A DNA stretch of 64,000 nucleotides from Myxococcales bacterium (GCA_047601445.1 JASGJH010000001.1:4672001-4736000), one strand, 5' to 3'; counted from the stretch's first letter, positions 1 to 64,000 are shown. Numbers and translations: made by a program. The notes: generated by a model from the letters alone, not told the origin.

Positions 1-1330
1 AGCGCACCGTGATGGTGTCGCCCGAGTTGAGGGTGTAGTTCGTCGTGTACCAGGTCTGGTTCGCGAACTCGAAGTCGGCGTCGTGCATGACTTCCTTGGT
101 GCCGCCCGAGCGGTTGATCACCGACTTCATGTGGGTGCCCTTGAGGTGCATGTGCGGCGAGATCGAGAGAATGCGAATCGGCTGCGTGGAGATCGGATCG
201 CATGTGCCCTGGGTGTGCCAGCCGTTGATGGCATCGCTGCCGAGCCACGACACGCCGGCGATGTTCTTGGGCTTGGTCTTGTTCACGCAGATCTCGACGC
301 CGGACGCGTCCATCGCGCTCGCATCTTTGCTGTTGTAGTGGGTCTCGAGGATGAAGCCGTCACCCTCGTTGAACTCGTAGCCGATGTCGCCCTTGTCGAT
401 GGTGCGGAAGTCGATCAAGTCGCCGCCGGGTGCCCAGCCGTGCACGAGGTCACCGCTCGGATGCGTGCCGCTGGACTTCTCCACCGTGCCGTTGGCCTTG
501 AGGCCCGCGCCGCCCGGCTGTTGGAACAGCAGCCAGTGGTGGATGACCTTCTTGTTGTCGATGATGGGGCGCAGGACCACGCCGTAAGCGGTGCCGGTCC
601 AGGGCGCCTTGAAGTGGAAGTTGTAGTAGGCGTCGGAAGCCGCGCCGACCTTGAACTTGCCCGTGAGGTCGCTGGCGGAAGCGTGGGTCGTGAGCTTGTA
701 ACACTCGAGGCCCGTGCGATCGATCTCGCAGTTGCCGTCGGGGCACTTGGCCGGCTGCACCACCGGACCGTCGCCATCACCGTCACCCGCGACGTCGCCG
801 TCGCCGGACACGTCGCCATCGCCACTCGACGCGCAGCTCTCGGTGTTCTCGGGGGCGCCGTCGTCGAGCCACGCGTTGAGCGTGGCGCGCTCGGAGGCCG
901 TGAGGTCCGGCTGCGGGCTCTGGGGCATCTTGCCCTTGCCCGTCTTGTTGATGCGCTCCTTCATCGCCTCCCAGACCTTCATGGAGGCGTCGTCGTCGGC
1001 GTCCGCGGTGAAGTCGCTGTACTTCACGAGCGACATGGGCGCGCCGTAAGACGGCTCGGCGCCATGACACAAGGAGCACTTGTCCTCGATGATCTTCTGG
1101 ACGTCGCACGGAATCTTGTCATCCGTGATCGGCGTCTTGCTGTCGCCGTCTCCGTCGCCATCACCATCGCCATCGCCGTCTCCGTCTCCGGAGTCGCCGT
1201 CGCCATCGCCATCCAGAGCAGGACCTACGCCGGCCGGGAGCGCGTCCTCGCCACAGCCGGACGCCAGTAGAAGCCCCACTGCCGCAGCGAACATCGCCGA
1301 GTTTGCGCTCCTGAACATCGAGTAAGCCAC
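1..1330 (-). CDS. Lipoprotein with c-type cytochrome (CxxCH) domain fused to a PHM/DBH-like type II copper monooxygenase domain; 3' end runs off the window
   Basis: Not in the ORF track (open-ended). My translation: GTG 1330 after GGAGG (alternative ATG 1318), lipobox LASGC, GD repeats, CSLCH...KMP, VIHHWLLF, LETHY, SPHMH. Paralog at 41319-42761. Confidence 0.8.
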   Translation of the reverse strand, partial: MAYSMFRSANSAMFAAAVGLLLASGCGEDALPAGVGPALDGDGDGDSGDGDGDGDGDGDGDGDSKTPITDDKIPCDVQKIIEDKCSLCHGAEPSYGAPMSLVKYSDFTADADDDASMKVWEAMKERINKTGKGKMPQSPQPDLTASERATLNAWLDDGAPENTESCASSGDGDVSGDGDVAGDGDGDGPVVQPAKCPDGNCEIDRTGLECYKLTTHASASDLTGKFKVGAASDAYYNFHFKAPWTGTAYGVVLRPIIDNKKVIHHWLLFQQPGGAGLKANGTVEKSSGTHPSGDLVHGWAPGGDLIDFRTIDKGDIGYEFNEGDGFILETHYNSKDASAMDASGVEICVNKTKPKNIAGVSWLGSDAINGWHTQGTCDPISTQPIRILSISPHMHLKGTHMKSVINRSGGTKEVMHDADFEFANQTWYTTNYTLNSGDTITVR

Positions 1331-1893
1331 GCCACACCTCCTAGGAATGCTCCGCGCACCTTGTGAGCCTGAGGGCTACACACTCTGCGCGCGCACGCTG
1401 CCACAGTGCCCTGCGACAACTCGCTGCAGGCTACAGAAGCTCATCCGGACCGCGGTTGACTCTGGGGTGCGTACGGATTGACCACGAGACGAAACAACGT
1501 TGACCAGAGAGCACGAATTCAAGTCCGAAGTGCCCTTCGGAACGTGCACACGAGAAAACTCCAAGATCGGCAAATTTCCCGACTTTTTTGCACTTCTGCA
1601 CACGATCTGCTTCGAGTGAGATCAGCGTGTAAGCACATGTGGTTTCCGCATTGACTCCCGTGACTGATCGCGCGCTACGCGCTCCTCGCTAGCTCGCACC
1701 ACGGACCACGTTTGGGGATGCTCGCGCCACGCGATGCCACGCACGAGTCATCACCCGTACGTACGCGCGGCGCGCACGTAGCGCTGCGTCGCGCAGTGCC
1801 ACCCCAACTTTGGTCGGGACCGCAGCCTGCATGGGCGGTTGTTGACGCTCCATGGTTCGCGGCGTAGACGGGGGCGGCCTGGCGGGAAGACGC

Positions 1894-2451
1894 ATGAACG
1901 ACGACTCGCGCCTCTCCAAAACCCTCAGCTACGTCCTGCGCCATCAGCCGGAGGCGTTCGGGCTCGCGCTGGATGCCGCGGGCTGGGTGGGGACCGACGA
2001 TTTGCTGGCGGCCTTACGAAGCAGGGGGCACCGGGTGTCACGGGCCGATCTCGAGCGCGTGGTACGCGCGAGCGACAAGCAACGCTTTGCCCTCAGCGAG
2101 GACGGACGCAGCATTCGAGCGAACCAGGGGCACTCCACTCCGGTCGAGCTCGGCTATGAGCCGCGCGAACCGCCGGCACGCCTCTATCACGGAACCGTCG
2201 CGCGGTTCGTCGCCTCCATCCGGATGCACGGCCTTCAAAAGGGCCAGCGGCACCACGTACATCTATCCGAGTCGCCCGAGACCGCCATCGCGGTGGGGGC
2301 TCGGCGTGGCCGGCCCGTGGTCCTGCTGATCGACGCTGCGGCCATGCACGCTGCCGGCCACTCATTCTTCTGCTCGGCGAACGGGGTATGGCTGACGGAG
2401 CAAGTGCCCGCAGCCTACGTTTTGGTTCTCGCAGAAGTCTCAGAGCGCTGA
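1894..2451 (+). CDS. kptA: RNA 2'-phosphotransferase (Tpt1/KptA family)
   Basis: SKTLSYVLRH, DAAGWV, KQRF, IRANQGHS, LYHGT, RHHVHLS, NGVWLT motifs. Confidence 0.95.
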   Translation: MNDDSRLSKTLSYVLRHQPEAFGLALDAAGWVGTDDLLAALRSRGHRVSRADLERVVRASDKQRFALSEDGRSIRANQGHSTPVELGYEPREPPARLYHGTVARFVASIRMHGLQKGQRHHVHLSESPETAIAVGARRGRPVVLLIDAAAMHAAGHSFFCSANGVWLTEQVPAAYVLVLAEVSER

Positions 2452-2475
2452 TCGAGGTCGAGATCCATGTTGGCC

Positions 2476-2994
2476 TCACAACGCTGACAGGATGGCGCGC
2501 CCAGCCTTGCGCCACGTCGACACAGGTTGGACGCCGGGGTGTACCCGCGCGGTGTGCGGAGCGCCGAACAGGTAAAGAGCGGGAACCAGACCCAAGAGGT
2601 GCCTCAGCACGTCCATCCGATCATCCACGAAGTGGGTGATGTGGTGTTCGATGCAATGGTCTGCCTTCTGCCGGCGCTCGCGGCAGAAACGAACGTTGCT
2701 CGGCTCGATCCCCGTGAGCTCGAAGAACCGGTGGTGCGCGAACCACTTGCAGGTGCGAGCGGCGATCCTGGGCCCGGCCTTGGAGACGATCCAGACGCGT
2801 CCCTCGAAGGCGTCGGTCAAGGCCGCGAGGGTCTCGAAGCAGGCTTCGGTGGGCGGCGTCTCGAGCGCCTGGTCTTCGTGCCCCTGTAGAAAGGACGTGT
2901 CGTCTGGCCCTTCACCGGGCGCGATGATGACTCGGCCCACGTCGACCCCAAGGACCGGGAGGTCGCTCTGATATGGAGGATTGATGCGTGACAT
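2476..2994 (-). CDS. HAD-superfamily-like hypothetical protein
   Basis: GVDVGRV (degenerate motif I), IVSK, conserved K, FVDD (motif IV). Confidence 0.6.
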   Translation of the reverse strand: MSRINPPYQSDLPVLGVDVGRVIIAPGEGPDDTSFLQGHEDQALETPPTEACFETLAALTDAFEGRVWIVSKAGPRIAARTCKWFAHHRFFELTGIEPSNVRFCRERRQKADHCIEHHITHFVDDRMDVLRHLLGLVPALYLFGAPHTARVHPGVQPVSTWRKAGRAILSAL

Positions 2995-3049
2995 GGCGCG
3001 AGGATGCCCACGCCAATCATCACGCTCCACTATTCCTACTTGAGGTACT

Positions 3050-3064
3050 ATTACGATTCGTAAT
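3050..3064. promoter_or_regulatory. LysR-type T-N11-A operator, ATTACGA-T-TCGTAAT
   Basis: Perfect 7-1-7 dyad between the divergent HAD gene and lysR, overlapping the lysR ATG. Confidence 0.65.
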
Positions 3065-3935
3065 GAATGAAGAATGGCTCCGTTCCTTCCTCGCTTTTGC
3101 CGAACACCTGAGCTTCACGACCGCCGCGGAGGCTCTGCACCTCTCGCAACCCGCCGTGCACGTGCAGGTGAAGAAGCTGTCCGATTCCCTGGGCTTCACG
3201 CTGTACCGACGAGACGGGCGCCGGCTGATCCTGACGCCGGAGGGCGAGCGCGTGTACGCATTCGGGCGAGAGCAGGCCGAACGCACCGAGCGCTTCCTGG
3301 GGGATCTGAGGGGACGCCCAGAACACCGGCCCGTCGTGTTGTCCGCAGGAGCCGGCGCGTACCAATACCTGCTGGGCGACGCGATTCGGACCTTCACCCG
3401 CTCGGGACTCGCGCCGCTTCGCCTCGCCAGCCACGATCGAGACCAGGCGGTCCGGGCAGTGCAGCGTGGAGACTCGCATCTGGGCGTGGCGGTCTTGGAG
3501 GCCACTCCCGACGAGCTCGCGTCGGAGCGACTCGTTCAAGTGGGAGCCTCCCTCGTGATGCCGAAGAGCCACCGGCTTGCGCGCAAGCGGGGCCTAACGC
3601 TCAAGGACCTCAAGGGTGAACGCCTGATCGTGCCACCCGAGGGGCGCCCGCACCGAACCATGCTGAGTCGCGCGCTGCTCTCCGCTGGCGTGCCGTGGCA
3701 ACCCGCCATCGAGGCCTCGGGGTGGGAACTGTTGATGCATTTCGCGCGGCTCGAACTCGGAATCGCCGTGGTGAACTCGTTTTGTGCGCCCCCGGCCGGC
3801 TGCGTTCGACGCGCGCTGCCAGCAATTCCCAGGGTGACCTACTCCCTCTTCCGTAACAGGACCCGCCGGATGGACGGCGCGGTAGCCGCGCTTCGCGACG
3901 CGATCATCGCGCACACGCCCAGGCTCCTGGCTTGA
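3063..3935 (+). CDS. LysR-family transcriptional regulator
   Basis: SFTTAAEALHLSQPAV...LTPEG HTH plus full substrate-binding domain. Confidence 0.95.
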   Translation: MNEEWLRSFLAFAEHLSFTTAAEALHLSQPAVHVQVKKLSDSLGFTLYRRDGRRLILTPEGERVYAFGREQAERTERFLGDLRGRPEHRPVVLSAGAGAYQYLLGDAIRTFTRSGLAPLRLASHDRDQAVRAVQRGDSHLGVAVLEATPDELASERLVQVGASLVMPKSHRLARKRGLTLKDLKGERLIVPPEGRPHRTMLSRALLSAGVPWQPAIEASGWELLMHFARLELGIAVVNSFCAPPAGCVRRALPAIPRVTYSLFRNRTRRMDGAVAALRDAIIAHTPRLLA

Positions 3936-3965
3936 AACGCCGAATGCACGCCAAATCGCGGCCAT

Positions 3966-3994
3966 TTGACGCCTTCCCCTCCCCGCCCTAACCT
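3966..3994 (+). promoter_or_regulatory. sigma70-like promoter of tRNA-Ser
   Basis: TTGACG-17bp-TAACCT, 20 bp upstream of the tRNA. Confidence 0.65.
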
Positions 3995-4013
3995 CGCGCG
4001 AATTCGTACACTT

Positions 4014-4103
4014 GGAGGAGTGGCCGAGTGGTCTAAGGCAGCGGTTTTGAAAACCGCCGTGGGGGTAACCCCACCAGGGGTTCGAATCCCTTCTCCTCCG
4101 CCA
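4014..4103 (+). tRNA. tRNA-Ser (anticodon TGA)
   Basis: GGAGGAG acceptor stem, anticodon arm GCGGT-TTTGAAA-ACCGC, long variable arm, GGGGTTCGAATCCC T-arm, G discriminator plus encoded CCA. Confidence 0.97.
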
Positions 4104-4106
4104 ACG

Positions 4107-4967
4107 TTACTTTGCGCCTGCGTTCGCGAGTTCGGCGAGGTCCTCGCTGGCGAGCGACAACGAAGCTGCCCGCATATTCTCCTCCAAGTGGGCGATGGAG
4201 CCGGTCCCCGGGATGGCGATGGTGACCGGGGACAGCTTCAGCAGCCAAGCGAGTGCGACCTGTGCGCTGGTGGCGTTGCGTCGCTTGGCGACCTCGTCCG
4301 CGGCGTGCAGGTCCGTGTAGCCACCGCCGAGTGGGAAGAACGGAGCAAAGGCGATGCCGTTCGCCGCGCACACCTCGAGCACCGCAGCTTCTTCGCGGTT
4401 GGCGACGTGAAAGTTGTTTTGCACCGCAGCCACCTGAGCGATGGCGCGGGCCTCCGCCAGCTGCGCCGCATCGACGTTGCTCAAGCCGAGGTGACGGATC
4501 AAGCCCTCCTCGCGTAGCTTCGCCAGCGCTTCGAAGCGCGCAGCGAGCGACTCGCCTCGCGGAGGCCCCTCCATGGCGCCGATGCGTAGGTAGACCAGGT
4601 CGAGGCACGAACGCCCGAGCGTCTCGAGGTTGGCCTCCACGAGTGAACGCAACTGTTCGGGAGCGGCCGCGCGTATCCCCTGCGGACCGAAGACGGGCCC
4701 CACCTTGGTCGCGATTACCAGACCGATGGGGTACGGCTGGAGCGCTTCGCGGATCAAGGTGTTGGCGCGGACGGATCCGTCGTTGCTGCGATAGAAATCG
4801 GCGGTATCGATGTGGTTGACCCCGAGCTCGAGCGCGCGACGCAGGATGGCCCGGCCAGTCTCGGGATCGCGCGGCGGCCCTTGCCAGCTGGCCGTGGGCA
4901 AGCGCATCGCGCCGAAGCCGAGCCGCTTGATGGGGAGGTCCCCGCCGAGACGAAATTCTGGACTCAT
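4107..4967 (-). CDS. Aldo/keto reductase
   Basis: RLGFGAM, IDTADFY, IATKVG, LGLSN, AIPGT motifs. Confidence 0.93.
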   Translation of the reverse strand: MSPEFRLGGDLPIKRLGFGAMRLPTASWQGPPRDPETGRAILRRALELGVNHIDTADFYRSNDGSVRANTLIREALQPYPIGLVIATKVGPVFGPQGIRAAAPEQLRSLVEANLETLGRSCLDLVYLRIGAMEGPPRGESLAARFEALAKLREEGLIRHLGLSNVDAAQLAEARAIAQVAAVQNNFHVANREEAAVLEVCAANGIAFAPFFPLGGGYTDLHAADEVAKRRNATSAQVALAWLLKLSPVTIAIPGTGSIAHLEENMRAASLSLASEDLAELANAGAK

Positions 4968-5082
4968 GAGCTTCTCGTTTCCTGGGAGGCTATGGTTCGG
5001 ATGTGGAGGCGCCTCCGGTTTCGAGAATAAACGGAGGGTCCTCCGTTTACAAGTGGCCAGTGAGGGCCGGGAGCGCTGACCC

Positions 5083-5652
5083 GTGGTGAAAAAGGACGAG
5101 ACGCCCCCCACGCGCGTGCGGAGCGACGCTCAACGCAACAAGCAGGAGATCCTGTTGGCAGCGACCAGGGCGTTCAGCCTGGACGCGAACGCATCGCTCG
5201 AGGGCATCGCGAAAGCCGCAGGGGTCGGGATCGGGACGCTGTACCGGCACTACCCCACGCGTGAGGCGCTACTCGAGGCTGCTCACCGAGAGGAGATCAC
5301 CAAGCTCTGCGCGGTCGCACCGAAGCTGCTCAAGAAACATCCGCCGGACGTCGCCCTGGCTCGCTTCCTAGAACACTTTATCGATCACATGGAGTCCAGG
5401 CGCGGGATGGTCGAAGCGGTCGCCGCCGCGATCGCCGTCTCGGGGACCGAGGGCAACGAGAGCCTGGCGGTGGTCGCCGCCGCCGTGGGGCCGATCGTGG
5501 AAGCGGGCAAGGCCCAGGGCGTACTGCGCGACGACATCACCGTGCGCGACTTCATCCTCGCCAAAGGCGCCGTCGCGCGCTCCCGGCCCGAACACGCGCG
5601 GCGACTCGCGGCCATCCTGATCGACGGGCTGCGCTCCTCCGCGCCCAAGTGA
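5083..5652 (+). CDS. TetR/AcrR-family regulator, divergent from the aldo/keto reductase
   Basis: RSDAQRN...IAKAAGVGIGTLYRHYPTRE HTH. Confidence 0.93.
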   Translation: MVKKDETPPTRVRSDAQRNKQEILLAATRAFSLDANASLEGIAKAAGVGIGTLYRHYPTREALLEAAHREEITKLCAVAPKLLKKHPPDVALARFLEHFIDHMESRRGMVEAVAAAIAVSGTEGNESLAVVAAAVGPIVEAGKAQGVLRDDITVRDFILAKGAVARSRPEHARRLAAILIDGLRSSAPK

Positions 5653-5865
5653 AGCCCGTGCGCACACGGGTTCTCCCTTCTGCGCGCGGTCGCCTCCGCG
5701 CCCAAGTGAAGCCCGTGCGCACACGGGTTCTCCCTTCTGCGCGCGGTCGCCTCGCGCCCCAAGTGAAGCCCGTGCGCACACGGGTTCTCCCTTCTGCGCG
5801 CGGTCGCCTCGCGCCCCAAGTGAAGCCCGTGCGCACACGGGTTCTCCCTTCTGCGCGCGGTCGCC
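5641..5865 (+). repeat. Four tandem 57-bp near-identical repeats
   Basis: AAGTGAAGCCCGTGCGCACACGGGTTCTCCCTTCTGCGCGCGGTCGCC at 5647, 5704, 5761, 5818; no unique spacers. Confidence 0.95.
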
Positions 5866-6062
5866 ATGGGCTTTGATCCACGGTCGTACGTCTTGTGATC
5901 GCTTCGGGCGGTGGGGCCGCGAACTCGCTCCTTGGGTGCACTCGAGTTTCGCTCAGACAGCGCGGCTCAGGGGGCCGCTGAGTTGGTGGTACTTCTGTTC
6001 TGCGATTCGGCCGGGGGCGTGCCATGCGCGCAGAAGGGAGAACCCGTGTGCGCACGGGCTTC
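5822..6062. repeat. REPIN/MITE-like element A with perfect 37-bp terminal inverted repeats
   Basis: 5822-5858 is the exact reverse complement of 6026-6062. Confidence 0.85.
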
Positions 6063-6096
6063 CCCTGGGAGCTCGGAGTTCTCTAGCTCGAGTGAA

Positions 6097-6197
6097 CTCG
6101 AGTGGGCTCTCGGGAGCGCTCGAGTGGGCTCTCGGGTGAACTCGAGTGGGCTCTCGGGAGCGCTCGAGTGGGCTCTCGGGAGCGCTCGAGTGGGCTC
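6097..6197 (+). repeat. About 4.6 tandem copies of a 22-bp unit
   Basis: CTCGAGTGGGCTCTCGGGAGCG at 6097, 6119 (variant end), 6141, 6163, 6185 (partial). Confidence 0.92.
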
Positions 6198-6258
6198 CAC
6201 ATGAGCCCGGTTGAGCCAGAGAACACACGAGCACGAGGGCTCGCGGTGCGCATTCGAG

Positions 6259-6504
6259 TAGCCCGCTGGTGAGGGCCAAGGGGCACCCTCTGCGCGCATG
6301 GCACGCCCCCGCGCGGCGCGAAGAATCAACGTGCGACCAGGTCAGCCGCCCCATGAGCCGCGCTGTCTGAGCGAAACTCGAGCTCCTCCGAGGAGCGAGT
6401 TCGCGGCCCCACCGCCCCAAGCGACCCCATGTACGTACAACCGCGGATCAAAGCCCATGGCGACCGCGCGCTGAGGGTGCCCCTTGGCCCTCACCAGCGG
6501 GCTA
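6259..6504. repeat. REPIN/MITE-like element B (core is an inverted copy of A's core; different 39-bp terminal IR)
   Basis: 6259-6297 pairs with 6466-6504 with one mismatch; core is the diverged reverse complement of 5859-6025. Confidence 0.85.
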
Positions 6505-6550
6505 TCACTAGGGAGCGCGCCGCGAGACCTCGTGGGAGCGCCGTGAGCCC

Positions 6551-7678
6551 TCAGGGGAGTTTGCCGTCCACGCCCTTCACGTAGAACTTGATTGCGTGCA
6601 GGAAGTCGTCGCTCGCGCGCTCCCCTGCCTTCAATAGCTCCTTGCCGGCCTGGTCCACGATGGGCCCGGTCCACGGATGAAACGAGCCATCACTCAAGCC
6701 CGCCTTCACTTTGGCGAGCTTCTCTTTGACTGACGCGGGCACCTTTTCCGAGATGGAGACGAAGTCGATCGCCCCCTCCTTCACGCCCCACCACGCCGTG
6801 CCGCTCTTCCAGGTGCCGTCGAGCACGTCTTTCACGGCCTTGGTGTAGTAGGGCCCCCAGTTGATGATGGCGGATCCAAGGTGCGCCTTGGGCCCGTAGG
6901 CGCTCATGTCGGAGTCCCACCCGAACGCGTACTTGCCCGCCTTCTCTGCGGTTTGCAGCACGGCAGCGGAGTCGGTGTTCTGGAACAACACGTCGGCGCC
7001 CTGGTCGAGCAAGGACTGAGCTCCTTCCGCTTCCTTGGGCGGATCGAACCACTTGTTGATCCACACTACCTTGGTCTTCACGGCCGGATTCACGGTTTGC
7101 GCGCCGAGCGTGAAGGAGTTGATGTTGCGGATCACTTCGGGGATCGGGATGGACGCGATGACGCCCAGGGTCCCGCTCTTGCTCATGCTGCCGGCCACGA
7201 TGCCGGCCATGTAGGCGCCCTCGTAGGTACGTGAGTCGTAGGCCCGCAGGTTGTCGGCGGTCTTGTAGCCGGTGGCGTGCTCGAACTTCACTTGCTTGTT
7301 GTCGGCGGCCACCTTGAGCATCGACTCCATGTACCCGAAGGTCGTGCCGAAGATCACGCTGTTGCCCTGGCTCACGAGGTCACGGATCACGCGCTCTGCA
7401 TCCGCCGCCTCGGGTACGTTCTCCACGAAGGTGGTGCTGACTTTGCTGCCGAAGGCCGCCTCGATGGTCTTGCGCCCGCGATCGTGGGCGAAGGTCCAAC
7501 CCGCGTCCCCCACCGGGCCTACGTAGGCGAACGCGATCTTGAGCTGCGCGGGCGGCACCTGGGCGCTCGGGGCCGCCGCGTGGGCGGACGCGGGCTCCTC
7601 CTTCTTGCCGCAGCCGAGTGCGCACAGGAGGGAGAGCAACAAGCTGGACCACAACACGGTTCGAGTCAGGCGATGCAT
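6551..7678 (-). CDS. BMP-family ABC transporter substrate-binding lipoprotein (purine/nucleoside)
   Basis: Lipobox ALGC; YVGPVGDAGWTFAHD, IFGTTFGY, WFDPPKE motifs. Confidence 0.93.
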   Translation of the reverse strand: MHRLTRTVLWSSLLLSLLCALGCGKKEEPASAHAAAPSAQVPPAQLKIAFAYVGPVGDAGWTFAHDRGRKTIEAAFGSKVSTTFVENVPEAADAERVIRDLVSQGNSVIFGTTFGYMESMLKVAADNKQVKFEHATGYKTADNLRAYDSRTYEGAYMAGIVAGSMSKSGTLGVIASIPIPEVIRNINSFTLGAQTVNPAVKTKVVWINKWFDPPKEAEGAQSLLDQGADVLFQNTDSAAVLQTAEKAGKYAFGWDSDMSAYGPKAHLGSAIINWGPYYTKAVKDVLDGTWKSGTAWWGVKEGAIDFVSISEKVPASVKEKLAKVKAGLSDGSFHPWTGPIVDQAGKELLKAGERASDDFLHAIKFYVKGVDGKLP

Positions 7679-7730
7679 TTCGGAGCTCCAGTGGCGAGGG
7701 GTCTGGGAACGGACGCGCCGGCGAAGGCGA

Positions 7731-8651
7731 TCAAGAACTCGGCACGAAGGGCTTGCCGAGCGAGGCGGGCATGTTCGCGCGCACCCAACCCGCATCGCGC
7801 GAGATGAGCACCAGCACGAGGATGGTGGAGAGATAGGGCAGCATGCTCAGCCACTGACTGGCGATCTGCACACCGTGCCCCTGCAGATGGAACTGCAGCA
7901 TGGTCACGCCACCGAACAGATAGGCGCCGAGCAGGATGCGCAGGGGACGCCAGGTGGCGAAGGTCGTGAGCGCGAGGGCGATCCAGCCGCGTCCGGAGAC
8001 CATGCCCTCGACCCACATCGGCGTGTAGACCGTCGACAAATAGGCTCCTGCCAGCCCGCACAGCGCACCGCCGAGCGTCACGCATGCGAGGCGTAGGGCG
8101 CGCACGGGATAGCCGAGCGCATGGGCAGCCTCGGGCGCTTCACCCACCCCGCGCAAGAGCAAGCCGCGTCGCGTATGGAACAGGAACCAGTGCAGCGCGA
8201 GCGCGAAGAGAGCGGCCGCGTAGGTGAGCGGGTGTTGTCTAAAAAGGGCCGGACCCAGCAGGGGCAGATCCGCGAGCCAAGGGAGCGCGAAGGTGCCGCG
8301 GGCGGGCAGTTGCTGCTGGGTGTACTCGGTGCCCACGAAGGCCGAGAGACCGCTCCCGAACAGGCTCAGCGCGAGTCCCGCCGCGTACTGGTTGGTGTGC
8401 AAGAAGATCACGAGCAACCCGAAGAGCAGCGCCAGCAGCGCGCCCGCGAGCGCCCCGCATAGCAACGCCAGCACGTCGCTGTGGGTGTGCACGCACGCGG
8501 CAAAGCCCGCGACCGCGGCCACCAGCATGAGGCCTTCGGCGCCTAGATTGACCACCCCCGCGCGCTCGTTGATCACCAGGCCGAGGCTGGCGATGGCGAG
8601 CACCGTGCCGGCGCTCAAGGTGGCAGCCACGAGCAACGCGAGGGACTCCAC
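7731..8651 (-). CDS. Nucleoside ABC transporter permease
   Basis: NERAGVVNLGAEG, GRGWIALAL; GTG start overlaps the upstream stop. Confidence 0.93.
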   Translation of the reverse strand: MESLALLVAATLSAGTVLAIASLGLVINERAGVVNLGAEGLMLVAAVAGFAACVHTHSDVLALLCGALAGALLALLFGLLVIFLHTNQYAAGLALSLFGSGLSAFVGTEYTQQQLPARGTFALPWLADLPLLGPALFRQHPLTYAAALFALALHWFLFHTRRGLLLRGVGEAPEAAHALGYPVRALRLACVTLGGALCGLAGAYLSTVYTPMWVEGMVSGRGWIALALTTFATWRPLRILLGAYLFGGVTMLQFHLQGHGVQIASQWLSMLPYLSTILVLVLISRDAGWVRANMPASLGKPFVPSS

Positions 8652-9751
8652 TAGCGGGCCTCCTGCGTGGCGGACGCGGGCTCGCTGGCGCGCGGACGCG
8701 GCGACCAGCGCAGGCGGTGGGAAATCAAGCTGTCGCAAGCGAGCAACGAGAAGAGCAACAGGCCCTGGAACACGTAGCTCAGCGACTTCGGGAGCCCCAT
8801 GCGCGACTGGGCGAGCTCACCGCCGATCAAGAACAGGCTCATCAACAGCGACGAGAACAGGACGCCCGCGGGATGCAGGCGCCCCACGAACGCCACGATG
8901 ATGGCGGCGAAGCCATAGCCCGTGGGCACGTAAGGTGTGAGCTGCCCGAGTGGACCCGCGATCTCCACACCTCCTGCCAGGCCCGCGAGGGCGCCCGACA
9001 CGAGCAGCGCGCCCCACAGGCTCGCGCGTTCGGAGAAGCCGGCATAGCGTGCAGCCTGAGGCGCAAGACCCGACACGCTGAGTTGAAAGCCCCAGTAGCT
9101 CCGGAACAACAGGAGCCACACCAGCAAGAGCGACAGCAGGCCCAGCGGAAAACCGGCATGGATGCGCTGGCCGTCCACCAGACGCGGGAGCTTGGTGGCC
9201 TCCACGAAGCTGATGGTCTGGGGGAAATTGTAGCCCTCCGGATCCTTCCAGGGGCCGTACACGAGGTAGCCGAGCAGCAGCTCCGCTACGTAGACCAGCA
9301 TCAGGCTGACGAGGATCTCGCTGGCGTGGAAGCGGTCGCGCAAGAACGCCGTGAGGGCCGCCCAGAGCATGCCGCCGAGTGCACCCGCGAGCATCACCCA
9401 CAGCACGAAGCTGCCGTGGCTCTCGGTGCTGGCCTGCATGGAGACACCGGAGGCGAAGATGGCCCCGAGCACGTATTGGCCTTCGGCCCCGATGTTCCAC
9501 ACGTTGGCGCGGAAGCACAGCGAGAGACCGAGCGCGATGAGCAGGAGTGGGGTGGCCTTGACCGCGAGCTCGGAGGCATCTCGAAGATCGTCGAGGGGCT
9601 CCACGAAGAACATGGCGAGCCCGCGCCAGGGATCCTTGCCGAGCAGGGTAAATAGCAGCGCGCCGAGCAGCACCGTGATGCCGAGCGCGAACAGCGGCGA
9701 GAGCAGCGCCATGCGCTGCGAGGGCTCGGGGCGAGCTTCAAGGCGCAACAT
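8651..9751 (-). CDS. Nucleoside ABC transporter permease
   Basis: WNIGAEGQ, GYGFAAIIVAFVGRLHP. Confidence 0.93.
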   Translation of the reverse strand: MLRLEARPEPSQRMALLSPLFALGITVLLGALLFTLLGKDPWRGLAMFFVEPLDDLRDASELAVKATPLLLIALGLSLCFRANVWNIGAEGQYVLGAIFASGVSMQASTESHGSFVLWVMLAGALGGMLWAALTAFLRDRFHASEILVSLMLVYVAELLLGYLVYGPWKDPEGYNFPQTISFVEATKLPRLVDGQRIHAGFPLGLLSLLLVWLLLFRSYWGFQLSVSGLAPQAARYAGFSERASLWGALLVSGALAGLAGGVEIAGPLGQLTPYVPTGYGFAAIIVAFVGRLHPAGVLFSSLLMSLFLIGGELAQSRMGLPKSLSYVFQGLLLFSLLACDSLISHRLRWSPRPRASEPASATQEAR

Positions 9752-11294
9752 GGTAGACCTCCTCGGCGTGCGAGCTCACGACCGCAGGTCCGCGGTCGAA
9801 CAGCCCTGCCATGTAGGCGCCGACGAGGGCGCTGGTGGCGTCGGCGATGGGAATACTCGGGGACAGGCGTCCACCCGCCATCACCAGCAATCGATCACTG
9901 ACCTCGAATAGCTCGTCGAGCTCCTCGCTCACGATCAGGATGGCCGCGCCCCGTGCGCGCAAATCGAGCAGGGCCGCGCGGATCTCGCTGGCAGCTCCCA
10001 CGTCCACGCCCCAGGTGGGCTGCGAAATCAGCAGCACGCGCGGCGCGGCGTCGAGCTCGCGCCCCACCAAGAAGCGCTGCAGATTGCCGCCCGAAAGGCT
10101 CTTGGCCTCGGCGTTCGGCCCGCTGGTCTTGACCTTGAACGCGGTGATCAAACGACGCGCTAGCTCGGTCTGCCGGCGCAAATCGAGCCACCCCGAGCGC
10201 GCCACGGGCTCCTCCCGCGTGAGCATGGTGTTCTCCGCCAAGGACAGGCTCGGCACCGCCGCGCGCCCGAGGCGCTCCTCGGGCAAGAAGCGCAGCCCGA
10301 GCGCACGTCGCGCACGGGGCCCCTGCCCGCATAGCTCACCCCCGAACAAGCTCACCTGCCCCGGCTCGAGCCGCGTGTCTTCGCCCGAGAGCAACGCCAT
10401 CAGCTCGCGCTGCCCATTGCCCGACACGCCAGCCACACCCACGATCTCGCCTTGTCTGAGCTCGAACGAGACCTCCTCGAGGGACACACCGTGCACGTCG
10501 CGACGCGACGCACTCAAGCGCTGCACGGTCAACGCGGGCTCCCCGGCCTGGGTGCGCGCTCGGCTCAAGCTGGGAGGCTCGGCCCCCAACATCAAGCGCG
10601 CCAGGCTCTCATTGCTCTCGCTCCGCGGGTCCACTTCGCCGCTGACGCGACCTGCGCGCAGCACGCTGCAGCGATCGCAGAGTGCGCGGATCTCCCCCAG
10701 CTTGTGGCTGATATAGAGGATGGAGCAGCCGCGCTCCGCCAGCCGCCGCAACGTGACGAACAACTTCTCCACGGCCTGCGGTGTCAGCACGGAGGTGGGC
10801 TCGTCGAGGATCAACAGGCGCGGTTCGTTCAAGAGAGCCCGCAAGATCTCCACGCGCTGACGCTCCCCCACGGAGAGCGCGTGCACCGGGCGCTCGGGGT
10901 CCACCTCGAGCCCGTACTCTCCGGAGGTGGCGCGCATGCGCTGCACCACCGAGGAAAGCGTCCCTGACCGCTCCTGCCCCAGCCAGACGTTCTCGGCCGC
11001 GCTCAACGTCTCGAACAAGGAGAAGTGCTGGAACACCATGGCGATGCCCAGGCTGCGCGCCGCCTTGGGGCCCGCGATGGTGACGGGCCGGCCGTCCCAC
11101 AACACGCGACCTGCGTCGGGCTTCACCAGGCCATAGATGACCTTCATCAACGTGGACTTGCCCGCGCCGTTCTCCCCCAAGATCGCGTGAATCGAGCCGG
11201 CTCGTACGCTGAGCGACACGTCATCGTTCGCGATCACGCCAGGGTAGCGTTTGCAGATTCCCTGCAGCGTGAGGCGAGGCGGCGCGTCGACCAT
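9738..11294 (-). CDS. Nucleoside/sugar ABC transporter ATP-binding protein (two NBDs)
   Basis: GENGAGKST, ILDEPT, LSGGNLQ. Confidence 0.95.
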   Translation of the reverse strand: MVDAPPRLTLQGICKRYPGVIANDDVSLSVRAGSIHAILGENGAGKSTLMKVIYGLVKPDAGRVLWDGRPVTIAGPKAARSLGIAMVFQHFSLFETLSAAENVWLGQERSGTLSSVVQRMRATSGEYGLEVDPERPVHALSVGERQRVEILRALLNEPRLLILDEPTSVLTPQAVEKLFVTLRRLAERGCSILYISHKLGEIRALCDRCSVLRAGRVSGEVDPRSESNESLARLMLGAEPPSLSRARTQAGEPALTVQRLSASRRDVHGVSLEEVSFELRQGEIVGVAGVSGNGQRELMALLSGEDTRLEPGQVSLFGGELCGQGPRARRALGLRFLPEERLGRAAVPSLSLAENTMLTREEPVARSGWLDLRRQTELARRLITAFKVKTSGPNAEAKSLSGGNLQRFLVGRELDAAPRVLLISQPTWGVDVGAASEIRAALLDLRARGAAILIVSEELDELFEVSDRLLVMAGGRLSPSIPIADATSALVGAYMAGLFDRGPAVVSSHAEEVYHVAP

Positions 11295-11395
11295 GGATCA
11301 CCGAGAAATGGGGACACCATGAGCGTGGCAGCGCGGGATTTCGCAGGTGTTTCCCTGGCAGGTCGGGTTGGCGCGGGCGCGCGTCGGACCAGGTT

Positions 11396-11992
11396 CTACG
11401 GGCAACCCAGGGTGGGACCAGGCTTGAGCACGACCTCCGAAAGGTTCGTGTTGGCGTCCCCGGATCGGCGCCAGGGGTCGAAGATTTGCACCTGGTAGCC
11501 CTGGGCCTGAATGCAGGTGGTGCTGGCCACGAAGGGCAGGCCGTCCGCCGCCAGGATACCTGCCATCCACTGCGAAACACCGCCCAGCTGCCAGCGGCCC
11601 TCGACGTCGCTCTTGGTCTCCTGGCTGAAGATGGCATCGCGCGGGACGTGCTGGCCCAGCACGGGTGTGGGGGACTGCCAGGCCTTGACCATGATCAGCG
11701 CGGAAGCGATGGGGGCCCGTGTGCGTTCGTCGATGACGCGCCCGGTGCGGCTCTGGGTCAGGGTCACGCAGGCCAGCACGGGGTGGCCCGCGGCGATCTC
11801 CACGGCCTCGGGCTTGCGGACATCGATGGGCTTGAGGTCGGAGTCGAGCAGCGCCCCTAGGGGACCCGCGGGATCGCAGGGCTCCCCGGGCGCGATGCGC
11901 TGGGAGGTTCGGCCGGAAGCGAGGCCGCCGCCGCAGCCAGCGAGCGCGAGCCCGACCCAGACGGCGAGATGTGCGCCGTGTGGCATGCGCAT
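11396..11992 (-). CDS. Hypothetical lipoprotein
   Basis: Lipobox LAGC after a hydrophobic stretch. Confidence 0.55.
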   Translation of the reverse strand: MRMPHGAHLAVWVGLALAGCGGGLASGRTSQRIAPGEPCDPAGPLGALLDSDLKPIDVRKPEAVEIAAGHPVLACVTLTQSRTGRVIDERTRAPIASALIMVKAWQSPTPVLGQHVPRDAIFSQETKSDVEGRWQLGGVSQWMAGILAADGLPFVASTTCIQAQGYQVQIFDPWRRSGDANTNLSEVVLKPGPTLGCP

Positions 11993-12050
11993 GGTGCCAC
12001 CTATGTGTTCAATCGCGCTCGGGATGCAAGCGGAAACCCGCCTGTGCTAC

Positions 12051-13370
12051 ATGGGGTTAGCCCGCGTGCCAGCCACCACGAAACATGTCGTGTTCGCCAT
12101 GCTGCACGAGTCCGGCCATTTGAACCCGAGCTTCAAGCTGGCCAAGGCGTTGATCGCGCGCGGTCACCGGGTGAGCTACCTGGCGATCCCCGATGCCGAA
12201 CCGCTGATCGCACCCCAGGGTATCCCCACCCTACCGCTCTGGCCGGACCTCTTTCCCGCTGGCTTCGTGGCCCAGGAAGAGAAGCTCTCCACGCTGGCCC
12301 GGCGACGCGCCATCACGCGTCGCTACGACGAGCTCCTGCGGCGCCTCGAGCGCCGTGCGGGTGAGCTCTTCCCGAGCGCCCCGGATTTGCTCGTGGTCGA
12401 CGTGACGCAGCCGCAGTTCGCCTTCTGGGGGCGGCGCGCAGGGGTGCCCTTCCTGTACCTCAACACGTCCCTGCCACAGACCCACGATCGCGGCGTACCA
12501 CCCCTGCGCAGCGGGCGCAGCTTTCACCCCGAATGGTCGCACAAGCTCCAGGCGGAGCTCGATTGGGAGCGCTTCCTGCTCAAGCGCCGTGTGAGCGCCG
12601 CGGCGGCCGATTTGGGCGGCATGTGCCCGCCCTACGATCTCGCGCGCAAGCGCGCCAAGCGCTTCGGCGTGCGGCGGCGGGAGCTCGATTGGCGCACGGC
12701 GTACATGCCCCAGCTGCGCGACGTGCTCGAGCTCGGCCTGTGCCCGCCCGCGTTCGACTTTCCGCGTCCAGCGGCGCCACGCCGCATCGCCATCGCCTCC
12801 GTCGATCTCGAGCGCTCCGAGCGTCCCTTCGACTGGAGCGCCGTCCCGGATGACAAACCACTGATCTTCTGCGCGCTCGGTGGTCAACGCTATCGCCCCG
12901 AGGATGTGCCCGGCTTCTTCGCCAGGCTGGTGTCGATGATGACCACCCACCCCGACTGGCATCTGCTGTTGTGCGTCGGGAAGCACGTCGCGCCGAGTTC
13001 GCTCGGCGCCTTGCCCGACAACGTCAGCGTGCGCGAGAGCGCGCCTCAGCTGGCTGTGCTGCGCCGGGCGCGGGCCATGATCACGCACGCGGGGCTCGGC
13101 AGCGTCAAGGAGTGCATCTTGAACGGGGTCCCGATGTTGGCGGTGCCGCTCGACGTGGATCAGCCCGCCAACGCGGCCCGTGTGGCCTATCACGGCCTCG
13201 GGCTGCTGGCAGACGTGCGGGACAGCACGCAGGAGGAGCTGAGCTCCAAGTTGCGGCGTCTGCTGACGGATCGCGAGCTCCAGGCACGCATGGCACGGAT
13301 GCGCGAGCGCTTCCTCGAGGTCGAGCAGTCCGACCGGGGCGTCGAACAGGTCGAGGCCTTCTTCGGCTGA
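12051..13370 (+). CDS. GT1 (MGT/UDPGT) glycosyltransferase
   Basis: SGHLNP...LIARGHRV; PQLAVL..ARAMITHAGLGSVKECILNGVPMLAVP...DQPANA; start uncertain. Confidence 0.9.
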   Translation: MGLARVPATTKHVVFAMLHESGHLNPSFKLAKALIARGHRVSYLAIPDAEPLIAPQGIPTLPLWPDLFPAGFVAQEEKLSTLARRRAITRRYDELLRRLERRAGELFPSAPDLLVVDVTQPQFAFWGRRAGVPFLYLNTSLPQTHDRGVPPLRSGRSFHPEWSHKLQAELDWERFLLKRRVSAAAADLGGMCPPYDLARKRAKRFGVRRRELDWRTAYMPQLRDVLELGLCPPAFDFPRPAAPRRIAIASVDLERSERPFDWSAVPDDKPLIFCALGGQRYRPEDVPGFFARLVSMMTTHPDWHLLLCVGKHVAPSSLGALPDNVSVRESAPQLAVLRRARAMITHAGLGSVKECILNGVPMLAVPLDVDQPANAARVAYHGLGLLADVRDSTQEELSSKLRRLLTDRELQARMARMRERFLEVEQSDRGVEQVEAFFG

Positions 13371-13395
13371 CCCTTGGTGATTCCGGCCCTGACGG

Positions 13396-13824
13396 TTACT
13401 GCGCCTCGCGCGTACCGTCGCCCCAGCTCTCATCCGCGCACAGGTAGCTGCAGTACATGTCGAACGCCGTGTCGTCGAGACCGCGGCAGCCGAGTCCGGC
13501 GCCGCACTTGACGAACTCCGTGGGCGGGTCGCTGCACTCGGGATTCCCGCCGCAGATCTGCACGCACACTGCGTCGACGCACTCGTGGCCTTCCCCGAGC
13601 CGCGTCACGCACTCCTGGTCGGTCTTGCACTCGCGCGCGCAGTGCTTGGCGATGATGCCGCCTTGCGCGCAGAACAAGCCCTCGTCGCAGTCGTCGTCCG
13701 TCTCGCAGCTGGCGAACGCCAGACGGCTGCTCGTACCTCCGCGATCGTCGCCGCAGGCCGCGGGCATGAGACCGAGCGCGATGGAGACGGAGAGAAGCGC
13801 GGCGTGAATGGACTTGGGGGACAT
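13396..13824 (-). CDS. Small Cys-rich lipoprotein
   Basis: Signal ending AAC; CETDDDC/CKTDQEC repeats. Confidence 0.7.
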   Translation of the reverse strand: MSPKSIHAALLSVSIALGLMPAACGDDRGGTSSRLAFASCETDDDCDEGLFCAQGGIIAKHCARECKTDQECVTRLGEGHECVDAVCVQICGGNPECSDPPTEFVKCGAGLGCRGLDDTAFDMYCSYLCADESWGDGTREAQ

Positions 13825-13890
13825 CAGTGCGCAGAGCTTAGCCCAGGCTCTCATCACGGTGGGACTTTGGATGAGAACTTCGAGCGGGCC

Positions 13891-14796
13891 TCAGGGCATC
13901 GGCTTGCCGGTGTTGGTGTCCACGCTGCCTGCGCCTACCCACTGGGCCGACCAGTAACCGCCGCCTCCATAGGGGAAAGGCAGGATCGGCGGCAGCACGG
14001 GGTTCAGCTCGAGCAGCGACCAGTTGCTCGGGAAATCGGGCTTGGGAAATGGTGTGCCTTTGAACATGTCGGCCACCACGTCCGTGGCGCGGACCTCCAC
14101 CGAGCCATCGCACTTGGGGAAGGTCTTGACCCCATTCTGACAGGGGAACGAGCTGGTCTTCACGTCGTACTTGCCGAGCACCGGGCCCTCGAACTTCGCC
14201 TCGTTGAGCACTGCCTTGACCAGGATGGCGTAGCCACCCGAGAGCGTGGCCTTGAACTCCTTGGTCTTGCAGTCGAGCTTGCCCGTGAGCTTGCCCTCGA
14301 AGGGAAACAAGCCGTCCGCGGTGCCTCGCACGTAGCCATCGGAGATCTCGAGCTCGTCGTAGAACTCTTCGCCGGGCACTGGCTCTTTGCCGCTGGAGTT
14401 GAGCGTGAAGGCGAGGCCGGGCTTGCCGTCGAGGCTGAGCGCCCAGACCGGGATCGCGCTCCAACCCACCGTGAACTGGGAGTAGTAGTAGCCGAAGAAC
14501 TCCCCTTCGTAGCGGCCGGGCTTGCAGTCGCCCACGAAGCCCGTGTCGCTCGGTTGCTCTGGCTCTTCGCAGTTGCACACGCTCCACGTGCCATCGTCGA
14601 AGCACGCCCGTGTGCTCTCGCTGCCGTCGGGGCAATCGCACGCCTCTTCGTCGTTGGGTTCGCACTCCATCTCGGGCTCGTCGTCCGAGTCGGACGGGAG
14701 CGGCGCAGAACTCGTGGTCGGAGGCGGATCGGAACACGCTCCGAGCGGCGTCAAAATCAGCGAGCAGAACCCAGTAAGATAAGCAGAACCGCGCAT
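13891..14796 (-). CDS. Hypothetical lipoprotein
   Basis: Lipobox LGAC, Cys-rich N-terminal module, coding-like codon usage. Confidence 0.75.
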   Translation of the reverse strand: MRGSAYLTGFCSLILTPLGACSDPPPTTSSAPLPSDSDDEPEMECEPNDEEACDCPDGSESTRACFDDGTWSVCNCEEPEQPSDTGFVGDCKPGRYEGEFFGYYYSQFTVGWSAIPVWALSLDGKPGLAFTLNSSGKEPVPGEEFYDELEISDGYVRGTADGLFPFEGKLTGKLDCKTKEFKATLSGGYAILVKAVLNEAKFEGPVLGKYDVKTSSFPCQNGVKTFPKCDGSVEVRATDVVADMFKGTPFPKPDFPSNWSLLELNPVLPPILPFPYGGGGYWSAQWVGAGSVDTNTGKPMP

Positions 14797-15092
14797 GAAT
14801 CGTCAGTAAAGGGAACGGCGGCGGAACTCAATCGCAGCAGGTTGACACTCTTGTCCAGTTGGCCCGAGCTGGTAGTGCTCTGCAGGTCCGCGACCCTTCG
14901 TCAACGGCGCGATTGGCGGCGACACACCCACCGGTTGACAGTTGGGCCCAAGCAGCAGGTGCGCCTGCCCTTCCTCGGTGTGGTCGTGGCACCCGTGCAG
15001 CGCGCTCTCGGGGCTGTGGCGTCCTGCGACGCCCGCGCGCCCTGGCCGGCGCGAGAACACTGACGAATGTGTGCCCGGGAGCGCCCCTCGCC

Positions 15093-15107
15093 TGGCGCAC
15101 AACTTGC
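15093..15107 (+). promoter_or_regulatory. sigma54 (-24/-12) promoter candidate
   Basis: TGGCGC-ACAAC-TTGC (GG-N10-GC) 40 bp upstream of the MgtC-family gene. Confidence 0.6.
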
Positions 15108-15147
15108 GGGAGTCGAGCGGGTGCAGAGGAAGTAGCGGAGGCGACGG

Positions 15148-15600
15148 GTGCACGACTGGTGGACGCTGATCTCGCGCTTGCTGCTGGCCCTCATGGCGGG
15201 CGGCGCCATCGGCCTCAACCGCGGCATGGCGGGCAAGCCTGCCGGCACGCGCACGCACATGCTCATCTCGCTGGGGGCCGCGCTTTACGTGATGTCGGCC
15301 GGGCATCAGCACCCAGGCAGCGACGCCGAGAGCCGGGCTATCCAGGGTGTGGCCGCGGGCGTGGGCTTCCTCGGAGCTGGCGAGATCGTCCACCGCACCA
15401 AGCAGGGCAAGCCGGTGCCCCACAACCTCACCTCGGCGGCGGCCATCTGGGTCGCGGCGAGCGCGGGCGTGGCAGCGGGCGTGGGCCTCTGGGAGCTCCT
15501 CGTGACCGCCACGGCGCTCACACTGTTCGCGCTGATCGTGATCAAGAAAATCGAGGGCCGCTTCGAATCCTCCACGGACTCGGCCCCACAGGACGATTGA
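15148..15600 (+). CDS. MgtC/SapB-family membrane protein
   Basis: GKPAGTRTHMLI, GVGFLGAG, LTSAAAIW. Confidence 0.92.
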   Translation: MHDWWTLISRLLLALMAGGAIGLNRGMAGKPAGTRTHMLISLGAALYVMSAGHQHPGSDAESRAIQGVAAGVGFLGAGEIVHRTKQGKPVPHNLTSAAAIWVAASAGVAAGVGLWELLVTATALTLFALIVIKKIEGRFESSTDSAPQDD

Positions 15601-15670
15601 ACGCCTTCCGGGCGGAAACGCGCGCAACAAGCTGGGCAGCCTCGGACCCATCCAGGTACGATTTCGGGCC

Positions 15671-17827
15671 ATGAAGAGCTGGCGTCTAGGCGTGTTGGCG
15701 ACGTGCGTGGTCCTGGGTTGTAGCGGCGGCGAAGACGACGACGTGGGCGGCGACGACGGCGGCTCGCGTGGGTCGCAGATCGACTCGGGCCGGGACGACC
15801 CAGGTGGCGACGGCGATGGAGACCCTTCCGGCCGAGACGCAGGCAACCGCGACGGCGGCCGCGACACGGGCTCGCAGGACGGCGGTCCACAGGGTGGCCT
15901 CGACGCAGGCGGGATGGATGGCGGTGACACGCAACCAGGCAACGACGGCGGCAACCAGAGCGCGCTCGCGAACATCAGCGCGTTCAGCGGGCCCAACTCG
16001 GCGTGCGCCGGCAACATCAGCTTGAACTACAGCTTCACGGGCAGCGCGGGCACCATCACGCCGGGCGACATCCAGCTCAACCCTGGCAGCGGACAAACCT
16101 CCGTGCTGCTCTCGGCCAACACCGAGTACACGCTCGAGGTCAGCGGCTCGGGCGGTCCCAAGACTGCCAAGGTCTCCGTGAGTGCGCTGCCGAGCCCCAA
16201 CGCCACGCTCACCGCGCCGGCGACGGCCCAGCACGCCGGCACCCTCAGCGTCAGCGTTCCCACGCAAGCAGGCGTCACCTACGCGTGGTCGGTGGCCTCG
16301 GGCGACGCGAACATCCAGGGCAGCACCAGTGCTGCACAGGCGAGTGTCGTGCTCGGCGCTACGGGCAACAGCATCTCGCTCAAGGTCGATGTCACCAGCG
16401 GCAGCAACAGCTGCACGGCCACCACCACCAAGAGCATCCCCATCCCTTGCGCAGCGCCCACCCTGGTGAGCACGGATCGCGCGCAAGCCGCGGGCACGCC
16501 CCAATACATCCCGGGCAACGAGGGGACGCGCCCCTTCGCGGTCAACGCGAGCGGCACGCTGTGGGCCACCTACTTGGTCTCGAACCCCAACGGCTCGGCC
16601 ACCTACAACCTCAACTTCACGCGTCGCATCGGCGGCGCCTGGCAAGTGCCCGCGAGCTCACCGACTGCGCTCAACACCGCGAGCAGCAAGGTGTTCGACG
16701 TCAAGGTCGCCACCAACGACGCTGGCGACGCCACGTTCGCCTGGGTCGAGACCTCCGACAACAGCACGTACAGCGTGCGCGCCCGCGGCTACAAGGTGAG
16801 CAGCAACACCTGGACCGCCATTCAAACCCTCGGCACCACCTGGGACAACGGCGGGCCGGTGTTCGTGCAGATGGATCAGGCCGACACCACCGGCAAAGCC
16901 ATGATCGCCTGGATCGGCGGGCCCAACAAGCAGTGGACCCCGCACCTGCGCACCTTCACGCTCTCGACGGCCACGCTCGGCACCGACGTGCCGCTGCGCA
17001 CCAACGCGAACAACGGTCTGCCCGACTACCTGGTGGACCTGGACTTCGACACGCGGGGTGCACTGACGGGCTTCATCAGCTGGGCCGAGCAGGTCGCAGA
17101 CAGTGCGGACGAACCCACGTTGTTCGCGCTGCACCTTACGAACGGCGTGCCCGATACCGTCGGCGGCGGCGCCCTCGACATAAAGACCATCGTCGACCCG
17201 CTCAAGCAAACGGATCTCTTCCCGGAGACCATCGAGCAGAAGTCCGACATGCTGGCGGTCTCCGAGAACGGCAACGCCATCATCGTGTGGCGCTCCTACG
17301 ACGGCACCAAGTGGCACTTGAACGCTCGCCGCTATCTCTCGGGCAGCTGGGGCAGCACGGAGGACATCCGGACCAGCGCCAACGCGATCCACGACGTCTC
17401 ACCTGCCATCGACAACGCGGGCAACGCCATCGTGGCCACCTGGGAGAACGGCGTGCAGTTCGGCTTCACCTACGCAGCTGCAGGTGCGGCTTGGGCGCCG
17501 CTCGCACAGCTGACCACTGCGACCAACGGCACCCCCTCCATGCGCGTCGCCCTGGACTCCGCCTCGGGCAAGGGCGTGGTGGTCTACCGCGACGAGAAGG
17601 TGTCCTTCTACGCGCCCCTGCGCGGCGCCTTCTGGGATCCCGACAGCAAGACCCTGGGACCGAGCTTCGGCATCGACAGCCCCGTCGAGAGCGCCCCGGA
17701 GCGCGCCCAGATCTACCTGGACGCGAGCGGCAAACTCAACGTGATGTTCAACCAGCTGCCAAAGACCATCCCGAACGGCGCCAACTCCAGTAACAGCTCG
17801 CTGGAGTTCACCACCGTGTGTGAGTGA
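15671..17827 (+). CDS. Large beta-rich secreted lipoprotein (Ig-like repeats, probable beta-propeller C-terminus)
   Basis: Lipobox VLGC, DG-rich linker, S/T-rich beta strands, repeated xGxAxxxW blades. Confidence 0.75.
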   Translation: MKSWRLGVLATCVVLGCSGGEDDDVGGDDGGSRGSQIDSGRDDPGGDGDGDPSGRDAGNRDGGRDTGSQDGGPQGGLDAGGMDGGDTQPGNDGGNQSALANISAFSGPNSACAGNISLNYSFTGSAGTITPGDIQLNPGSGQTSVLLSANTEYTLEVSGSGGPKTAKVSVSALPSPNATLTAPATAQHAGTLSVSVPTQAGVTYAWSVASGDANIQGSTSAAQASVVLGATGNSISLKVDVTSGSNSCTATTTKSIPIPCAAPTLVSTDRAQAAGTPQYIPGNEGTRPFAVNASGTLWATYLVSNPNGSATYNLNFTRRIGGAWQVPASSPTALNTASSKVFDVKVATNDAGDATFAWVETSDNSTYSVRARGYKVSSNTWTAIQTLGTTWDNGGPVFVQMDQADTTGKAMIAWIGGPNKQWTPHLRTFTLSTATLGTDVPLRTNANNGLPDYLVDLDFDTRGALTGFISWAEQVADSADEPTLFALHLTNGVPDTVGGGALDIKTIVDPLKQTDLFPETIEQKSDMLAVSENGNAIIVWRSYDGTKWHLNARRYLSGSWGSTEDIRTSANAIHDVSPAIDNAGNAIVATWENGVQFGFTYAAAGAAWAPLAQLTTATNGTPSMRVALDSASGKGVVVYRDEKVSFYAPLRGAFWDPDSKTLGPSFGIDSPVESAPERAQIYLDASGKLNVMFNQLPKTIPNGANSSNSSLEFTTVCE

Positions 17828-17890
17828 TCGGGAAGGCGGGGTTCAGGCCGCGAGGGGCTGATTGTCAACGCGGAGGCGCTCACGCGGAGG

Positions 17891-18031
17891 CGCTCACGCA
17901 CACCGTCGCCGTTCAAGTCACAGTCGTCGTCTATGTCCACGATCACGTTTGCAGAGGACGATTCTATCCGTTGACCTGGGCTTGGTCGGCGACGTGGACT
18001 TTGACCTGAACGGCGACGGCGTGCGTGAGCG
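17891..18031. repeat. Intergenic inverted-repeat element with 30-bp arms
   Basis: 17891-17920 vs 18002-18031, 2 mismatches; between convergent genes. Confidence 0.8.
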
Positions 18032-18051
18032 GATGCTTTGTTCTGCCCGGT

Positions 18052-18414
18052 CTACTTCAGCGCCTTCTTCCAGGCCGCCTCGTCGAAGCCCACCAGCACC
18101 TCGTCACCCGCGAGCACCAGAGGCCGCTTGATGAGCTTGCCGTCGGCGGCCAGGGCCGCGAGTGCGTCTCCCTCGCTCAGCGTGGGCAGGCGGTCCTTGA
18201 AGCCGCCGTCTCGATAGGACTCGCCGGAGGTGTTGAAGAACGCCTTGATGGGCAGCCCGGAGCTCTTGAAAGCCTTCTTGAGCACGGCGCCGCTCGGAGG
18301 CGAGTCGACGATGTGCACCGACTCGTAGACGATGCCCTGGGCATCGAGCCACTTGAGCGCCTTACGGCAGGTGCTGCATTTGGGGTACTGGTAGACCGTG
18401 AGCTTCTTCGCCAT
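18052..18414 (-). CDS. ArsC/Spx (YffB-like) family protein
   Basis: YPKCSTCRKA, FFNTSG, LIKRP. Confidence 0.92.
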   Translation of the reverse strand: MAKKLTVYQYPKCSTCRKALKWLDAQGIVYESVHIVDSPPSGAVLKKAFKSSGLPIKAFFNTSGESYRDGGFKDRLPTLSEGDALAALAADGKLIKRPLVLAGDEVLVGFDEAAWKKALK

Positions 18415-18427
18415 GGGGCGATGTTAG

Positions 18428-19186
18428 CTACTCCGCCGGCACTTCGTTCACAGGAACCAGCTGCTCCTTGGCGCGCTCGCGGACGCTCTCGAGCGTCACG
18501 CTGTCAGCGAGCAAGCTGGCCACGGTCTGACCGGCCACGAAGTCGGCCACCTCCTCGGCGGCGTAGCGCAGCGAGGTGGGGTCCTCGTGGGGAGCAGCGG
18601 GGCGGTTCTTGGCGCGCGCGATGCGCGGGTACCAGTTCTGCACGCTCTCGTTCTGCGCGATGATCGTGAGCGCGCACAGGTTGGCGTCCACCTTGCGGAA
18701 GCAACCGCGGGCCACGCCCTCTTCGATCAGCTTCTCGAGGGTGCGGGTGAGCTCGCGGCGCTCTTTCCAGTAGATGTCGAAGGCCACCTTGTCGCGGCGC
18801 GCCACACGGTGCACCTCGGTGATCTCGAGCGGGAACACGCACACGTTGCGCACGTCGAAGCGCACGAGCCGATAGAGCTGTACGTCCGGCGATTCCCCCT
18901 CCGCCTTGAGCTGCTTGGCGAAGGCGATGGGCATCCGGTTCACCTGCTCGAGCAGCTCCGCGACGATCGATTCCTTGCGGCGGAACCAGTAGTACAGCGA
19001 CGACTGCGCGAGCCCGGAACCTTCCGCGATCTCCAGCATGGAAACTTCGGAAATACCGCGCTCTCCGAACAGCGAGGCAGCAGCTTTGAGGATCTGCTCT
19101 TTGGGATCGACACCGCTCTCGGCGGTCTCTCGTTTACGGGGGCGCCCGACTCGGCGCTTCTCTTGGGGCATGGAAGCGGAGCTCAT
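18428..19186 (-). CDS. TetR-family regulator
   Basis: GRPR...ILKAAASLF...EIAEGSGLAQSSLYYWF. Confidence 0.9.
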   Translation of the reverse strand: MSSASMPQEKRRVGRPRKRETAESGVDPKEQILKAAASLFGERGISEVSMLEIAEGSGLAQSSLYYWFRRKESIVAELLEQVNRMPIAFAKQLKAEGESPDVQLYRLVRFDVRNVCVFPLEITEVHRVARRDKVAFDIYWKERRELTRTLEKLIEEGVARGCFRKVDANLCALTIIAQNESVQNWYPRIARAKNRPAAPHEDPTSLRYAAEEVADFVAGQTVASLLADSVTLESVRERAKEQLVPVNEVPAE

Positions 19187-19237
19187 GGATTCTCACAAGC
19201 TAGCGGGTTGAAGGGATCTCGCTGTATACAGCACGGC

Positions 19238-19870
19238 ATGCCTGAACCCTTGAAGACGGCGTCCGAGCTCGAAAGGTTCCGGGCTCAGCTCACCGCCGGT
19301 CAGAAAAATTTCCCGCGTGCGAACCTGTCCAATGCGGACCTGCGGGACCTCGATTTGAGCGGGCTTTCTCTGCCATGGGCAGTACTTACGAAGGCCGACT
19401 TGTTCCAAGCCAACCTCTTCGAGAGCGACCTCTCCCATGCCGAGTTGGGAGAGGCGAACCTGGTCCGTGCGGACCTGAGCCACGCGAAGCTCGATGGGGC
19501 CCGGCTGCCGAAAGCCCATTTGAGCTGGGCCCGCCTGCTGGGGGCTTCGCTCGTGGAGACCAACCTGCTGGGGGCGGATTTGTCCCACGCGGACCTACGT
19601 CGGGCCGTGCTCGAGGCCAACCTCGAGGGGGCCAACCTGAGAGGCGCCACCCTGGTGGGAGCGGATCTGAGTCGGGCGTTTTTGTGGGGTGCCAACCTGG
19701 CCGACGCGAACCTCTGCGAAGCCAAGCTCGCCGGGGCCAAGCTTCGGCGAGCCAACTTACAAAACGCGGACTTACGCGGGGCGGACCTGACGGACGCGGA
19801 CCTCAGCGAAGCGAATCTGCGAGGTGCCCGGCTCGATTCCAGCTCGGCCATCGGGCGCCCTCGAGGCTAA
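19238..19870 (+). CDS. Pentapeptide-repeat protein
   Basis: Continuous A(D/N)Lxx repeats. Confidence 0.93.
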   Translation: MPEPLKTASELERFRAQLTAGQKNFPRANLSNADLRDLDLSGLSLPWAVLTKADLFQANLFESDLSHAELGEANLVRADLSHAKLDGARLPKAHLSWARLLGASLVETNLLGADLSHADLRRAVLEANLEGANLRGATLVGADLSRAFLWGANLADANLCEAKLAGAKLRRANLQNADLRGADLTDADLSEANLRGARLDSSSAIGRPRG

Positions 19871-20019
19871 GCGTCGAGGCTAGCTCTAAACGGATCGGAA
19901 AAAATCGACGGACCCTCCGATTCTGAATCGTTTCGAAACAGTCTTGAAAATAAGCGCCGCTAGGTTCTGCTCGAAGGTAGGCGTGCATTCACGCTTCCCG
20001 GACGCGAAAGGGACCTTGC

Positions 20020-21096
20020 ATGCTTCGTTTTCTCCGCGCTGGCGGACTCGGCTTGTGCCTGGCACTGACGGCTAGTTTGGTTGGTTGCAGCAAACCGAAA
20101 GAGAGCCCCGCGCCGGCACCCGAAGCCAAGCCCGTAACCTCCACCGAATCCCCCAAGCCCGCCGAGGCGGCCCCCCTGCGCATCGCCTACAGCGATTGGC
20201 CTGGCTGGGTGGCCTGGGAGATCGGCATCCAAAAAAAGTGGTTCGAGGAAGAGGGCGTCAAGGTCGACTTCAAGTGGTTCGAGTACGTGCCCTCCATGGA
20301 GGCTTTCTCCGCGGGTAAGGTCGACGCGGTGACGATGACCAACGGCGATGCGCTGGTCACCGGCTCGAGCGGCGCACCCAGCGTGGCCATCCTGCTCAAC
20401 GACTACAGCAACGGCAACGACATGGTCGTGGCACGTCCCGGCATCTCCGATGTGAAGGCGCTCAAGGGCAAGAAGGTCGGCGTGGAGGTGGGCTTCGTGA
20501 GCCACCTGCTGCTGATCAACGCGCTCAAGAGCGTGAACCTCACCGACAAGGATGTGACCATCGTCAACGTGCCCACCGACCAGACGCCGCAGCTGCTCAA
20601 GAGCGGTGAGGTGGACGCCGTGGTGGCGTGGCAGCCCAACAGCGGTCAGGCCCTGAGCGAGGTGGCGGGCTCCAAGCCCATTTTCACCAGCGCGAACGTG
20701 CCCGGGGTCATCTACGACGTGCTCGCGGTGAACCCCAAGAGCCTGAGCGAGCGCCGCGATGACTGGAAGAAGGTCACCAAGGTCTGGTTCCGCATCGCGG
20801 ACTTCCTCAAGAAGACCGAGAACCTCGATGAGGCCGCCAAGATCATGTCCGCGCGCGTGGGCATGGAGCCCGCCAAGTACAAAGAGCTCATGAAGGGCAC
20901 CTTCTTCCTCGACCTGGCGGGCAACCAAAAGGCCTTCGCGCCGGGCGAGAGCCTCGCGAGCGTGCACTTCTCGGACAAGGTCGTGGACGAGTTCCAGGTG
21001 AAGAACGACGTCTACAAGAAACCTGTCGATTACACGAGCTATCTAGACTCGTCGTTCGTGACCGAACTGGCCGCGGGCCTCGCGGCAGCCAAGTAA
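20020..21096 (+). CDS. ABC transporter substrate-binding lipoprotein (urea/guanidine carboxylase region; SsuA/NMT1-like)
   Basis: YSDWPGW, DYSNGND motifs; operon context. Confidence 0.9.
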
Positions 21097-21130
21097 GACT
21101 CGGGCCCCCTACGAACGCAGAGAACACACC

Positions 21131-22192
21131 ATGGCGCTCCCCCTGCTGAGACTCCGAGAGCCCCTCGCGCACTGGCCCAAGTTGTGCGCCACGGTGTTGG
21201 CCTTTGTGCTTCCCTTGCTGGCGTGGGCGGCCATCAGCTACCTGCCCTTCCTGTGGCATCCGCTGGTGCTCGTGACCGACGCGGGCGACACCAGCGTGCC
21301 CGGCAAGTACGACTTCGTGGCGGCCGAGCAGCGGGTAGACATCGAGGTGTACGAGGCGCGCAACGCGGAGCTGGCTGCGGCCGGCAAGAGGCTCGCGCAG
21401 GGCGAGCGGGTGAACCCCATCTACTTGCCCGCGCCCCACGAGGTCGCGCGAGCATTCTACACCGCGTTCACCACGGAGCCGGAACGGCGCGGTGACTACT
21501 GGCTGCACGAGAGCCTGTGGCACAGCTGTCAGATCATCTTTTGGGGCTTCTTCTACGCCGCCTTGCTGGGTCTTCCGCTCGGGGTGCTGTGCGGCACCTT
21601 CCCGCTGCTCTCGCAGCTGTTCGAGCCCTTCGTGGACTTCGTGCGCTACATGCCGGCGCCCGTTTTCGGCGCGCTCGCGGTGGCTATTTTCGGGCTCGCG
21701 GACGCCCCCAAGATCACCATTATCTTCATCGGCACGTTCTTCCAGATGGTGCTCGTGGTGGCCAACACCACGCGCCAGGTGGACGCTGCGCTGCTCCACG
21801 CGGGCCAGACCCTGGGCGCGAGCTCGCGTCAGCTGCTCACGCACATCGTGCTGCCGAGCGCCCTACCCAACCTGTATCGCGACATGCGCATCCTGGTCGG
21901 CTGGGCCTGGACGTACCTGGTGGTGGCGGAGCTCATCGGTGAGAAGTCCGGTATCAGCGCGTTCATCTACCAGCAGCAGCGCTATCGCAACTTCCCGAAC
22001 GTGTACGCCAGCATCGTGATCATCGGCGCCATCGGCCTGTTCTTCGATCAGATCCTGGCCGTACTCGGGCGCTACCTGTTCCCCTGGGAGAGTGGGCGTC
22101 AAAGCCTCGGCAAGTCGCTCAAGCAGCTGTTCGCGCGCAAAGGCTCGGCGATCCCGAGCGTGAAGACCGCAGCCCTCGAGGTGAGCAAATGA
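21131..22192 (+). CDS. ABC transporter permease
   Basis: [25 protein letters not shown]. Confidence 0.93.
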
Positions 22193-23055
22193 GCATCGGC
22201 AACTTCGAACTCCCGAGCTACCTCGAGCAAAGCGACGACGTGCGCGCGTACTTCAAGGAGCTCAAGAGCCGCCCGGTGGTGCTCGAGATCGACAAGGTCG
22301 GCAAGTACTTCGACAGCCCCAAGGGGCGCGTCACCGCCATCTCCGAGATCTCTTTCTCCGTGCATCGCAAGGAGTTCGTCAGCGTCATCGGACCGTCGGG
22401 CTGCGGCAAGTCCACTTTGATCCGCATCCTGGCTGGCCTCTCGCAAACCACGTCTGGCGAAGTACGGCTCGACGGCAAGCGCGTAGAAGGCCCGGGCGCG
22501 GACCGCGGCATGGTGTTCCAGGGCTACACGCTATTTCCCTGGCTCAGTGTGCTCGACAACGTGATGTTCGGCCCGCGCCTGCGCGGACACAAGGGCAAGG
22601 CAGCCGAAGAGAAGGCCATGTGCTGGCTCGACGTGGTGGGCCTCACGCGCTTCGCCGAGCACTACCCCGAGCAACTCTCGGGCGGCATGAAGCAGCGTGT
22701 GGCGATCGCGCGCGCGCTGGCCAACGAGCCGCGCATCCTGTTGATGGACGAGCCCTTCGGAGCGCTCGACGCCCAGACTCGCAGCGGCATGCAGGCCCAT
22801 CTCACGCGCATCTGGGACAAGGAAGACCTGACGGTGCTCTTCATCACCCACGACCTCGACGAGGCCGTGTACCTGTCCGATCGCATCGTGGTGCTGGCGG
22901 CCAATCCCGGTCGCGTGGCCGAGGTGATCGAGGTGCCGGTGCCGCGCCCGCGCGATCGCGAGCAGCTACTCTCTGGGCCCTTCTTGGCCACCAAGAAGCG
23001 CCTCGAAACTCTGATCTACGGCAATCAGTCGAGTGAGGATCACGAAGCCGCCTGA
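22189..23055 (+). CDS. ABC transporter ATP-binding protein
   Basis: [26 protein letters not shown]. Confidence 0.95.
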
Positions 23056-23149
23056 GCTTTGACGGCTCGGGTCGGGAACCCTTTTGCTGCGCGTGCAGTC
23101 TTTTGCGCGCAGGGACCTTTTTTTACCGAGTTTTCGATAGGACATTGAA

Positions 23150-23875
23150 ATGGACCAGTCCGAAGCCTCGAATCAGCCACTTTTACGGGAAACTTTGCGC
23201 GGCGGAGAAATGTGGTCGCGCGTGGTGCGACGCGGCCAGTGGCTGCGGCTCACCGACCTCGAAGGCGGCGCCACGCCGGCGGCCCTCTTCTACAACGCGC
23301 AGCAGCCCCTCGAACGCTACAACGCGCCCGACACGCTGAAGGCCCAGCACACCGCGCGCCTCACGCGCGGCAACGTGTTGTTCTCCGACATGGGCCGCAT
23401 CTTGATGTCGGTGGTGGAGGACAGCGCGGGCTGGCACGACACCGTGACGGGCCACATGGATCACGCGGCCTCCGAGCAGAAGTTCGGCGTCGGCACCTAC
23501 CAGGCGCTACGCAACGACTTCTACCACGACACGCGCAGCAACTTCCTGGTCGAGCTCGGCAAGCACGGGCTCGGCAAGCGCGACCTCGCGCCCAACGTGA
23601 ACTTCTTCGCGAAGATCGTCGCCGATGAAGACGGCCGACTGAGCTGGCAAACGCCGGCGCGCGCGGGTCAGTCCGTGACCCTGCGCGCCGAGATGGACGT
23701 GCTGGTGGTGCTGTCCAACACGCCGCACCGACTCGACCCGAGCACGCGCTACGCGCCCAAGCCGCTCGAGCTCAGCATCGGTGTCGCCGCTCCGGTGGCC
23801 GCAGACGACGTGTGTCGAACCCACTGTGAGCAGAACGCGCGCGGCTTCGTGCTGACCGAGACCTACCACCTCTGA
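23150..23875 (+). CDS. cgdA: DUF1989 urea-carboxylase-associated protein (carboxyguanidine deiminase subunit A)
   Basis: [26 protein letters not shown]. Confidence 0.85.
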
Positions 23876-23885
23876 AGGGGCGCCC

Positions 23886-24548
23886 ATGACCGACCTAGAC
23901 AAGCTCGTCGAAAGCAAGCTCGCGCTCCACCAGGCCAGTTACCGGCACGTGGTGGACTCCGGCCTCGGCTACAGCAAGCGCATCGCCCGCGGGGAAATCC
24001 TGCGCATCGTGGACCTCGAGGGCAATCAGGCGGTGGACACCTTGTTCTACAACGCCGACGACCCCAGCGAGCGCTACAGCTCCGCGGACACCATCATGGC
24101 GCAGGGTGCGCTCTACCTCACCACGGGCTCGCAGCTCGTGTCCAGCGAGGGGCGCGTGATGTTGACCATCGTGGCCGACACCTGCGGACGCCACGACACG
24201 CTGGGCGGAGCCTGCGCAGCCGAGAGCAATCAAGTTCGTTACGCCATCGACAAGCGCTACATGCACAGCTGCCGCGACAGCTTCTTGCTCGAGCTCGCGG
24301 AGCACCACCCGCACATGACCAAGCGGGACATCGCGGCCAACATCAACTTCTTCATGAACGTGCCGGTGACACCCGACGGCGGCCTGCGCTTCGCCGACGG
24401 CGTGTCCGGACCGGGTCGCTACGTGGAGCTGCGTGCCGAGATGGACGTGCTGCTCCTGATCTCCAACTGCCCCCAGCTCAATAACCCATGCAACGCCTAC
24501 AACCCGACACCCATCGAAGTGGTGGTCTTCCCGAGGGGCGCGGACTGA
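23886..24548 (+). CDS. cgdB: DUF1989 urea-carboxylase-associated protein (carboxyguanidine deiminase subunit B)
   Basis: [36 protein letters not shown]. Confidence 0.88.
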
Positions 24549-24549
24549 C

Positions 24550-27500
24550 ATGAGTGCTCCAGTGTTCGACAAGGTCTTGATCGCGAACCGCGGCGAAATT
24601 GCCTGCCGCGTGGTGCGGGCCGCGCGGGCTCTCTCGCTGCGCTCGGTGGCGCTCTATTCGGAGGCCGACTCGCAGTCGCTGCACGTGAGCATGGCCGACG
24701 AGTGCGTGGCCATCGGACCGGCGGCGGCAGCCCAGAGCTACCTCAACGTCGACCGCGTGATCGCCGCGGCGCACGCCACCGGCGCCAAGGCCATCCACCC
24801 GGGCTACGGCTTCTTGAGCGAGAACGTGAGCTTCGCGGAGCGCTGCGAGGCCGAGGGACTGATCTTCGTGGGACCGCGTCCGGAGCACATCCGGGCCTTC
24901 GGCTTGAAGCACGAGGCGCGCAGGTTGGCGGCCGAGAGCGGAGTGCCACTGCTGCCTGGCACCGGGCTGCTCACGGATCTCGAGTCCGCCTTGCAACAGG
25001 CCGAGGTGATCGGCTACCCGGTCATGCTCAAGAGCACGGCCGGCGGCGGCGGCATCGGCATGGCCGTGTGTCAGGACGCGGACGATCTGCGCGGGCGCTA
25101 CGCCTCGGTGCAACGCCTGGCCCAGGGCAACTTCAGCCACGCTGGCGTGTTCCTCGAGAAGTTCGTGGCGCGCGCGCGGCATGTGGAAGTACAGGTATTC
25201 GGCGACGGCGAGGGTCGGGTCATGTGCCTGTCCGAGCGCGATTGCAGCAGCCAGCGCCGCAACCAGAAGGTCCTGGAAGAGGCGCCAGCGCCTCGACTCG
25301 ACGACGCGCAACGCGCGGCCTTGCGCGAGGCGGCCCTCAAACTGTGCACGTCGGTGTCCTATCGCTCGGCTGGCACCGTGGAGTTCGTGTTGGACGCCGA
25401 CAGCGGCGCCTTCTACTTCCTGGAGGTCAACACCCGCCTGCAGGTCGAGCACTGCGTGACCGAGGAGATCTTCGGCATCGACCTGTTGGGCTACATGCTG
25501 CGGCTCGCACTGGGCGACCGCAGCATGTTCGACGCCGAGCCGAGCGCGCTCAAGGGGCACTCGATCCAGGCGCGTCTCTACGCGGAGGACCCCGCACGCA
25601 ATTTCCAGCCGTGCTCGGGCTTGCTCACCGAGGTGACGTTCTCCGAAAGGGCACGCATCGAGACCTGGGTCGAGACCGGCGTGGAGGTCAGCCCGCACTA
25701 CGATCCCTTGATCGCCAAGATCATCGTGTGGGGCGAGACCCGCGAAGCCGCGGTGGCGGCCATGGCCGAGGCGCTGCACGACACGCGCGTGCAGGGCATC
25801 GAGACCAACCTGCCCTACCTACGCCAGATCGTGGCCAGCCCGGACTTTGCCGACGCGCGCATGATCACGCGCAGCCTGGCGGAGATGAAGGCCGTGGCCG
25901 ATGGCATCGAAGTGCTCGAGGCCGGCACGCAGACCACGGTGCAGGACTATCCGGGTCGGCTCGGCTACTGGGATGTGGGCATCCCGCCCTCGGGTCCCAT
26001 GGACGCCCTCTCGCTGCGCCTCGGCAATCGCGCCGTGGGCAACCCGAGCGGCACCCCCGCACTCGAGATCACGGTCTCTGGCCCGAGCCTCGCGTTCCGT
26101 GAGGACGCCTTGATCGCGCTCACCGGCGCCGCGTTCGATGCGCAGCTCGATGGAGTCCCGGTGCCTTGCTACGAGCCGTTGGAGGTGAAGGCCGGCCAGG
26201 TCCTGCGCATGGGCAGCGCAGGCGCCGTGGGCACGCGCGCATACCTGTGCGTGCGCGGCGGCTTCGACGTGCCCTCCTACCTGGGCAGCAGCAGCACCTT
26301 CACGCTGGGCGGCTTCGGCGGCCACGGCGGGCGCGCGCTGCGCGTGGGGGATGTGTTGCGGGTCGCCCATCACGGCGACCTTGCGTTCGAGGAACCCCAG
26401 CGCATTCCCGAAGCCCTGCGCCCGAGTATCACGGGCAGCTGGGAAATCGGCGTGATGTACGGGCCCCACGGTGCGCCCGACTTCTTCACCGACGAAGACA
26501 TCGCCACCTTGTTCTCGTCCGAGTACACGGTGCACCACAACTCCGCGCGCACCGGCGTACGCCTGATTGGACCCAAGCCCGACTGGGCCCGTGCGGACGG
26601 CGGCGAAGCCGGCCTCCACCCCTCCAATATCCACGACAACGCCTACGCCATCGGCAGCCTCGACTTCACGGGCGACATGCCGATCATCCTGGGCCCCGAC
26701 GGTCCCAGTCTCGGTGGTTTCGTGTGCCCGGCCTGCGTGGTGGAGAGCGAGCTGTGGAAGCTCGGTCAGCTGCGCCCCGGCGACCGCGTGCGCTTCGTGA
26801 TTTTGTCGTACGCCGACGCACGCACCCAGAAAGAGAGCCAGGAACACGGCATCGCGACCCTGGAAGGAGCCACCCACGAAATCGGTGCGCCCACGCTCAC
26901 GGCGCGCGCGCCCGACGGCGCGGTGATCTCGGAGAACACCGGCGGTGGCCTCGACGTGCGCTATCGCCAGGCGGGCGATCGCTACCTGCTCGTCGAGTAC
27001 GGCCCCATGGTGCTCGACCTCAACTTGCGCTTCCGCGTACACGCGCTGATGGAACGCCTGCGCGCCGCGGCTGTTCCCGGCGTGCAGGAGCTCACGCCAG
27101 GCATCCGCTCGTTGCAGATCCACTACGCGAGCGATCGCCTCAGCCAGCGCGCCCTGGTGGACATTCTGGAGCGCATCGAGGCCGACCTGGGCGCCGTGGA
27201 TGCGCTCGAGGTGCCCACGCGCATCCTGCGCTTGCCGCTGTCCTGGGACGACCCGGCCACCCAGCTCGCCATCGAGAAGTACACCAAGACGGTGCGCCCC
27301 GACGCGCCCTGGGCTCCGAGCAACATCGAGTTCATCCGGCGCATCAACGGCCTGAGCAGCCTCGACGAGGTGCGCCGCACCGTGTTCGACGCGAGCTACC
27401 TCGTGATGGGCCTGGGCGACGTCTATCTCGGCGCGCCGGTGGCCACGCCGCTCGACCCGCGTCATCGCTTGGTGACCACCAAGTACAACCCGGCACGCAC

Positions 27501-28164
27501 CTGGACGCCCGAGAACGCGGTCGGCATCGGCGGCGCGTACATGTGCATCTACGGCATGGAGGGCCCCGGCGGCTACCAGTTCGTAGGGCGCACGCTTCAA
27601 GTCTACAACCGCTTCCGGGCCACGCGCGACTTCCAGCGCGACAAGCCGTGGCTGCTGCGTTTCTTCGATCAGATCCGCTTCTACCCGGTGTCGGCGGAGG
27701 AGCTGCTCGACATTCGGCGCGCGTTCCCGGCCGGACGCTTCGAGCCCGAGATCAGCGAGGAGACCTTCCGCATCGCGGACTACAACCGATTCTTGAGCGA
27801 TCAAGCCGTACAGATCGCCGCATTTCGAGCGCAGCAAAAGGCCGCGTTCGAAGGGGAGCGTCAGCGTTGGATCGAATCAGGACAAGCCAATTTCTCGGCC
27901 GCCGCGGCTGAAACCGCCGAGGCCAGCGAAGCAGATATCCCAGCGGGCAGTAAGCCGGTGACCGCACACGTCCCTGGCAGCGTTTGGAAGGTACTCGTCA
28001 AGGACGGCACGCGCGTGCAAGCAGGGCAGCCGCTCGTCGTTCTCGAGTCCATGAAAATGGAGATCACGGTGACAGCGCCCAGCACGGGCGAAATCACCAG
28101 CGTGCTGTGTGCCGAAGGCCAGAGCATCGCGGCAGGTCAGTTCTTGATCGCTATTTCGAGCTGA
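24550..28164 (+). CDS. uca: Urea carboxylase family enzyme, guanidine-carboxylase type (BC-CT-BCCP)
   Basis: IANRGEIA, HPGYGFLSE, HPSNIHD..GSLDFTGD, TTKYNPARTWTP, biotin site SMKM. Confidence 0.95.
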   Translation: MSAPVFDKVLIANRGEIACRVVRAARALSLRSVALYSEADSQSLHVSMADECVAIGPAAAAQSYLNVDRVIAAAHATGAKAIHPGYGFLSENVSFAERCEAEGLIFVGPRPEHIRAFGLKHEARRLAAESGVPLLPGTGLLTDLESALQQAEVIGYPVMLKSTAGGGGIGMAVCQDADDLRGRYASVQRLAQGNFSHAGVFLEKFVARARHVEVQVFGDGEGRVMCLSERDCSSQRRNQKVLEEAPAPRLDDAQRAALREAALKLCTSVSYRSAGTVEFVLDADSGAFYFLEVNTRLQVEHCVTEEIFGIDLLGYMLRLALGDRSMFDAEPSALKGHSIQARLYAEDPARNFQPCSGLLTEVTFSERARIETWVETGVEVSPHYDPLIAKIIVWGETREAAVAAMAEALHDTRVQGIETNLPYLRQIVASPDFADARMITRSLAEMKAVADGIEVLEAGTQTTVQDYPGRLGYWDVGIPPSGPMDALSLRLGNRAVGNPSGTPALEITVSGPSLAFREDALIALTGAAFDAQLDGVPVPCYEPLEVKAGQVLRMGSAGAVGTRAYLCVRGGFDVPSYLGSSSTFTLGGFGGHGGRALRVGDVLRVAHHGDLAFEEPQRIPEALRPSITGSWEIGVMYGPHGAPDFFTDEDIATLFSSEYTVHHNSARTGVRLIGPKPDWARADGGEAGLHPSNIHDNAYAIGSLDFTGDMPIILGPDGPSLGGFVCPACVVESELWKLGQLRPGDRVRFVILSYADARTQKESQEHGIATLEGATHEIGAPTLTARAPDGAVISENTGGGLDVRYRQAGDRYLLVEYGPMVLDLNLRFRVHALMERLRAAAVPGVQELTPGIRSLQIHYASDRLSQRALVDILERIEADLGAVDALEVPTRILRLPLSWDDPATQLAIEKYTKTVRPDAPWAPSNIEFIRRINGLSSLDEVRRTVFDASYLVMGLGDVYLGAPVATPLDPRHRLVTTKYNPARTWTPENAVGIGGAYMCIYGMEGPGGYQFVGRTLQVYNRFRATRDFQRDKPWLLRFFDQIRFYPVSAEELLDIRRAFPAGRFEPEISEETFRIADYNRFLSDQAVQIAAFRAQQKAAFEGERQRWIESGQANFSAAAAETAEASEADIPAGSKPVTAHVPGSVWKVLVKDGTRVQAGQPLVVLESMKMEITVTAPSTGEITSVLCAEGQSIAAGQFLIAISS

Positions 28165-28281
28165 CGTTTCCGACAAGTTCCGAACCGACATCTCGAGTGC
28201 ATCCGCACTCGAACGAAGGGCGACTTACAGCCTTTTTCTGCCCCCGAACTCACGTCCTCGCTCAAGAAAGGAAAGTCCATC

Positions 28282-29730
28282 ATGCAGTCCCGTTGGCCCT
28301 CGGATTCCCCTGGTTTGTTCCGCCGTCTGCTCGTGCCAGCCCTGGCAGCGTCGCTCGTCTTGCCGACGACGATCGCCAGCGCGCAGGAACCAGCCCCTGC
28401 TCCGACGGCCGAGCCTGCACCCGCCCCCGCTCCCGTGGAGGCAGCGCCCGCCGCACCTGCACCGGAGCCTGTCGCCGCGCCCGAACCCGTGAGCGTGTCG
28501 GCGACGACGACCTTCGAAGGTCCCTCGCCGGTGCCGGTACACGGCTCGCCCACCGTCGAAGGAGAGCAGCCCGCCGAGTACAAGACCCCCGAGATCGTGG
28601 AGGAGCCCGCAGACACTGGCTCCATCACCATCGGCGGCTGGATCGAGGCGTACTACGCGCACAACTTCAACAACCCGCAGAACCACACCACGGCCAACCG
28701 CTGGGTCGACGAGAAGACCGACTCCTTCACGCTGCAAACCTTCGCGCTCGACATCAGCGCGCAGAAGGGCCCCTTCAGCGCAATGGTGACCCTGATGTTC
28801 GGTCCCACGGCCGATCGCTGGTACTTCGAGGGCTCGCAAATCCCGTCGCAAGCGCTGCCCCAGGTGCTCGACGCGAACGGCTACAGCAACGAGACCTTCA
28901 AGAACGTGATGACCGCGTACGGCGGCTACAAGGCACCCGTCGGTAAGGGCCTCTTGATCGAGGCGGGCCTCTTGCCCACGCAGGTCGGCTACGAGACCAC
29001 GCCGGTGAAGAACAACTTCAACTTCTCGCGCTCGAACCTGTTCAACTTCTTGCCGTTCTTCCACCTCGGCGCGCGCGCCACCTATCCGCTCACCGACAAC
29101 CTGACCGTCACGGCCGGCGTGTTCAATGGGTGGAATCAGCTCATCGATCGCAACATCAAGAAGAGCGTCTCGCTGCAGACCTCCTACTCGAACGACGACT
29201 GGCTGTTCAACCTGCTGTACTTCGGCGGCGCAGAGCGCAGCACTCGCCCTGGCAACTGGTGGAGCGACAAGGATCTCGAGGACGGCAGCAAGAGCGGCAT
29301 GCCCTGGCGCAACATGTTCGACGCGGTGGCGCAGTACACGGGCATCCCCAACCTGATTCTCGCGGCCGAGCTCAACGGCGGCTGGGAAGCGCAGAAGCAA
29401 GCCACCCAGAAGTGGGTCGGTGCGGGCTTGTGGGCACAGCTGAAGCTGACGGACTGGCTGTTCGTTGCTGGTCGCGGTGACGGAATCGCCGAGGGAGGCA
29501 CGGGCAACTGGGCCAACGGTCGCTTCATCACCATCGGCGACGGTCACATCGTGTCGGGTACGGGCACCCTGGAGCTGCGCCCGCTGGGCGACGGCTTCTC
29601 GTTCCGCGTCGAGTACCGCCACGACAGCACCAACAAGGACAACGAGCTCGTCGGCTTCTACAAGGGCAGGAACAACACGTTCGTGAACTCGCAGAACACG
29701 GTTAACGTCGGTGTGACCGGCTGGTTCTAG
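28282..29730 (+). CDS. Outer-membrane beta-barrel porin (bbp2/DUF1597-like)
   Basis: Signal peptide, AYYAHNFN, VGYE..NFNFSRS..F..PFFHLG, EYRHD, C-terminal F. Confidence 0.8.
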   Translation: MQSRWPSDSPGLFRRLLVPALAASLVLPTTIASAQEPAPAPTAEPAPAPAPVEAAPAAPAPEPVAAPEPVSVSATTTFEGPSPVPVHGSPTVEGEQPAEYKTPEIVEEPADTGSITIGGWIEAYYAHNFNNPQNHTTANRWVDEKTDSFTLQTFALDISAQKGPFSAMVTLMFGPTADRWYFEGSQIPSQALPQVLDANGYSNETFKNVMTAYGGYKAPVGKGLLIEAGLLPTQVGYETTPVKNNFNFSRSNLFNFLPFFHLGARATYPLTDNLTVTAGVFNGWNQLIDRNIKKSVSLQTSYSNDDWLFNLLYFGGAERSTRPGNWWSDKDLEDGSKSGMPWRNMFDAVAQYTGIPNLILAAELNGGWEAQKQATQKWVGAGLWAQLKLTDWLFVAGRGDGIAEGGTGNWANGRFITIGDGHIVSGTGTLELRPLGDGFSFRVEYRHDSTNKDNELVGFYKGRNNTFVNSQNTVNVGVTGWF

Positions 29731-29737
29731 CTCCACA

Positions 29738-29992
29738 GCGGCCGGCTGCTCGAGACGGGCCGGATGGGGCTGCCCTATCCCACTCGTCGCGCTGATACGG
29801 TGCACCTCGGTCGTCCTTCATGGGGTGCTTGGGGGGCGGTTGGCCGCATGCGCGCCGGGGAACGGCGCGCGGGCTGTACTTGGGGCGGTGGGAATCTGGG
29901 GAGCGTTGTACGTCTGTTCTTCGATTGGGGCGGGGGCGCTCCAATGCGCGGCCAGGGCAACCCCATCCGGCCCGCCTCGAGCAGCCGACCGC
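29738..29992. repeat. REPIN/MITE-like element C (diverged member of the A/B family)
   Basis: 39-bp terminal IR with 3 mismatches; core blocks similar to A and B. Confidence 0.75.
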
Positions 29993-30127
29993 GCTCTCGT
30001 GTTCTCTCTGGCTCACGTGAGCATGGTGGTGCTCTGCCCGAGTGGCTTGGCGTGCTCTTCTCGGGTTAGTTGCTAAGGCGTGCTCCGACGCATCGGCCCC
30101 TTTTCGTTTTGAGCGCGTGCTTCGTAT

Positions 30128-31108
30128 TCAGCCGGTGCGTGAGAGTGGTGCGCTCGTGCCGAGGACTTCGTGCAGGAAGGTGAGCTTGTCGCGCCAGCAG
30201 CGGCGCGCGGGCTCGCGAAACACGAGCGCATGAAAGGCGTGTAGTTCGCCGGGGTAGTAGCGCAGTGCGTACTCGACCCCGAGCCGCGTCAGCGCAGGCC
30301 CAAGGCGCCGCGTATCGTCGAGCAACGGATCGCGGGTGCCCACGAAGGCGAAGCACGCGGGCAATGGCCTGAGCGGTGGCGTTCCTTGCTCGAGGATCAG
30401 CAGGGGATCGGCGAGCTCTGCGTCGCTCTGACGCCCTACGTAGCCGCGGCATACGTTGAGCACCGCGCCGCGCAGCCAGCGCGGCATCTCGCGCCTTCGC
30501 CACAGGCGCTCGGGATCGGACACCTGCAGAATCCCGCAGCCGAGCACCATGGCACGCGGCACCACACCGGTGGCGAAGACGCGGCGTGCGAAAGGCTCGG
30601 GCCGCGCGTAGCACGTGGTGACGGCGAGGGCGGCGGAGAGGTTGGCGCCTGCGGATTCGCCGGCCACCACCACCCGCGAGAGGTCGGCGCCGTACTTCGC
30701 GGCATGCTCCACCATCCACACGTAGGCGTCGCAGGCGTCTTCCAGCGCGGCGGGATAGCGATGGGTTGGGGCCAAACGGTAGCTCATGTTAAACACCACG
30801 TAGCCGGCGCGCGCGAAGATCAGCGCCATGATCCAGTGGGTTTCCTTGGACAACATGTGGAAGCCGCCGCCGTGGATGTAGAGCACCACGGGCCGCGGGC
30901 CTTGCAGGTCGCGGCGGCGGTAGATGTCGAGCCGCTGATCCAGGTGGCCTGTCGACGTGTAGGCCACGTCTCGGATCACTTCGATGCCGTGCGCTTCTGG
31001 ATCCGATCTCGGATGAAGTCGGCCCACGCGTGAGAGGCCCTCGAAGAAGCCCTCGGCCAGGCCACCCATGAGTTGGGCACGCAGCGCGCGAACGGATGGA
31101 ATTCTCAT
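30128..31108 (-). CDS. Alpha/beta hydrolase (HSL-like esterase/lipase)
   Basis: HGGGF, GESAG, DPLLDD, HAF. Confidence 0.93.
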   Translation of the reverse strand: MRIPSVRALRAQLMGGLAEGFFEGLSRVGRLHPRSDPEAHGIEVIRDVAYTSTGHLDQRLDIYRRRDLQGPRPVVLYIHGGGFHMLSKETHWIMALIFARAGYVVFNMSYRLAPTHRYPAALEDACDAYVWMVEHAAKYGADLSRVVVAGESAGANLSAALAVTTCYARPEPFARRVFATGVVPRAMVLGCGILQVSDPERLWRRREMPRWLRGAVLNVCRGYVGRQSDAELADPLLILEQGTPPLRPLPACFAFVGTRDPLLDDTRRLGPALTRLGVEYALRYYPGELHAFHALVFREPARRCWRDKLTFLHEVLGTSAPLSRTG

Positions 31109-31110
31109 AC

Positions 31111-31992
31111 TCACTCCGGCAGGGGAATGAACTCGACCGAGTCCCCGGGCACGAGCGCGAAGCGCCGCTCCTTCCAGTCTGCCTTGGCCTGCTCGATGCG
31201 CTCGGGACGACTCGAGACGAAGTTCCAGAACAGGTGACGTTCGCCATCGAGCGGGGCGCCCCCCACGATCACGAAGCGCGCCCCCTTCGCGCTCTCCACC
31301 TTGGCCTCGGTATCCGCGCGATAGACCCACATCTCGCCCTCCGCCACCGGCTCTCCCTGCGTGAGCACCTGTCCCTCGACCACGTAGATGGCGCGCTCCT
31401 CACACGCGGGCAGCGTGAGGCTGGCGGAGGGCTCCAGCTCGACGGCCACGTAGAGCGTCTCCATCGGTAGCTGTACCGGCGAGCTCAAGCCGTAGGCGCT
31501 CCCGAGGATCACGCTGATCTTGGCTCCCTGCTGGGAGCGGCTGGGGATCGAGTCCGCCGCGTAGTGGCGGAAGCTCGGTGCGTCTTCTTCGCGGGCGCTG
31601 GGCAGCCCCAACCAGAGCTGGATGCCGTGCAGCGCTTGGCCCTCCGCTTTGACCTCGGACGTGGTGCGCTCCGAATGCACGATGCCGCTGCCTGCGATCA
31701 TGAGGTTCACGGCGCCAGGACGAATAGCCTGCTCGTAACCCAGGCTGTCGCGGTGCAGGATCTCGCCCTCGAACAAGTAGGTCACCGTGGCCAAGTTGAT
31801 GTGGGGATGGGGACGCACGTCGATGGCGTGACCAGGTTCGAAGCGCGTCGGCCCCATGTGATCGAGGAACACGAAGGGTCCCACGCGCCGGTGTCGCGGC
31901 GAGGGCAGGATGCGGCGCACCGTGAAGCCGCCGAGATCGCGCGCACGGGCCTGGATGAAGGCCAGCGGCCCGCTCGATTCATTGTTCGCCAT
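31111..31992 (-). CDS. Pirin-family protein
   Basis: GPFVFLDH, HPH, HRDSLG, GIVHSE. Confidence 0.95.
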   Translation of the reverse strand: MANNESSGPLAFIQARARDLGGFTVRRILPSPRHRRVGPFVFLDHMGPTRFEPGHAIDVRPHPHINLATVTYLFEGEILHRDSLGYEQAIRPGAVNLMIAGSGIVHSERTTSEVKAEGQALHGIQLWLGLPSAREEDAPSFRHYAADSIPSRSQQGAKISVILGSAYGLSSPVQLPMETLYVAVELEPSASLTLPACEERAIYVVEGQVLTQGEPVAEGEMWVYRADTEAKVESAKGARFVIVGGAPLDGERHLFWNFVSSRPERIEQAKADWKERRFALVPGDSVEFIPLPE

Positions 31993-32379
31993 CCTGCGAT
32001 CGTGGGCGGTTGGCGCGGCCGAGTCGAGCTGGATTTGACTGCATCGCGGCCCGCGCTCCGGGGCGCGCCGCCGTCTGCTCCGCTCGGGGGAAGCGGTGAA
32101 CAGACGGCGGCGCCCGTTCCATGGGGGCCGGCGCTCGCAGACGCACGCGGGTCATGTCGCTCGCGCCGAAGTGAAAGCACTGCAAGTTCCCTGCCCGTCC
32201 GGCCGCACGTGCCCGCGCGCACGGAGGCCGAACGTGCGAAAGCGTCGAACTCCCGAGATTCATCGGAAGAACGGCGGTGCGGGTGCCCTTACGGGACGCG
32301 TTCGCACGGAGCGCTCACTGCTGAACGCGCTACGCCGCGCCTCACCTCATCGCGTCTGCCTCAGCGCGGAAGGCGAGGA

Positions 32380-33627
32380 TCAGATGCCGAACAGCGGGTC
32401 GTTCGACTTGCTGTCGACGTTGCCCACGCTGCGCGGCTTCTCGCCGCCACCCTTGCGACGCACTCCACCCTGGGCGCGTGCGACCTTGGTGCGCTTCATG
32501 AACTTGCCGCGCTTGGCCTGCTTGGCCTTGCCCTTACCCTTGGCCACCGGCTGCGCGTCGTCTTCCTCGGCCGCGCCGTTGCTCTTGAGGCCCGCCGCCA
32601 ACATGGCCGACACGCTGCCGGGAGCCGGAGCGTTCGCCGCCGTGGTGGGGACCTGCGCCAGCTTGGCGCGCTCGGCTGCCGCCGCCGCCGCTGCGCGCGC
32701 TTCCTCTGCCGCGCGAGCTTCTTCGGCTGCGATCTCGAGCTGGCGTGCCTTGAGGGCAGCCTCCACGCGAGCCTCCTCGGCCTTCTGCGCGTTGATGGCG
32801 CGCATCCCGAACACGCCGGCCAAGCCCACCACGGCCGCCAGGGCCACCGGCTTGATCCAGCCCCCGGAGGAGCGGCGCGGCTTGGTGAACACGACGTCGT
32901 CGTCGGCGTAGGACTTGGGTGCGGGAGCGAGTGAAGGGCTCAGCTCGACCGAGGCCGCCTGCATGGGAGCACCAAACGGGTCCTGGACGTGGGCCTGGTG
33001 CTGCGCATAGGCCTGCTGCTGCGCATAGGCCTGCTGCTGCGCATAGGCCTGCTGCTCGTACGCCGCCTGCTGCTGCGCGTAAGCCTGCTGCTCGTACGCC
33101 GCCTGCTGCTGCGCGTAAGCCTGCTGCTCGTACGCCGCCTGCTGCTGCGCGTAAGCCTGCTGCTGTTCGTACTCGGCCTGCGCCTGTGCGTAGGCGGCAG
33201 CCTGCTGCTCGTATTCGGCCTGCTGCTGCGCGTACGCCTGCTGCTGCTCGTATTCGGCCTGCTGCTGTGCGTACGCCTGCTGCTGCGCGTAGTACGCCTG
33301 CTGCTCGGCATAGGCCGCCGCTTCAGCCTGCTGCTGATGGTAGGCCGCCCATTGCGCCTCGTACGCCGCCTGCTGCTCGGCTCGGGCGCGCGCGTCTTCT
33401 TCCTGCTGCCGCTCGTAGGCGGCCCACTGCGCTTCGTACTCGGCTTGCTGCTGGTCCTGGGCGTGGTGGTCGGCCGCTCCGTGCTCACTGTGCGCCTCGT
33501 AGCCCTGGGAAGCCTGGTCCCAGTCGCGCTGCTCGGCCTGCGCCCGCAAGAGCGCCCAGTCCGGCTCGGCCTCGAAGTCGTCGCCGTCGTCGACGTAGCC
33601 CGCCTGCTGTCCCCTGCTTGCACCCAC
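32380..33627 (-). CDS. Hypothetical protein with a Q/A/Y-rich repeat region and one TM segment
   Basis: GTG after GGAGG; AYEQQAYAQQQA repeats; WIKPVALAAVVGLAGVFGM TM. Confidence 0.7.
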   Translation of the reverse strand: MGASRGQQAGYVDDGDDFEAEPDWALLRAQAEQRDWDQASQGYEAHSEHGAADHHAQDQQQAEYEAQWAAYERQQEEDARARAEQQAAYEAQWAAYHQQQAEAAAYAEQQAYYAQQQAYAQQQAEYEQQQAYAQQQAEYEQQAAAYAQAQAEYEQQQAYAQQQAAYEQQAYAQQQAAYEQQAYAQQQAAYEQQAYAQQQAYAQQQAYAQHQAHVQDPFGAPMQAASVELSPSLAPAPKSYADDDVVFTKPRRSSGGWIKPVALAAVVGLAGVFGMRAINAQKAEEARVEAALKARQLEIAAEEARAAEEARAAAAAAAERAKLAQVPTTAANAPAPGSVSAMLAAGLKSNGAAEEDDAQPVAKGKGKAKQAKRGKFMKRTKVARAQGGVRRKGGGEKPRSVGNVDSKSNDPLFGI

Positions 33628-33978
33628 GGTAAGCCTCCATCCTTGCTCGCTCGCGGGGAACCCCGCGGGCTTCGACCTGACGGGAGGTCCGGCGCTCGGC
33701 GCCGGCTCCCACAAGAGGCGCCACGATAACAAGAGGTGCGCCCGGGGTTTCATACGGAGATCGCGGGCTAACCCACCGATGCACCAGAAATCCGGTTCGG
33801 GATCGGAAAATTCCGGTGGAGTGGTCCAACAGTGGCTCGCCAAAGGGCCCAACTCATTGAGCTCAAAAAGTAATCTCGTGAGGGAGAAAACCACTGGGTC
33901 GGCTTTCTCGGTCGGTTCGGACGACGTAGCCTTGCCTTCTCGGGGCCGCTGCTTTTCGCGGCCTCGACCCTTCGACCC

Positions 33979-35379
33979 ATGCCGAAACCCGCCAGCAGCT
34001 CCTTCCTCGACCAACTCGCCCGCGAATTCCCTGCCGATTTCTTCTCGCGTGAGCAGGACGATCTCGACACCTACGGGCGGGACTGGACACGCGTATACGC
34101 CCCCGCTCCGAGCGCCATCGCACTGCCCCGCACCACCGAGGAGGTCGCCCGGCTCGTGCGCCTCTGCAACGAGGCCCAGGTGGCGGTGGTGCCCTCTGGA
34201 GGACGCACCGGGTTGGCCGGAGGCGCGGTGGCCAAGGACGGGGAAATCGTGCTCTCGCTGGCGCGCATGCGCCGCATGGATCCGGTCGATCTCCTCGGCG
34301 CCACGGTGCGCGTACAGGCCGGCGCCGTCACCGAGGCAGTGCACCAGCACTGCGCGGAGCACGGGCTCACGTGGCCGGTGGACTTCGCTTCCAAGGGCTC
34401 GAGCCAGGTCGGCGGCAACATCGCTACCAACGCCGGCGGCGTAAAGGTCATCCGCTACGGGTTGACCCGCCAGTGGGTGCTCGGACTCCAGGTGGTCACG
34501 CCCAGTGGCGAGATCCTGGAGCTCAACGGGGCGCTCGAAAAGAACAACACCGGCACCGACCTCCGTCAGCTGTTCATCGGCTCGGAAGGCACGCTCGGCA
34601 TCGTCACCGAAGCCACGCTCAAGCTGACGCGCTTGCCCGAGAAGCAGTCGGTGCTCCTGTTTGCGGTAGACGACGTGCCCGCCGTGCTGCGGCTTTTCCG
34701 CGACACGCGCAAGGCCCCCTTCACGTTAGCCGCCTACGAGTTCTTCACCGATCGCTGCCTCGCGCGCGTCACGCGTCACCGCAAGGTGCGCACTCCCTTC
34801 GAGCAGGCCCACCGTTGTTACGTGCTGGTGGAGCTCGAAGACGCCGACGCTGACAAGCTAGAAGCCTGGGTCTCCTCCCTGTTCGAGCGCGGACTCATCC
34901 TGGACGGCACGTTGGCCCAAAACTCCTCGCAGGCGGCCGAGCTCTGGAGCCTGCGCGAAGGCATCAGCGAGAGCCTCAGCGCCACCGGACTCCCTCACAA
35001 GAACGACATCTCTCTGCCCGTGGCCGCGCTCGAGGCATTCACGGCGGAGCTCGAGGCCATCTTCGCAGCCAACTATCCGGACTGGGAGATTTGCCTATTC
35101 GGGCACATCGGAGACGGCAACCTGCACGTCAACGTGATGAAGCCCGAGGCGCTCGAGAAAGCAGCCTTCCTCAAGCAAACCTCGGCCGCAGACCACCACA
35201 TGTTCGACCTGGTGAAGAAGCACCACGGCAGCATCTCGGCGGAGCACGGCATCGGCCTGCTCAAGAAGCCCTACCTGAACTACTCGCGGACCCCGGAAGA
35301 GCTCGCCGTACTCAAGGCCGTCAAGCGCGCGCTCGACCCCAACGGCATCCTCAACCCCGGCAAGATCCTCGACGCTTGA
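33979..35379 (+). CDS. FAD-binding oxidoreductase (D-2-hydroxyglutarate/D-lactate dehydrogenase family)
   Basis: PSGGRTGLAGGA, GGNIATNAGG, GSEGTLG, HIGDGNLH, SAEHGIG. Confidence 0.92.
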   Translation: MPKPASSSFLDQLAREFPADFFSREQDDLDTYGRDWTRVYAPAPSAIALPRTTEEVARLVRLCNEAQVAVVPSGGRTGLAGGAVAKDGEIVLSLARMRRMDPVDLLGATVRVQAGAVTEAVHQHCAEHGLTWPVDFASKGSSQVGGNIATNAGGVKVIRYGLTRQWVLGLQVVTPSGEILELNGALEKNNTGTDLRQLFIGSEGTLGIVTEATLKLTRLPEKQSVLLFAVDDVPAVLRLFRDTRKAPFTLAAYEFFTDRCLARVTRHRKVRTPFEQAHRCYVLVELEDADADKLEAWVSSLFERGLILDGTLAQNSSQAAELWSLREGISESLSATGLPHKNDISLPVAALEAFTAELEAIFAANYPDWEICLFGHIGDGNLHVNVMKPEALEKAAFLKQTSAADHHMFDLVKKHHGSISAEHGIGLLKKPYLNYSRTPEELAVLKAVKRALDPNGILNPGKILDA

Positions 35380-35423
35380 GCGGCCCCGCTCCCGGTCTCG
35401 TCGGCGAGCTCGCTGGCCAGTTG

Positions 35424-36782
35424 CTACGGAGCGTTCGCTTCGCTCGGAAGCCCGGGCGCCGAGTGCAAGCCGATATACTCGGCCAGCTCGTGCTCGATGC
35501 GCGCGACGAGTTGCTCGGCGATCTTGTTGGGGACCACGGGCTCCACCCATCCGATGCCGATGTTGAGCGCACCTCGAAAGCTGGTCACCGAAGCCCCCAG
35601 CGTGGACGCCACGGAGCCTGCGGCCACGAAGTGCAGATCCATCAGCTCGAGCGCGCCGTACTCCGACGCCACGCCGAGCTGCTCGAGTGCACCGAGGTTG
35701 CTTTGGCTGAAGGTGTTGATCAACACCTTGTTCTCCGCGAACACGCGGAACTTGGGTAGGTCCCCCGTGGTCCCTTCGCTGCGCTTGGTGAGCATCGGTC
35801 CAAGGATGGGCCCCGAGATCAGCGGCGTCCCGCGCGCCTTGCTGGCGCGTATTTCGGCGGTGATCTCCCGCGCCAGGTCGCCCAACGGCTGCCCTGGGTC
35901 GACGAGATGGTTGGTCTCGAGCGACGACACATAGTAACCGACCGCCTCACCGATCGCAGGCAGCTTCGGATAGCAGGCGCGCACGTAACGCCGCAGGTCG
36001 ACCGGATGCATGATGCGCTCTTGAACGGGACCCGGCCCGAGCTGCGCAGCGACGGCTTTCGCCATGGCGGCGCTGACCACGCCATGCACGGTGGCCCCGT
36101 CTTGGCGAGCGCGCTGCTGCAGCATGAGGCTTTCCTCGCGCGGGATCTGCAGGCGAGCCAGGCGAAAGAAGCGAGGGCCCTCGGGGTCCTTGCGCAGCCG
36201 CTGCGGCTTGGGTGTCCGCCTGGCGCGCGCCAGTACGCGGAAGGTGCGCAGCTTCCAGAGCAGCGAGCCATGTCCCTGGGGATAGAAGTTCGACTGCGCC
36301 GGCGCAGGCACCGGTTCGAGGGAGAGCCCGGGATGGGCCGCGAGCCGTAGCAGGTCGCGCATCGCAAAGATGCCCGAGCTGCCGTCGCTCACCAGGTGAT
36401 GGAACAGGAGCAGCAAGGTGGAGTCGCGTTCGCCGTGGCGCAGCCAGGTAAGCTCTGCGCGAGGACCGGAGTCGTTCCAGACACGATGGGCGAGCGCTTG
36501 CTCTGCGAGCTTTCGCCAGGCCTCCTCGGGCCCATCGAGCGTGGTGAGCGGAATGGGGTGCGCCTCGCCCAGCACGAACGCAGTGCCCGACGCGCTGCGC
36601 TCCACACGCGCGCGCAACAGCGGATGACGCAGCTCGAGGCGGCGCAACGCGCTGTGCAGGTGCTCCGCGCTCAACACACCATGCACGCGAGCGATGACGA
36701 TGAAGTTGAGACTGGAGCCGCGGTCGAACACGTCGACCGTGCGCTCCACGGGAGCAAGCAAGCGCCGTTCAGACATACTCAA
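35424..36782 (-). CDS. Stand-alone condensation/PapA5-like CoA-dependent acyltransferase
   Basis: RHPLLR and HHLVSDG (HHxxxDG). Confidence 0.85.
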   Translation of the reverse strand: MSMSERRLLAPVERTVDVFDRGSSLNFIVIARVHGVLSAEHLHSALRRLELRHPLLRARVERSASGTAFVLGEAHPIPLTTLDGPEEAWRKLAEQALAHRVWNDSGPRAELTWLRHGERDSTLLLLFHHLVSDGSSGIFAMRDLLRLAAHPGLSLEPVPAPAQSNFYPQGHGSLLWKLRTFRVLARARRTPKPQRLRKDPEGPRFFRLARLQIPREESLMLQQRARQDGATVHGVVSAAMAKAVAAQLGPGPVQERIMHPVDLRRYVRACYPKLPAIGEAVGYYVSSLETNHLVDPGQPLGDLAREITAEIRASKARGTPLISGPILGPMLTKRSEGTTGDLPKFRVFAENKVLINTFSQSNLGALEQLGVASEYGALELMDLHFVAAGSVASTLGASVTSFRGALNIGIGWVEPVVPNKIAEQLVARIEHELAEYIGLHSAPGLPSEANAP

Positions 36783-36838
36783 ACCTTACTCCTCCCGATC
36801 CTCCACGCTTGTTGCTTCACCCTTCCATTCTTTCCAGG

Positions 36839-37281
36839 ACGTCCTCCTCAACGTTCTCCTGTCCTGGCGTTCTCCTTTGGTCTGGGCCGGTGCTTCGGTG
36901 AGGCAGGTTTGTGGGGCGCGGGCTTTGTCGCGTCGTCGGTGGCAGTGTGACTTCGGAGTGGCAAAGGTTTCGATGCCGGCCCGTCTGTTGGAGACGCTCG
37001 TTCGACAAAGCGCGGGCAGCGCGGGCCCCACAAACCTGCCTCACCTGCGCTCGACCTCAAGCGAAGGTGGCGGGGGGCCTGGGCGCCGCAAAGCAGGCGC
37101 TTGGGTCGCACTGGCGTCCTCACAGGCGGACCGGCCGTCGACGCGCGCTCAACTCTTGTCCCACCGCCTCCATCGACCGACGAATGCCGCCGCTTTGCGA
37201 CGCCCAGGCCCCCCGCCACCGTAGTGACGGCCAAGACCAGAGCGAACACTGGGGCAAGAGAACGTTGAGTAGAGGGGACGT
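36839..37281. repeat. Nested inverted-repeat structure: outer ~50-bp IR enclosing two hairpin elements
   Basis: Outer 36839-36889 vs 37228-37281; inner 36897-37045 (21-bp perfect IR) and 37066-37220 (29-bp IR, 1 mismatch). Confidence 0.8.
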
Positions 37282-37297
37282 TGTGAGGGGGGACCGC

Positions 37298-38539
<1,242 letters not shown>

Positions 38540-38711
38540 GGAAAACTCCGGGCACGGCTCTTACGCCAAGGGAGCCACACGTTCAAGAGCCGGAGCTCGC
38601 ACAAACCCGCGCAGCCAAAAGCACAACTCCGGGTCGGGCGAGGTCGGCCGGGGCCCAGACCGGCGCTTGAACCGGCGGCCCTTTCTTGCCAGGGTGGCGC
38701 CCTATTCGTCG

Positions 38712-39335
38712 ATGTCCGCCCCCTCGCGTTACCCAGCATCACCCGCCCGGCCCTCACGTTGGGCAGCCGCCCTCTTCCTGAGGCTAGTCCTCGCAGACAG
38801 CGCTGCCTGCGGCGGTGAGCAGGCGGAGGCAGGCGGGCCTGGCCCCGTCGATGCTGGTACGAGGGACGCCGGGCCGGACGCCAGCGCCAGCCAAGCGTTG
38901 CTCATCGATCACAAGAGCTGGCAGCGCTACGACCGCAGCGAGGACCCCCTGGCCTCCGAGCAACCGGTCGAGATCGACTGCGGCATCGCCGGCTTCTACG
39001 TGGAGCGCGGCGAGTTCGAGGTCGACACCACGCGCTGCAACTACCTGCTGGTCTTCCACCCTTCGCTGCGCGGCGTGCGGGCCGGCCAGCGCGTGCAGCT
39101 CGAGCTGCGGCACTTCGACCTGGAAGCGGCCGAGCCTGCAGAAGCCCACGTCGCGATCCTGTTCCGCGATCAGCTGCAGTGGGAGATCAAGATCCCCATC
39201 CCTCAGGCCGCCGAGACCATCGACACCGAGTTCACGGCGACGACCGATCTCGCGCCCGGCGACCCGATCCGCCTGCACCTGCACAACCACGGACAGAACA
39301 TGTACACGTTCGCCTGGCTGCGTGCCGTGGACTGA
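38712..39335 (+). CDS. Hypothetical (possibly exported) protein
   Basis: Coding-like codon bias, DAG linker, HLHNHG motif; start uncertain. Confidence 0.55.
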   Translation: MSAPSRYPASPARPSRWAAALFLRLVLADSAACGGEQAEAGGPGPVDAGTRDAGPDASASQALLIDHKSWQRYDRSEDPLASEQPVEIDCGIAGFYVERGEFEVDTTRCNYLLVFHPSLRGVRAGQRVQLELRHFDLEAAEPAEAHVAILFRDQLQWEIKIPIPQAAETIDTEFTATTDLAPGDPIRLHLHNHGQNMYTFAWLRAVD

Positions 39336-39356
39336 GCCGCGGGCTTTTCCGGCCCC

Positions 39357-40253
39357 TCAGAGCACCACGATGTTTTCGATGCAGGAGAGATCGATGGTGG
39401 TCTCGATGCGGAAGTTGCTCTCGTCCGTGTGGCGCTCGGCCTGGAAGATGTCCATCGAGTAGCTCTCGCCCACCACGATCCCGAGCTGGTCGGCCAGCGT
39501 ATCGAGGTCGATGGTCTGCATGAGCGCGCTGTGTACGCCGCCCAGATCCACGGCCAGGTGATCATTGATGAACACCCAGAGGTCGTCGTCCCCGCGGAAG
39601 GTGAACTGCTCGCCGCCCTGATAGGTGAACTTGGTGTGGGCCTCGGTGGTGAACAGGAAGTTGTGCTTGGGATCTTCCACCGGGATGTTGAGCACCGGAA
39701 TCAGCTTGACCGGCCCGTTACCGAAGCCCTTGCCGTCGATGGGAAAGAAGTTGCTGTTGTCGTAGACGAAGACGCCCTTGCTCTCCTCGGTGAACTCAAT
39801 CTTGACGGGCACCCGCAGGTTCACGCCCTCCACGTCGCGGTACCACTGGTCGAACTCGGTCTTACCGGTGGTCACGGCGGTGGGGCCGCTGGGGGCGTAG
39901 ACGGGCTTCTTGTCCTTCCCGAGCCGCTCCTGGACGAGGCCCGGCATTTGGCCGCCGTAGCTCTCGAAGTCGGGGTGCTTCTCGGTGAAGTCGCGGACGA
40001 CTATCTCGAGGCCCATGTCGCACTCGCCGTCGTCGGGCGTTTGACCGCTGGGTGGGACCTTGGTTTCGTCGCCATCCCCATCGCCGTCGCCGTCTCCGTC
40101 GCCATCCCCATCCCCATCGCCCTCGGAGATACCCGAGTCTTTAACACTATTTACGGAACCGCCAGCGACCGTGGTGGCGGCCTCGTCAGGGGCGCACCCG
40201 AGGCCCAGCAACGTGATTCCAAGTGCCATCCGACGCCAACGACCCATGTGCAC
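39357..40253 (-). CDS. Fibro-slime (PA14-like) domain lipoprotein
   Basis: HPDFE, FFPIDG, HNFLFTTE, GDDDLWVFIN, DLGGVH, AERH. Confidence 0.92.
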   Translation of the reverse strand: MHMGRWRRMALGITLLGLGCAPDEAATTVAGGSVNSVKDSGISEGDGDGDGDGDGDGDGDGDETKVPPSGQTPDDGECDMGLEIVVRDFTEKHPDFESYGGQMPGLVQERLGKDKKPVYAPSGPTAVTTGKTEFDQWYRDVEGVNLRVPVKIEFTEESKGVFVYDNSNFFPIDGKGFGNGPVKLIPVLNIPVEDPKHNFLFTTEAHTKFTYQGGEQFTFRGDDDLWVFINDHLAVDLGGVHSALMQTIDLDTLADQLGIVVGESYSMDIFQAERHTDESNFRIETTIDLSCIENIVVL

Positions 40254-40547
40254 CCTCGCGCTCGGTCCGAAGGGCGCGGCGTGCGCCCGGAGCGAGCGGC
40301 GGTCTTGCCATGCTTGAAAACTTCAATTCAAGTGTTCACTGACGTCACGGTACATTCACTTGCACTTTGGCCAGCCGCCCATGTGGGGCAGATCACCAGA
40401 CTGAAGAGAGCCAACAAAACTGGAAAAATCCCGGATAGTGAGGGATATCTCAAAAAAGATCGCTCCCCGGTCGCTCTGTTCGCCGGAAGGAAACAAAGAG
40501 CTGTTAGAAGGGTCAGAAGCAGCCCAGTTGCCAACGAAGGAGACGAC

Positions 40548-40808
40548 ATGACCACCCTAGGCAACCTCAACAACTCCGACTGGACCGTCACCTGGCATGA
40601 GGCCTTTCAGGCCGAACGCGGTCGTCAGTGGATGTACGACGGCACGGCGAAGGAAGTTGCCGAGGCCATGGGCTGGAAGATCCTGGAAGCGCACGGCACC
40701 GAAGACATGGTGCTGGCCGAGCGAGAAAAGGGCCGCTGGATTGCCATCGGCGCTCTTCCGCACGGCTACGGCTACGGGTTCTGGTCGGTAGACATTCAGG
40801 CCTCCTGA
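40548..40808 (+). CDS. Small hypothetical protein (86 aa)
   Basis: AAGGAG RBS before ATG; protein-like composition. Confidence 0.6.
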   Translation: MTTLGNLNNSDWTVTWHEAFQAERGRQWMYDGTAKEVAEAMGWKILEAHGTEDMVLAEREKGRWIAIGALPHGYGYGFWSVDIQAS

Positions 40809-41318
40809 GTCTTCGAACGGAGCTTCCGGCTCTCCAGCGCCGACGCGCTCGTGGACGACCTAGGTCGCACGCGGTGCTCGGCGCGAGTGTCTTAAAGGGG
40901 GGACGGCTTCGCTTCTTCGCGTTTCGCTCCTGCGGCCGCCGCGGGAACTCGGGGAATCGAATGAGCCAAAGCGTTGACTTGTTTTGCCATCGCTAAAGCG
41001 GCTCGTAAGCCGCCAGTGAAGTCACTTAGCGACCTTGCAAATCTACAATCAATCCGGGCTTTTCCGTACCGTCCGAACAGAGGATGGGAGCGGCGCTGGA
41101 AAGCGCTGAGATCGCGTTTTTTCCCGACGAACTCGCGCTTTTTTCTGCGACAAGGTGTCGCAGGGAGCCGCGCGTGGGGCGCGTCCCCGACTCGCCAGAC
41201 AGTCCTCGCACTGCGGCAGAGCGTGGGGTTCTGACAGCGGACCGTGTGCCGTGGGGACCGCCGTCCGAGTGACTCGGGGAAGCGCGCGACGAGCGCGAGC
41301 AAGATGTGGAGGTTCGAC

Positions 41319-42761
41319 ATGCTTGAGGATCACAGCGCACGCGGGAGTGCCGCATCCCGACTGGCCCAAGGCACCTTGATGGTGCTGGCCCTCGCGAGCG
41401 GGTTCGGCTGTGGCAACGAGGCGGCCCCGCTCGGCGGCGAGAGCAACGCCGTGGGTGACAGCGACAAGTGGTGCGACGCGCTCGAGGTGCTGCGCGAAGA
41501 GTGCCAGGAGTGCCACAGCAAAGGCGTGGTCTCCACGGCCCCGATGCCCCTCGATACCTACCAGGACTTGATCGCGAGCGCCGCAACCGACAGCTCCAAG
41601 AAGGTCTACGAGCTCGTCAGCAAGCGCATCCACGACAAGAAGAGCCCGATGCCGGAGCCCCCGCGCAAGCTCAGCGACGATCAGCTGGACGCACTGGACG
41701 CCTGGATCGCGGCGGGTGCGCTCCCCGGCAGCGATCCCACGTGCAAGAAGCACGGGAGCTCCTCGGGCGACGGCGACGGCGATGGAGACTCCACGGCGGG
41801 CGACGGGGACTCCACCACCGGCGACGGGGACTCCACCGGCGACGGGGACTCCACCGGCGACGGGGACTCCACCACGGGCGACGGAGACTCCACGGCGGGC
41901 GACGGGGACTCCACGTCCAGCAACGACGGCTGGCCCACCAACTGCGACGAGACGCACAAGATCCTGGCCAACGACGGCGGCAAGCCCCATGCGGTGGCCA
42001 AGGGCACCCAGACGCATCCACAATTCTACTTCGACGCTCCGTGGGGCGATCAGGAAGTGCAGGCCATCGCGTTCCGGCCCATCACGGACAACGCCAAGGT
42101 ATTGCACCACTGGATCCTCTACGAAAACAGCGGCGGTAGCGCCCTCGGCGGCAACTTCCTCTCCGGTTGGTCTCCCGGCAAGGACGGCGTACGCACGTTC
42201 CCGGCCGACATCGGTGTGTACATGCCGAGCGGCAAGCAGGTGCTGCGACTCGACACGCACTATTACAACCAGGCCAAGGACAGCAAGGACGAGACCGACA
42301 GCAGCGGCGTCGAGATCTGCGTCGTGCACAAGGAGCACTTCCGCAAGAACACCGCGAGCACCTTCGCGTTCGGCACGACCTTCTTCACGGTCCCCAACGG
42401 AGCCCCGAAGGTCAAGACCACATGCAACGTGACCACCACGGGCGGCTCGGCCTACCTGATCAGTAGCAGCCCGCACATGCACACGCTGGGCGTCTGGGCC
42501 AAGTTCTCTCGCACGCGCTCGGGAGCCGAGATGATGCTGCAGGACACGGCGTTCAGCTTCGAGTTCCAGGAGGGCAAGTCGCTCGACCGCGTGGAGCTCA
42601 AGACGGGCGACAAGATGCTCACGGAGTGCGACTACGAGAACATGGGCGGCACGGTCATGTTCGGTCCCGACACCGAAGACGAGATGTGCTTCAACTTCGC
42701 CATGTACTATCCGAAGGGCGCCCTCAAGTGCCCGATGACCGCGGGCATGGTCTCGAACTGA
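41319..42761 (+). CDS. Lipoprotein: cytochrome c (CxxCH) plus PHM/DBH-like copper monooxygenase
   Basis: GGAGG RBS, lipobox GFGC, CQECH..PMP, VLHHW, DTHY, PHMH, EDEMC. Confidence 0.85.
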   Translation: MLEDHSARGSAASRLAQGTLMVLALASGFGCGNEAAPLGGESNAVGDSDKWCDALEVLREECQECHSKGVVSTAPMPLDTYQDLIASAATDSSKKVYELVSKRIHDKKSPMPEPPRKLSDDQLDALDAWIAAGALPGSDPTCKKHGSSSGDGDGDGDSTAGDGDSTTGDGDSTGDGDSTGDGDSTTGDGDSTAGDGDSTSSNDGWPTNCDETHKILANDGGKPHAVAKGTQTHPQFYFDAPWGDQEVQAIAFRPITDNAKVLHHWILYENSGGSALGGNFLSGWSPGKDGVRTFPADIGVYMPSGKQVLRLDTHYYNQAKDSKDETDSSGVEICVVHKEHFRKNTASTFAFGTTFFTVPNGAPKVKTTCNVTTTGGSAYLISSSPHMHTLGVWAKFSRTRSGAEMMLQDTAFSFEFQEGKSLDRVELKTGDKMLTECDYENMGGTVMFGPDTEDEMCFNFAMYYPKGALKCPMTAGMVSN

Positions 42762-42802
42762 GGAAGTTTGCAGCGGCCCGCACTCGCGACGGCAGCCCGA
42801 GC

Positions 42803-44248
42803 TCAGGGATTCGTGGGTGAGCCGACGACACGCTTCGCCGCGCGCCTCTTGCGCTTGCGTGCGTCCACGCTGCGCTTGGTGGTCGGGGCGTCGTCTTGCT
42901 GCTCCACGGCGGATTCGGAGGGCGGTAGCGGCGCCACCATCGGCGCGATCACCGGGGCTTCCGGCACGGGCACCTGCGGCGCGCCGATCACGAGCGCAGG
43001 CGTAGGCTGAGCCGCATTGGCGAGCCCGGGCCGAGCCTCGCGTAGCCATGAGAAAGCCAGCACCAACAGGGCAAAGCAGGAGGCCAGCGCCCACATCCAT
43101 GGGCGCGGAATGCTGCGCACGAAGCGCGGCGCCACGCGGCGCAGGGCCGCCAGCTGCTCCCGGATGGGACTCGAGATGGGCGCCAGCATGACCTCCGTCT
43201 TGGCCGGGGCGGCACGGAGTCGCCGACTACCCTGCACGCACTTGGCGTGAGCGGGGACCGCCTGGAGCGCACTTGCCAGGGCGTCGCGCATCTCCTGCGC
43301 CGTCTGATAGCGCCGCTCGCGCTCGGGCTCGAGTGCGCGGGCGACCGTCTGCGAGAGAGCGTGTCCCAGCTCCGGCCGTAGATCGACGAGACCGGGCGCG
43401 CTGCGCGAGGCCACCTGCTGGGCAAGCTCCACGAGCGTATCCGCAGCGTAAGGCAGGTGCCCGCTGAGCCACTGATACAGCAACACACCGACGCTATAGA
43501 GATCGGCGCGCGCGTCGAGATCGCGGCTGCCGGTCAGCTGTTCGGGGGCCATGTAGATGGGGGTCCCGAGCGTGACGCCCACCTTGGTGAGCTGCTTCAG
43601 GCGCGGACGCTTTGCGCCAGGTGCCAGCGGGGGCGACGAAGCGCGCGCGGGTGCCGTGGGTTCGGCCACCTTGGAGATGCCGAAGTCGAGCAGCTTGGGG
43701 AAGCGCCCGTCGTTGTCGCGCACCACGAAGACGTTCTCGGGCTTGAGGTCGCGATGGACCAGGCCCGACTTGTGCACGGCATCGAGTCCGCTCAGGCACT
43801 GCATCACGAACTGAATCGCCTCGCGCACCGGCCAGGGGTCGTCACGCTGGATGGACTTGGCCAGCTCTTCCCCGTCGAGCAGCTCCTGCACCATGTAGTA
43901 CAGGCCCTCGTCGGTGACGCCGAAGTCGAACACGTCGACCACGAAGCGATGCTTCACGCGGGCGGCGCTCTTGGCTTCGCGCACGAAGCGCGCGGAGGCG
44001 ACCTCGCTGTCCTCCTGCGAAGGCGTCAGGAATTTGATCGCGACGTGACGATCGAGGGCCTCGTGCACCGCGGCCCACACGGAGCCCATGGCGCCTTCCC
44101 CGATCTGCTTACGCAGCCGATACTTTCCCGCGACGATCAGACCGACTTCCAAAAGCGTCTCCCCCAGGTGCAGAGCGACCTGAGCGCGAACACCGAAATG
44201 GTATACGGGTTGGCTACGGCCTAAAAGAATCGTTTGTTGGCCAGCCAA
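42803..44248 (-). CDS. Hanks-type Ser/Thr protein kinase with C-terminal TM
   Basis: GEGAMG, VAIK, HRDLKPEN, DFG, YMAPE; true start may be downstream. Confidence 0.93.
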   Translation of the reverse strand: MAGQQTILLGRSQPVYHFGVRAQVALHLGETLLEVGLIVAGKYRLRKQIGEGAMGSVWAAVHEALDRHVAIKFLTPSQEDSEVASARFVREAKSAARVKHRFVVDVFDFGVTDEGLYYMVQELLDGEELAKSIQRDDPWPVREAIQFVMQCLSGLDAVHKSGLVHRDLKPENVFVVRDNDGRFPKLLDFGISKVAEPTAPARASSPPLAPGAKRPRLKQLTKVGVTLGTPIYMAPEQLTGSRDLDARADLYSVGVLLYQWLSGHLPYAADTLVELAQQVASRSAPGLVDLRPELGHALSQTVARALEPERERRYQTAQEMRDALASALQAVPAHAKCVQGSRRLRAAPAKTEVMLAPISSPIREQLAALRRVAPRFVRSIPRPWMWALASCFALLVLAFSWLREARPGLANAAQPTPALVIGAPQVPVPEAPVIAPMVAPLPPSESAVEQQDDAPTTKRSVDARKRKRRAAKRVVGSPTNP

Positions 44249-44445
44249 GATGGGCTCGCGAGGTCACCCCACGCGTCGAACGGGCCATTCCCTTCGTACG
44301 CTGGAGCACTTGGATTCGTGGGCAACGCGCAGTCCTTGTGCACGCTCTGCACACATCCCTCACACGCCACAACGCAGGCTTTTTCCGTGCTCTGGACCGC
44401 TTCGCAGTGCCCGCGCGAGCTTCACTTACGTTACGCTGAGATCAC

Positions 44446-44940
44446 ATGCAGCAGCCGTCGCGCACGCCCAAGCTCGGCCCGACCGTGGGAGACCTCGCTT
44501 TCCAACTCGGTTATGCCGCGGCCTACCGCCTGATGCGCACCTACTGGCGCCTGCGGCGGCCCACCACCCACGGCGCGCTGGTCGCCATCTGGTGTCGCGG
44601 GGAGGTGCTGCTCGTGAAGCAGTCGTACCTGCCGTACTACAGCGCTCCCGGGGGCTACCTCAAGAGCGGAGAGATCGCGCGCGACGCGGCGCGGCGGGAG
44701 TTGAGGGAGGAGCTGTCCCTCGAGATCGATCCGAACAAGCTCTCGCTCGCACTCGAGCTCACCCATCAATGGGAAGGCAAGCACGACCACGTGGCCATCT
44801 TCTCGATGGAGCTCCCCGAACGTCCGAACATCACACTGGACTACCGCGAGGTGGTGGAAGCGTTCTGGTTTCGTCCCGAGCAGGTGCAGGCGCTCGACGT
44901 GTTCCCGCCGCTGAAGCGAGCTATCGCCCAACACGCATGA
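44446..44940 (+). CDS. NUDIX hydrolase
   Basis: PGGYLKSGEIARDAARRELREE Nudix box. Confidence 0.9.
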   Translation: MQQPSRTPKLGPTVGDLAFQLGYAAAYRLMRTYWRLRRPTTHGALVAIWCRGEVLLVKQSYLPYYSAPGGYLKSGEIARDAARRELREELSLEIDPNKLSLALELTHQWEGKHDHVAIFSMELPERPNITLDYREVVEAFWFRPEQVQALDVFPPLKRAIAQHA

Positions 44941-45826
44941 TGGCGCGCGCGTTCTGCTGCAGGCCGCTGAGCAGCTCCTGCGCACGCGCGAAGCCGATCT
45001 CCGAGGCCAAGCGGACTAGCTCCTTGGGCAAATGAGCCCCGGCGCGCGACGCTGCCGCCAGATCTTTCGCGCTCAAGGTGATGTGGGGCCGCCGGGTCGA
45101 CGCGGGCGCAGCGCTCGCGAGCATTTTGGTCCTGGCGGGCGCAGCTCCGCGCGCACGGGCGGGCCGGGTGGGGGCGGGCTCGCGCACGATGCGCTTGGTG
45201 ATCACCTTGGGGGTGCGCGTGGCCCCGGTCGCGCCCTTGGCGCGGTGACTGAACGAACCAATCTGCTCGGCGACCGAGGGCGCCGGCGCCACGGCGGCCG
45301 CCATGGGCAACGAAAGTTGGGCCCCTTCCACGCGCGCCGCTTCGATGCGTGGGGTCACCACGCGTGGGACCACCACGCGCGGCTTGGGCTTGCGCGGCTT
45401 CTTGCGGGCCTCTTCGAGCGCCTTCTTCCAGCCTGGGATCGGCTCGGCGAGATCCAGCAACCAGGCGTCGAGCCGATCGAGCTCGCCGATGCGCACGACG
45501 TCTTCCGGCCAACCATGTCCCTCCTCGGGCACCTGGTAGAGCGTGATGCACGACGGATGCGGCACGAAACGCACGAGCTGAGCGTCCCAAGCGCAGGAGT
45601 AGCCGACGACGATGCCCAACCAGGGCTGTCTCCGCTGCTCGTCGGTGCAGAAATGGGCCAGCGACGGGAACGAAACCACGCGCCGCCGACCCAGATGATC
45701 GGTAAGCGCCTCTCGCTGCTCGGCCTCGCGCATGATGAGCGCCACCGGTGCCTCGATTCGCGCCGGCAACGCAACGATTCGGCGGCGCGCACCCGCCGCC
45801 AGTTCGGTGCTCTGCTCCAAAGACAT
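44921..45826 (-). CDS. Hypothetical protein with a basic low-complexity region
   Basis: Long ORF with coding-like bias; no family recognised. Confidence 0.55.
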   Translation of the reverse strand: MSLEQSTELAAGARRRIVALPARIEAPVALIMREAEQREALTDHLGRRRVVSFPSLAHFCTDEQRRQPWLGIVVGYSCAWDAQLVRFVPHPSCITLYQVPEEGHGWPEDVVRIGELDRLDAWLLDLAEPIPGWKKALEEARKKPRKPKPRVVVPRVVTPRIEAARVEGAQLSLPMAAAVAPAPSVAEQIGSFSHRAKGATGATRTPKVITKRIVREPAPTRPARARGAAPARTKMLASAAPASTRRPHITLSAKDLAAASRAGAHLPKELVRLASEIGFARAQELLSGLQQNARAIMRVGR

Positions 45827-45892
45827 CTGACTCAAAACATAGTGGAGGTTTTCGCTTCGGCCAACCAGTGATCTACACGATTCGTGCGCTTT

Positions 45893-46201
45893 CTAGCGTT
45901 GAGCCGGAAGCAGTTTCGAATCGGTGGAAACGCCGCGGTCAGGCGACGCTCCGGAGACTGCGTGTCTGGCGCGCTCCACGCTCTCCAGAATCCCGCGGGC
46001 ATGTACCAAAAACAGCTCGCCCGAGCGCGAGAGACGCACGCCGCGCGCGGTGCGCTCGAACAGCGTGACACCGAGCTCGTCCTCGAGGTTCCGGATCTGG
46101 CGGCTCAAGGGCGGTTGCGCGATGTGGAGCCGCTGGGCCGCGCGACTGACGTTGCCCTCCTCGGCCACGGCCACGAAGTAGCGTACTTGGGAGAAACTCA
46201 C
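45893..46201 (-). CDS. LysR HTH-only regulator (no effector domain)
   Basis: YFVAVAEEGNVSRAAQRLHIAQPPLSRQI..LEDELG..LFER; ends at ~100 aa. Confidence 0.8.
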   Translation of the reverse strand: MSFSQVRYFVAVAEEGNVSRAAQRLHIAQPPLSRQIRNLEDELGVTLFERTARGVRLSRSGELFLVHARGILESVERARHAVSGASPDRGVSTDSKLLPAQR

Positions 46202-46286
46202 GGCACCAAGCCTAACTGATTTGAGGGGGGACGATAGATCACCAAAGTATGGGTGCGGCGCGCCTGGCGACAACACACTCCATGGG

Positions 46287-47069
46287 ATGAGCATCGAACT
46301 TTATGGCCCTCGAGAGCGAGAAAAATTGCGACGCGCGGGCCGTGTGGCAGCAGAAACCTTGGCCCACGTCGCGAGCCAGCTAAAGCCCGGACTCAGTACG
46401 GCCCATATCGACCAGCTGGTGCGCGAGGACACGGCGCGCCGCGGCGGCATCCCGAGCCAGCTCGGCTACCAAGGTTTTCCACACGCCGTGTGCACGAGCC
46501 GCAACCACGTGGTGTGCCACGGCATGCCATCACCCACGGAGCTCCTGCAGGAGGGTGACATCCTCAACGTGGATGTCACGACCGAGCTCGACGGCTTCCA
46601 CGGCGATACTTCGGCCACGTTCGTGATCGGCGCAGCGAACGCGGAGGCCATGCACGTGGTGGACGTCGCGCGGAGTTGTCTGCAGGCAGGCATCGCGTGC
46701 GTGACACCGGGAGCCCGCCTGGGAGACATCGGGGCCGCCATCGACGAGCTCGCGCGCAAGCAGGGCTGCTCCGTGGTCCGCGACTACGGCGGGCACGGCA
46801 TTGGTCGCAAAATGCACCAGGCCCCGCACGTGTCGCACGTGGGCCAGCGCGGAGCGGGCCTGAGGCTGCGGCCAGGCATGGCGTTCACGATCGAGCCGAT
46901 GGTGAACCTGGGCGGAGCCGCGGTGCGCGTGCTTCGCGATGGCTGGACCGTGGTCAGTGCGGACGGCTGCCTGTCGGCGCAATTCGAGCACACGGTGCTG
47001 GTCACCGAGCGAGGCTGCGAGGTCCTCACGGATTTGACCGCCCCCCCGGTCACGAATCACACACGCTAG
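46287..47069 (+). CDS. map: Type I methionine aminopeptidase
   Basis: VCHGMP, NVDVT..GFHGD, GHGIG, FTIEPM, SAQFEHT. Confidence 0.95.
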   Translation: MSIELYGPREREKLRRAGRVAAETLAHVASQLKPGLSTAHIDQLVREDTARRGGIPSQLGYQGFPHAVCTSRNHVVCHGMPSPTELLQEGDILNVDVTTELDGFHGDTSATFVIGAANAEAMHVVDVARSCLQAGIACVTPGARLGDIGAAIDELARKQGCSVVRDYGGHGIGRKMHQAPHVSHVGQRGAGLRLRPGMAFTIEPMVNLGGAAVRVLRDGWTVVSADGCLSAQFEHTVLVTERGCEVLTDLTAPPVTNHTR

Positions 47070-47137
47070 CCGAATCATCCAAAGACTCGAGCCAGTTCGT
47101 TCAAGTTGGCGACGAGAGTGCATGGGATAAGCGGCCC

Positions 47138-49792
47138 ATGCTTACCTCTTTCCTTGATCCCGACGTTGCAACGCGCAGCTCATGCTGGCGACTCCTTTTC
47201 GCGTTGATCACCCTCACCCCGGCAGGCTGTGACACAGCGTCCGTGCCGCCAGCGCTCGAGTTTCCTGCTCCAGGCGACCACGCTGGCGATGGCGACGGGG
47301 ATGCGGACGATCTCGACGCGGACACACCGCGAGAAGAGCCCGGACCCAATGGGCACGAGGCAACGCACGACGCCGGAGCCCGCGACCCGAACGATGCGGG
47401 GGACGCGGCAGCGGACGGGCAAGATGCGCAAGTCGAGCCCAGCGCGTGTCACCAGGAGTGGACCGACAAGGGCAAGGACTCCCTGTGCGCGAGCTGCGCC
47501 TGTGGGCGCTGCGCCAAGGACCCCGCGTCGTGCATGGCCGACAACCCGCGATGCGACGTGGCTTGCGGCGCCGCCAGCCAGCCCTGCGGGTTCAACGACC
47601 TCTCGTGCCAGCAACGCTATTGCAGCGCGGACCCTGCGCTCGAGGCCAAGCGCGCCGCTTCCGCCAAGCAGTTCGCCACGCCCGTAATCGAGAAGGTCAG
47701 CGTCGGAGGGCAGGAGGTGTGGCACGCCGGACAGGGCGCATTCGAGCTCGAACCGGGGGCCAAGGTCACGCTCGAGGGCAAGGGTTTCGGCGCAGGCCCG
47801 GAGGTGGACTTCGCCAAGCTCCTGGTGGGTAACGTACGGGTGCTCGAGACCGATCTCACGATGTACGAGCAGCAACTCGACATCACCAAGCAAGTGCACT
47901 CCGAGACGCCGACGGTGCGCAGCCGCTGGCCCAAGGACGTGGCGAGCTGGAGCGACACCAAGATCGAGTTCAACGTGCCGGGCCATGCGACCCGCGGCCC
48001 CATCCTCGTGCAGGTGCAAAAGCGAGTGGGCGCCAACCCGTCCTATGTGTACCCGGGCGAGCCGCACGCGGTGCTCGACACGCAGACCATGCGCATCACC
48101 GATCCGACCTTCAAGCATCGCTGCGACGTGGTCAGCCAGCTCTCCGATGCCAAGGCCTCGAACGAGATCCCGGTGACGATGGTGAACCCCGGGCTCGCCG
48201 GGTTGGTGAAGAAGGGGCGCGAGATTTTCTGGTCCTACGACTACAACATCGGGCTCACCCACAACCTGCGTGGTCTCGACTGGAAGGCCATTCTGAACAA
48301 GCAGGTCACCGATCCCATCACCAAGCTCACCGCCGATCCGTTGACGCTGTTCGGTGCCTACACCAGCAAGGCTGGCGAGGTGCCCTCCGAGGCGCTCGAT
48401 ACGGTGCACTTCGATCCCTACCCGCAGAAGAACCCCATCCCCGGCTGGCTCCTGCTCTCGGCCCAGAAGACCGCGGGCAACACGCGCGACACCGGGTACG
48501 TGGGCTATCGCTACGCTGAAGCCACCAACCCCTACCTGGGCGACGGCGAGTGGATCGGTTTCAACTGCGCCTCCTGCCACGGCTACCGCGTGAGCTTCGA
48601 GTCAGCCCCGGGTGTGACCACCACCAAGGTGATCCCGGGCCTGCCGAATCCGCGCTGGAGCATGAAATGGGCGGTGCTGGGGCAGTTCAAGGGGGTGACG
48701 GGCGAAGAGGCGGGGCCGCTGTGGGATCCGGAGCCCAAGCAGGTGGACAAGACGGCCTTGATCTACGCGATGCCCCATGGACACGGGGAACACGACCTGG
48801 TGCGCTTTCACGGTGAAGGCAGCCTGACTGACAATGACTACGGCTTCGCCCCCATCGCGATCCCGAACGTCACCCATTACCTGCCCATCAGACGCTCGCT
48901 CTCGCACACGGAGGCCTACGTGGGCTTCGAGGGCTCGTATATCCACGCGGAAGAGCCGGATGGTGCGCTCGGCTCGATGGATGCCGATTCGCTCAAGGCG
49001 CTCACCGCGTACATGGGGCAACTCGACGGCAACGACGACGCGCTGCGCCGCGTGGGACTCTACCGCACGCTCGAGCAGCAAGGTTTGAGCGCGCTGGTCA
49101 ACGGGGATGGCGAAGGTGCGTTCGTGCAAAAGGGACCGGGCGCCTATGCGGAGCTGACGAGTCACCTGGAGAGTGGACGCGCGAGCTTCGAGCAGAGCTG
49201 CGCCAGCTGCCACCAGGATCACGTCGGCCAGTACACGAGCGAGCGGATGATCCCATTGCACGAGGTGGGGCGCTTCTTCGAGCCCACCGTCTATCACCGC
49301 GAGATGCAGTCCATCCGCGTGAGCTTCCTGCGCGATCTGTACTGGGTGCAGCACCGCGGGTTGCTCTCGGACGGTCACGTCCGCAACCTGACCGACCTGG
49401 TGGATCCGGAGCGCTGCACCGAGGGGAGCCAACTCTACCAGCGCTACTACACGATCCACGCGCCGAACTCGCTGCCCGCGGCTGGACCGGATTTCCCGAC
49501 GCCCATCGCCCACGAAAACCCGCGCGGTGAGGTGTTCCGCGTGCTGCGCAGCACCGACGGAAGCGAGAGCGGAAAAGCCCGCAACACGTTCGTGGAGCGC
49601 TTCCGCTACTTCAGCCAGCTGGCCTCGGATCCGGGCCACTATTACTGGGACTACCAAAAGATGCGCAAGGAGTATGGTCCGTGGGAGCTCGGCTCAGCGG
49701 AGCCCATCGGCATGCCGGCGGCACCGCACCCCTGGTGCGTCAAAAGCAAGGAGGAGATCGCCGACCTGGTGCTCTACCTGTCGTCGCTGTGA
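47138..49792 (+). CDS. Large lipoprotein with Cys-rich region, IPT/TIG-like domain and two CxxCH heme motifs
   Basis: PAGC lipobox; FNCASCH and QSCASCH; start uncertain. Confidence 0.75.
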   Translation: MLTSFLDPDVATRSSCWRLLFALITLTPAGCDTASVPPALEFPAPGDHAGDGDGDADDLDADTPREEPGPNGHEATHDAGARDPNDAGDAAADGQDAQVEPSACHQEWTDKGKDSLCASCACGRCAKDPASCMADNPRCDVACGAASQPCGFNDLSCQQRYCSADPALEAKRAASAKQFATPVIEKVSVGGQEVWHAGQGAFELEPGAKVTLEGKGFGAGPEVDFAKLLVGNVRVLETDLTMYEQQLDITKQVHSETPTVRSRWPKDVASWSDTKIEFNVPGHATRGPILVQVQKRVGANPSYVYPGEPHAVLDTQTMRITDPTFKHRCDVVSQLSDAKASNEIPVTMVNPGLAGLVKKGREIFWSYDYNIGLTHNLRGLDWKAILNKQVTDPITKLTADPLTLFGAYTSKAGEVPSEALDTVHFDPYPQKNPIPGWLLLSAQKTAGNTRDTGYVGYRYAEATNPYLGDGEWIGFNCASCHGYRVSFESAPGVTTTKVIPGLPNPRWSMKWAVLGQFKGVTGEEAGPLWDPEPKQVDKTALIYAMPHGHGEHDLVRFHGEGSLTDNDYGFAPIAIPNVTHYLPIRRSLSHTEAYVGFEGSYIHAEEPDGALGSMDADSLKALTAYMGQLDGNDDALRRVGLYRTLEQQGLSALVNGDGEGAFVQKGPGAYAELTSHLESGRASFEQSCASCHQDHVGQYTSERMIPLHEVGRFFEPTVYHREMQSIRVSFLRDLYWVQHRGLLSDGHVRNLTDLVDPERCTEGSQLYQRYYTIHAPNSLPAAGPDFPTPIAHENPRGEVFRVLRSTDGSESGKARNTFVERFRYFSQLASDPGHYYWDYQKMRKEYGPWELGSAEPIGMPAAPHPWCVKSKEEIADLVLYLSSL

Positions 49793-49804
49793 GCTAGCGC
49801 AACG

Positions 49805-50668
49805 TTAGAGTTCGAGTTCGCCTCGTGCGAGCTCGACCACGTCGCCCGCCACCGAGACCCGTCCGTCGGAAGCCACGCCGAGCAACAGGGTGGACGGGCG
49901 ACCCGTGTACTCGCCTTGTGCGATCTCGAGGGAGAGCGGCAGCGCGCGCTGCGTGGCGATCATGAAGCCACCGAGGTTCGCCGTGGCCGAGCCGGTCGCG
50001 GGGTCCTCGAACAAGCTTTCACCCACACAGAAGAAGAAGCGCGCGAAGGCGCGACCCGGGGTCGTCTCGACGAAGAGATACACCTTGATGGGCTTGGCGG
50101 CCGGAAACAGCGGGCGCAGCGCTTCCAGCTGCGGCTTCACGTTGCGCACGGCAGCCTCACTTGCCAGGGAGACCACGAGTTGCTCGTTGCCAGCGTCGAC
50201 CCACAGCGCTCGCGCGACGTCGACCTGGGTCAGCCCCAGCGCGCTCGCCAGATGCTCGAGGGACGGCTCGAATGCGCGGATGCGCGGGGTGTTGGCATCG
50301 AGCGAGCAGCGGGCGCACCCGCCGTCAGGCCTCTGCTGGATGCACACCGGAATTACGCCGGCTTCCATCTCGAGCGTGAGGTCATCGGAGGCGGCGAGCC
50401 CAAGCGAGCGCGCCACGAACGCCGAGCCCAGCGTGGGATGGCCGGCGAAGGGCATCTCGAAGCCGGGAGTGAAGATGCGAATGCGCGCATTGGCGCGCTC
50501 CGAGGGCAAGAGGAAGGTGGTCTCGGACAGGTTGAACTGGCGAGCCAGGGCCTGCATCGTGCGGCTGTCGAGGGCGCGACCGTCTTCGAATACGCAGAGA
50601 GGGTTGCCGCTGAGGCGATCGGTGCCCTGCGTGAAGACGTTGACGATGTGAAAGCGAAGCCGGGTCAT
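49805..50668 (-). CDS. PhzF-family protein
   Basis: GNPL, NLSETTF, RIFTP..EMPFAGHPT, EDPATGSA. Confidence 0.95.
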   Translation of the reverse strand: MTRLRFHIVNVFTQGTDRLSGNPLCVFEDGRALDSRTMQALARQFNLSETTFLLPSERANARIRIFTPGFEMPFAGHPTLGSAFVARSLGLAASDDLTLEMEAGVIPVCIQQRPDGGCARCSLDANTPRIRAFEPSLEHLASALGLTQVDVARALWVDAGNEQLVVSLASEAAVRNVKPQLEALRPLFPAAKPIKVYLFVETTPGRAFARFFFCVGESLFEDPATGSATANLGGFMIATQRALPLSLEIAQGEYTGRPSTLLLGVASDGRVSVAGDVVELARGELEL

Positions 50669-50721
50669 GCGCGCGCGCTCCAGGGCTGATGCGGACAAAA
50701 GCTAGGACAGTCGCGAAGCCA

Positions 50722-50737
50722 CGGCACGCCGGCTGCA
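50722..50737 (+). promoter_or_regulatory. sigma54 promoter candidate
   Basis: CGGCACG-CCGG-CTGCA (GG-N10-GC) upstream of GGAGG/TTG at 50773. Confidence 0.45.
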
Positions 50738-50772
50738 CTGTGTTTCACCCTGGGTTCCCGGGGAGGTCTGCT

Positions 50773-52413
50773 TTGCGTGCTCTAGTCGTACCTGCACTCT
50801 GCGCTTCGTTCCTGCTCACCCTGTCCGCCTGTGGCGACGATACCAGAGAGCTCCCCGTGCCGTTGGGCGCGCCCGACGCCTCCACGATGGGGCCAGAAAT
50901 GGACGCGTCCATGGACAGCGGTGCAGCGCACCCTGACGCGGGTCCGAAGTGGGATCCGGACTCCGGATTGCCCCGTGAATGCGTGGAGCCGCCGCCCGCG
51001 CTGATCGATCCCGCCCTGCTCGCGCGCTGTCCGAGCTGCGAAGGCGACGCGCGTTGTGTGCCCAAGCTGCTGATCGAGAAGAAGGCTCCGGAAATGCTGG
51101 CCAAGCTCGGGAGTTGCGACGATAAGAACGTCTGCGTGCCCGATCCCATCATCGCCAGCATGGGGTTCTACAAGCCGGATTCCTGCCGTTCCGTGAACGA
51201 CAGCGAAGGTCGTTGCATGAGCGAGTGTCTGCCCGCTGTGGCGGCGCAGCGAGACATTCTGCCGCAGGCGGGCTGCGCTACCCACGAGCGCTGCGTGCCC
51301 TGCTTCGATCCCCTGAAGGGTGAGGAGACGGGTGCCTGCCGTCTCACCTGCGACCTCGGACCCGTGGAGCCTGCCAAGACCCTGAGCCCGTGCTGCGGCG
51401 GCCTGGGGACGTGCGTGCCGAGCGGCCTCGTACCGAGCGATCAAGCTTCGCTGCTGACGCGTGACTCATGCGTCGAGGAGAACACCCTGTGCGCGCCCAG
51501 CGTGCTCATGGACGACCAGGCCAAGCCCTCGACCTGCAGCTCGGTGGCGGGCTACGAGGGGCGCTGCTTGCCGGCTTGTCTGCCCAGCATCGCCGCCAAG
51601 GCGAGCAAGTTGCCGGCGGACGTGTGTCAGATCGGCGAAGTGTGCGCTCCATGCTTCGATCCCTTCGACGGCTCGGACAGCGGGGCCTGCCGCATCCACG
51701 GCGACGCTCCAGCCCAGCCGGCTGCCACCTTCTCCCAGTGTTGCGGCGAACTCGGCACCTGCGTGCCCAGCTCCTTGGTGGGCGCCGACGACGCGTCACG
51801 TCTACCCAAGGACAGCTGCGCACAGGCGGATTCGCTGTGCGTACCCAAGGCCTTTCTCGACAGCTCGTTCGTGCCTCCGAGCTGCCGCTCGCTCGGCAAC
51901 AGCGAAGGGCGCTGCGTGGCCACCTGCATGCTGCCAACCGAACAGCGCAGCGCGCCGTTGCCCCAGAGCAGCTGCGCCGTGGGCGAACTGTGCGCGCCTT
52001 GCTTCAACCCGGTCGACGGCGCGGCGACCAGCGTGTGCAGCATCCGTGGCGACGCACCCAAGGAGCCCGTGCTGCGCTTCGACACGATCTGCTGTGGGAG
52101 TAGCGGACTCTGCATTCCGCAGGAGCTCTCCGGGAACAATGCCAAGTCGCTGCCCGTGGACCGCTGCGGCACGGCGCTCGGCGCGGGCTGGGTGTGTGCG
52201 CCCAAGCGCGTGGTGGCCGATCCGACGCGCGCGAGCAATCCCTTCAACAGCTGCAAGATCAGCCTCGGCTTCTTCAGCGTTGGCCGCGGCAAGTGCGTGC
52301 CCAACTGCATGGTAGAGGCGAGCGGCTTCGCCAAGCGCCTGTTGCAGCGGTCGAGCTGTGAGAGCGGCGAGTCGTGCGTGCCTTGTTCGATCGGCGGCGT
52401 ACCAGGGTGCTGA
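50773..52413 (+). CDS. Cys-rich repeat lipoprotein (four ~115-aa repeats)
   Basis: TTG after GGGAGG, lipobox LSAC; recurring EGRC and C(A/V)PCF(D/N)P. Confidence 0.8.
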   Translation: MRALVVPALCASFLLTLSACGDDTRELPVPLGAPDASTMGPEMDASMDSGAAHPDAGPKWDPDSGLPRECVEPPPALIDPALLARCPSCEGDARCVPKLLIEKKAPEMLAKLGSCDDKNVCVPDPIIASMGFYKPDSCRSVNDSEGRCMSECLPAVAAQRDILPQAGCATHERCVPCFDPLKGEETGACRLTCDLGPVEPAKTLSPCCGGLGTCVPSGLVPSDQASLLTRDSCVEENTLCAPSVLMDDQAKPSTCSSVAGYEGRCLPACLPSIAAKASKLPADVCQIGEVCAPCFDPFDGSDSGACRIHGDAPAQPAATFSQCCGELGTCVPSSLVGADDASRLPKDSCAQADSLCVPKAFLDSSFVPPSCRSLGNSEGRCVATCMLPTEQRSAPLPQSSCAVGELCAPCFNPVDGAATSVCSIRGDAPKEPVLRFDTICCGSSGLCIPQELSGNNAKSLPVDRCGTALGAGWVCAPKRVVADPTRASNPFNSCKISLGFFSVGRGKCVPNCMVEASGFAKRLLQRSSCESGESCVPCSIGGVPGC

Positions 52414-52520
52414 AGCGAGCTGCTCCGAGCCTGGGAGCACGGGCGCGAGCTCGCGCCGCAAGCGTGCCAGCGGATCCCTGAACGCACAGATCGGCACACA
52501 GGTTGCTCTCGTCATTCGGC

Positions 52521-53798
52521 ATGGACCGCTCCCTTGCCATCGACCACCACGCAGACCGCAGTGCCAACACCGCCGCCACGCTCGTGCTCATCGCGGGCCG
52601 CTCGCGCTCGCCCAGCTTTCGCTTCGAGCGCGGTGACCTCAGCCGCCGCATCACGGTCGGTCCTGGGCCCGGCTGCGACTGGCAGGTCGACACCAATGGC
52701 CTGGCACAGGTGGCGATGTTCTTCACCGGTGACTCGCTCTGGATCGACGTGGAGCGCGCCCACCGACTCTTGCTCTGCAACGAGCAAACGCTGCAGAAGG
52801 GCTGGTCTCGTCTGGATCACGGCGATCGACTGAAGCTCGGTGAGGTCAGCATCGGCGTGGAGCTCGCCCCCGATCTCAGGACACAAGACGCGTCGAGTGT
52901 GGGCGCTCCGTCCACGCAGCGTTCGAGCCAGGTCGGATCGAATACTGAAAACAGCATCGCCGCGATCATGCGGCTGGTGCGCGGTAGCTCGGAGCGCATG
53001 AGCTGGGGCTTCCGCAAGACCGACATCGGCATCGCCATCACGGTCGGTGCCGGGCGCAACTGCGACTGGTCCATGACCACGGGTGGTCACGAAATCCGCG
53101 AGGTCAGTCTGCTGTACGCCGGCGATACCCTGCTCGTTCGCCGAGAACAGCCGGGCAATCGACTGCGCCTCGACGGCGAGCCGCTCGGAGAAGATTGGAC
53201 TTTCGTGCCGCCGGGAAGCCGCCTCGAAATTGGCCTGGCATGTCTCGAACTGCAGGTCGGAAGCGAGCGCTCGAGCTTGCCACCGTTGCCATCGTTCGTG
53301 CGCCTGCCTCGCAAGTCGCCCGTTCCGCGTGGTCCCAAGTCGGGCATCATGCTTCAACCGCGAGAGGCCAAGACCGTGCCGGAACTTCCAGCCCAGTCCG
53401 AGCCGCTGATCACCCCGCCGCCCGCGGCCGTCATCAACACGCCGCTCCCTGCGGCCAAGTCCGAGTCGAGGCCGACCCTGCTGCCGAGGCAAGCGCAGGC
53501 GTTGGCGCGCGCTGACCTGATGCTGCGCAGCGGCGGAGCCCTCAGCAAGGTCGGCGACGCGAACTCCAAGCTGGAAGCGGGACCCAGCGCAGGCTCCGGC
53601 CGACCGCGGCGAAACGTGGTGGAGATGTCGAAGGACACCATGGAAGCGAAGCGCCCGCCCGAAGCCTGGGTGCAATCCATCGTGCCCAACCAGCGCCGCA
53701 ACAAGCGAACCTCGCGCAAGCTCAAGGCTTACGCGCTCGGGGGCTTCGTGCTCGCCGCGCTGTATGCGGCCTGGGTGGTGCTGCTCGACAAGGTCTGA
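52521..53798 (+). CDS. Protein with two FHA-like beta domains and a C-terminal TM
   Basis: Duplicated ITVGxGxxCDW...GxRLxxG segments; C-terminal hydrophobic helix. Confidence 0.6.
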   Translation: MDRSLAIDHHADRSANTAATLVLIAGRSRSPSFRFERGDLSRRITVGPGPGCDWQVDTNGLAQVAMFFTGDSLWIDVERAHRLLLCNEQTLQKGWSRLDHGDRLKLGEVSIGVELAPDLRTQDASSVGAPSTQRSSQVGSNTENSIAAIMRLVRGSSERMSWGFRKTDIGIAITVGAGRNCDWSMTTGGHEIREVSLLYAGDTLLVRREQPGNRLRLDGEPLGEDWTFVPPGSRLEIGLACLELQVGSERSSLPPLPSFVRLPRKSPVPRGPKSGIMLQPREAKTVPELPAQSEPLITPPPAAVINTPLPAAKSESRPTLLPRQAQALARADLMLRSGGALSKVGDANSKLEAGPSAGSGRPRRNVVEMSKDTMEAKRPPEAWVQSIVPNQRRNKRTSRKLKAYALGGFVLAALYAAWVVLLDKV

Positions 53799-53807
53799 AG
53801 CTCGGGA

Positions 53808-54854
53808 CTAACGAGTGGCGCGCATCACACCGCGCTCGGCAAAGCTGATTCCCGCGAGCACGTCGGACAGCTGCTCGAAGACCGCCTTCTGAGCGGCCGC
53901 ACCGGCGGCCAGCGGATTGAGCACGCACACGTCGACGCCTTGCTCGGCGTAAGCACGGATGCGCGCGCGTACGTGGGCCTCGTCGCCCGCAATCCCGATG
54001 GCATCGCACAGCCGCGGCGTCATGGCCTTGGCCACGCCGGCGCGGTCACCCTTCGAAAAGGCCTCCTTCACGGCCAGGGCCTCCTGCTCCATGCCTATCC
54101 ACTGGAAGAAACGGTTGTAGCCACCTACCGCCACGTAGGGCCCGAATGCCATGCGCACTACCTCGCGTCCGTGATCGATGGAAGGCAGCACGCTGACGTG
54201 GAGACGCGCTACCACTTCGAGACTGGCCGGGTCGCGCCCCGCCTCTTCGGCGCCACGCCGCACCTCGCCCAGCACCTGCTTGAGCGCGCTCTCGGGCACC
54301 ATGTTGAGCACCACGCCGTCGGCCAGCGCGCCAGCCAGGCGCAACATCTGCGGGTTGAGGGCGCCCACGAAGAGCGGCACCTCCACCTTCGACGGCAAGC
54401 GGAAGTTCTTCATGCTCAGAGTCTCGCCCGCGACCTGCACCTTCTCGCCTGCAAAGGCCTTGCGCAGCGCGCCCAGTGCCTCACGCATACGCGGGATGGG
54501 CTTGTCGTAGGGCTGCCCCGCCCAATCGCGCACGATGTTCTCGGAGGAGATGCCGAGGCCCAAGCTAAAGCGCCCCCCGGTGAGCTCGCTCAAGGTGTAG
54601 GAGCCGAGCGCGTGGATCATCACGGAGCGCGTCGCGAGCGGCAGCACGCCCATGCCGATGCGCACGCCGGGCGCCGCCTGACTGAGCGCCCCCGCGAGGG
54701 CGTAGCACTCGGCCGCGTTGACCTCGGCCAGCCAGAGTTCGTCATACCCCTTCGCGCACATCTCTTTGGCCAGGGCGACCGCGTGCTGGGCGACCGGAGG
54801 CTGGCTGGGAACCATGGGAACGGTGAGTCCGAGACGCGGGCGAAGGGCGGTCAT
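53808..54854 (-). CDS. LLM-class (luciferase-like, possibly F420-dependent) oxidoreductase
   Basis: GYDELWLAE, GGRFSLGLG, GALNPQMLRLAGALADG. Confidence 0.9.
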   Translation of the reverse strand: MTALRPRLGLTVPMVPSQPPVAQHAVALAKEMCAKGYDELWLAEVNAAECYALAGALSQAAPGVRIGMGVLPLATRSVMIHALGSYTLSELTGGRFSLGLGISSENIVRDWAGQPYDKPIPRMREALGALRKAFAGEKVQVAGETLSMKNFRLPSKVEVPLFVGALNPQMLRLAGALADGVVLNMVPESALKQVLGEVRRGAEEAGRDPASLEVVARLHVSVLPSIDHGREVVRMAFGPYVAVGGYNRFFQWIGMEQEALAVKEAFSKGDRAGVAKAMTPRLCDAIGIAGDEAHVRARIRAYAEQGVDVCVLNPLAAGAAAQKAVFEQLSDVLAGISFAERGVMRATR

Positions 54855-54961
54855 GCAGGGCTCTCTACCACAGCCCAGGCGTGGCTCCTATGGGCTGGAG
54901 AGCTCTCCTCGCCGGGCGCGGATTGCCGGGACCCGCGGGGCCGCACTATAGAGCGGGACCC

Positions 54962-56137
54962 ATGACCTTGCCCTTCACCGTGCGGGCCCTCGATGTCCAC
55001 TCGCGCGCGCGCCGCGGCACGCTGATCACCGCCCACGGCGCGGTGGAGACGCCCGCTTTCATGGCCGTGGGTACACGCGCCACCGTGACCGGATTGACGC
55101 CGGATGATCTGCGCGCAGTGGGCGCGCAGGTGGTGCTGGGCAACACCTATCACTTGATGCTGCGCCCGGGTCCCGAGCTGTTTCGACGGGTCGGCGGCAT
55201 CCACGCGTACATGAAGTGGTCCGGCCCCGTGCTCACCGATTCGGGCGGCTACCAGATCTTCTCGCTCTCGGAGGACCGCACCATCAACGAGAAGGGTGCG
55301 CGCTTCAAGAGCTACGTCGATCAACGCTTCTATCTGCTCTCGCCCGAACGCTCCATCGAGATGCAGACGGCCATCGGCTCCGACATCATGATGGTGCTCG
55401 ACGAGTGCGTGGATTCGAACTCCGACGAGGCCCGCACGCGCGCCGCCATGGAGCGCACCCATCGTTGGGCCCTGCGCAGCTTGGCCGCGCGCACGAACCC
55501 GGCGCAGGCCCTGTTCGCCATCGTGCAGGGCGGTGTCGTGGCGTCGCTGCGCAAGGAGTCGGCGGACTTCCTGACCCAGCATCCATTCGACGGCTTCGCC
55601 ATCGGTGGACTCGCCGTGGGCGACACGCGCGCGCAGCGCGAGGAGATGACCCACTTCTCGGCGCAACTCTTGCCCGCCGAGCGTCCACGCTACCTGATGG
55701 GCGTGGGCACGCCGCCCGATTTGCTGCACGCAATTTTGGCCGGTGTGGACATGTTCGACTGCGTCCTGCCCACCCACCTCGGCTGGCAAGGCACCGGCTT
55801 CACCTCCACGGGGCGCGTACGCATCACGCGGGCTGCCAATGCCGATGCCGACGTGCCGCTCGACGCCGCCTGCAACTGCAGCACGTGCCGCACCTTCAGC
55901 CGCTCCTATTTGCACCATCTCTTCAAGTGCAGCGAGCCACTCGGACCGCGCCTCCTGTCGATCCACAACCTGCACCACTATCACAGCCTGATGGCCGAGG
56001 CGCGTGCCGCCATCGAAGCGGGCGTCTACGCGAGCTTCGCCAGGCAAAAGCTCGACGCCATCGATCGCCACGAGCACAGTGACAAGCGGCTCGGCGCCGC
56101 CTTAGCTGCAGTCGGCTCTCCAGTCGACGCGGTGTAA
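54962..56137 (+). CDS. tgt: tRNA-guanine transglycosylase family protein (divergent paralog)
   Basis: NTYHL, TDSGGYQ, LDEC, VQGG, GGLAVG, YLMGVG, DMFDCV, Zn motif CNCSTC...H. Confidence 0.9.
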   Translation: MTLPFTVRALDVHSRARRGTLITAHGAVETPAFMAVGTRATVTGLTPDDLRAVGAQVVLGNTYHLMLRPGPELFRRVGGIHAYMKWSGPVLTDSGGYQIFSLSEDRTINEKGARFKSYVDQRFYLLSPERSIEMQTAIGSDIMMVLDECVDSNSDEARTRAAMERTHRWALRSLAARTNPAQALFAIVQGGVVASLRKESADFLTQHPFDGFAIGGLAVGDTRAQREEMTHFSAQLLPAERPRYLMGVGTPPDLLHAILAGVDMFDCVLPTHLGWQGTGFTSTGRVRITRAANADADVPLDAACNCSTCRTFSRSYLHHLFKCSEPLGPRLLSIHNLHHYHSLMAEARAAIEAGVYASFARQKLDAIDRHEHSDKRLGAALAAVGSPVDAV

Positions 56138-56138
56138 C

Positions 56139-56987
56139 GTGAGCACTTCCCGCGAGTGTGAGGTCGTGATCACGCGCAGTGGCGCACATGCGATGCTGGA
56201 TCACGCTTCCGGCGAGGTCATGCACCCGGTGGTGGGTCCCCTGGTAGAGGCCGAGCAACTCTACCTGCAACCGAGCCGCCTGCGCGAACGCTTGAGCACG
56301 TCGAGCAGCGACCCGCTCGTGCTGTTCGACGTGGGCCTCGGCGCAGGCTCCAACGCGGCCCTCGCGTTTCGCACCTCCGAGGCCTTGCGCGGCCTGCGCC
56401 GTCCACTGACCATCGTGAGCTTCGAGACCTCCCTCGCAGCCTTCGCGCTGGCCGCGACCTCCGAACACCGCGCCGCGTTCGGCCTCGACGACGACGTACT
56501 GCCCGCGGCGCGCGCGCTGCTCGAGCGGGGCGAACACCGCACACCCCACACGCACTGGCGGTTGGTGCGGGGCGACGTACTCGAGACCATCCGCGCGGAA
56601 CCGGCCCAAGCTGCCGATGTGGTGTTCTGGGATCCCTTCTCGCCGCGCGCCAATCCCGCGCTCTGGACCGCGGCAGCCTTCGAAGCGCTCCACCGCGCCT
56701 GTCGCCCCGGCGTCAGCGTCCACACCTACAGCACCGCGACCGCCGTGCGCAGCGCGCTCCTGTTGGCGGGCTTCGCCGTGGGCCAAGGACCGAGCACTGG
56801 CGAAAAGGCGCAGACCACCCTGGCGGCTCTGGACGCGCGAGATCTCGCGCAACCGCTCGACCTACGTTGGCTCACCCGGCTGACGCGCTCGTCGGCGCCC
56901 TTCCCTAGTGACGCTCCGCCAGACGCCATGCAGCGCGTGCACGCGCTGGCCCAGTTCAGTCCCGCGGACGCGCGAACCAGCCCTTGA
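56139..56987 (+). CDS. MnmC-like (MnmD-domain) SAM-dependent methyltransferase
   Basis: EVMH..GP..EA, DVGLGAGSN, WDPFSPRANPALW, TYS..VRSALLLAGF. Confidence 0.85.
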   Translation: MSTSRECEVVITRSGAHAMLDHASGEVMHPVVGPLVEAEQLYLQPSRLRERLSTSSSDPLVLFDVGLGAGSNAALAFRTSEALRGLRRPLTIVSFETSLAAFALAATSEHRAAFGLDDDVLPAARALLERGEHRTPHTHWRLVRGDVLETIRAEPAQAADVVFWDPFSPRANPALWTAAAFEALHRACRPGVSVHTYSTATAVRSALLLAGFAVGQGPSTGEKAQTTLAALDARDLAQPLDLRWLTRLTRSSAPFPSDAPPDAMQRVHALAQFSPADARTSP

Positions 56988-57330
56988 TCACATCGAGCAC
57001 GGTCTCGTGCTTCCAGTCCTTGAACTCGCCCGCGTCGAAGAACGTGCCCTGACACACCGGACAGGTCTCGAGGTGAATGTGGGACTGCTTGCTGTCCACG
57101 ATACGCACCATCGGTGTGGTGTCACGCGGGCAGCGAATGCGATCGTGGGTGTTGTGCTTCTGGCCCTCTTCGACGGTACCGATATCGATGGCCTCGGAGC
57201 CCGGCATCGCCTTCAACTTGTCGGCCTTGCGCGCGTCGAAGAACAACCCATGACACGAGGTGCAGCGCTCGACTTCAACCTTCTCGAAAACGACCGACTC
57301 CATGGCGGCACTGCACTTGGGGCAAATCAT
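56956..57330 (-). CDS. Double zf-TFIIB-type zinc-ribbon protein
   Basis: CPKC..CTSC and CPRD..CPVC, each followed by (G)xFFD. Confidence 0.85.
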   Translation of the reverse strand: MICPKCSAAMESVVFEKVEVERCTSCHGLFFDARKADKLKAMPGSEAIDIGTVEEGQKHNTHDRIRCPRDTTPMVRIVDSKQSHIHLETCPVCQGTFFDAGEFKDWKHETVLDVIKGWFARPRD

Positions 57331-57417
57331 GGGACTCCTTGCTCGAGAAGCAGAGCACACCGGAAAGCCCCCGCGCCAGTCGATTCGCTGGCCCGCCACC
57401 CAGAGCGCCCGTGAGAA

Positions 57418-58122
57418 TCACTCGCTGCGCTGCTTTTGCGGCCGATAGGGGTACACCCAGCTCAAGAACGGGTTCACCGTGCGCGTTTGGACCCACACCT
57501 TGCCCTGCCCCGAGAAGCGCACCACCAACCCTTCGCCGCCGAAGAAGAACGACTTCGCGCGCCCGCCCAGACCGAGGCCCGGCAAGACGCTCACGTCGTA
57601 TCGCAAGGTATCCTCGAACGCGACCACGTAGCCCGTGTCCACCAGCATGTCCGTGGTGACATCGAGCTCCAGTACAGCTCCGTAGGCATTGAAGAACACG
57701 TCGCCCTCGCCGCTCGCTTGCAACAGGACGAGCCCTTGCCCCGAGAAGAAGCCGCGCGCGCCTGCCCACTTGGCCGTCACGTTCACACCTTCGCCGTTCG
57801 CGAGATAGCCGCCGCGCTGCACCATCAAACGCCCGCCGCGCAGGCGGTAGTGCACGATGTCGCCGGCGGGGCCGGGCGCCAAACAGAGCTCGCCCGCTTG
57901 CTGCGCGGTGTAGGTGTTCACGATCATGCTCTCGCCGGCGAACATGCGACCCATGCTGCCGAGCACGCCACCCTTGAGCCCCGCCTTCAGCTGGATGCCG
58001 GGATCCATGCTGGCCATGGCCGAGGGTTCGCTGAACAGCTTTTGTCCACTCGCGAGGCGCACGCGCAGCATGGCGAAGTCGGGGCGCTCGAGGATGTCGA
58101 AGTCGAACGAAGGAGTGGTCAC
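57418..58122 (-). CDS. AIM24/TIGR00266 family protein
   Basis: AMASM, GES, FFSGQG, VDTG, GEGLV..FSGQGKVWVQTR. Confidence 0.9.
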   Translation of the reverse strand: MTTPSFDFDILERPDFAMLRVRLASGQKLFSEPSAMASMDPGIQLKAGLKGGVLGSMGRMFAGESMIVNTYTAQQAGELCLAPGPAGDIVHYRLRGGRLMVQRGGYLANGEGVNVTAKWAGARGFFSGQGLVLLQASGEGDVFFNAYGAVLELDVTTDMLVDTGYVVAFEDTLRYDVSVLPGLGLGGRAKSFFFGGEGLVVRFSGQGKVWVQTRTVNPFLSWVYPYRPQKQRSE

Positions 58123-58135
58123 CGGGCGTCCTCTC

Positions 58136-58816
58136 TCAGCGTGGGTAGAGCATGGGTCCGAGCAGCTTGCCGAAGCTCGGAGGGTTGTGGCTCTGGCAGT
58201 AGAGCTTGCCGGTGCCACGGAAGTGACACACGAGTCCTTCGCCGCTCAGGTAGCTCTGCATCCAGCTGTCACCGAGCTTGCCGACCTCGAAGTTCAGGGT
58301 GTCCTCGAAGGCCACGATGTGTCCGGAGTCGACCACGTAGGTGCCGTCGATGGGTACCTCGTAGATGGCGCCGAAGCTGTTGAGGAACACGTCGCCCACG
58401 CCGCTGCACTTGACCCAAAACACGCTCTCGCCGGAGAACAGCGCCTTGCCGAGGCCCTGGAAGCTGCCGTCGATGTCCACGCCAGGGCCCGAGGCGAGCC
58501 AGCTCGACCCCTGCACGATCAAGGAGCCACCCGTGAGCCGATGGTGGACCACGTCTCCGCACAGGCCCGGCCCCAGGATGAGCTCCTGTCCCGCGGCGCC
58601 GGCGGTGAAGTGATTCAAGAAGAAGTTCTCGCCGGCCACCATGCGCTTGACCCCGGCCCAGAAGCCGCCGCCGCCTTTGCGACTCGCGCTGGTTTGCACC
58701 GTAAAGCCGCTGGTCATGGCGATCATCGCGCCAACCTCGCAGACCACGGTCTCGCCGCGCTGCATGGTGAGCTTCACGACGGACGCCGATGGACGCGCCA
58801 GAATTTCTGCCTGCAC
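58136..58816 (-). CDS. AIM24/TIGR00266 family protein
   Basis: GAMIAM, GENFFLN, VDSGHIVAF, SGEGLV. Confidence 0.9.
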   Translation of the reverse strand: MQAEILARPSASVVKLTMQRGETVVCEVGAMIAMTSGFTVQTSASRKGGGGFWAGVKRMVAGENFFLNHFTAGAAGQELILGPGLCGDVVHHRLTGGSLIVQGSSWLASGPGVDIDGSFQGLGKALFSGESVFWVKCSGVGDVFLNSFGAIYEVPIDGTYVVDSGHIVAFEDTLNFEVGKLGDSWMQSYLSGEGLVCHFRGTGKLYCQSHNPPSFGKLLGPMLYPR

Positions 58817-58826
58817 GTGAGACTCC

Positions 58827-59480
58827 TCAGAGGTGACTGTTGACCCAGCTCGCCAGGCCCTGAAGGGACCGACTCTGCATGTAGATGCGGCCTTGCCCGC
58901 GGATGCGCATCACGAGGCCCTCGCCGCTAAAAAAGCTGGAAAACAGGCCACCCGCCATCCCCAAGCGAAGCTCCAAAGTGGGCTCGTAAGCCACCAGATG
59001 CCCGCTGTCGACCACGTACTCGCCCTGCACGTCCTTCTCCACGATGCCACCGTAGGCACCGAACCAGACCCGGCCGTGGCCGCTCACCTTGAGCCGAAAC
59101 AAGCCCTCGCGCGCGATCAGGCTACGCAGGCCGGCGTAACCCAGCCCGAATTCGACGCTGGGGTCACAGGCCAGGAACGCGCCTGGCTGCAGGTAGAGCG
59201 TCTGCCCCTTGAGCTCCACCATCTCGATGTCTCCTGGGACCGGCTGGGTCAACACCAGCTCGCCCTCCGACTCGCTCGAGAACTCGTTCAGGAACAACGT
59301 CTCCCCGCCGAACAGGGCGCGCAAAATGGCGCGGAAGAAACCACCGTTCCAGCGCGTTTGCACGGCGATGGAGCTGGACATGCTCGCCATGGCGTCCGAT
59401 TCGGTAACGATGCGGTCCCCGCGCGCCAAACGGACCAACAGGTTCGCGAACGAAGGGCGATTGCGGATTTGGATCTGCAT
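58827..59480 (-). CDS. AIM24/TIGR00266 family protein
   Basis: AMASM, GGETLFLN, VDSGHLVAY, SGEGLV. Confidence 0.9.
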   Translation of the reverse strand: MQIQIRNRPSFANLLVRLARGDRIVTESDAMASMSSSIAVQTRWNGGFFRAILRALFGGETLFLNEFSSESEGELVLTQPVPGDIEMVELKGQTLYLQPGAFLACDPSVEFGLGYAGLRSLIAREGLFRLKVSGHGRVWFGAYGGIVEKDVQGEYVVDSGHLVAYEPTLELRLGMAGGLFSSFFSGEGLVMRIRGQGRIYMQSRSLQGLASWVNSHL

Positions 59481-59632
59481 GCGAGGGTGATTTTGTCAGA
59501 GCGACCCAAAGTGCCAACTTTTTTCACCGCGTGCCGAGGAGCTGCGCGAGTATTTGCCTGGAGGCCCGAGATCTCGAAGGCTTCGAGCAACAGCCGGCAC
59601 CCATCCCGCGCACGCACTTTCGAGGAGCAGCC

Positions 59633-59863
59633 GTGGCCATCTTGCGCTTGATCATCGAGCTCTATACCTACGTGATCTTCGCTGCCGTGGTGATCTCCTG
59701 GGTGCCCGACTTGCGGAAGTACCCGGTGGCGCGCTGGGTCGACTCGGTCACCGAGCCCGTGTTCGCCCAGGTGCGCAAGGTCATCCCGCCCATCGGTGGA
59801 CTCGATCTCTCGTCGCTCGTGGTGTTGGTGGGGCTGGGGTTGTTGCGTAACCTGTTTCGGTAA
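59633..59863 (+). CDS. YggT-family membrane protein
   Basis: GAGGAG RBS + GTG; ISW, TEP...RKVIPPIGGLDLS. Confidence 0.9.
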   Translation: MAILRLIIELYTYVIFAAVVISWVPDLRKYPVARWVDSVTEPVFAQVRKVIPPIGGLDLSSLVVLVGLGLLRNLFR

Positions 59864-59884
59864 TCGGCCCGAGCCCGACACCCT

Positions 59885-60988
59885 CTAGCGCTCGGCGTGC
59901 TTCTGCAGCTCCGCCCAATTGTCGAGCAACGGCTTTGACTCGATTGGGGTGGCAGCCGCGCGCACGTCCTTGATGCGTTGAGAGAGGTCGGGGTGGGTGC
60001 CCAGCCAAGACACGAAGCCTGGCAGGTTGCCCTCGCGCTTCTCGAGGATGACGAAGAAGTCCGCCAGCGCGTTCGGGTCGAGCTGCGCACGGGCGAGGGT
60101 CCGCACGGCGTCCATGTCGGCCTCGTGCTCCTGCTCCCGGCTGTAGCTGTTCACCGCTCCCTCTTGCAGCACCTGCACGGCCACCGCGGCGATGCCACTC
60201 ACGTCGCCGAACAAGAGCTGGATGGCCGCCACGATGCCGAGGGACTGGGCGATGCGCTTCATGCCGTGCCGGCGCGTGACGTGGGACATCTCGTGCGCGA
60301 GCACTCCAGCGAGCTGCTCGGGCGTCTTGGCGGCGCGGATCAAGCCCGTGTAAATCACCATGGGCCCGCCAGGCAAGGCGAAGGCGTTCACGATCGCGGC
60401 GTCCACCACACGGGGCTCGAACGTGAAGCCATCGACGGGTTTGGGCGCGAGCCGCTTCATGATGCGCTCGATGCCTTCCTTGAGCACCGGATCGGACACC
60501 ACGCTGCCCTGCAGGTCCATGTGCTCCACGGCCAACTCGCCGATTTGTTCGTCCACCGAACGCGGCAGCATCTGCACCGATGCTTGCCCTGCGCTCTTGA
60601 TGCCCAAGTAGCCGCCGCCCAGGAGCGCCACGGCCAAGAGCCCTAGCGCGAGCCACAAGCCCAAGCTGCGCCGCCCCTCCGCGCGCAAACGCAACGAGAG
60701 CTGCTCGAGCTGCGGCCCAAGCTCACGCCGCGCCTGCTCCCCGAGCGCTTCACGAAAGCCCGGCTCCTCGCAGAAGAGCGTAATCGCCTCGGGCTCGCGC
60801 GTGCGACAGAACCACATGCGCCCGCTGGCCCCGCCAAGCTCCAACTCACAGGCGCGATAGGGAACCCGAAAGATCTGCCCCTCGGCTGTCTCGCCCACCA
60901 ACGCGTCGCCCTCGAAGCGAAGCATCGCCCCCGCTCGCCCGCCCTCGATGGATTTGGCGAACACGCCGCCTTTGAAGTCGCGCTGCAT
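59885..60988 (-). CDS. M48-family zinc metallopeptidase
   Basis: VNAFALPGG, LAHEMSH, YSREQEHEAD, THP. Confidence 0.93.
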   Translation of the reverse strand: MQRDFKGGVFAKSIEGGRAGAMLRFEGDALVGETAEGQIFRVPYRACELELGGASGRMWFCRTREPEAITLFCEEPGFREALGEQARRELGPQLEQLSLRLRAEGRRSLGLWLALGLLAVALLGGGYLGIKSAGQASVQMLPRSVDEQIGELAVEHMDLQGSVVSDPVLKEGIERIMKRLAPKPVDGFTFEPRVVDAAIVNAFALPGGPMVIYTGLIRAAKTPEQLAGVLAHEMSHVTRRHGMKRIAQSLGIVAAIQLLFGDVSGIAAVAVQVLQEGAVNSYSREQEHEADMDAVRTLARAQLDPNALADFFVILEKREGNLPGFVSWLGTHPDLSQRIKDVRAAATPIESKPLLDNWAELQKHAER

Positions 60989-61041
60989 CAACTGAAAAAA
61001 AGCGTAGCAGAAACTGACAAATCGCTTGGGCAGGTCGGCGG

Positions 61042-61209
61042 GCATCCTGCATCCGGCATCCGGCATCCGGCATCCGGCATCCGGCATCCGCCATCGGCCA
61101 TCCGCCAGCGGCCAGCGGCCAGCGGCCAGCGGCCATCCGCCATCTGCCATCTGCCATCTGCCAGCGGCCATCCGCTATCGGCCATCCGCTATCGGCCATC
61201 CGCTATCCG
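61042..61209 (+). repeat. 24 in-phase degenerate heptamer tandem repeats
   Basis: GCATCCG, CCAGCGG, CCATCTG and CTATCGG blocks with unbroken 7-bp period. Confidence 0.92.
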
Positions 61210-61229
61210 CACGCAGCGGTCCGCTTGCG

Positions 61230-61340
61230 GCCTCGGACACCGCCACCGCCTCGGACACCGCCACCGCCTCGGACACCGCCACCGCCTCGGACACTGCCAC
61301 CGCCACCGCCGTGGTCACGACCGCCGTGGTCACGACCGCT
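61230..61340 (+). repeat. Four 18-bp repeats followed by two 15-bp repeats
   Basis: GCCTCGGACACCGCCACC x4; ACCGCCGTGGTCACG x2. Confidence 0.9.
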
Positions 61341-61416
61341 ACCGTGACAACGGCCGGCTTCCTCCTTCTCCGCGCGCAGAGGGTTGGCGGGGCTACCTAG
61401 TGGGGCAGGAGGAACG

Positions 61417-61602
61417 ATGCCTACTAGCGGACCTGCGACGGAGACCGCGCGTGCGGCTCGGCTCAGCCAGCATCCACTCAACGAGCTGCCCTGGATTCGG
61501 AACGCGGAAGCGCCGCCCATGGAGACCTCCGACGAGCTCCAGGACATGAGCGGAATGGACGCGTTCCCCGCCAGCGATCCCCCCTGCTGCGCCACCCCCT
61601 AG
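61417..61602 (+). CDS. Small protein with FPASDPP motif
   Basis: AGGAGG RBS; DAFPASDPP resembles the SFPASDPP motif of small bacterial hypothetical proteins. Confidence 0.6.
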   Translation: MPTSGPATETARAARLSQHPLNELPWIRNAEAPPMETSDELQDMSGMDAFPASDPPCCATP

Positions 61603-61847
61603 CCCGAAGCGGTTGCTCTCGTGGGCCCCCCAAGGCCTCGCGCGACTGGTCGCTGTTCACGTCGCCGTCAAAGGTCCACGTTCACGTCGCCGTCAACCTA
61701 GTCATGCACGTGATCGTCCTCGTGCTCGACCTCCCCCATCCCCCATTTCCCCCTCTCTCCGCTCTGCTCGACATCCCTCCCGCACCAATGGCAGCATGGG
61801 GACATCGGCGCGGGATTGCTGGCTTTCCCCGCCCAGACAGGGTCCCC

Positions 61848-62897
61848 ATGAGCCTCCAGGAAGAAGCCGAACGACTGCGCGCCGAACTCGAGAAGCTCGA
61901 CCTGGTTCGGGTGCGGGTGGCCCTGTTTGGACAACCGGGAGCCGGCAAGTCCTCCCTCATCAACGCCCTGGTGGGACGCGAAGTGGCCGTCACCGGTGAG
62001 CGGACGGACACCACGGTGGAGGCCCATAGCTATCACCACGACGGCGTCGAGTACACCGATCTCCCCGGCTTCGGAACCACGCGCTTCCCGGCCGACACAT
62101 ACTGGAGTCGCTTCAAGCTCGACGAGCAAGACCTGCTTCTGTGCGTCAAGGACGGCAAGTTCAGCGACGCAGACGACCGCATGTTCTTCGAGCAGCTCTG
62201 GCGACGGGGCAAGGTGTGCCTGTTCGTGCACAACAAGGCCGACACGCTGTGGTCCAACACCAAGACGCCCGATGAGATCCGCGACGAGCTGCGGCGTGAC
62301 TTGGCCGAGCGACTGGCCCCGCGCTCCGCCACCATGGTGTTCACGAGCTGCCGCACCAAGGACGGCCTCGACGAGCTCGAGCGCGCCGTCGGCGACTACC
62401 TGCCCGACGCCAAGCGTGAACGCTGGGAGCGCGCCGCAGCCGCTTACTCGGAAGAATGGCTCGTTCGCAAGCGCAACATCATCAAGCGCGAGGTGCACAT
62501 CGGCGCTGCGTTGTCCGCGGTGAATGGCTTCAATCCCATCCCCGGCGCGGACCTCGCCATCGATCTCTCGGCCCTGGCTGGCCTCTTGGTGCGCATCCGC
62601 AGCCACTACGGTCTCAGCGATGCGCGACTCGAGCGCTATCTGCAGTACGCACCCGCGGTGAAGGCCCTCACCGACAAGATCCTCAAGTACGCCACGCGCG
62701 AAGGCCTGCTCTTGTTGGCCAAGCGCTTCGCCAGTCGTCAGCTCGAAAAGCAAGTCAGCAAGTACATCCCGCTCGTGGGGCAAGCAGTGGCCGCCAGCGT
62801 CGGCTACGGCATTACCCTGCAGGTGGGCTTCGAGTTCCTCGACACCTGCCACGAGCTCGCGCTCGAGGTCATGAAAGCCGAACTCAAGTCCGCCTGA
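61848..62897 (+). CDS. GTPase resembling interferon-inducible IRG/IIGP GTPases, with a DUF697-like helical C-terminus
   Basis: GQPGAGKSSLIN, DLPGFGTTRFP..Y, NKAD, NPIPGADLAID. Confidence 0.8.
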   Translation: MSLQEEAERLRAELEKLDLVRVRVALFGQPGAGKSSLINALVGREVAVTGERTDTTVEAHSYHHDGVEYTDLPGFGTTRFPADTYWSRFKLDEQDLLLCVKDGKFSDADDRMFFEQLWRRGKVCLFVHNKADTLWSNTKTPDEIRDELRRDLAERLAPRSATMVFTSCRTKDGLDELERAVGDYLPDAKRERWERAAAAYSEEWLVRKRNIIKREVHIGAALSAVNGFNPIPGADLAIDLSALAGLLVRIRSHYGLSDARLERYLQYAPAVKALTDKILKYATREGLLLLAKRFASRQLEKQVSKYIPLVGQAVAASVGYGITLQVGFEFLDTCHELALEVMKAELKSA

Positions 62898-62982
62898 GCG
62901 CCTCGTTTTTTGCTCGCGGGCGGAGCCGCCCGCTTCGACAGCCCCTTCTTGCCCGCTCTCATGCGAGAGCTTGGAGACCACC

Positions 62983-64000
62983 TTGGCCCAAGACACGATC
63001 CCACTGCGCCTGATCACCCAAGCCAAACAGCGCCCTCGCGAACCGGCCTACTTCACGAAGCGCGATGGCATCTGGCGCGGCACCAGCTGGGCGGACTACG
63101 CCGAAGAGGTGCGTCGCGCAGCCAAGGCGATGATCGCGCTGGGCCTGGAGCCTGGGCAAAACGTGGCCATGCTGGGCTTCAATCGCCCCGAATGGACCAT
63201 CTTCCTGCTCGCGGCCATGTCGGCGGGAGGCGCGGGAGCAGGCATCTACGCCACCTGTTCACCCAGCGAGGTGCAGTACATCGTGCACCACGCCGAAGCG
63301 CCCATCGTGTTGGTGGAGAACGAGACCCAGTGGCTCAAGATCAAGGCGCAGCGCCAGAACCTGCCGCTCTTGCGCCACGTGGTCCTGATGAAGGGAGCGC
63401 AGAAGATCGACGACCCCATGGTGCTCACGTGGGAAGCCTTCAACGCGCGCGCCCATTCCGTGCAGGACGAAGTCTTCTGGCGCCGTCTGCACGCGCTCAA
63501 GCCCACCGGTTTGGCCTCGCTGATCTACACCTCGGGCACTACGGGTCCGCCCAAGGCCGTGATGCTCTCCCATGCCAACCTCATTTGGACGGCGGACGTG
63601 TGCCGCGAGATCACGCGCTTGGTCGCGAGTGACTCGAGCCTTTCCTACCTGCCGCTCTCGCACATCGCCGAGCAGATGTTCACGGTGCACGCCCCCGTCA
63701 CCATCGGCGCCGCCATCTACTACGCCGAGTCCATCGAGAAGGTGCCGGACAACCTGCGTGAGACTCAGCCCACCGTGCTGTTCGGTGTGCCGCGCATCTG
63801 GGAGAAGTTCCACGCGGGCATCCAGGCCAAGCTGCAAGAAGTTCGCGGACCCAAGAAGCTCCTGCTCGACTGGGCGCGCGGCGTGGCCCGCCAGGTCAAC
63901 GACCTGCGCAATTCCGGCAAGGAGCCCAACATCGAGCTGGCCCTGCAGCACGAGCTCGCCAAGAAGCTCGTGTTCACCAAGCTCAAGACTGCCCTCGGGC
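62983..64000 (+). CDS. Long-chain fatty acid-CoA ligase (AMP-binding enzyme); 3' end runs off the window
   Basis: Not in the ORF track; TTG start after GGAG; NRPEW, IYTSGTTGPPK, YLPLSHIAE, VPRIWEK. Confidence 0.92.
   Translation, partial: MAQDTIPLRLITQAKQRPREPAYFTKRDGIWRGTSWADYAEEVRRAAKAMIALGLEPGQNVAMLGFNRPEWTIFLLAAMSAGGAGAGIYATCSPSEVQYIVHHAEAPIVLVENETQWLKIKAQRQNLPLLRHVVLMKGAQKIDDPMVLTWEAFNARAHSVQDEVFWRRLHALKPTGLASLIYTSGTTGPPKAVMLSHANLIWTADVCREITRLVASDSSLSYLPLSHIAEQMFTVHAPVTIGAAIYYAESIEKVPDNLRETQPTVLFGVPRIWEKFHAGIQAKLQEVRGPKKLLLDWARGVARQVNDLRNSGKEPNIELALQHELAKKLVFTKLKTALG

Follow-up and report, generated by a model that had tools for sequence, protein, structure and literature searches.

A second, divergent tRNA-guanine transglycosylase paired with an MnmC2-like methyltransferase in Myxococcota: a candidate source of methyl-preQ1 in RNA

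The locus and the closest described systems

The closest described systems to the locus reported here are bacterial Tgt (TIGR00430; Z. mobilis 1q2r/1pud and E. coli 10fa-c), the methyltransferase MnmC2, a fusion of TGT and MnmC2 domains and the phage enzymes DpdA and DpdM. In Tgt, Cys158 and Val233 (Z. mobilis numbering) were described as defining the preQ1-type pocket and Glu235 as supporting a peptide flip (PMC3660597), and Arg286 was placed by the ribose-34 and phosphate-35 pockets (PMC5395182). MnmC2 methylates the nm5U34 that is made by MnmE-MnmG and acts at position 34 (PMC3527978). The fusion was catalogued in a 2023 preprint, in whose available text it occupies one clause, only among genomes with MnmA, MnmG and MnmE, and is given no function, clade analysis or split form (10.1101/2023.12.21.572861). 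In phage DNA, methyl-preQ1 (mdPreQ1) is an established base that is made by DpdM (10.1101/2023.04.13.536721). As for RNA, a 2020 review of ribonucleosides covers preQ0, preQ1, oQ, Q and derivatives with no 'mpreQ1' in its available text (PMC7694415), and the available part of a 2026 compendium does not mention myxobacteria or Bdellovibrio (PMC13602947). Our literature search, which lay mostly outside the subscription journals, found no study of the clade described below.

In this study, which was based on a window of 64,000 nucleotides of a Myxococcales genome (the whole stretch of DNA that was analysed) and on comparative genomics, we characterised two adjacent genes, here called TGT2 and MT. 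The features of this part of the window are as follows.

53808-54854, minus strand: F420-dependent LLM oxidoreductase, divergent from TGT2; TIGR03841 above cut-off
54962..56137, plus strand: TGT2, a second divergent bacterial-type tRNA-guanine transglycosylase; ATG start, TAA stop, 391 aa
56135..56141, plus strand: TAA-C-GTG junction, with a single base (56138) between the TGT2 stop and the MT start
56139..56987, plus strand: MT, a stand-alone MnmC2/DUF752-like class I SAM-dependent N-methyltransferase; GTG start, TGA stop, 282 aa
56956-57321, minus strand: double zinc-ribbon gene, convergent with MT; PF13453
57421-59480, minus strand: three tandem AIM24-family genes, beyond the zinc-ribbon gene

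Since TGT2 and MT are flanked by the divergent LLM oxidoreductase gene and the convergent zinc-ribbon gene, respectively, the unit consists of these two genes. The open reading frames and the PF05430 match agree with the description in an earlier note on this DNA of a stand-alone MnmC methyltransferase domain that starts 1 bp past the TGT stop, and in relatives the two genes are divided at this place by a short spacer, overlap or are fused through an in-frame linker. Homologues that are approximately 80% identical carry the names Polyangiales and Pendulispora, so the host may be a Polyangiales-like myxobacterium. Both genes are annotated as an ordinary tgt and mnmC; they are real and conserved, and they are mis-annotated. 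The end of the zinc-ribbon gene overlaps the end of MT on the opposite strand. The LLM oxidoreductase next to TGT2 is common only to genomes of the same genus, and the AIM24 trio was also present in two genomes of that genus.

TGT2 shares with bacterial Tgt the fold, the catalytic aspartates, the pocket, the Zn site and approximately 46-50% identity; unlike Tgt, it is a second copy in a separate clade, it is not located beside queA, it is tied to a methyltransferase, and the PTRNxRN of Tgt has become PTHLGWQ. Similarly, MT shares with MnmC2 the fold, motif I, the catalytic aspartate of the DxFxP motif, the substrate-stacking Tyr and the stand-alone form, but it is only approximately 25% identical, scores under the NF033855 cut-off, forms its own subfamily and occurs in genomes in which MnmE and MnmG were not found and nm5U34 is unavailable by the known route. 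As far as sequence allows this to be judged, the pair would resemble Tgt and MnmC2 in its working, yet it appears to lie outside both families by their tests of membership. The catalogued fusion has the same two domains as TGT2 and MT. The phage system follows the same logic, in which a transglycosylase inserts preQ1 and a methyltransferase caps the amine, and the same base is predicted; however, DpdM is a DUF3109/YkgJ-type metal protein that acts on DNA, whereas MT is a Rossmann SAM enzyme, TGT2 is a tRNA-type TGT, and, judged by PADLOC families and recurring neighbours, the pair is not a Dpd system.

Conserved catalysis and altered RNA contacts

TGT2 matched PF01702 (E 8e-141) and passed TIGR00430 with 441 bits against a cut-off of 306.75. 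The motifs that had been read as catalytic and base-pocket elements (DSGG, LDEC, QGG, GGLAVG and DMFD) were all found, as was the Zn site with the ligands C304/C306/C309/H335 (CxCxxC...H). The catalytic D93 and D266, which correspond to Asp102 and Asp280 in the Z. mobilis numbering, and the guanine/preQ1 pocket (D147, C149, Q189, G216 and V219) are intact, and the enlarged pocket of the queuine type (Val233Gly, Cys158 changed) is absent, with C149 and V219 in its place. The predicted structure (pLDDT 87) matched Z. mobilis TGT with a TM of 0.88-0.90, and a comparison with the orthologue in genome G076 showed purifying selection (dN/dS 0.045/0.81).

The altered segment was also confirmed: the usual PTRNARNG reads PTHLGWQG. 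In total, K52, E235, R286, R289 and N290 of Z. mobilis are replaced by T43, D221, H272, W275 and Q276 in TGT2, which additionally carries the clade-specific R290 and a C-terminal DRHEH. Among 80 canonical TGTs (matches from the contig scan with TGT2, which are mostly canonical), the first four of these positions are occupied by K in 79, E in 80, R in 80 and R in 80 sequences. In 239 close relatives of TGT2, the Lys52 position is T in 232 with seven gaps, the Glu235 position is D in 238 with one gap, R is found at the Arg286 position in none, and the Arg289 position is W in 237 and R in two. This near-invariance on both sides indicates that the substitutions are not chance drift.

A tree of 128 TGT sequences, which was midpoint rooted and omitted 20 of the 30 canonical sequences of the Bdellovibrionia class and 40 of the 80 of the control set, placed 71 of them in a monophyletic TGT2 clade with a FastTree support of 0.975 and a stem of 0.24, apart from canonical Tgt. 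In the E. coli numbering, D89, D143, Q187, G214, V217 and D264 are present in all 71 TGT2 sequences and C145 in 70, R270 and R273 are present in 77/77 canonical TGTs and in 0/71 TGT2, and N288 is changed to R in 68/71. K39T and E219D are limited to a closer sub-clade of 25 sequences, and the 46 more distant members retain K or R at the Lys52 site and E at the Glu235 site. The change of FMPVGT..TVK into FMAVGT..TVT, to which the earlier note had pointed, is present but is only partly informative: the A is not diagnostic, as relatives of TGT2 can also have P, T, S, V or D at that site, and the K-to-T change is real but marks only the closer sub-clade.

We take Arg286, Arg289 and Lys52 to be residues that read U35, as in the Z. 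mobilis RNA complex. The mean net charge of the segment that contains the lost arginines (268-275 in E. coli) falls from +2.0 in the canonical enzymes to 0.0/+0.65 in TGT2, while that of segment 283-293 is +2.4 and +3.0/+3.4, respectively. Within the latter, K285 and K292 are required for tRNA-stem binding in E. coli TGT (PMC13416341). Because of its intact active site and the basic 283-293 patch, TGT2 looks as though it is still catalytic and RNA-binding, with an apparently changed contact near positions 34-35.

MT matched PF05430 above the cut-off (E 6e-22) and reached 90.6 bits against NF033855 (MnmC2), which is under the cut-off of 136. Its motif I (GxGxGxN, 66-72), E96, D146, DPFSP (165-169, with the catalytic D165), N172 and Y197 are intact, and all of the cofactor and catalytic residues of MnmC2 that are named in PMC3527978 have counterparts in MT. 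By both sequence and fold, the closest solved relative was the Aquifex MnmC2 (E 1e-15), and the predicted structure (pLDDT 91) had its best fold match in 3vyw of that protein (TM 0.71-0.73). The MT subfamily (77 sequences) formed one group with a long stem of 1.27 and a support of only 0.77, which was separate in the tree from MnmC and from a second MnmC2-like set; G66, G68, D165 and W176 are constant throughout it. Whole-protein net charge did not separate the groups. As was the case for TGT2, MT is under purifying selection relative to its G076 orthologue (dN/dS 0.25/0.79).

Distribution of the pair and its genomic background

Among 151 genomes of the host's order, MT had a strong match in 28, with one further weak match set aside. 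A full TGT2 (E <= 1e-140, a threshold that would miss distant TGT2) was found in 26 of the 151, all of them among the 28 carriers, and in the other two a contig end truncates TGT2 next to MT; the two genes therefore co-occur in 28/28 carriers, and no MT without TGT2 was found in the order. TGT2 is located directly upstream of MT in 24 of the 29 strong loci, the remaining five genomes have TGT2 elsewhere in addition to a canonical copy, and a shared reading frame was not seen in these 29 loci. Eighty-three further loci, 80 of which were metagenomic, included 74 adjacent pairs, six fusions and three without a TGT. When long homologues were considered, the best 120 of 286 were all TGT-then-MT fusions, in which the named ones were Anaeromyxobacter and its kin; among the matches listed, their TGT domain was 64-75% identical to TGT2. 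The adjacency in 24/29 and 74/83 loci, together with the fusions in Anaeromyxobacter and other lineages, bears out the linkage that the earlier note had proposed to examine. Atlas clusters add Verrucomicrobiota and Spirochaetota to the range of the pair. The flanking genes differ between families and the carriers, being kin, are not independent; no third conserved neighbour, tRNA gene, riboswitch or Rfam element was found to travel with the pair. In family f16, each of five genomes (G043, G065, G116, G148 and G132; L148-L150, L154, L155) has two copies of TGT2, one that adjoins MT (PTQLASQG-type) and one elsewhere, and G137 has two complete pairs.

MT was present in 62/101 genomes of the Myxococcales order to which G362, an Archangium record, belongs. 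The 50 MT loci there, in which two places were counted twice, comprised 22 fusions, 13 adjacent pairs, three near pairs, ten unlinked genes and two at contig ends. All ten genomes with an unlinked MT have TGT2, nine of them on the same contig at a distance of 10-21 kb. Eight of the 39 MT-negative genomes were tested, and all eight have one canonical TGT only.

Evidence against a strict pairing came from the class to which G363, a Bdellovibrionia record, belongs, where MT was present in 67/80 genomes and TGT in 80/80. In these draft genomes, where TGT matches are not copy numbers, MT is present in 59 of the 61 genomes with at least two TGT matches but also in eight of the 19 with a single match, and two genomes have TGT2 without a full MT. 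Of the 30 MT loci that were examined in this class, 22 lacked a TGT within 1.5 kb, and an intact MT was absent from all 20 unfused TGT2 loci that we picked by hand; at L314, L316 and L323, TGT2 is fused to a truncated MT remnant that ends before the catalytic DxFxP motif. MnmG was found in 20/20 tested genomes of this class, so some of its MT copies may be plain MnmC2, and the pair and MnmG are both present in G361, G362 and G273. Two stand-alone clades of the MT subfamily were observed in this class (L243-L271), mostly with DFYSP or DPYSP and with no TGT nearby; the neighbours of some of these genes are presumably prfB-like or prs/pth genes, judging by their translations.

The genome of the window (G000) is a single contig with 98.7% completeness and 5.4% contamination. 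It has two PF01702 genes, and the second is the separate canonical tgt that the earlier note had suggested looking for: it follows queA at C1:666.7 kb and carries PTRNGRNG and a TVK-type motif, as canonical enzymes do. queG and yhhQ are also present, and neither queC nor queF was found genome-wide. With queA-tgt, QueG and YhhQ encoded elsewhere, this bacterium apparently does not need TGT2 to produce queuosine from preQ1 that it salvages. A QueC hit was likewise absent in 27 of the 28 carriers of the order, which implies that their preQ1 supply rests on salvage, whereas QueC was present in 17/20 genomes of the class of G363.

The MnmG model matched in 0/39 genomes of the host's order, all 28 carriers included, and in 29/29 genomes outside it. 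The sole GIDA-family match in G000 was a 448-aa gene after topA, which we take to be TrmFO-like, and in a tblastn search of this genome with full MnmG, nothing but 90 residues of that gene was matched. For MnmE, only partial GTPase matches below the cut-off were found in G000, and no MnmM was found there. Because MnmE and MnmG were not found, the known route to mnm5U is closed to MT in this lineage; the simple explanation that MT makes mnm5U, which the earlier note had named as part of its counter-case, is thus not supported. A tRNA-Leu with the anticodon AAG, which is unusual in bacteria, was called at G000:C1:3225557-3225641 (-), and no tRNA-Leu(GAG) was called. As a TGT2-linked target, tRNA-Leu(AAG) was rejected: it was found in 24/64 genomes, of which 13 belong to the 28 carriers, and tracks family rather than TGT2.

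A putative methyl-preQ1 branch and the competing explanations

The reading that we favour, with a probability of roughly 45%, is that TGT2 exchanges a G that is unserved by the canonical TGT for salvaged preQ1 and that MT N-methylates the inserted base, which would yield methyl-preQ1 in RNA. In the first step, TGT2 would replace a guanine in a stem-loop RNA, for which the anticodon loop of a tRNA is the most likely candidate, with preQ1 that the cell salvages (YhhQ is present and QueC/QueF were not found). The target G would probably lie outside the U33-G34-U35 set that is covered by the queA-linked TGT; TGT2 lacks the two arginines by ribose-34 and phosphate-35 and keeps a basic outer surface, which suggests that it probably reads the loop differently. 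In the second step, the MnmC2-like MT would transfer a methyl group from SAM to the primary amine of the preQ1 7-aminomethyl group, and its chemistry would be that of MnmC2 on 5-aminomethyl-U34. The predicted product is 7-(methylamino)methyl-7-deazaguanosine (methyl-preQ1), which would be an end product and not a substrate for extension by QueA. As selection maintains MT where MnmEG is missing and TGT2 always accompanies it, another amine is needed, and by analogy the 7-aminomethyl group of preQ1 would be the obvious acceptor: a primary aminomethyl, carried by a wobble-type base, that the neighbouring enzyme would supply.

It is also feasible, but unlikely, that the target is the ordinary set of GUN tRNAs (His, Tyr, Asp and Asn), which would be loaded by TGT2 or TGT1 and capped by MT, so that G34 would bear methyl-preQ1 in place of queuosine under some conditions. 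The pocket and the outer surface of TGT2 are canonical, the protein passes the TIGR00430 cut-off and MnmC2 acts at position 34, all of which would fit; nevertheless, both motif arginines, which are invariant in the canonical enzymes, are gone from every TGT2 in the tree, and queA and queG are retained, so the queuosine route is complete. When this variant is included, methylation of preQ1 in RNA as such seems somewhat probable.

The eukaryotic TGT accessory subunit likewise lacks these arginines, and almost every examined genome that has TGT2 also has a canonical TGT. TGT2 could accordingly be imagined as a binding or adaptor subunit, for example in a heterodimer with TGT1, that brings MT to a tRNA on which some other amine is methylated; the loss of the active-site arginines, and of Lys52 in the close sub-clade, would agree with this. 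We regard it as quite unlikely, as an adaptor would not need the catalytic aspartates and the whole guanine pocket, which are invariant in 71/71 sequences.

Quite improbable, too, is an action on free bases or nucleotides, in which deazaguanines from prey RNA would be salvaged, stored or detoxified and free preQ1 would be methylated. Arginines lost near phosphate 35 would suit a substrate without a 3' extension, and the absence of QueC from nearly all carriers of the host's order and the YhhQ of G000 are in keeping with salvage. On the other hand, the Cys158/Val233 pocket is not of the queuine type, the outer RNA-binding patch stays basic, QueC is present in most of the tested genomes of the class of G363, and methylated preQ1 is not known as a salvage intermediate. 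Salvage as an alternative, which had been put forward in the earlier note, therefore appears weaker, given a pocket that looks preQ1-type and a basic outer patch.

The null explanation, that a redundant tgt and an ordinary MnmC2 that makes mnm5U are linked only through the clustering of two anticodon-loop enzymes, is very improbable overall and, for the host's order, is largely refuted. Stand-alone MT copies do occur in MnmG-positive genomes and the fusion was listed among the MnmC2 fusions of MnmAGE genomes in the available text of the preprint (10.1101/2023.12.21.572861), but in the host's order MnmG was not matched in any carrier, G000 has no recognisable MnmE, MT occurs only with TGT2, and MT belongs to a long-stemmed subfamily of its own. 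Finally, a DNA target of the DpdA/DpdM kind that is reached with other enzymes is most improbable even though methyl-preQ1 is known from phage DNA and E. coli TGT was reported to accept DNA hairpins (PMC10103133), as TGT2 is close in identity to the tRNA TGTs, neither TGT2 nor MT matched a PADLOC family, defence genes do not recur near the pair, and MT had no phage match and no close plasmid match, the plasmids having only distant MnmC.

Returning to the insertion of preQ1 by TGT2 and its methylation by MT, the claim of a new pathway in the earlier note holds in part: the second divergent TGT and its linkage stand, but the coupling is not wholly new because the fusions were in the 2023 preprint. 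What is new, with the fusion already catalogued, is that this lineage removes the default mnm5U explanation. The host lineage is also the cleanest test, since it lacks the pathway that gives MT its known substrate, and cultured carriers exist in Pendulispora, in which the split form is expected, and in Anaeromyxobacter, in which the pair is fused. The ordinary tgt and mnmC annotation hides a distinct and widespread clade, as the proportion of genomes with MT in the order of G362 and in the class of G363 (62/101 and 67/80) demonstrates. If the reading is true, it would add a natural RNA nucleoside, a TGT with a new target specificity that would be useful for TGT-based RNA labelling tools, and an instance in which RNA modification has converged with that of phage DNA. 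More tentatively, Myxococcota, Bdellovibrionota and some Verrucomicrobiota and Spirochaetota may possess a second RNA deazaguanine branch outside the four queuosine tRNAs, which would consist of a re-targeted TGT and a co-opted MnmC2. Such a branch, if true, would be an exception to the rule by which bacterial TGTs act on U-G-U loops alone.
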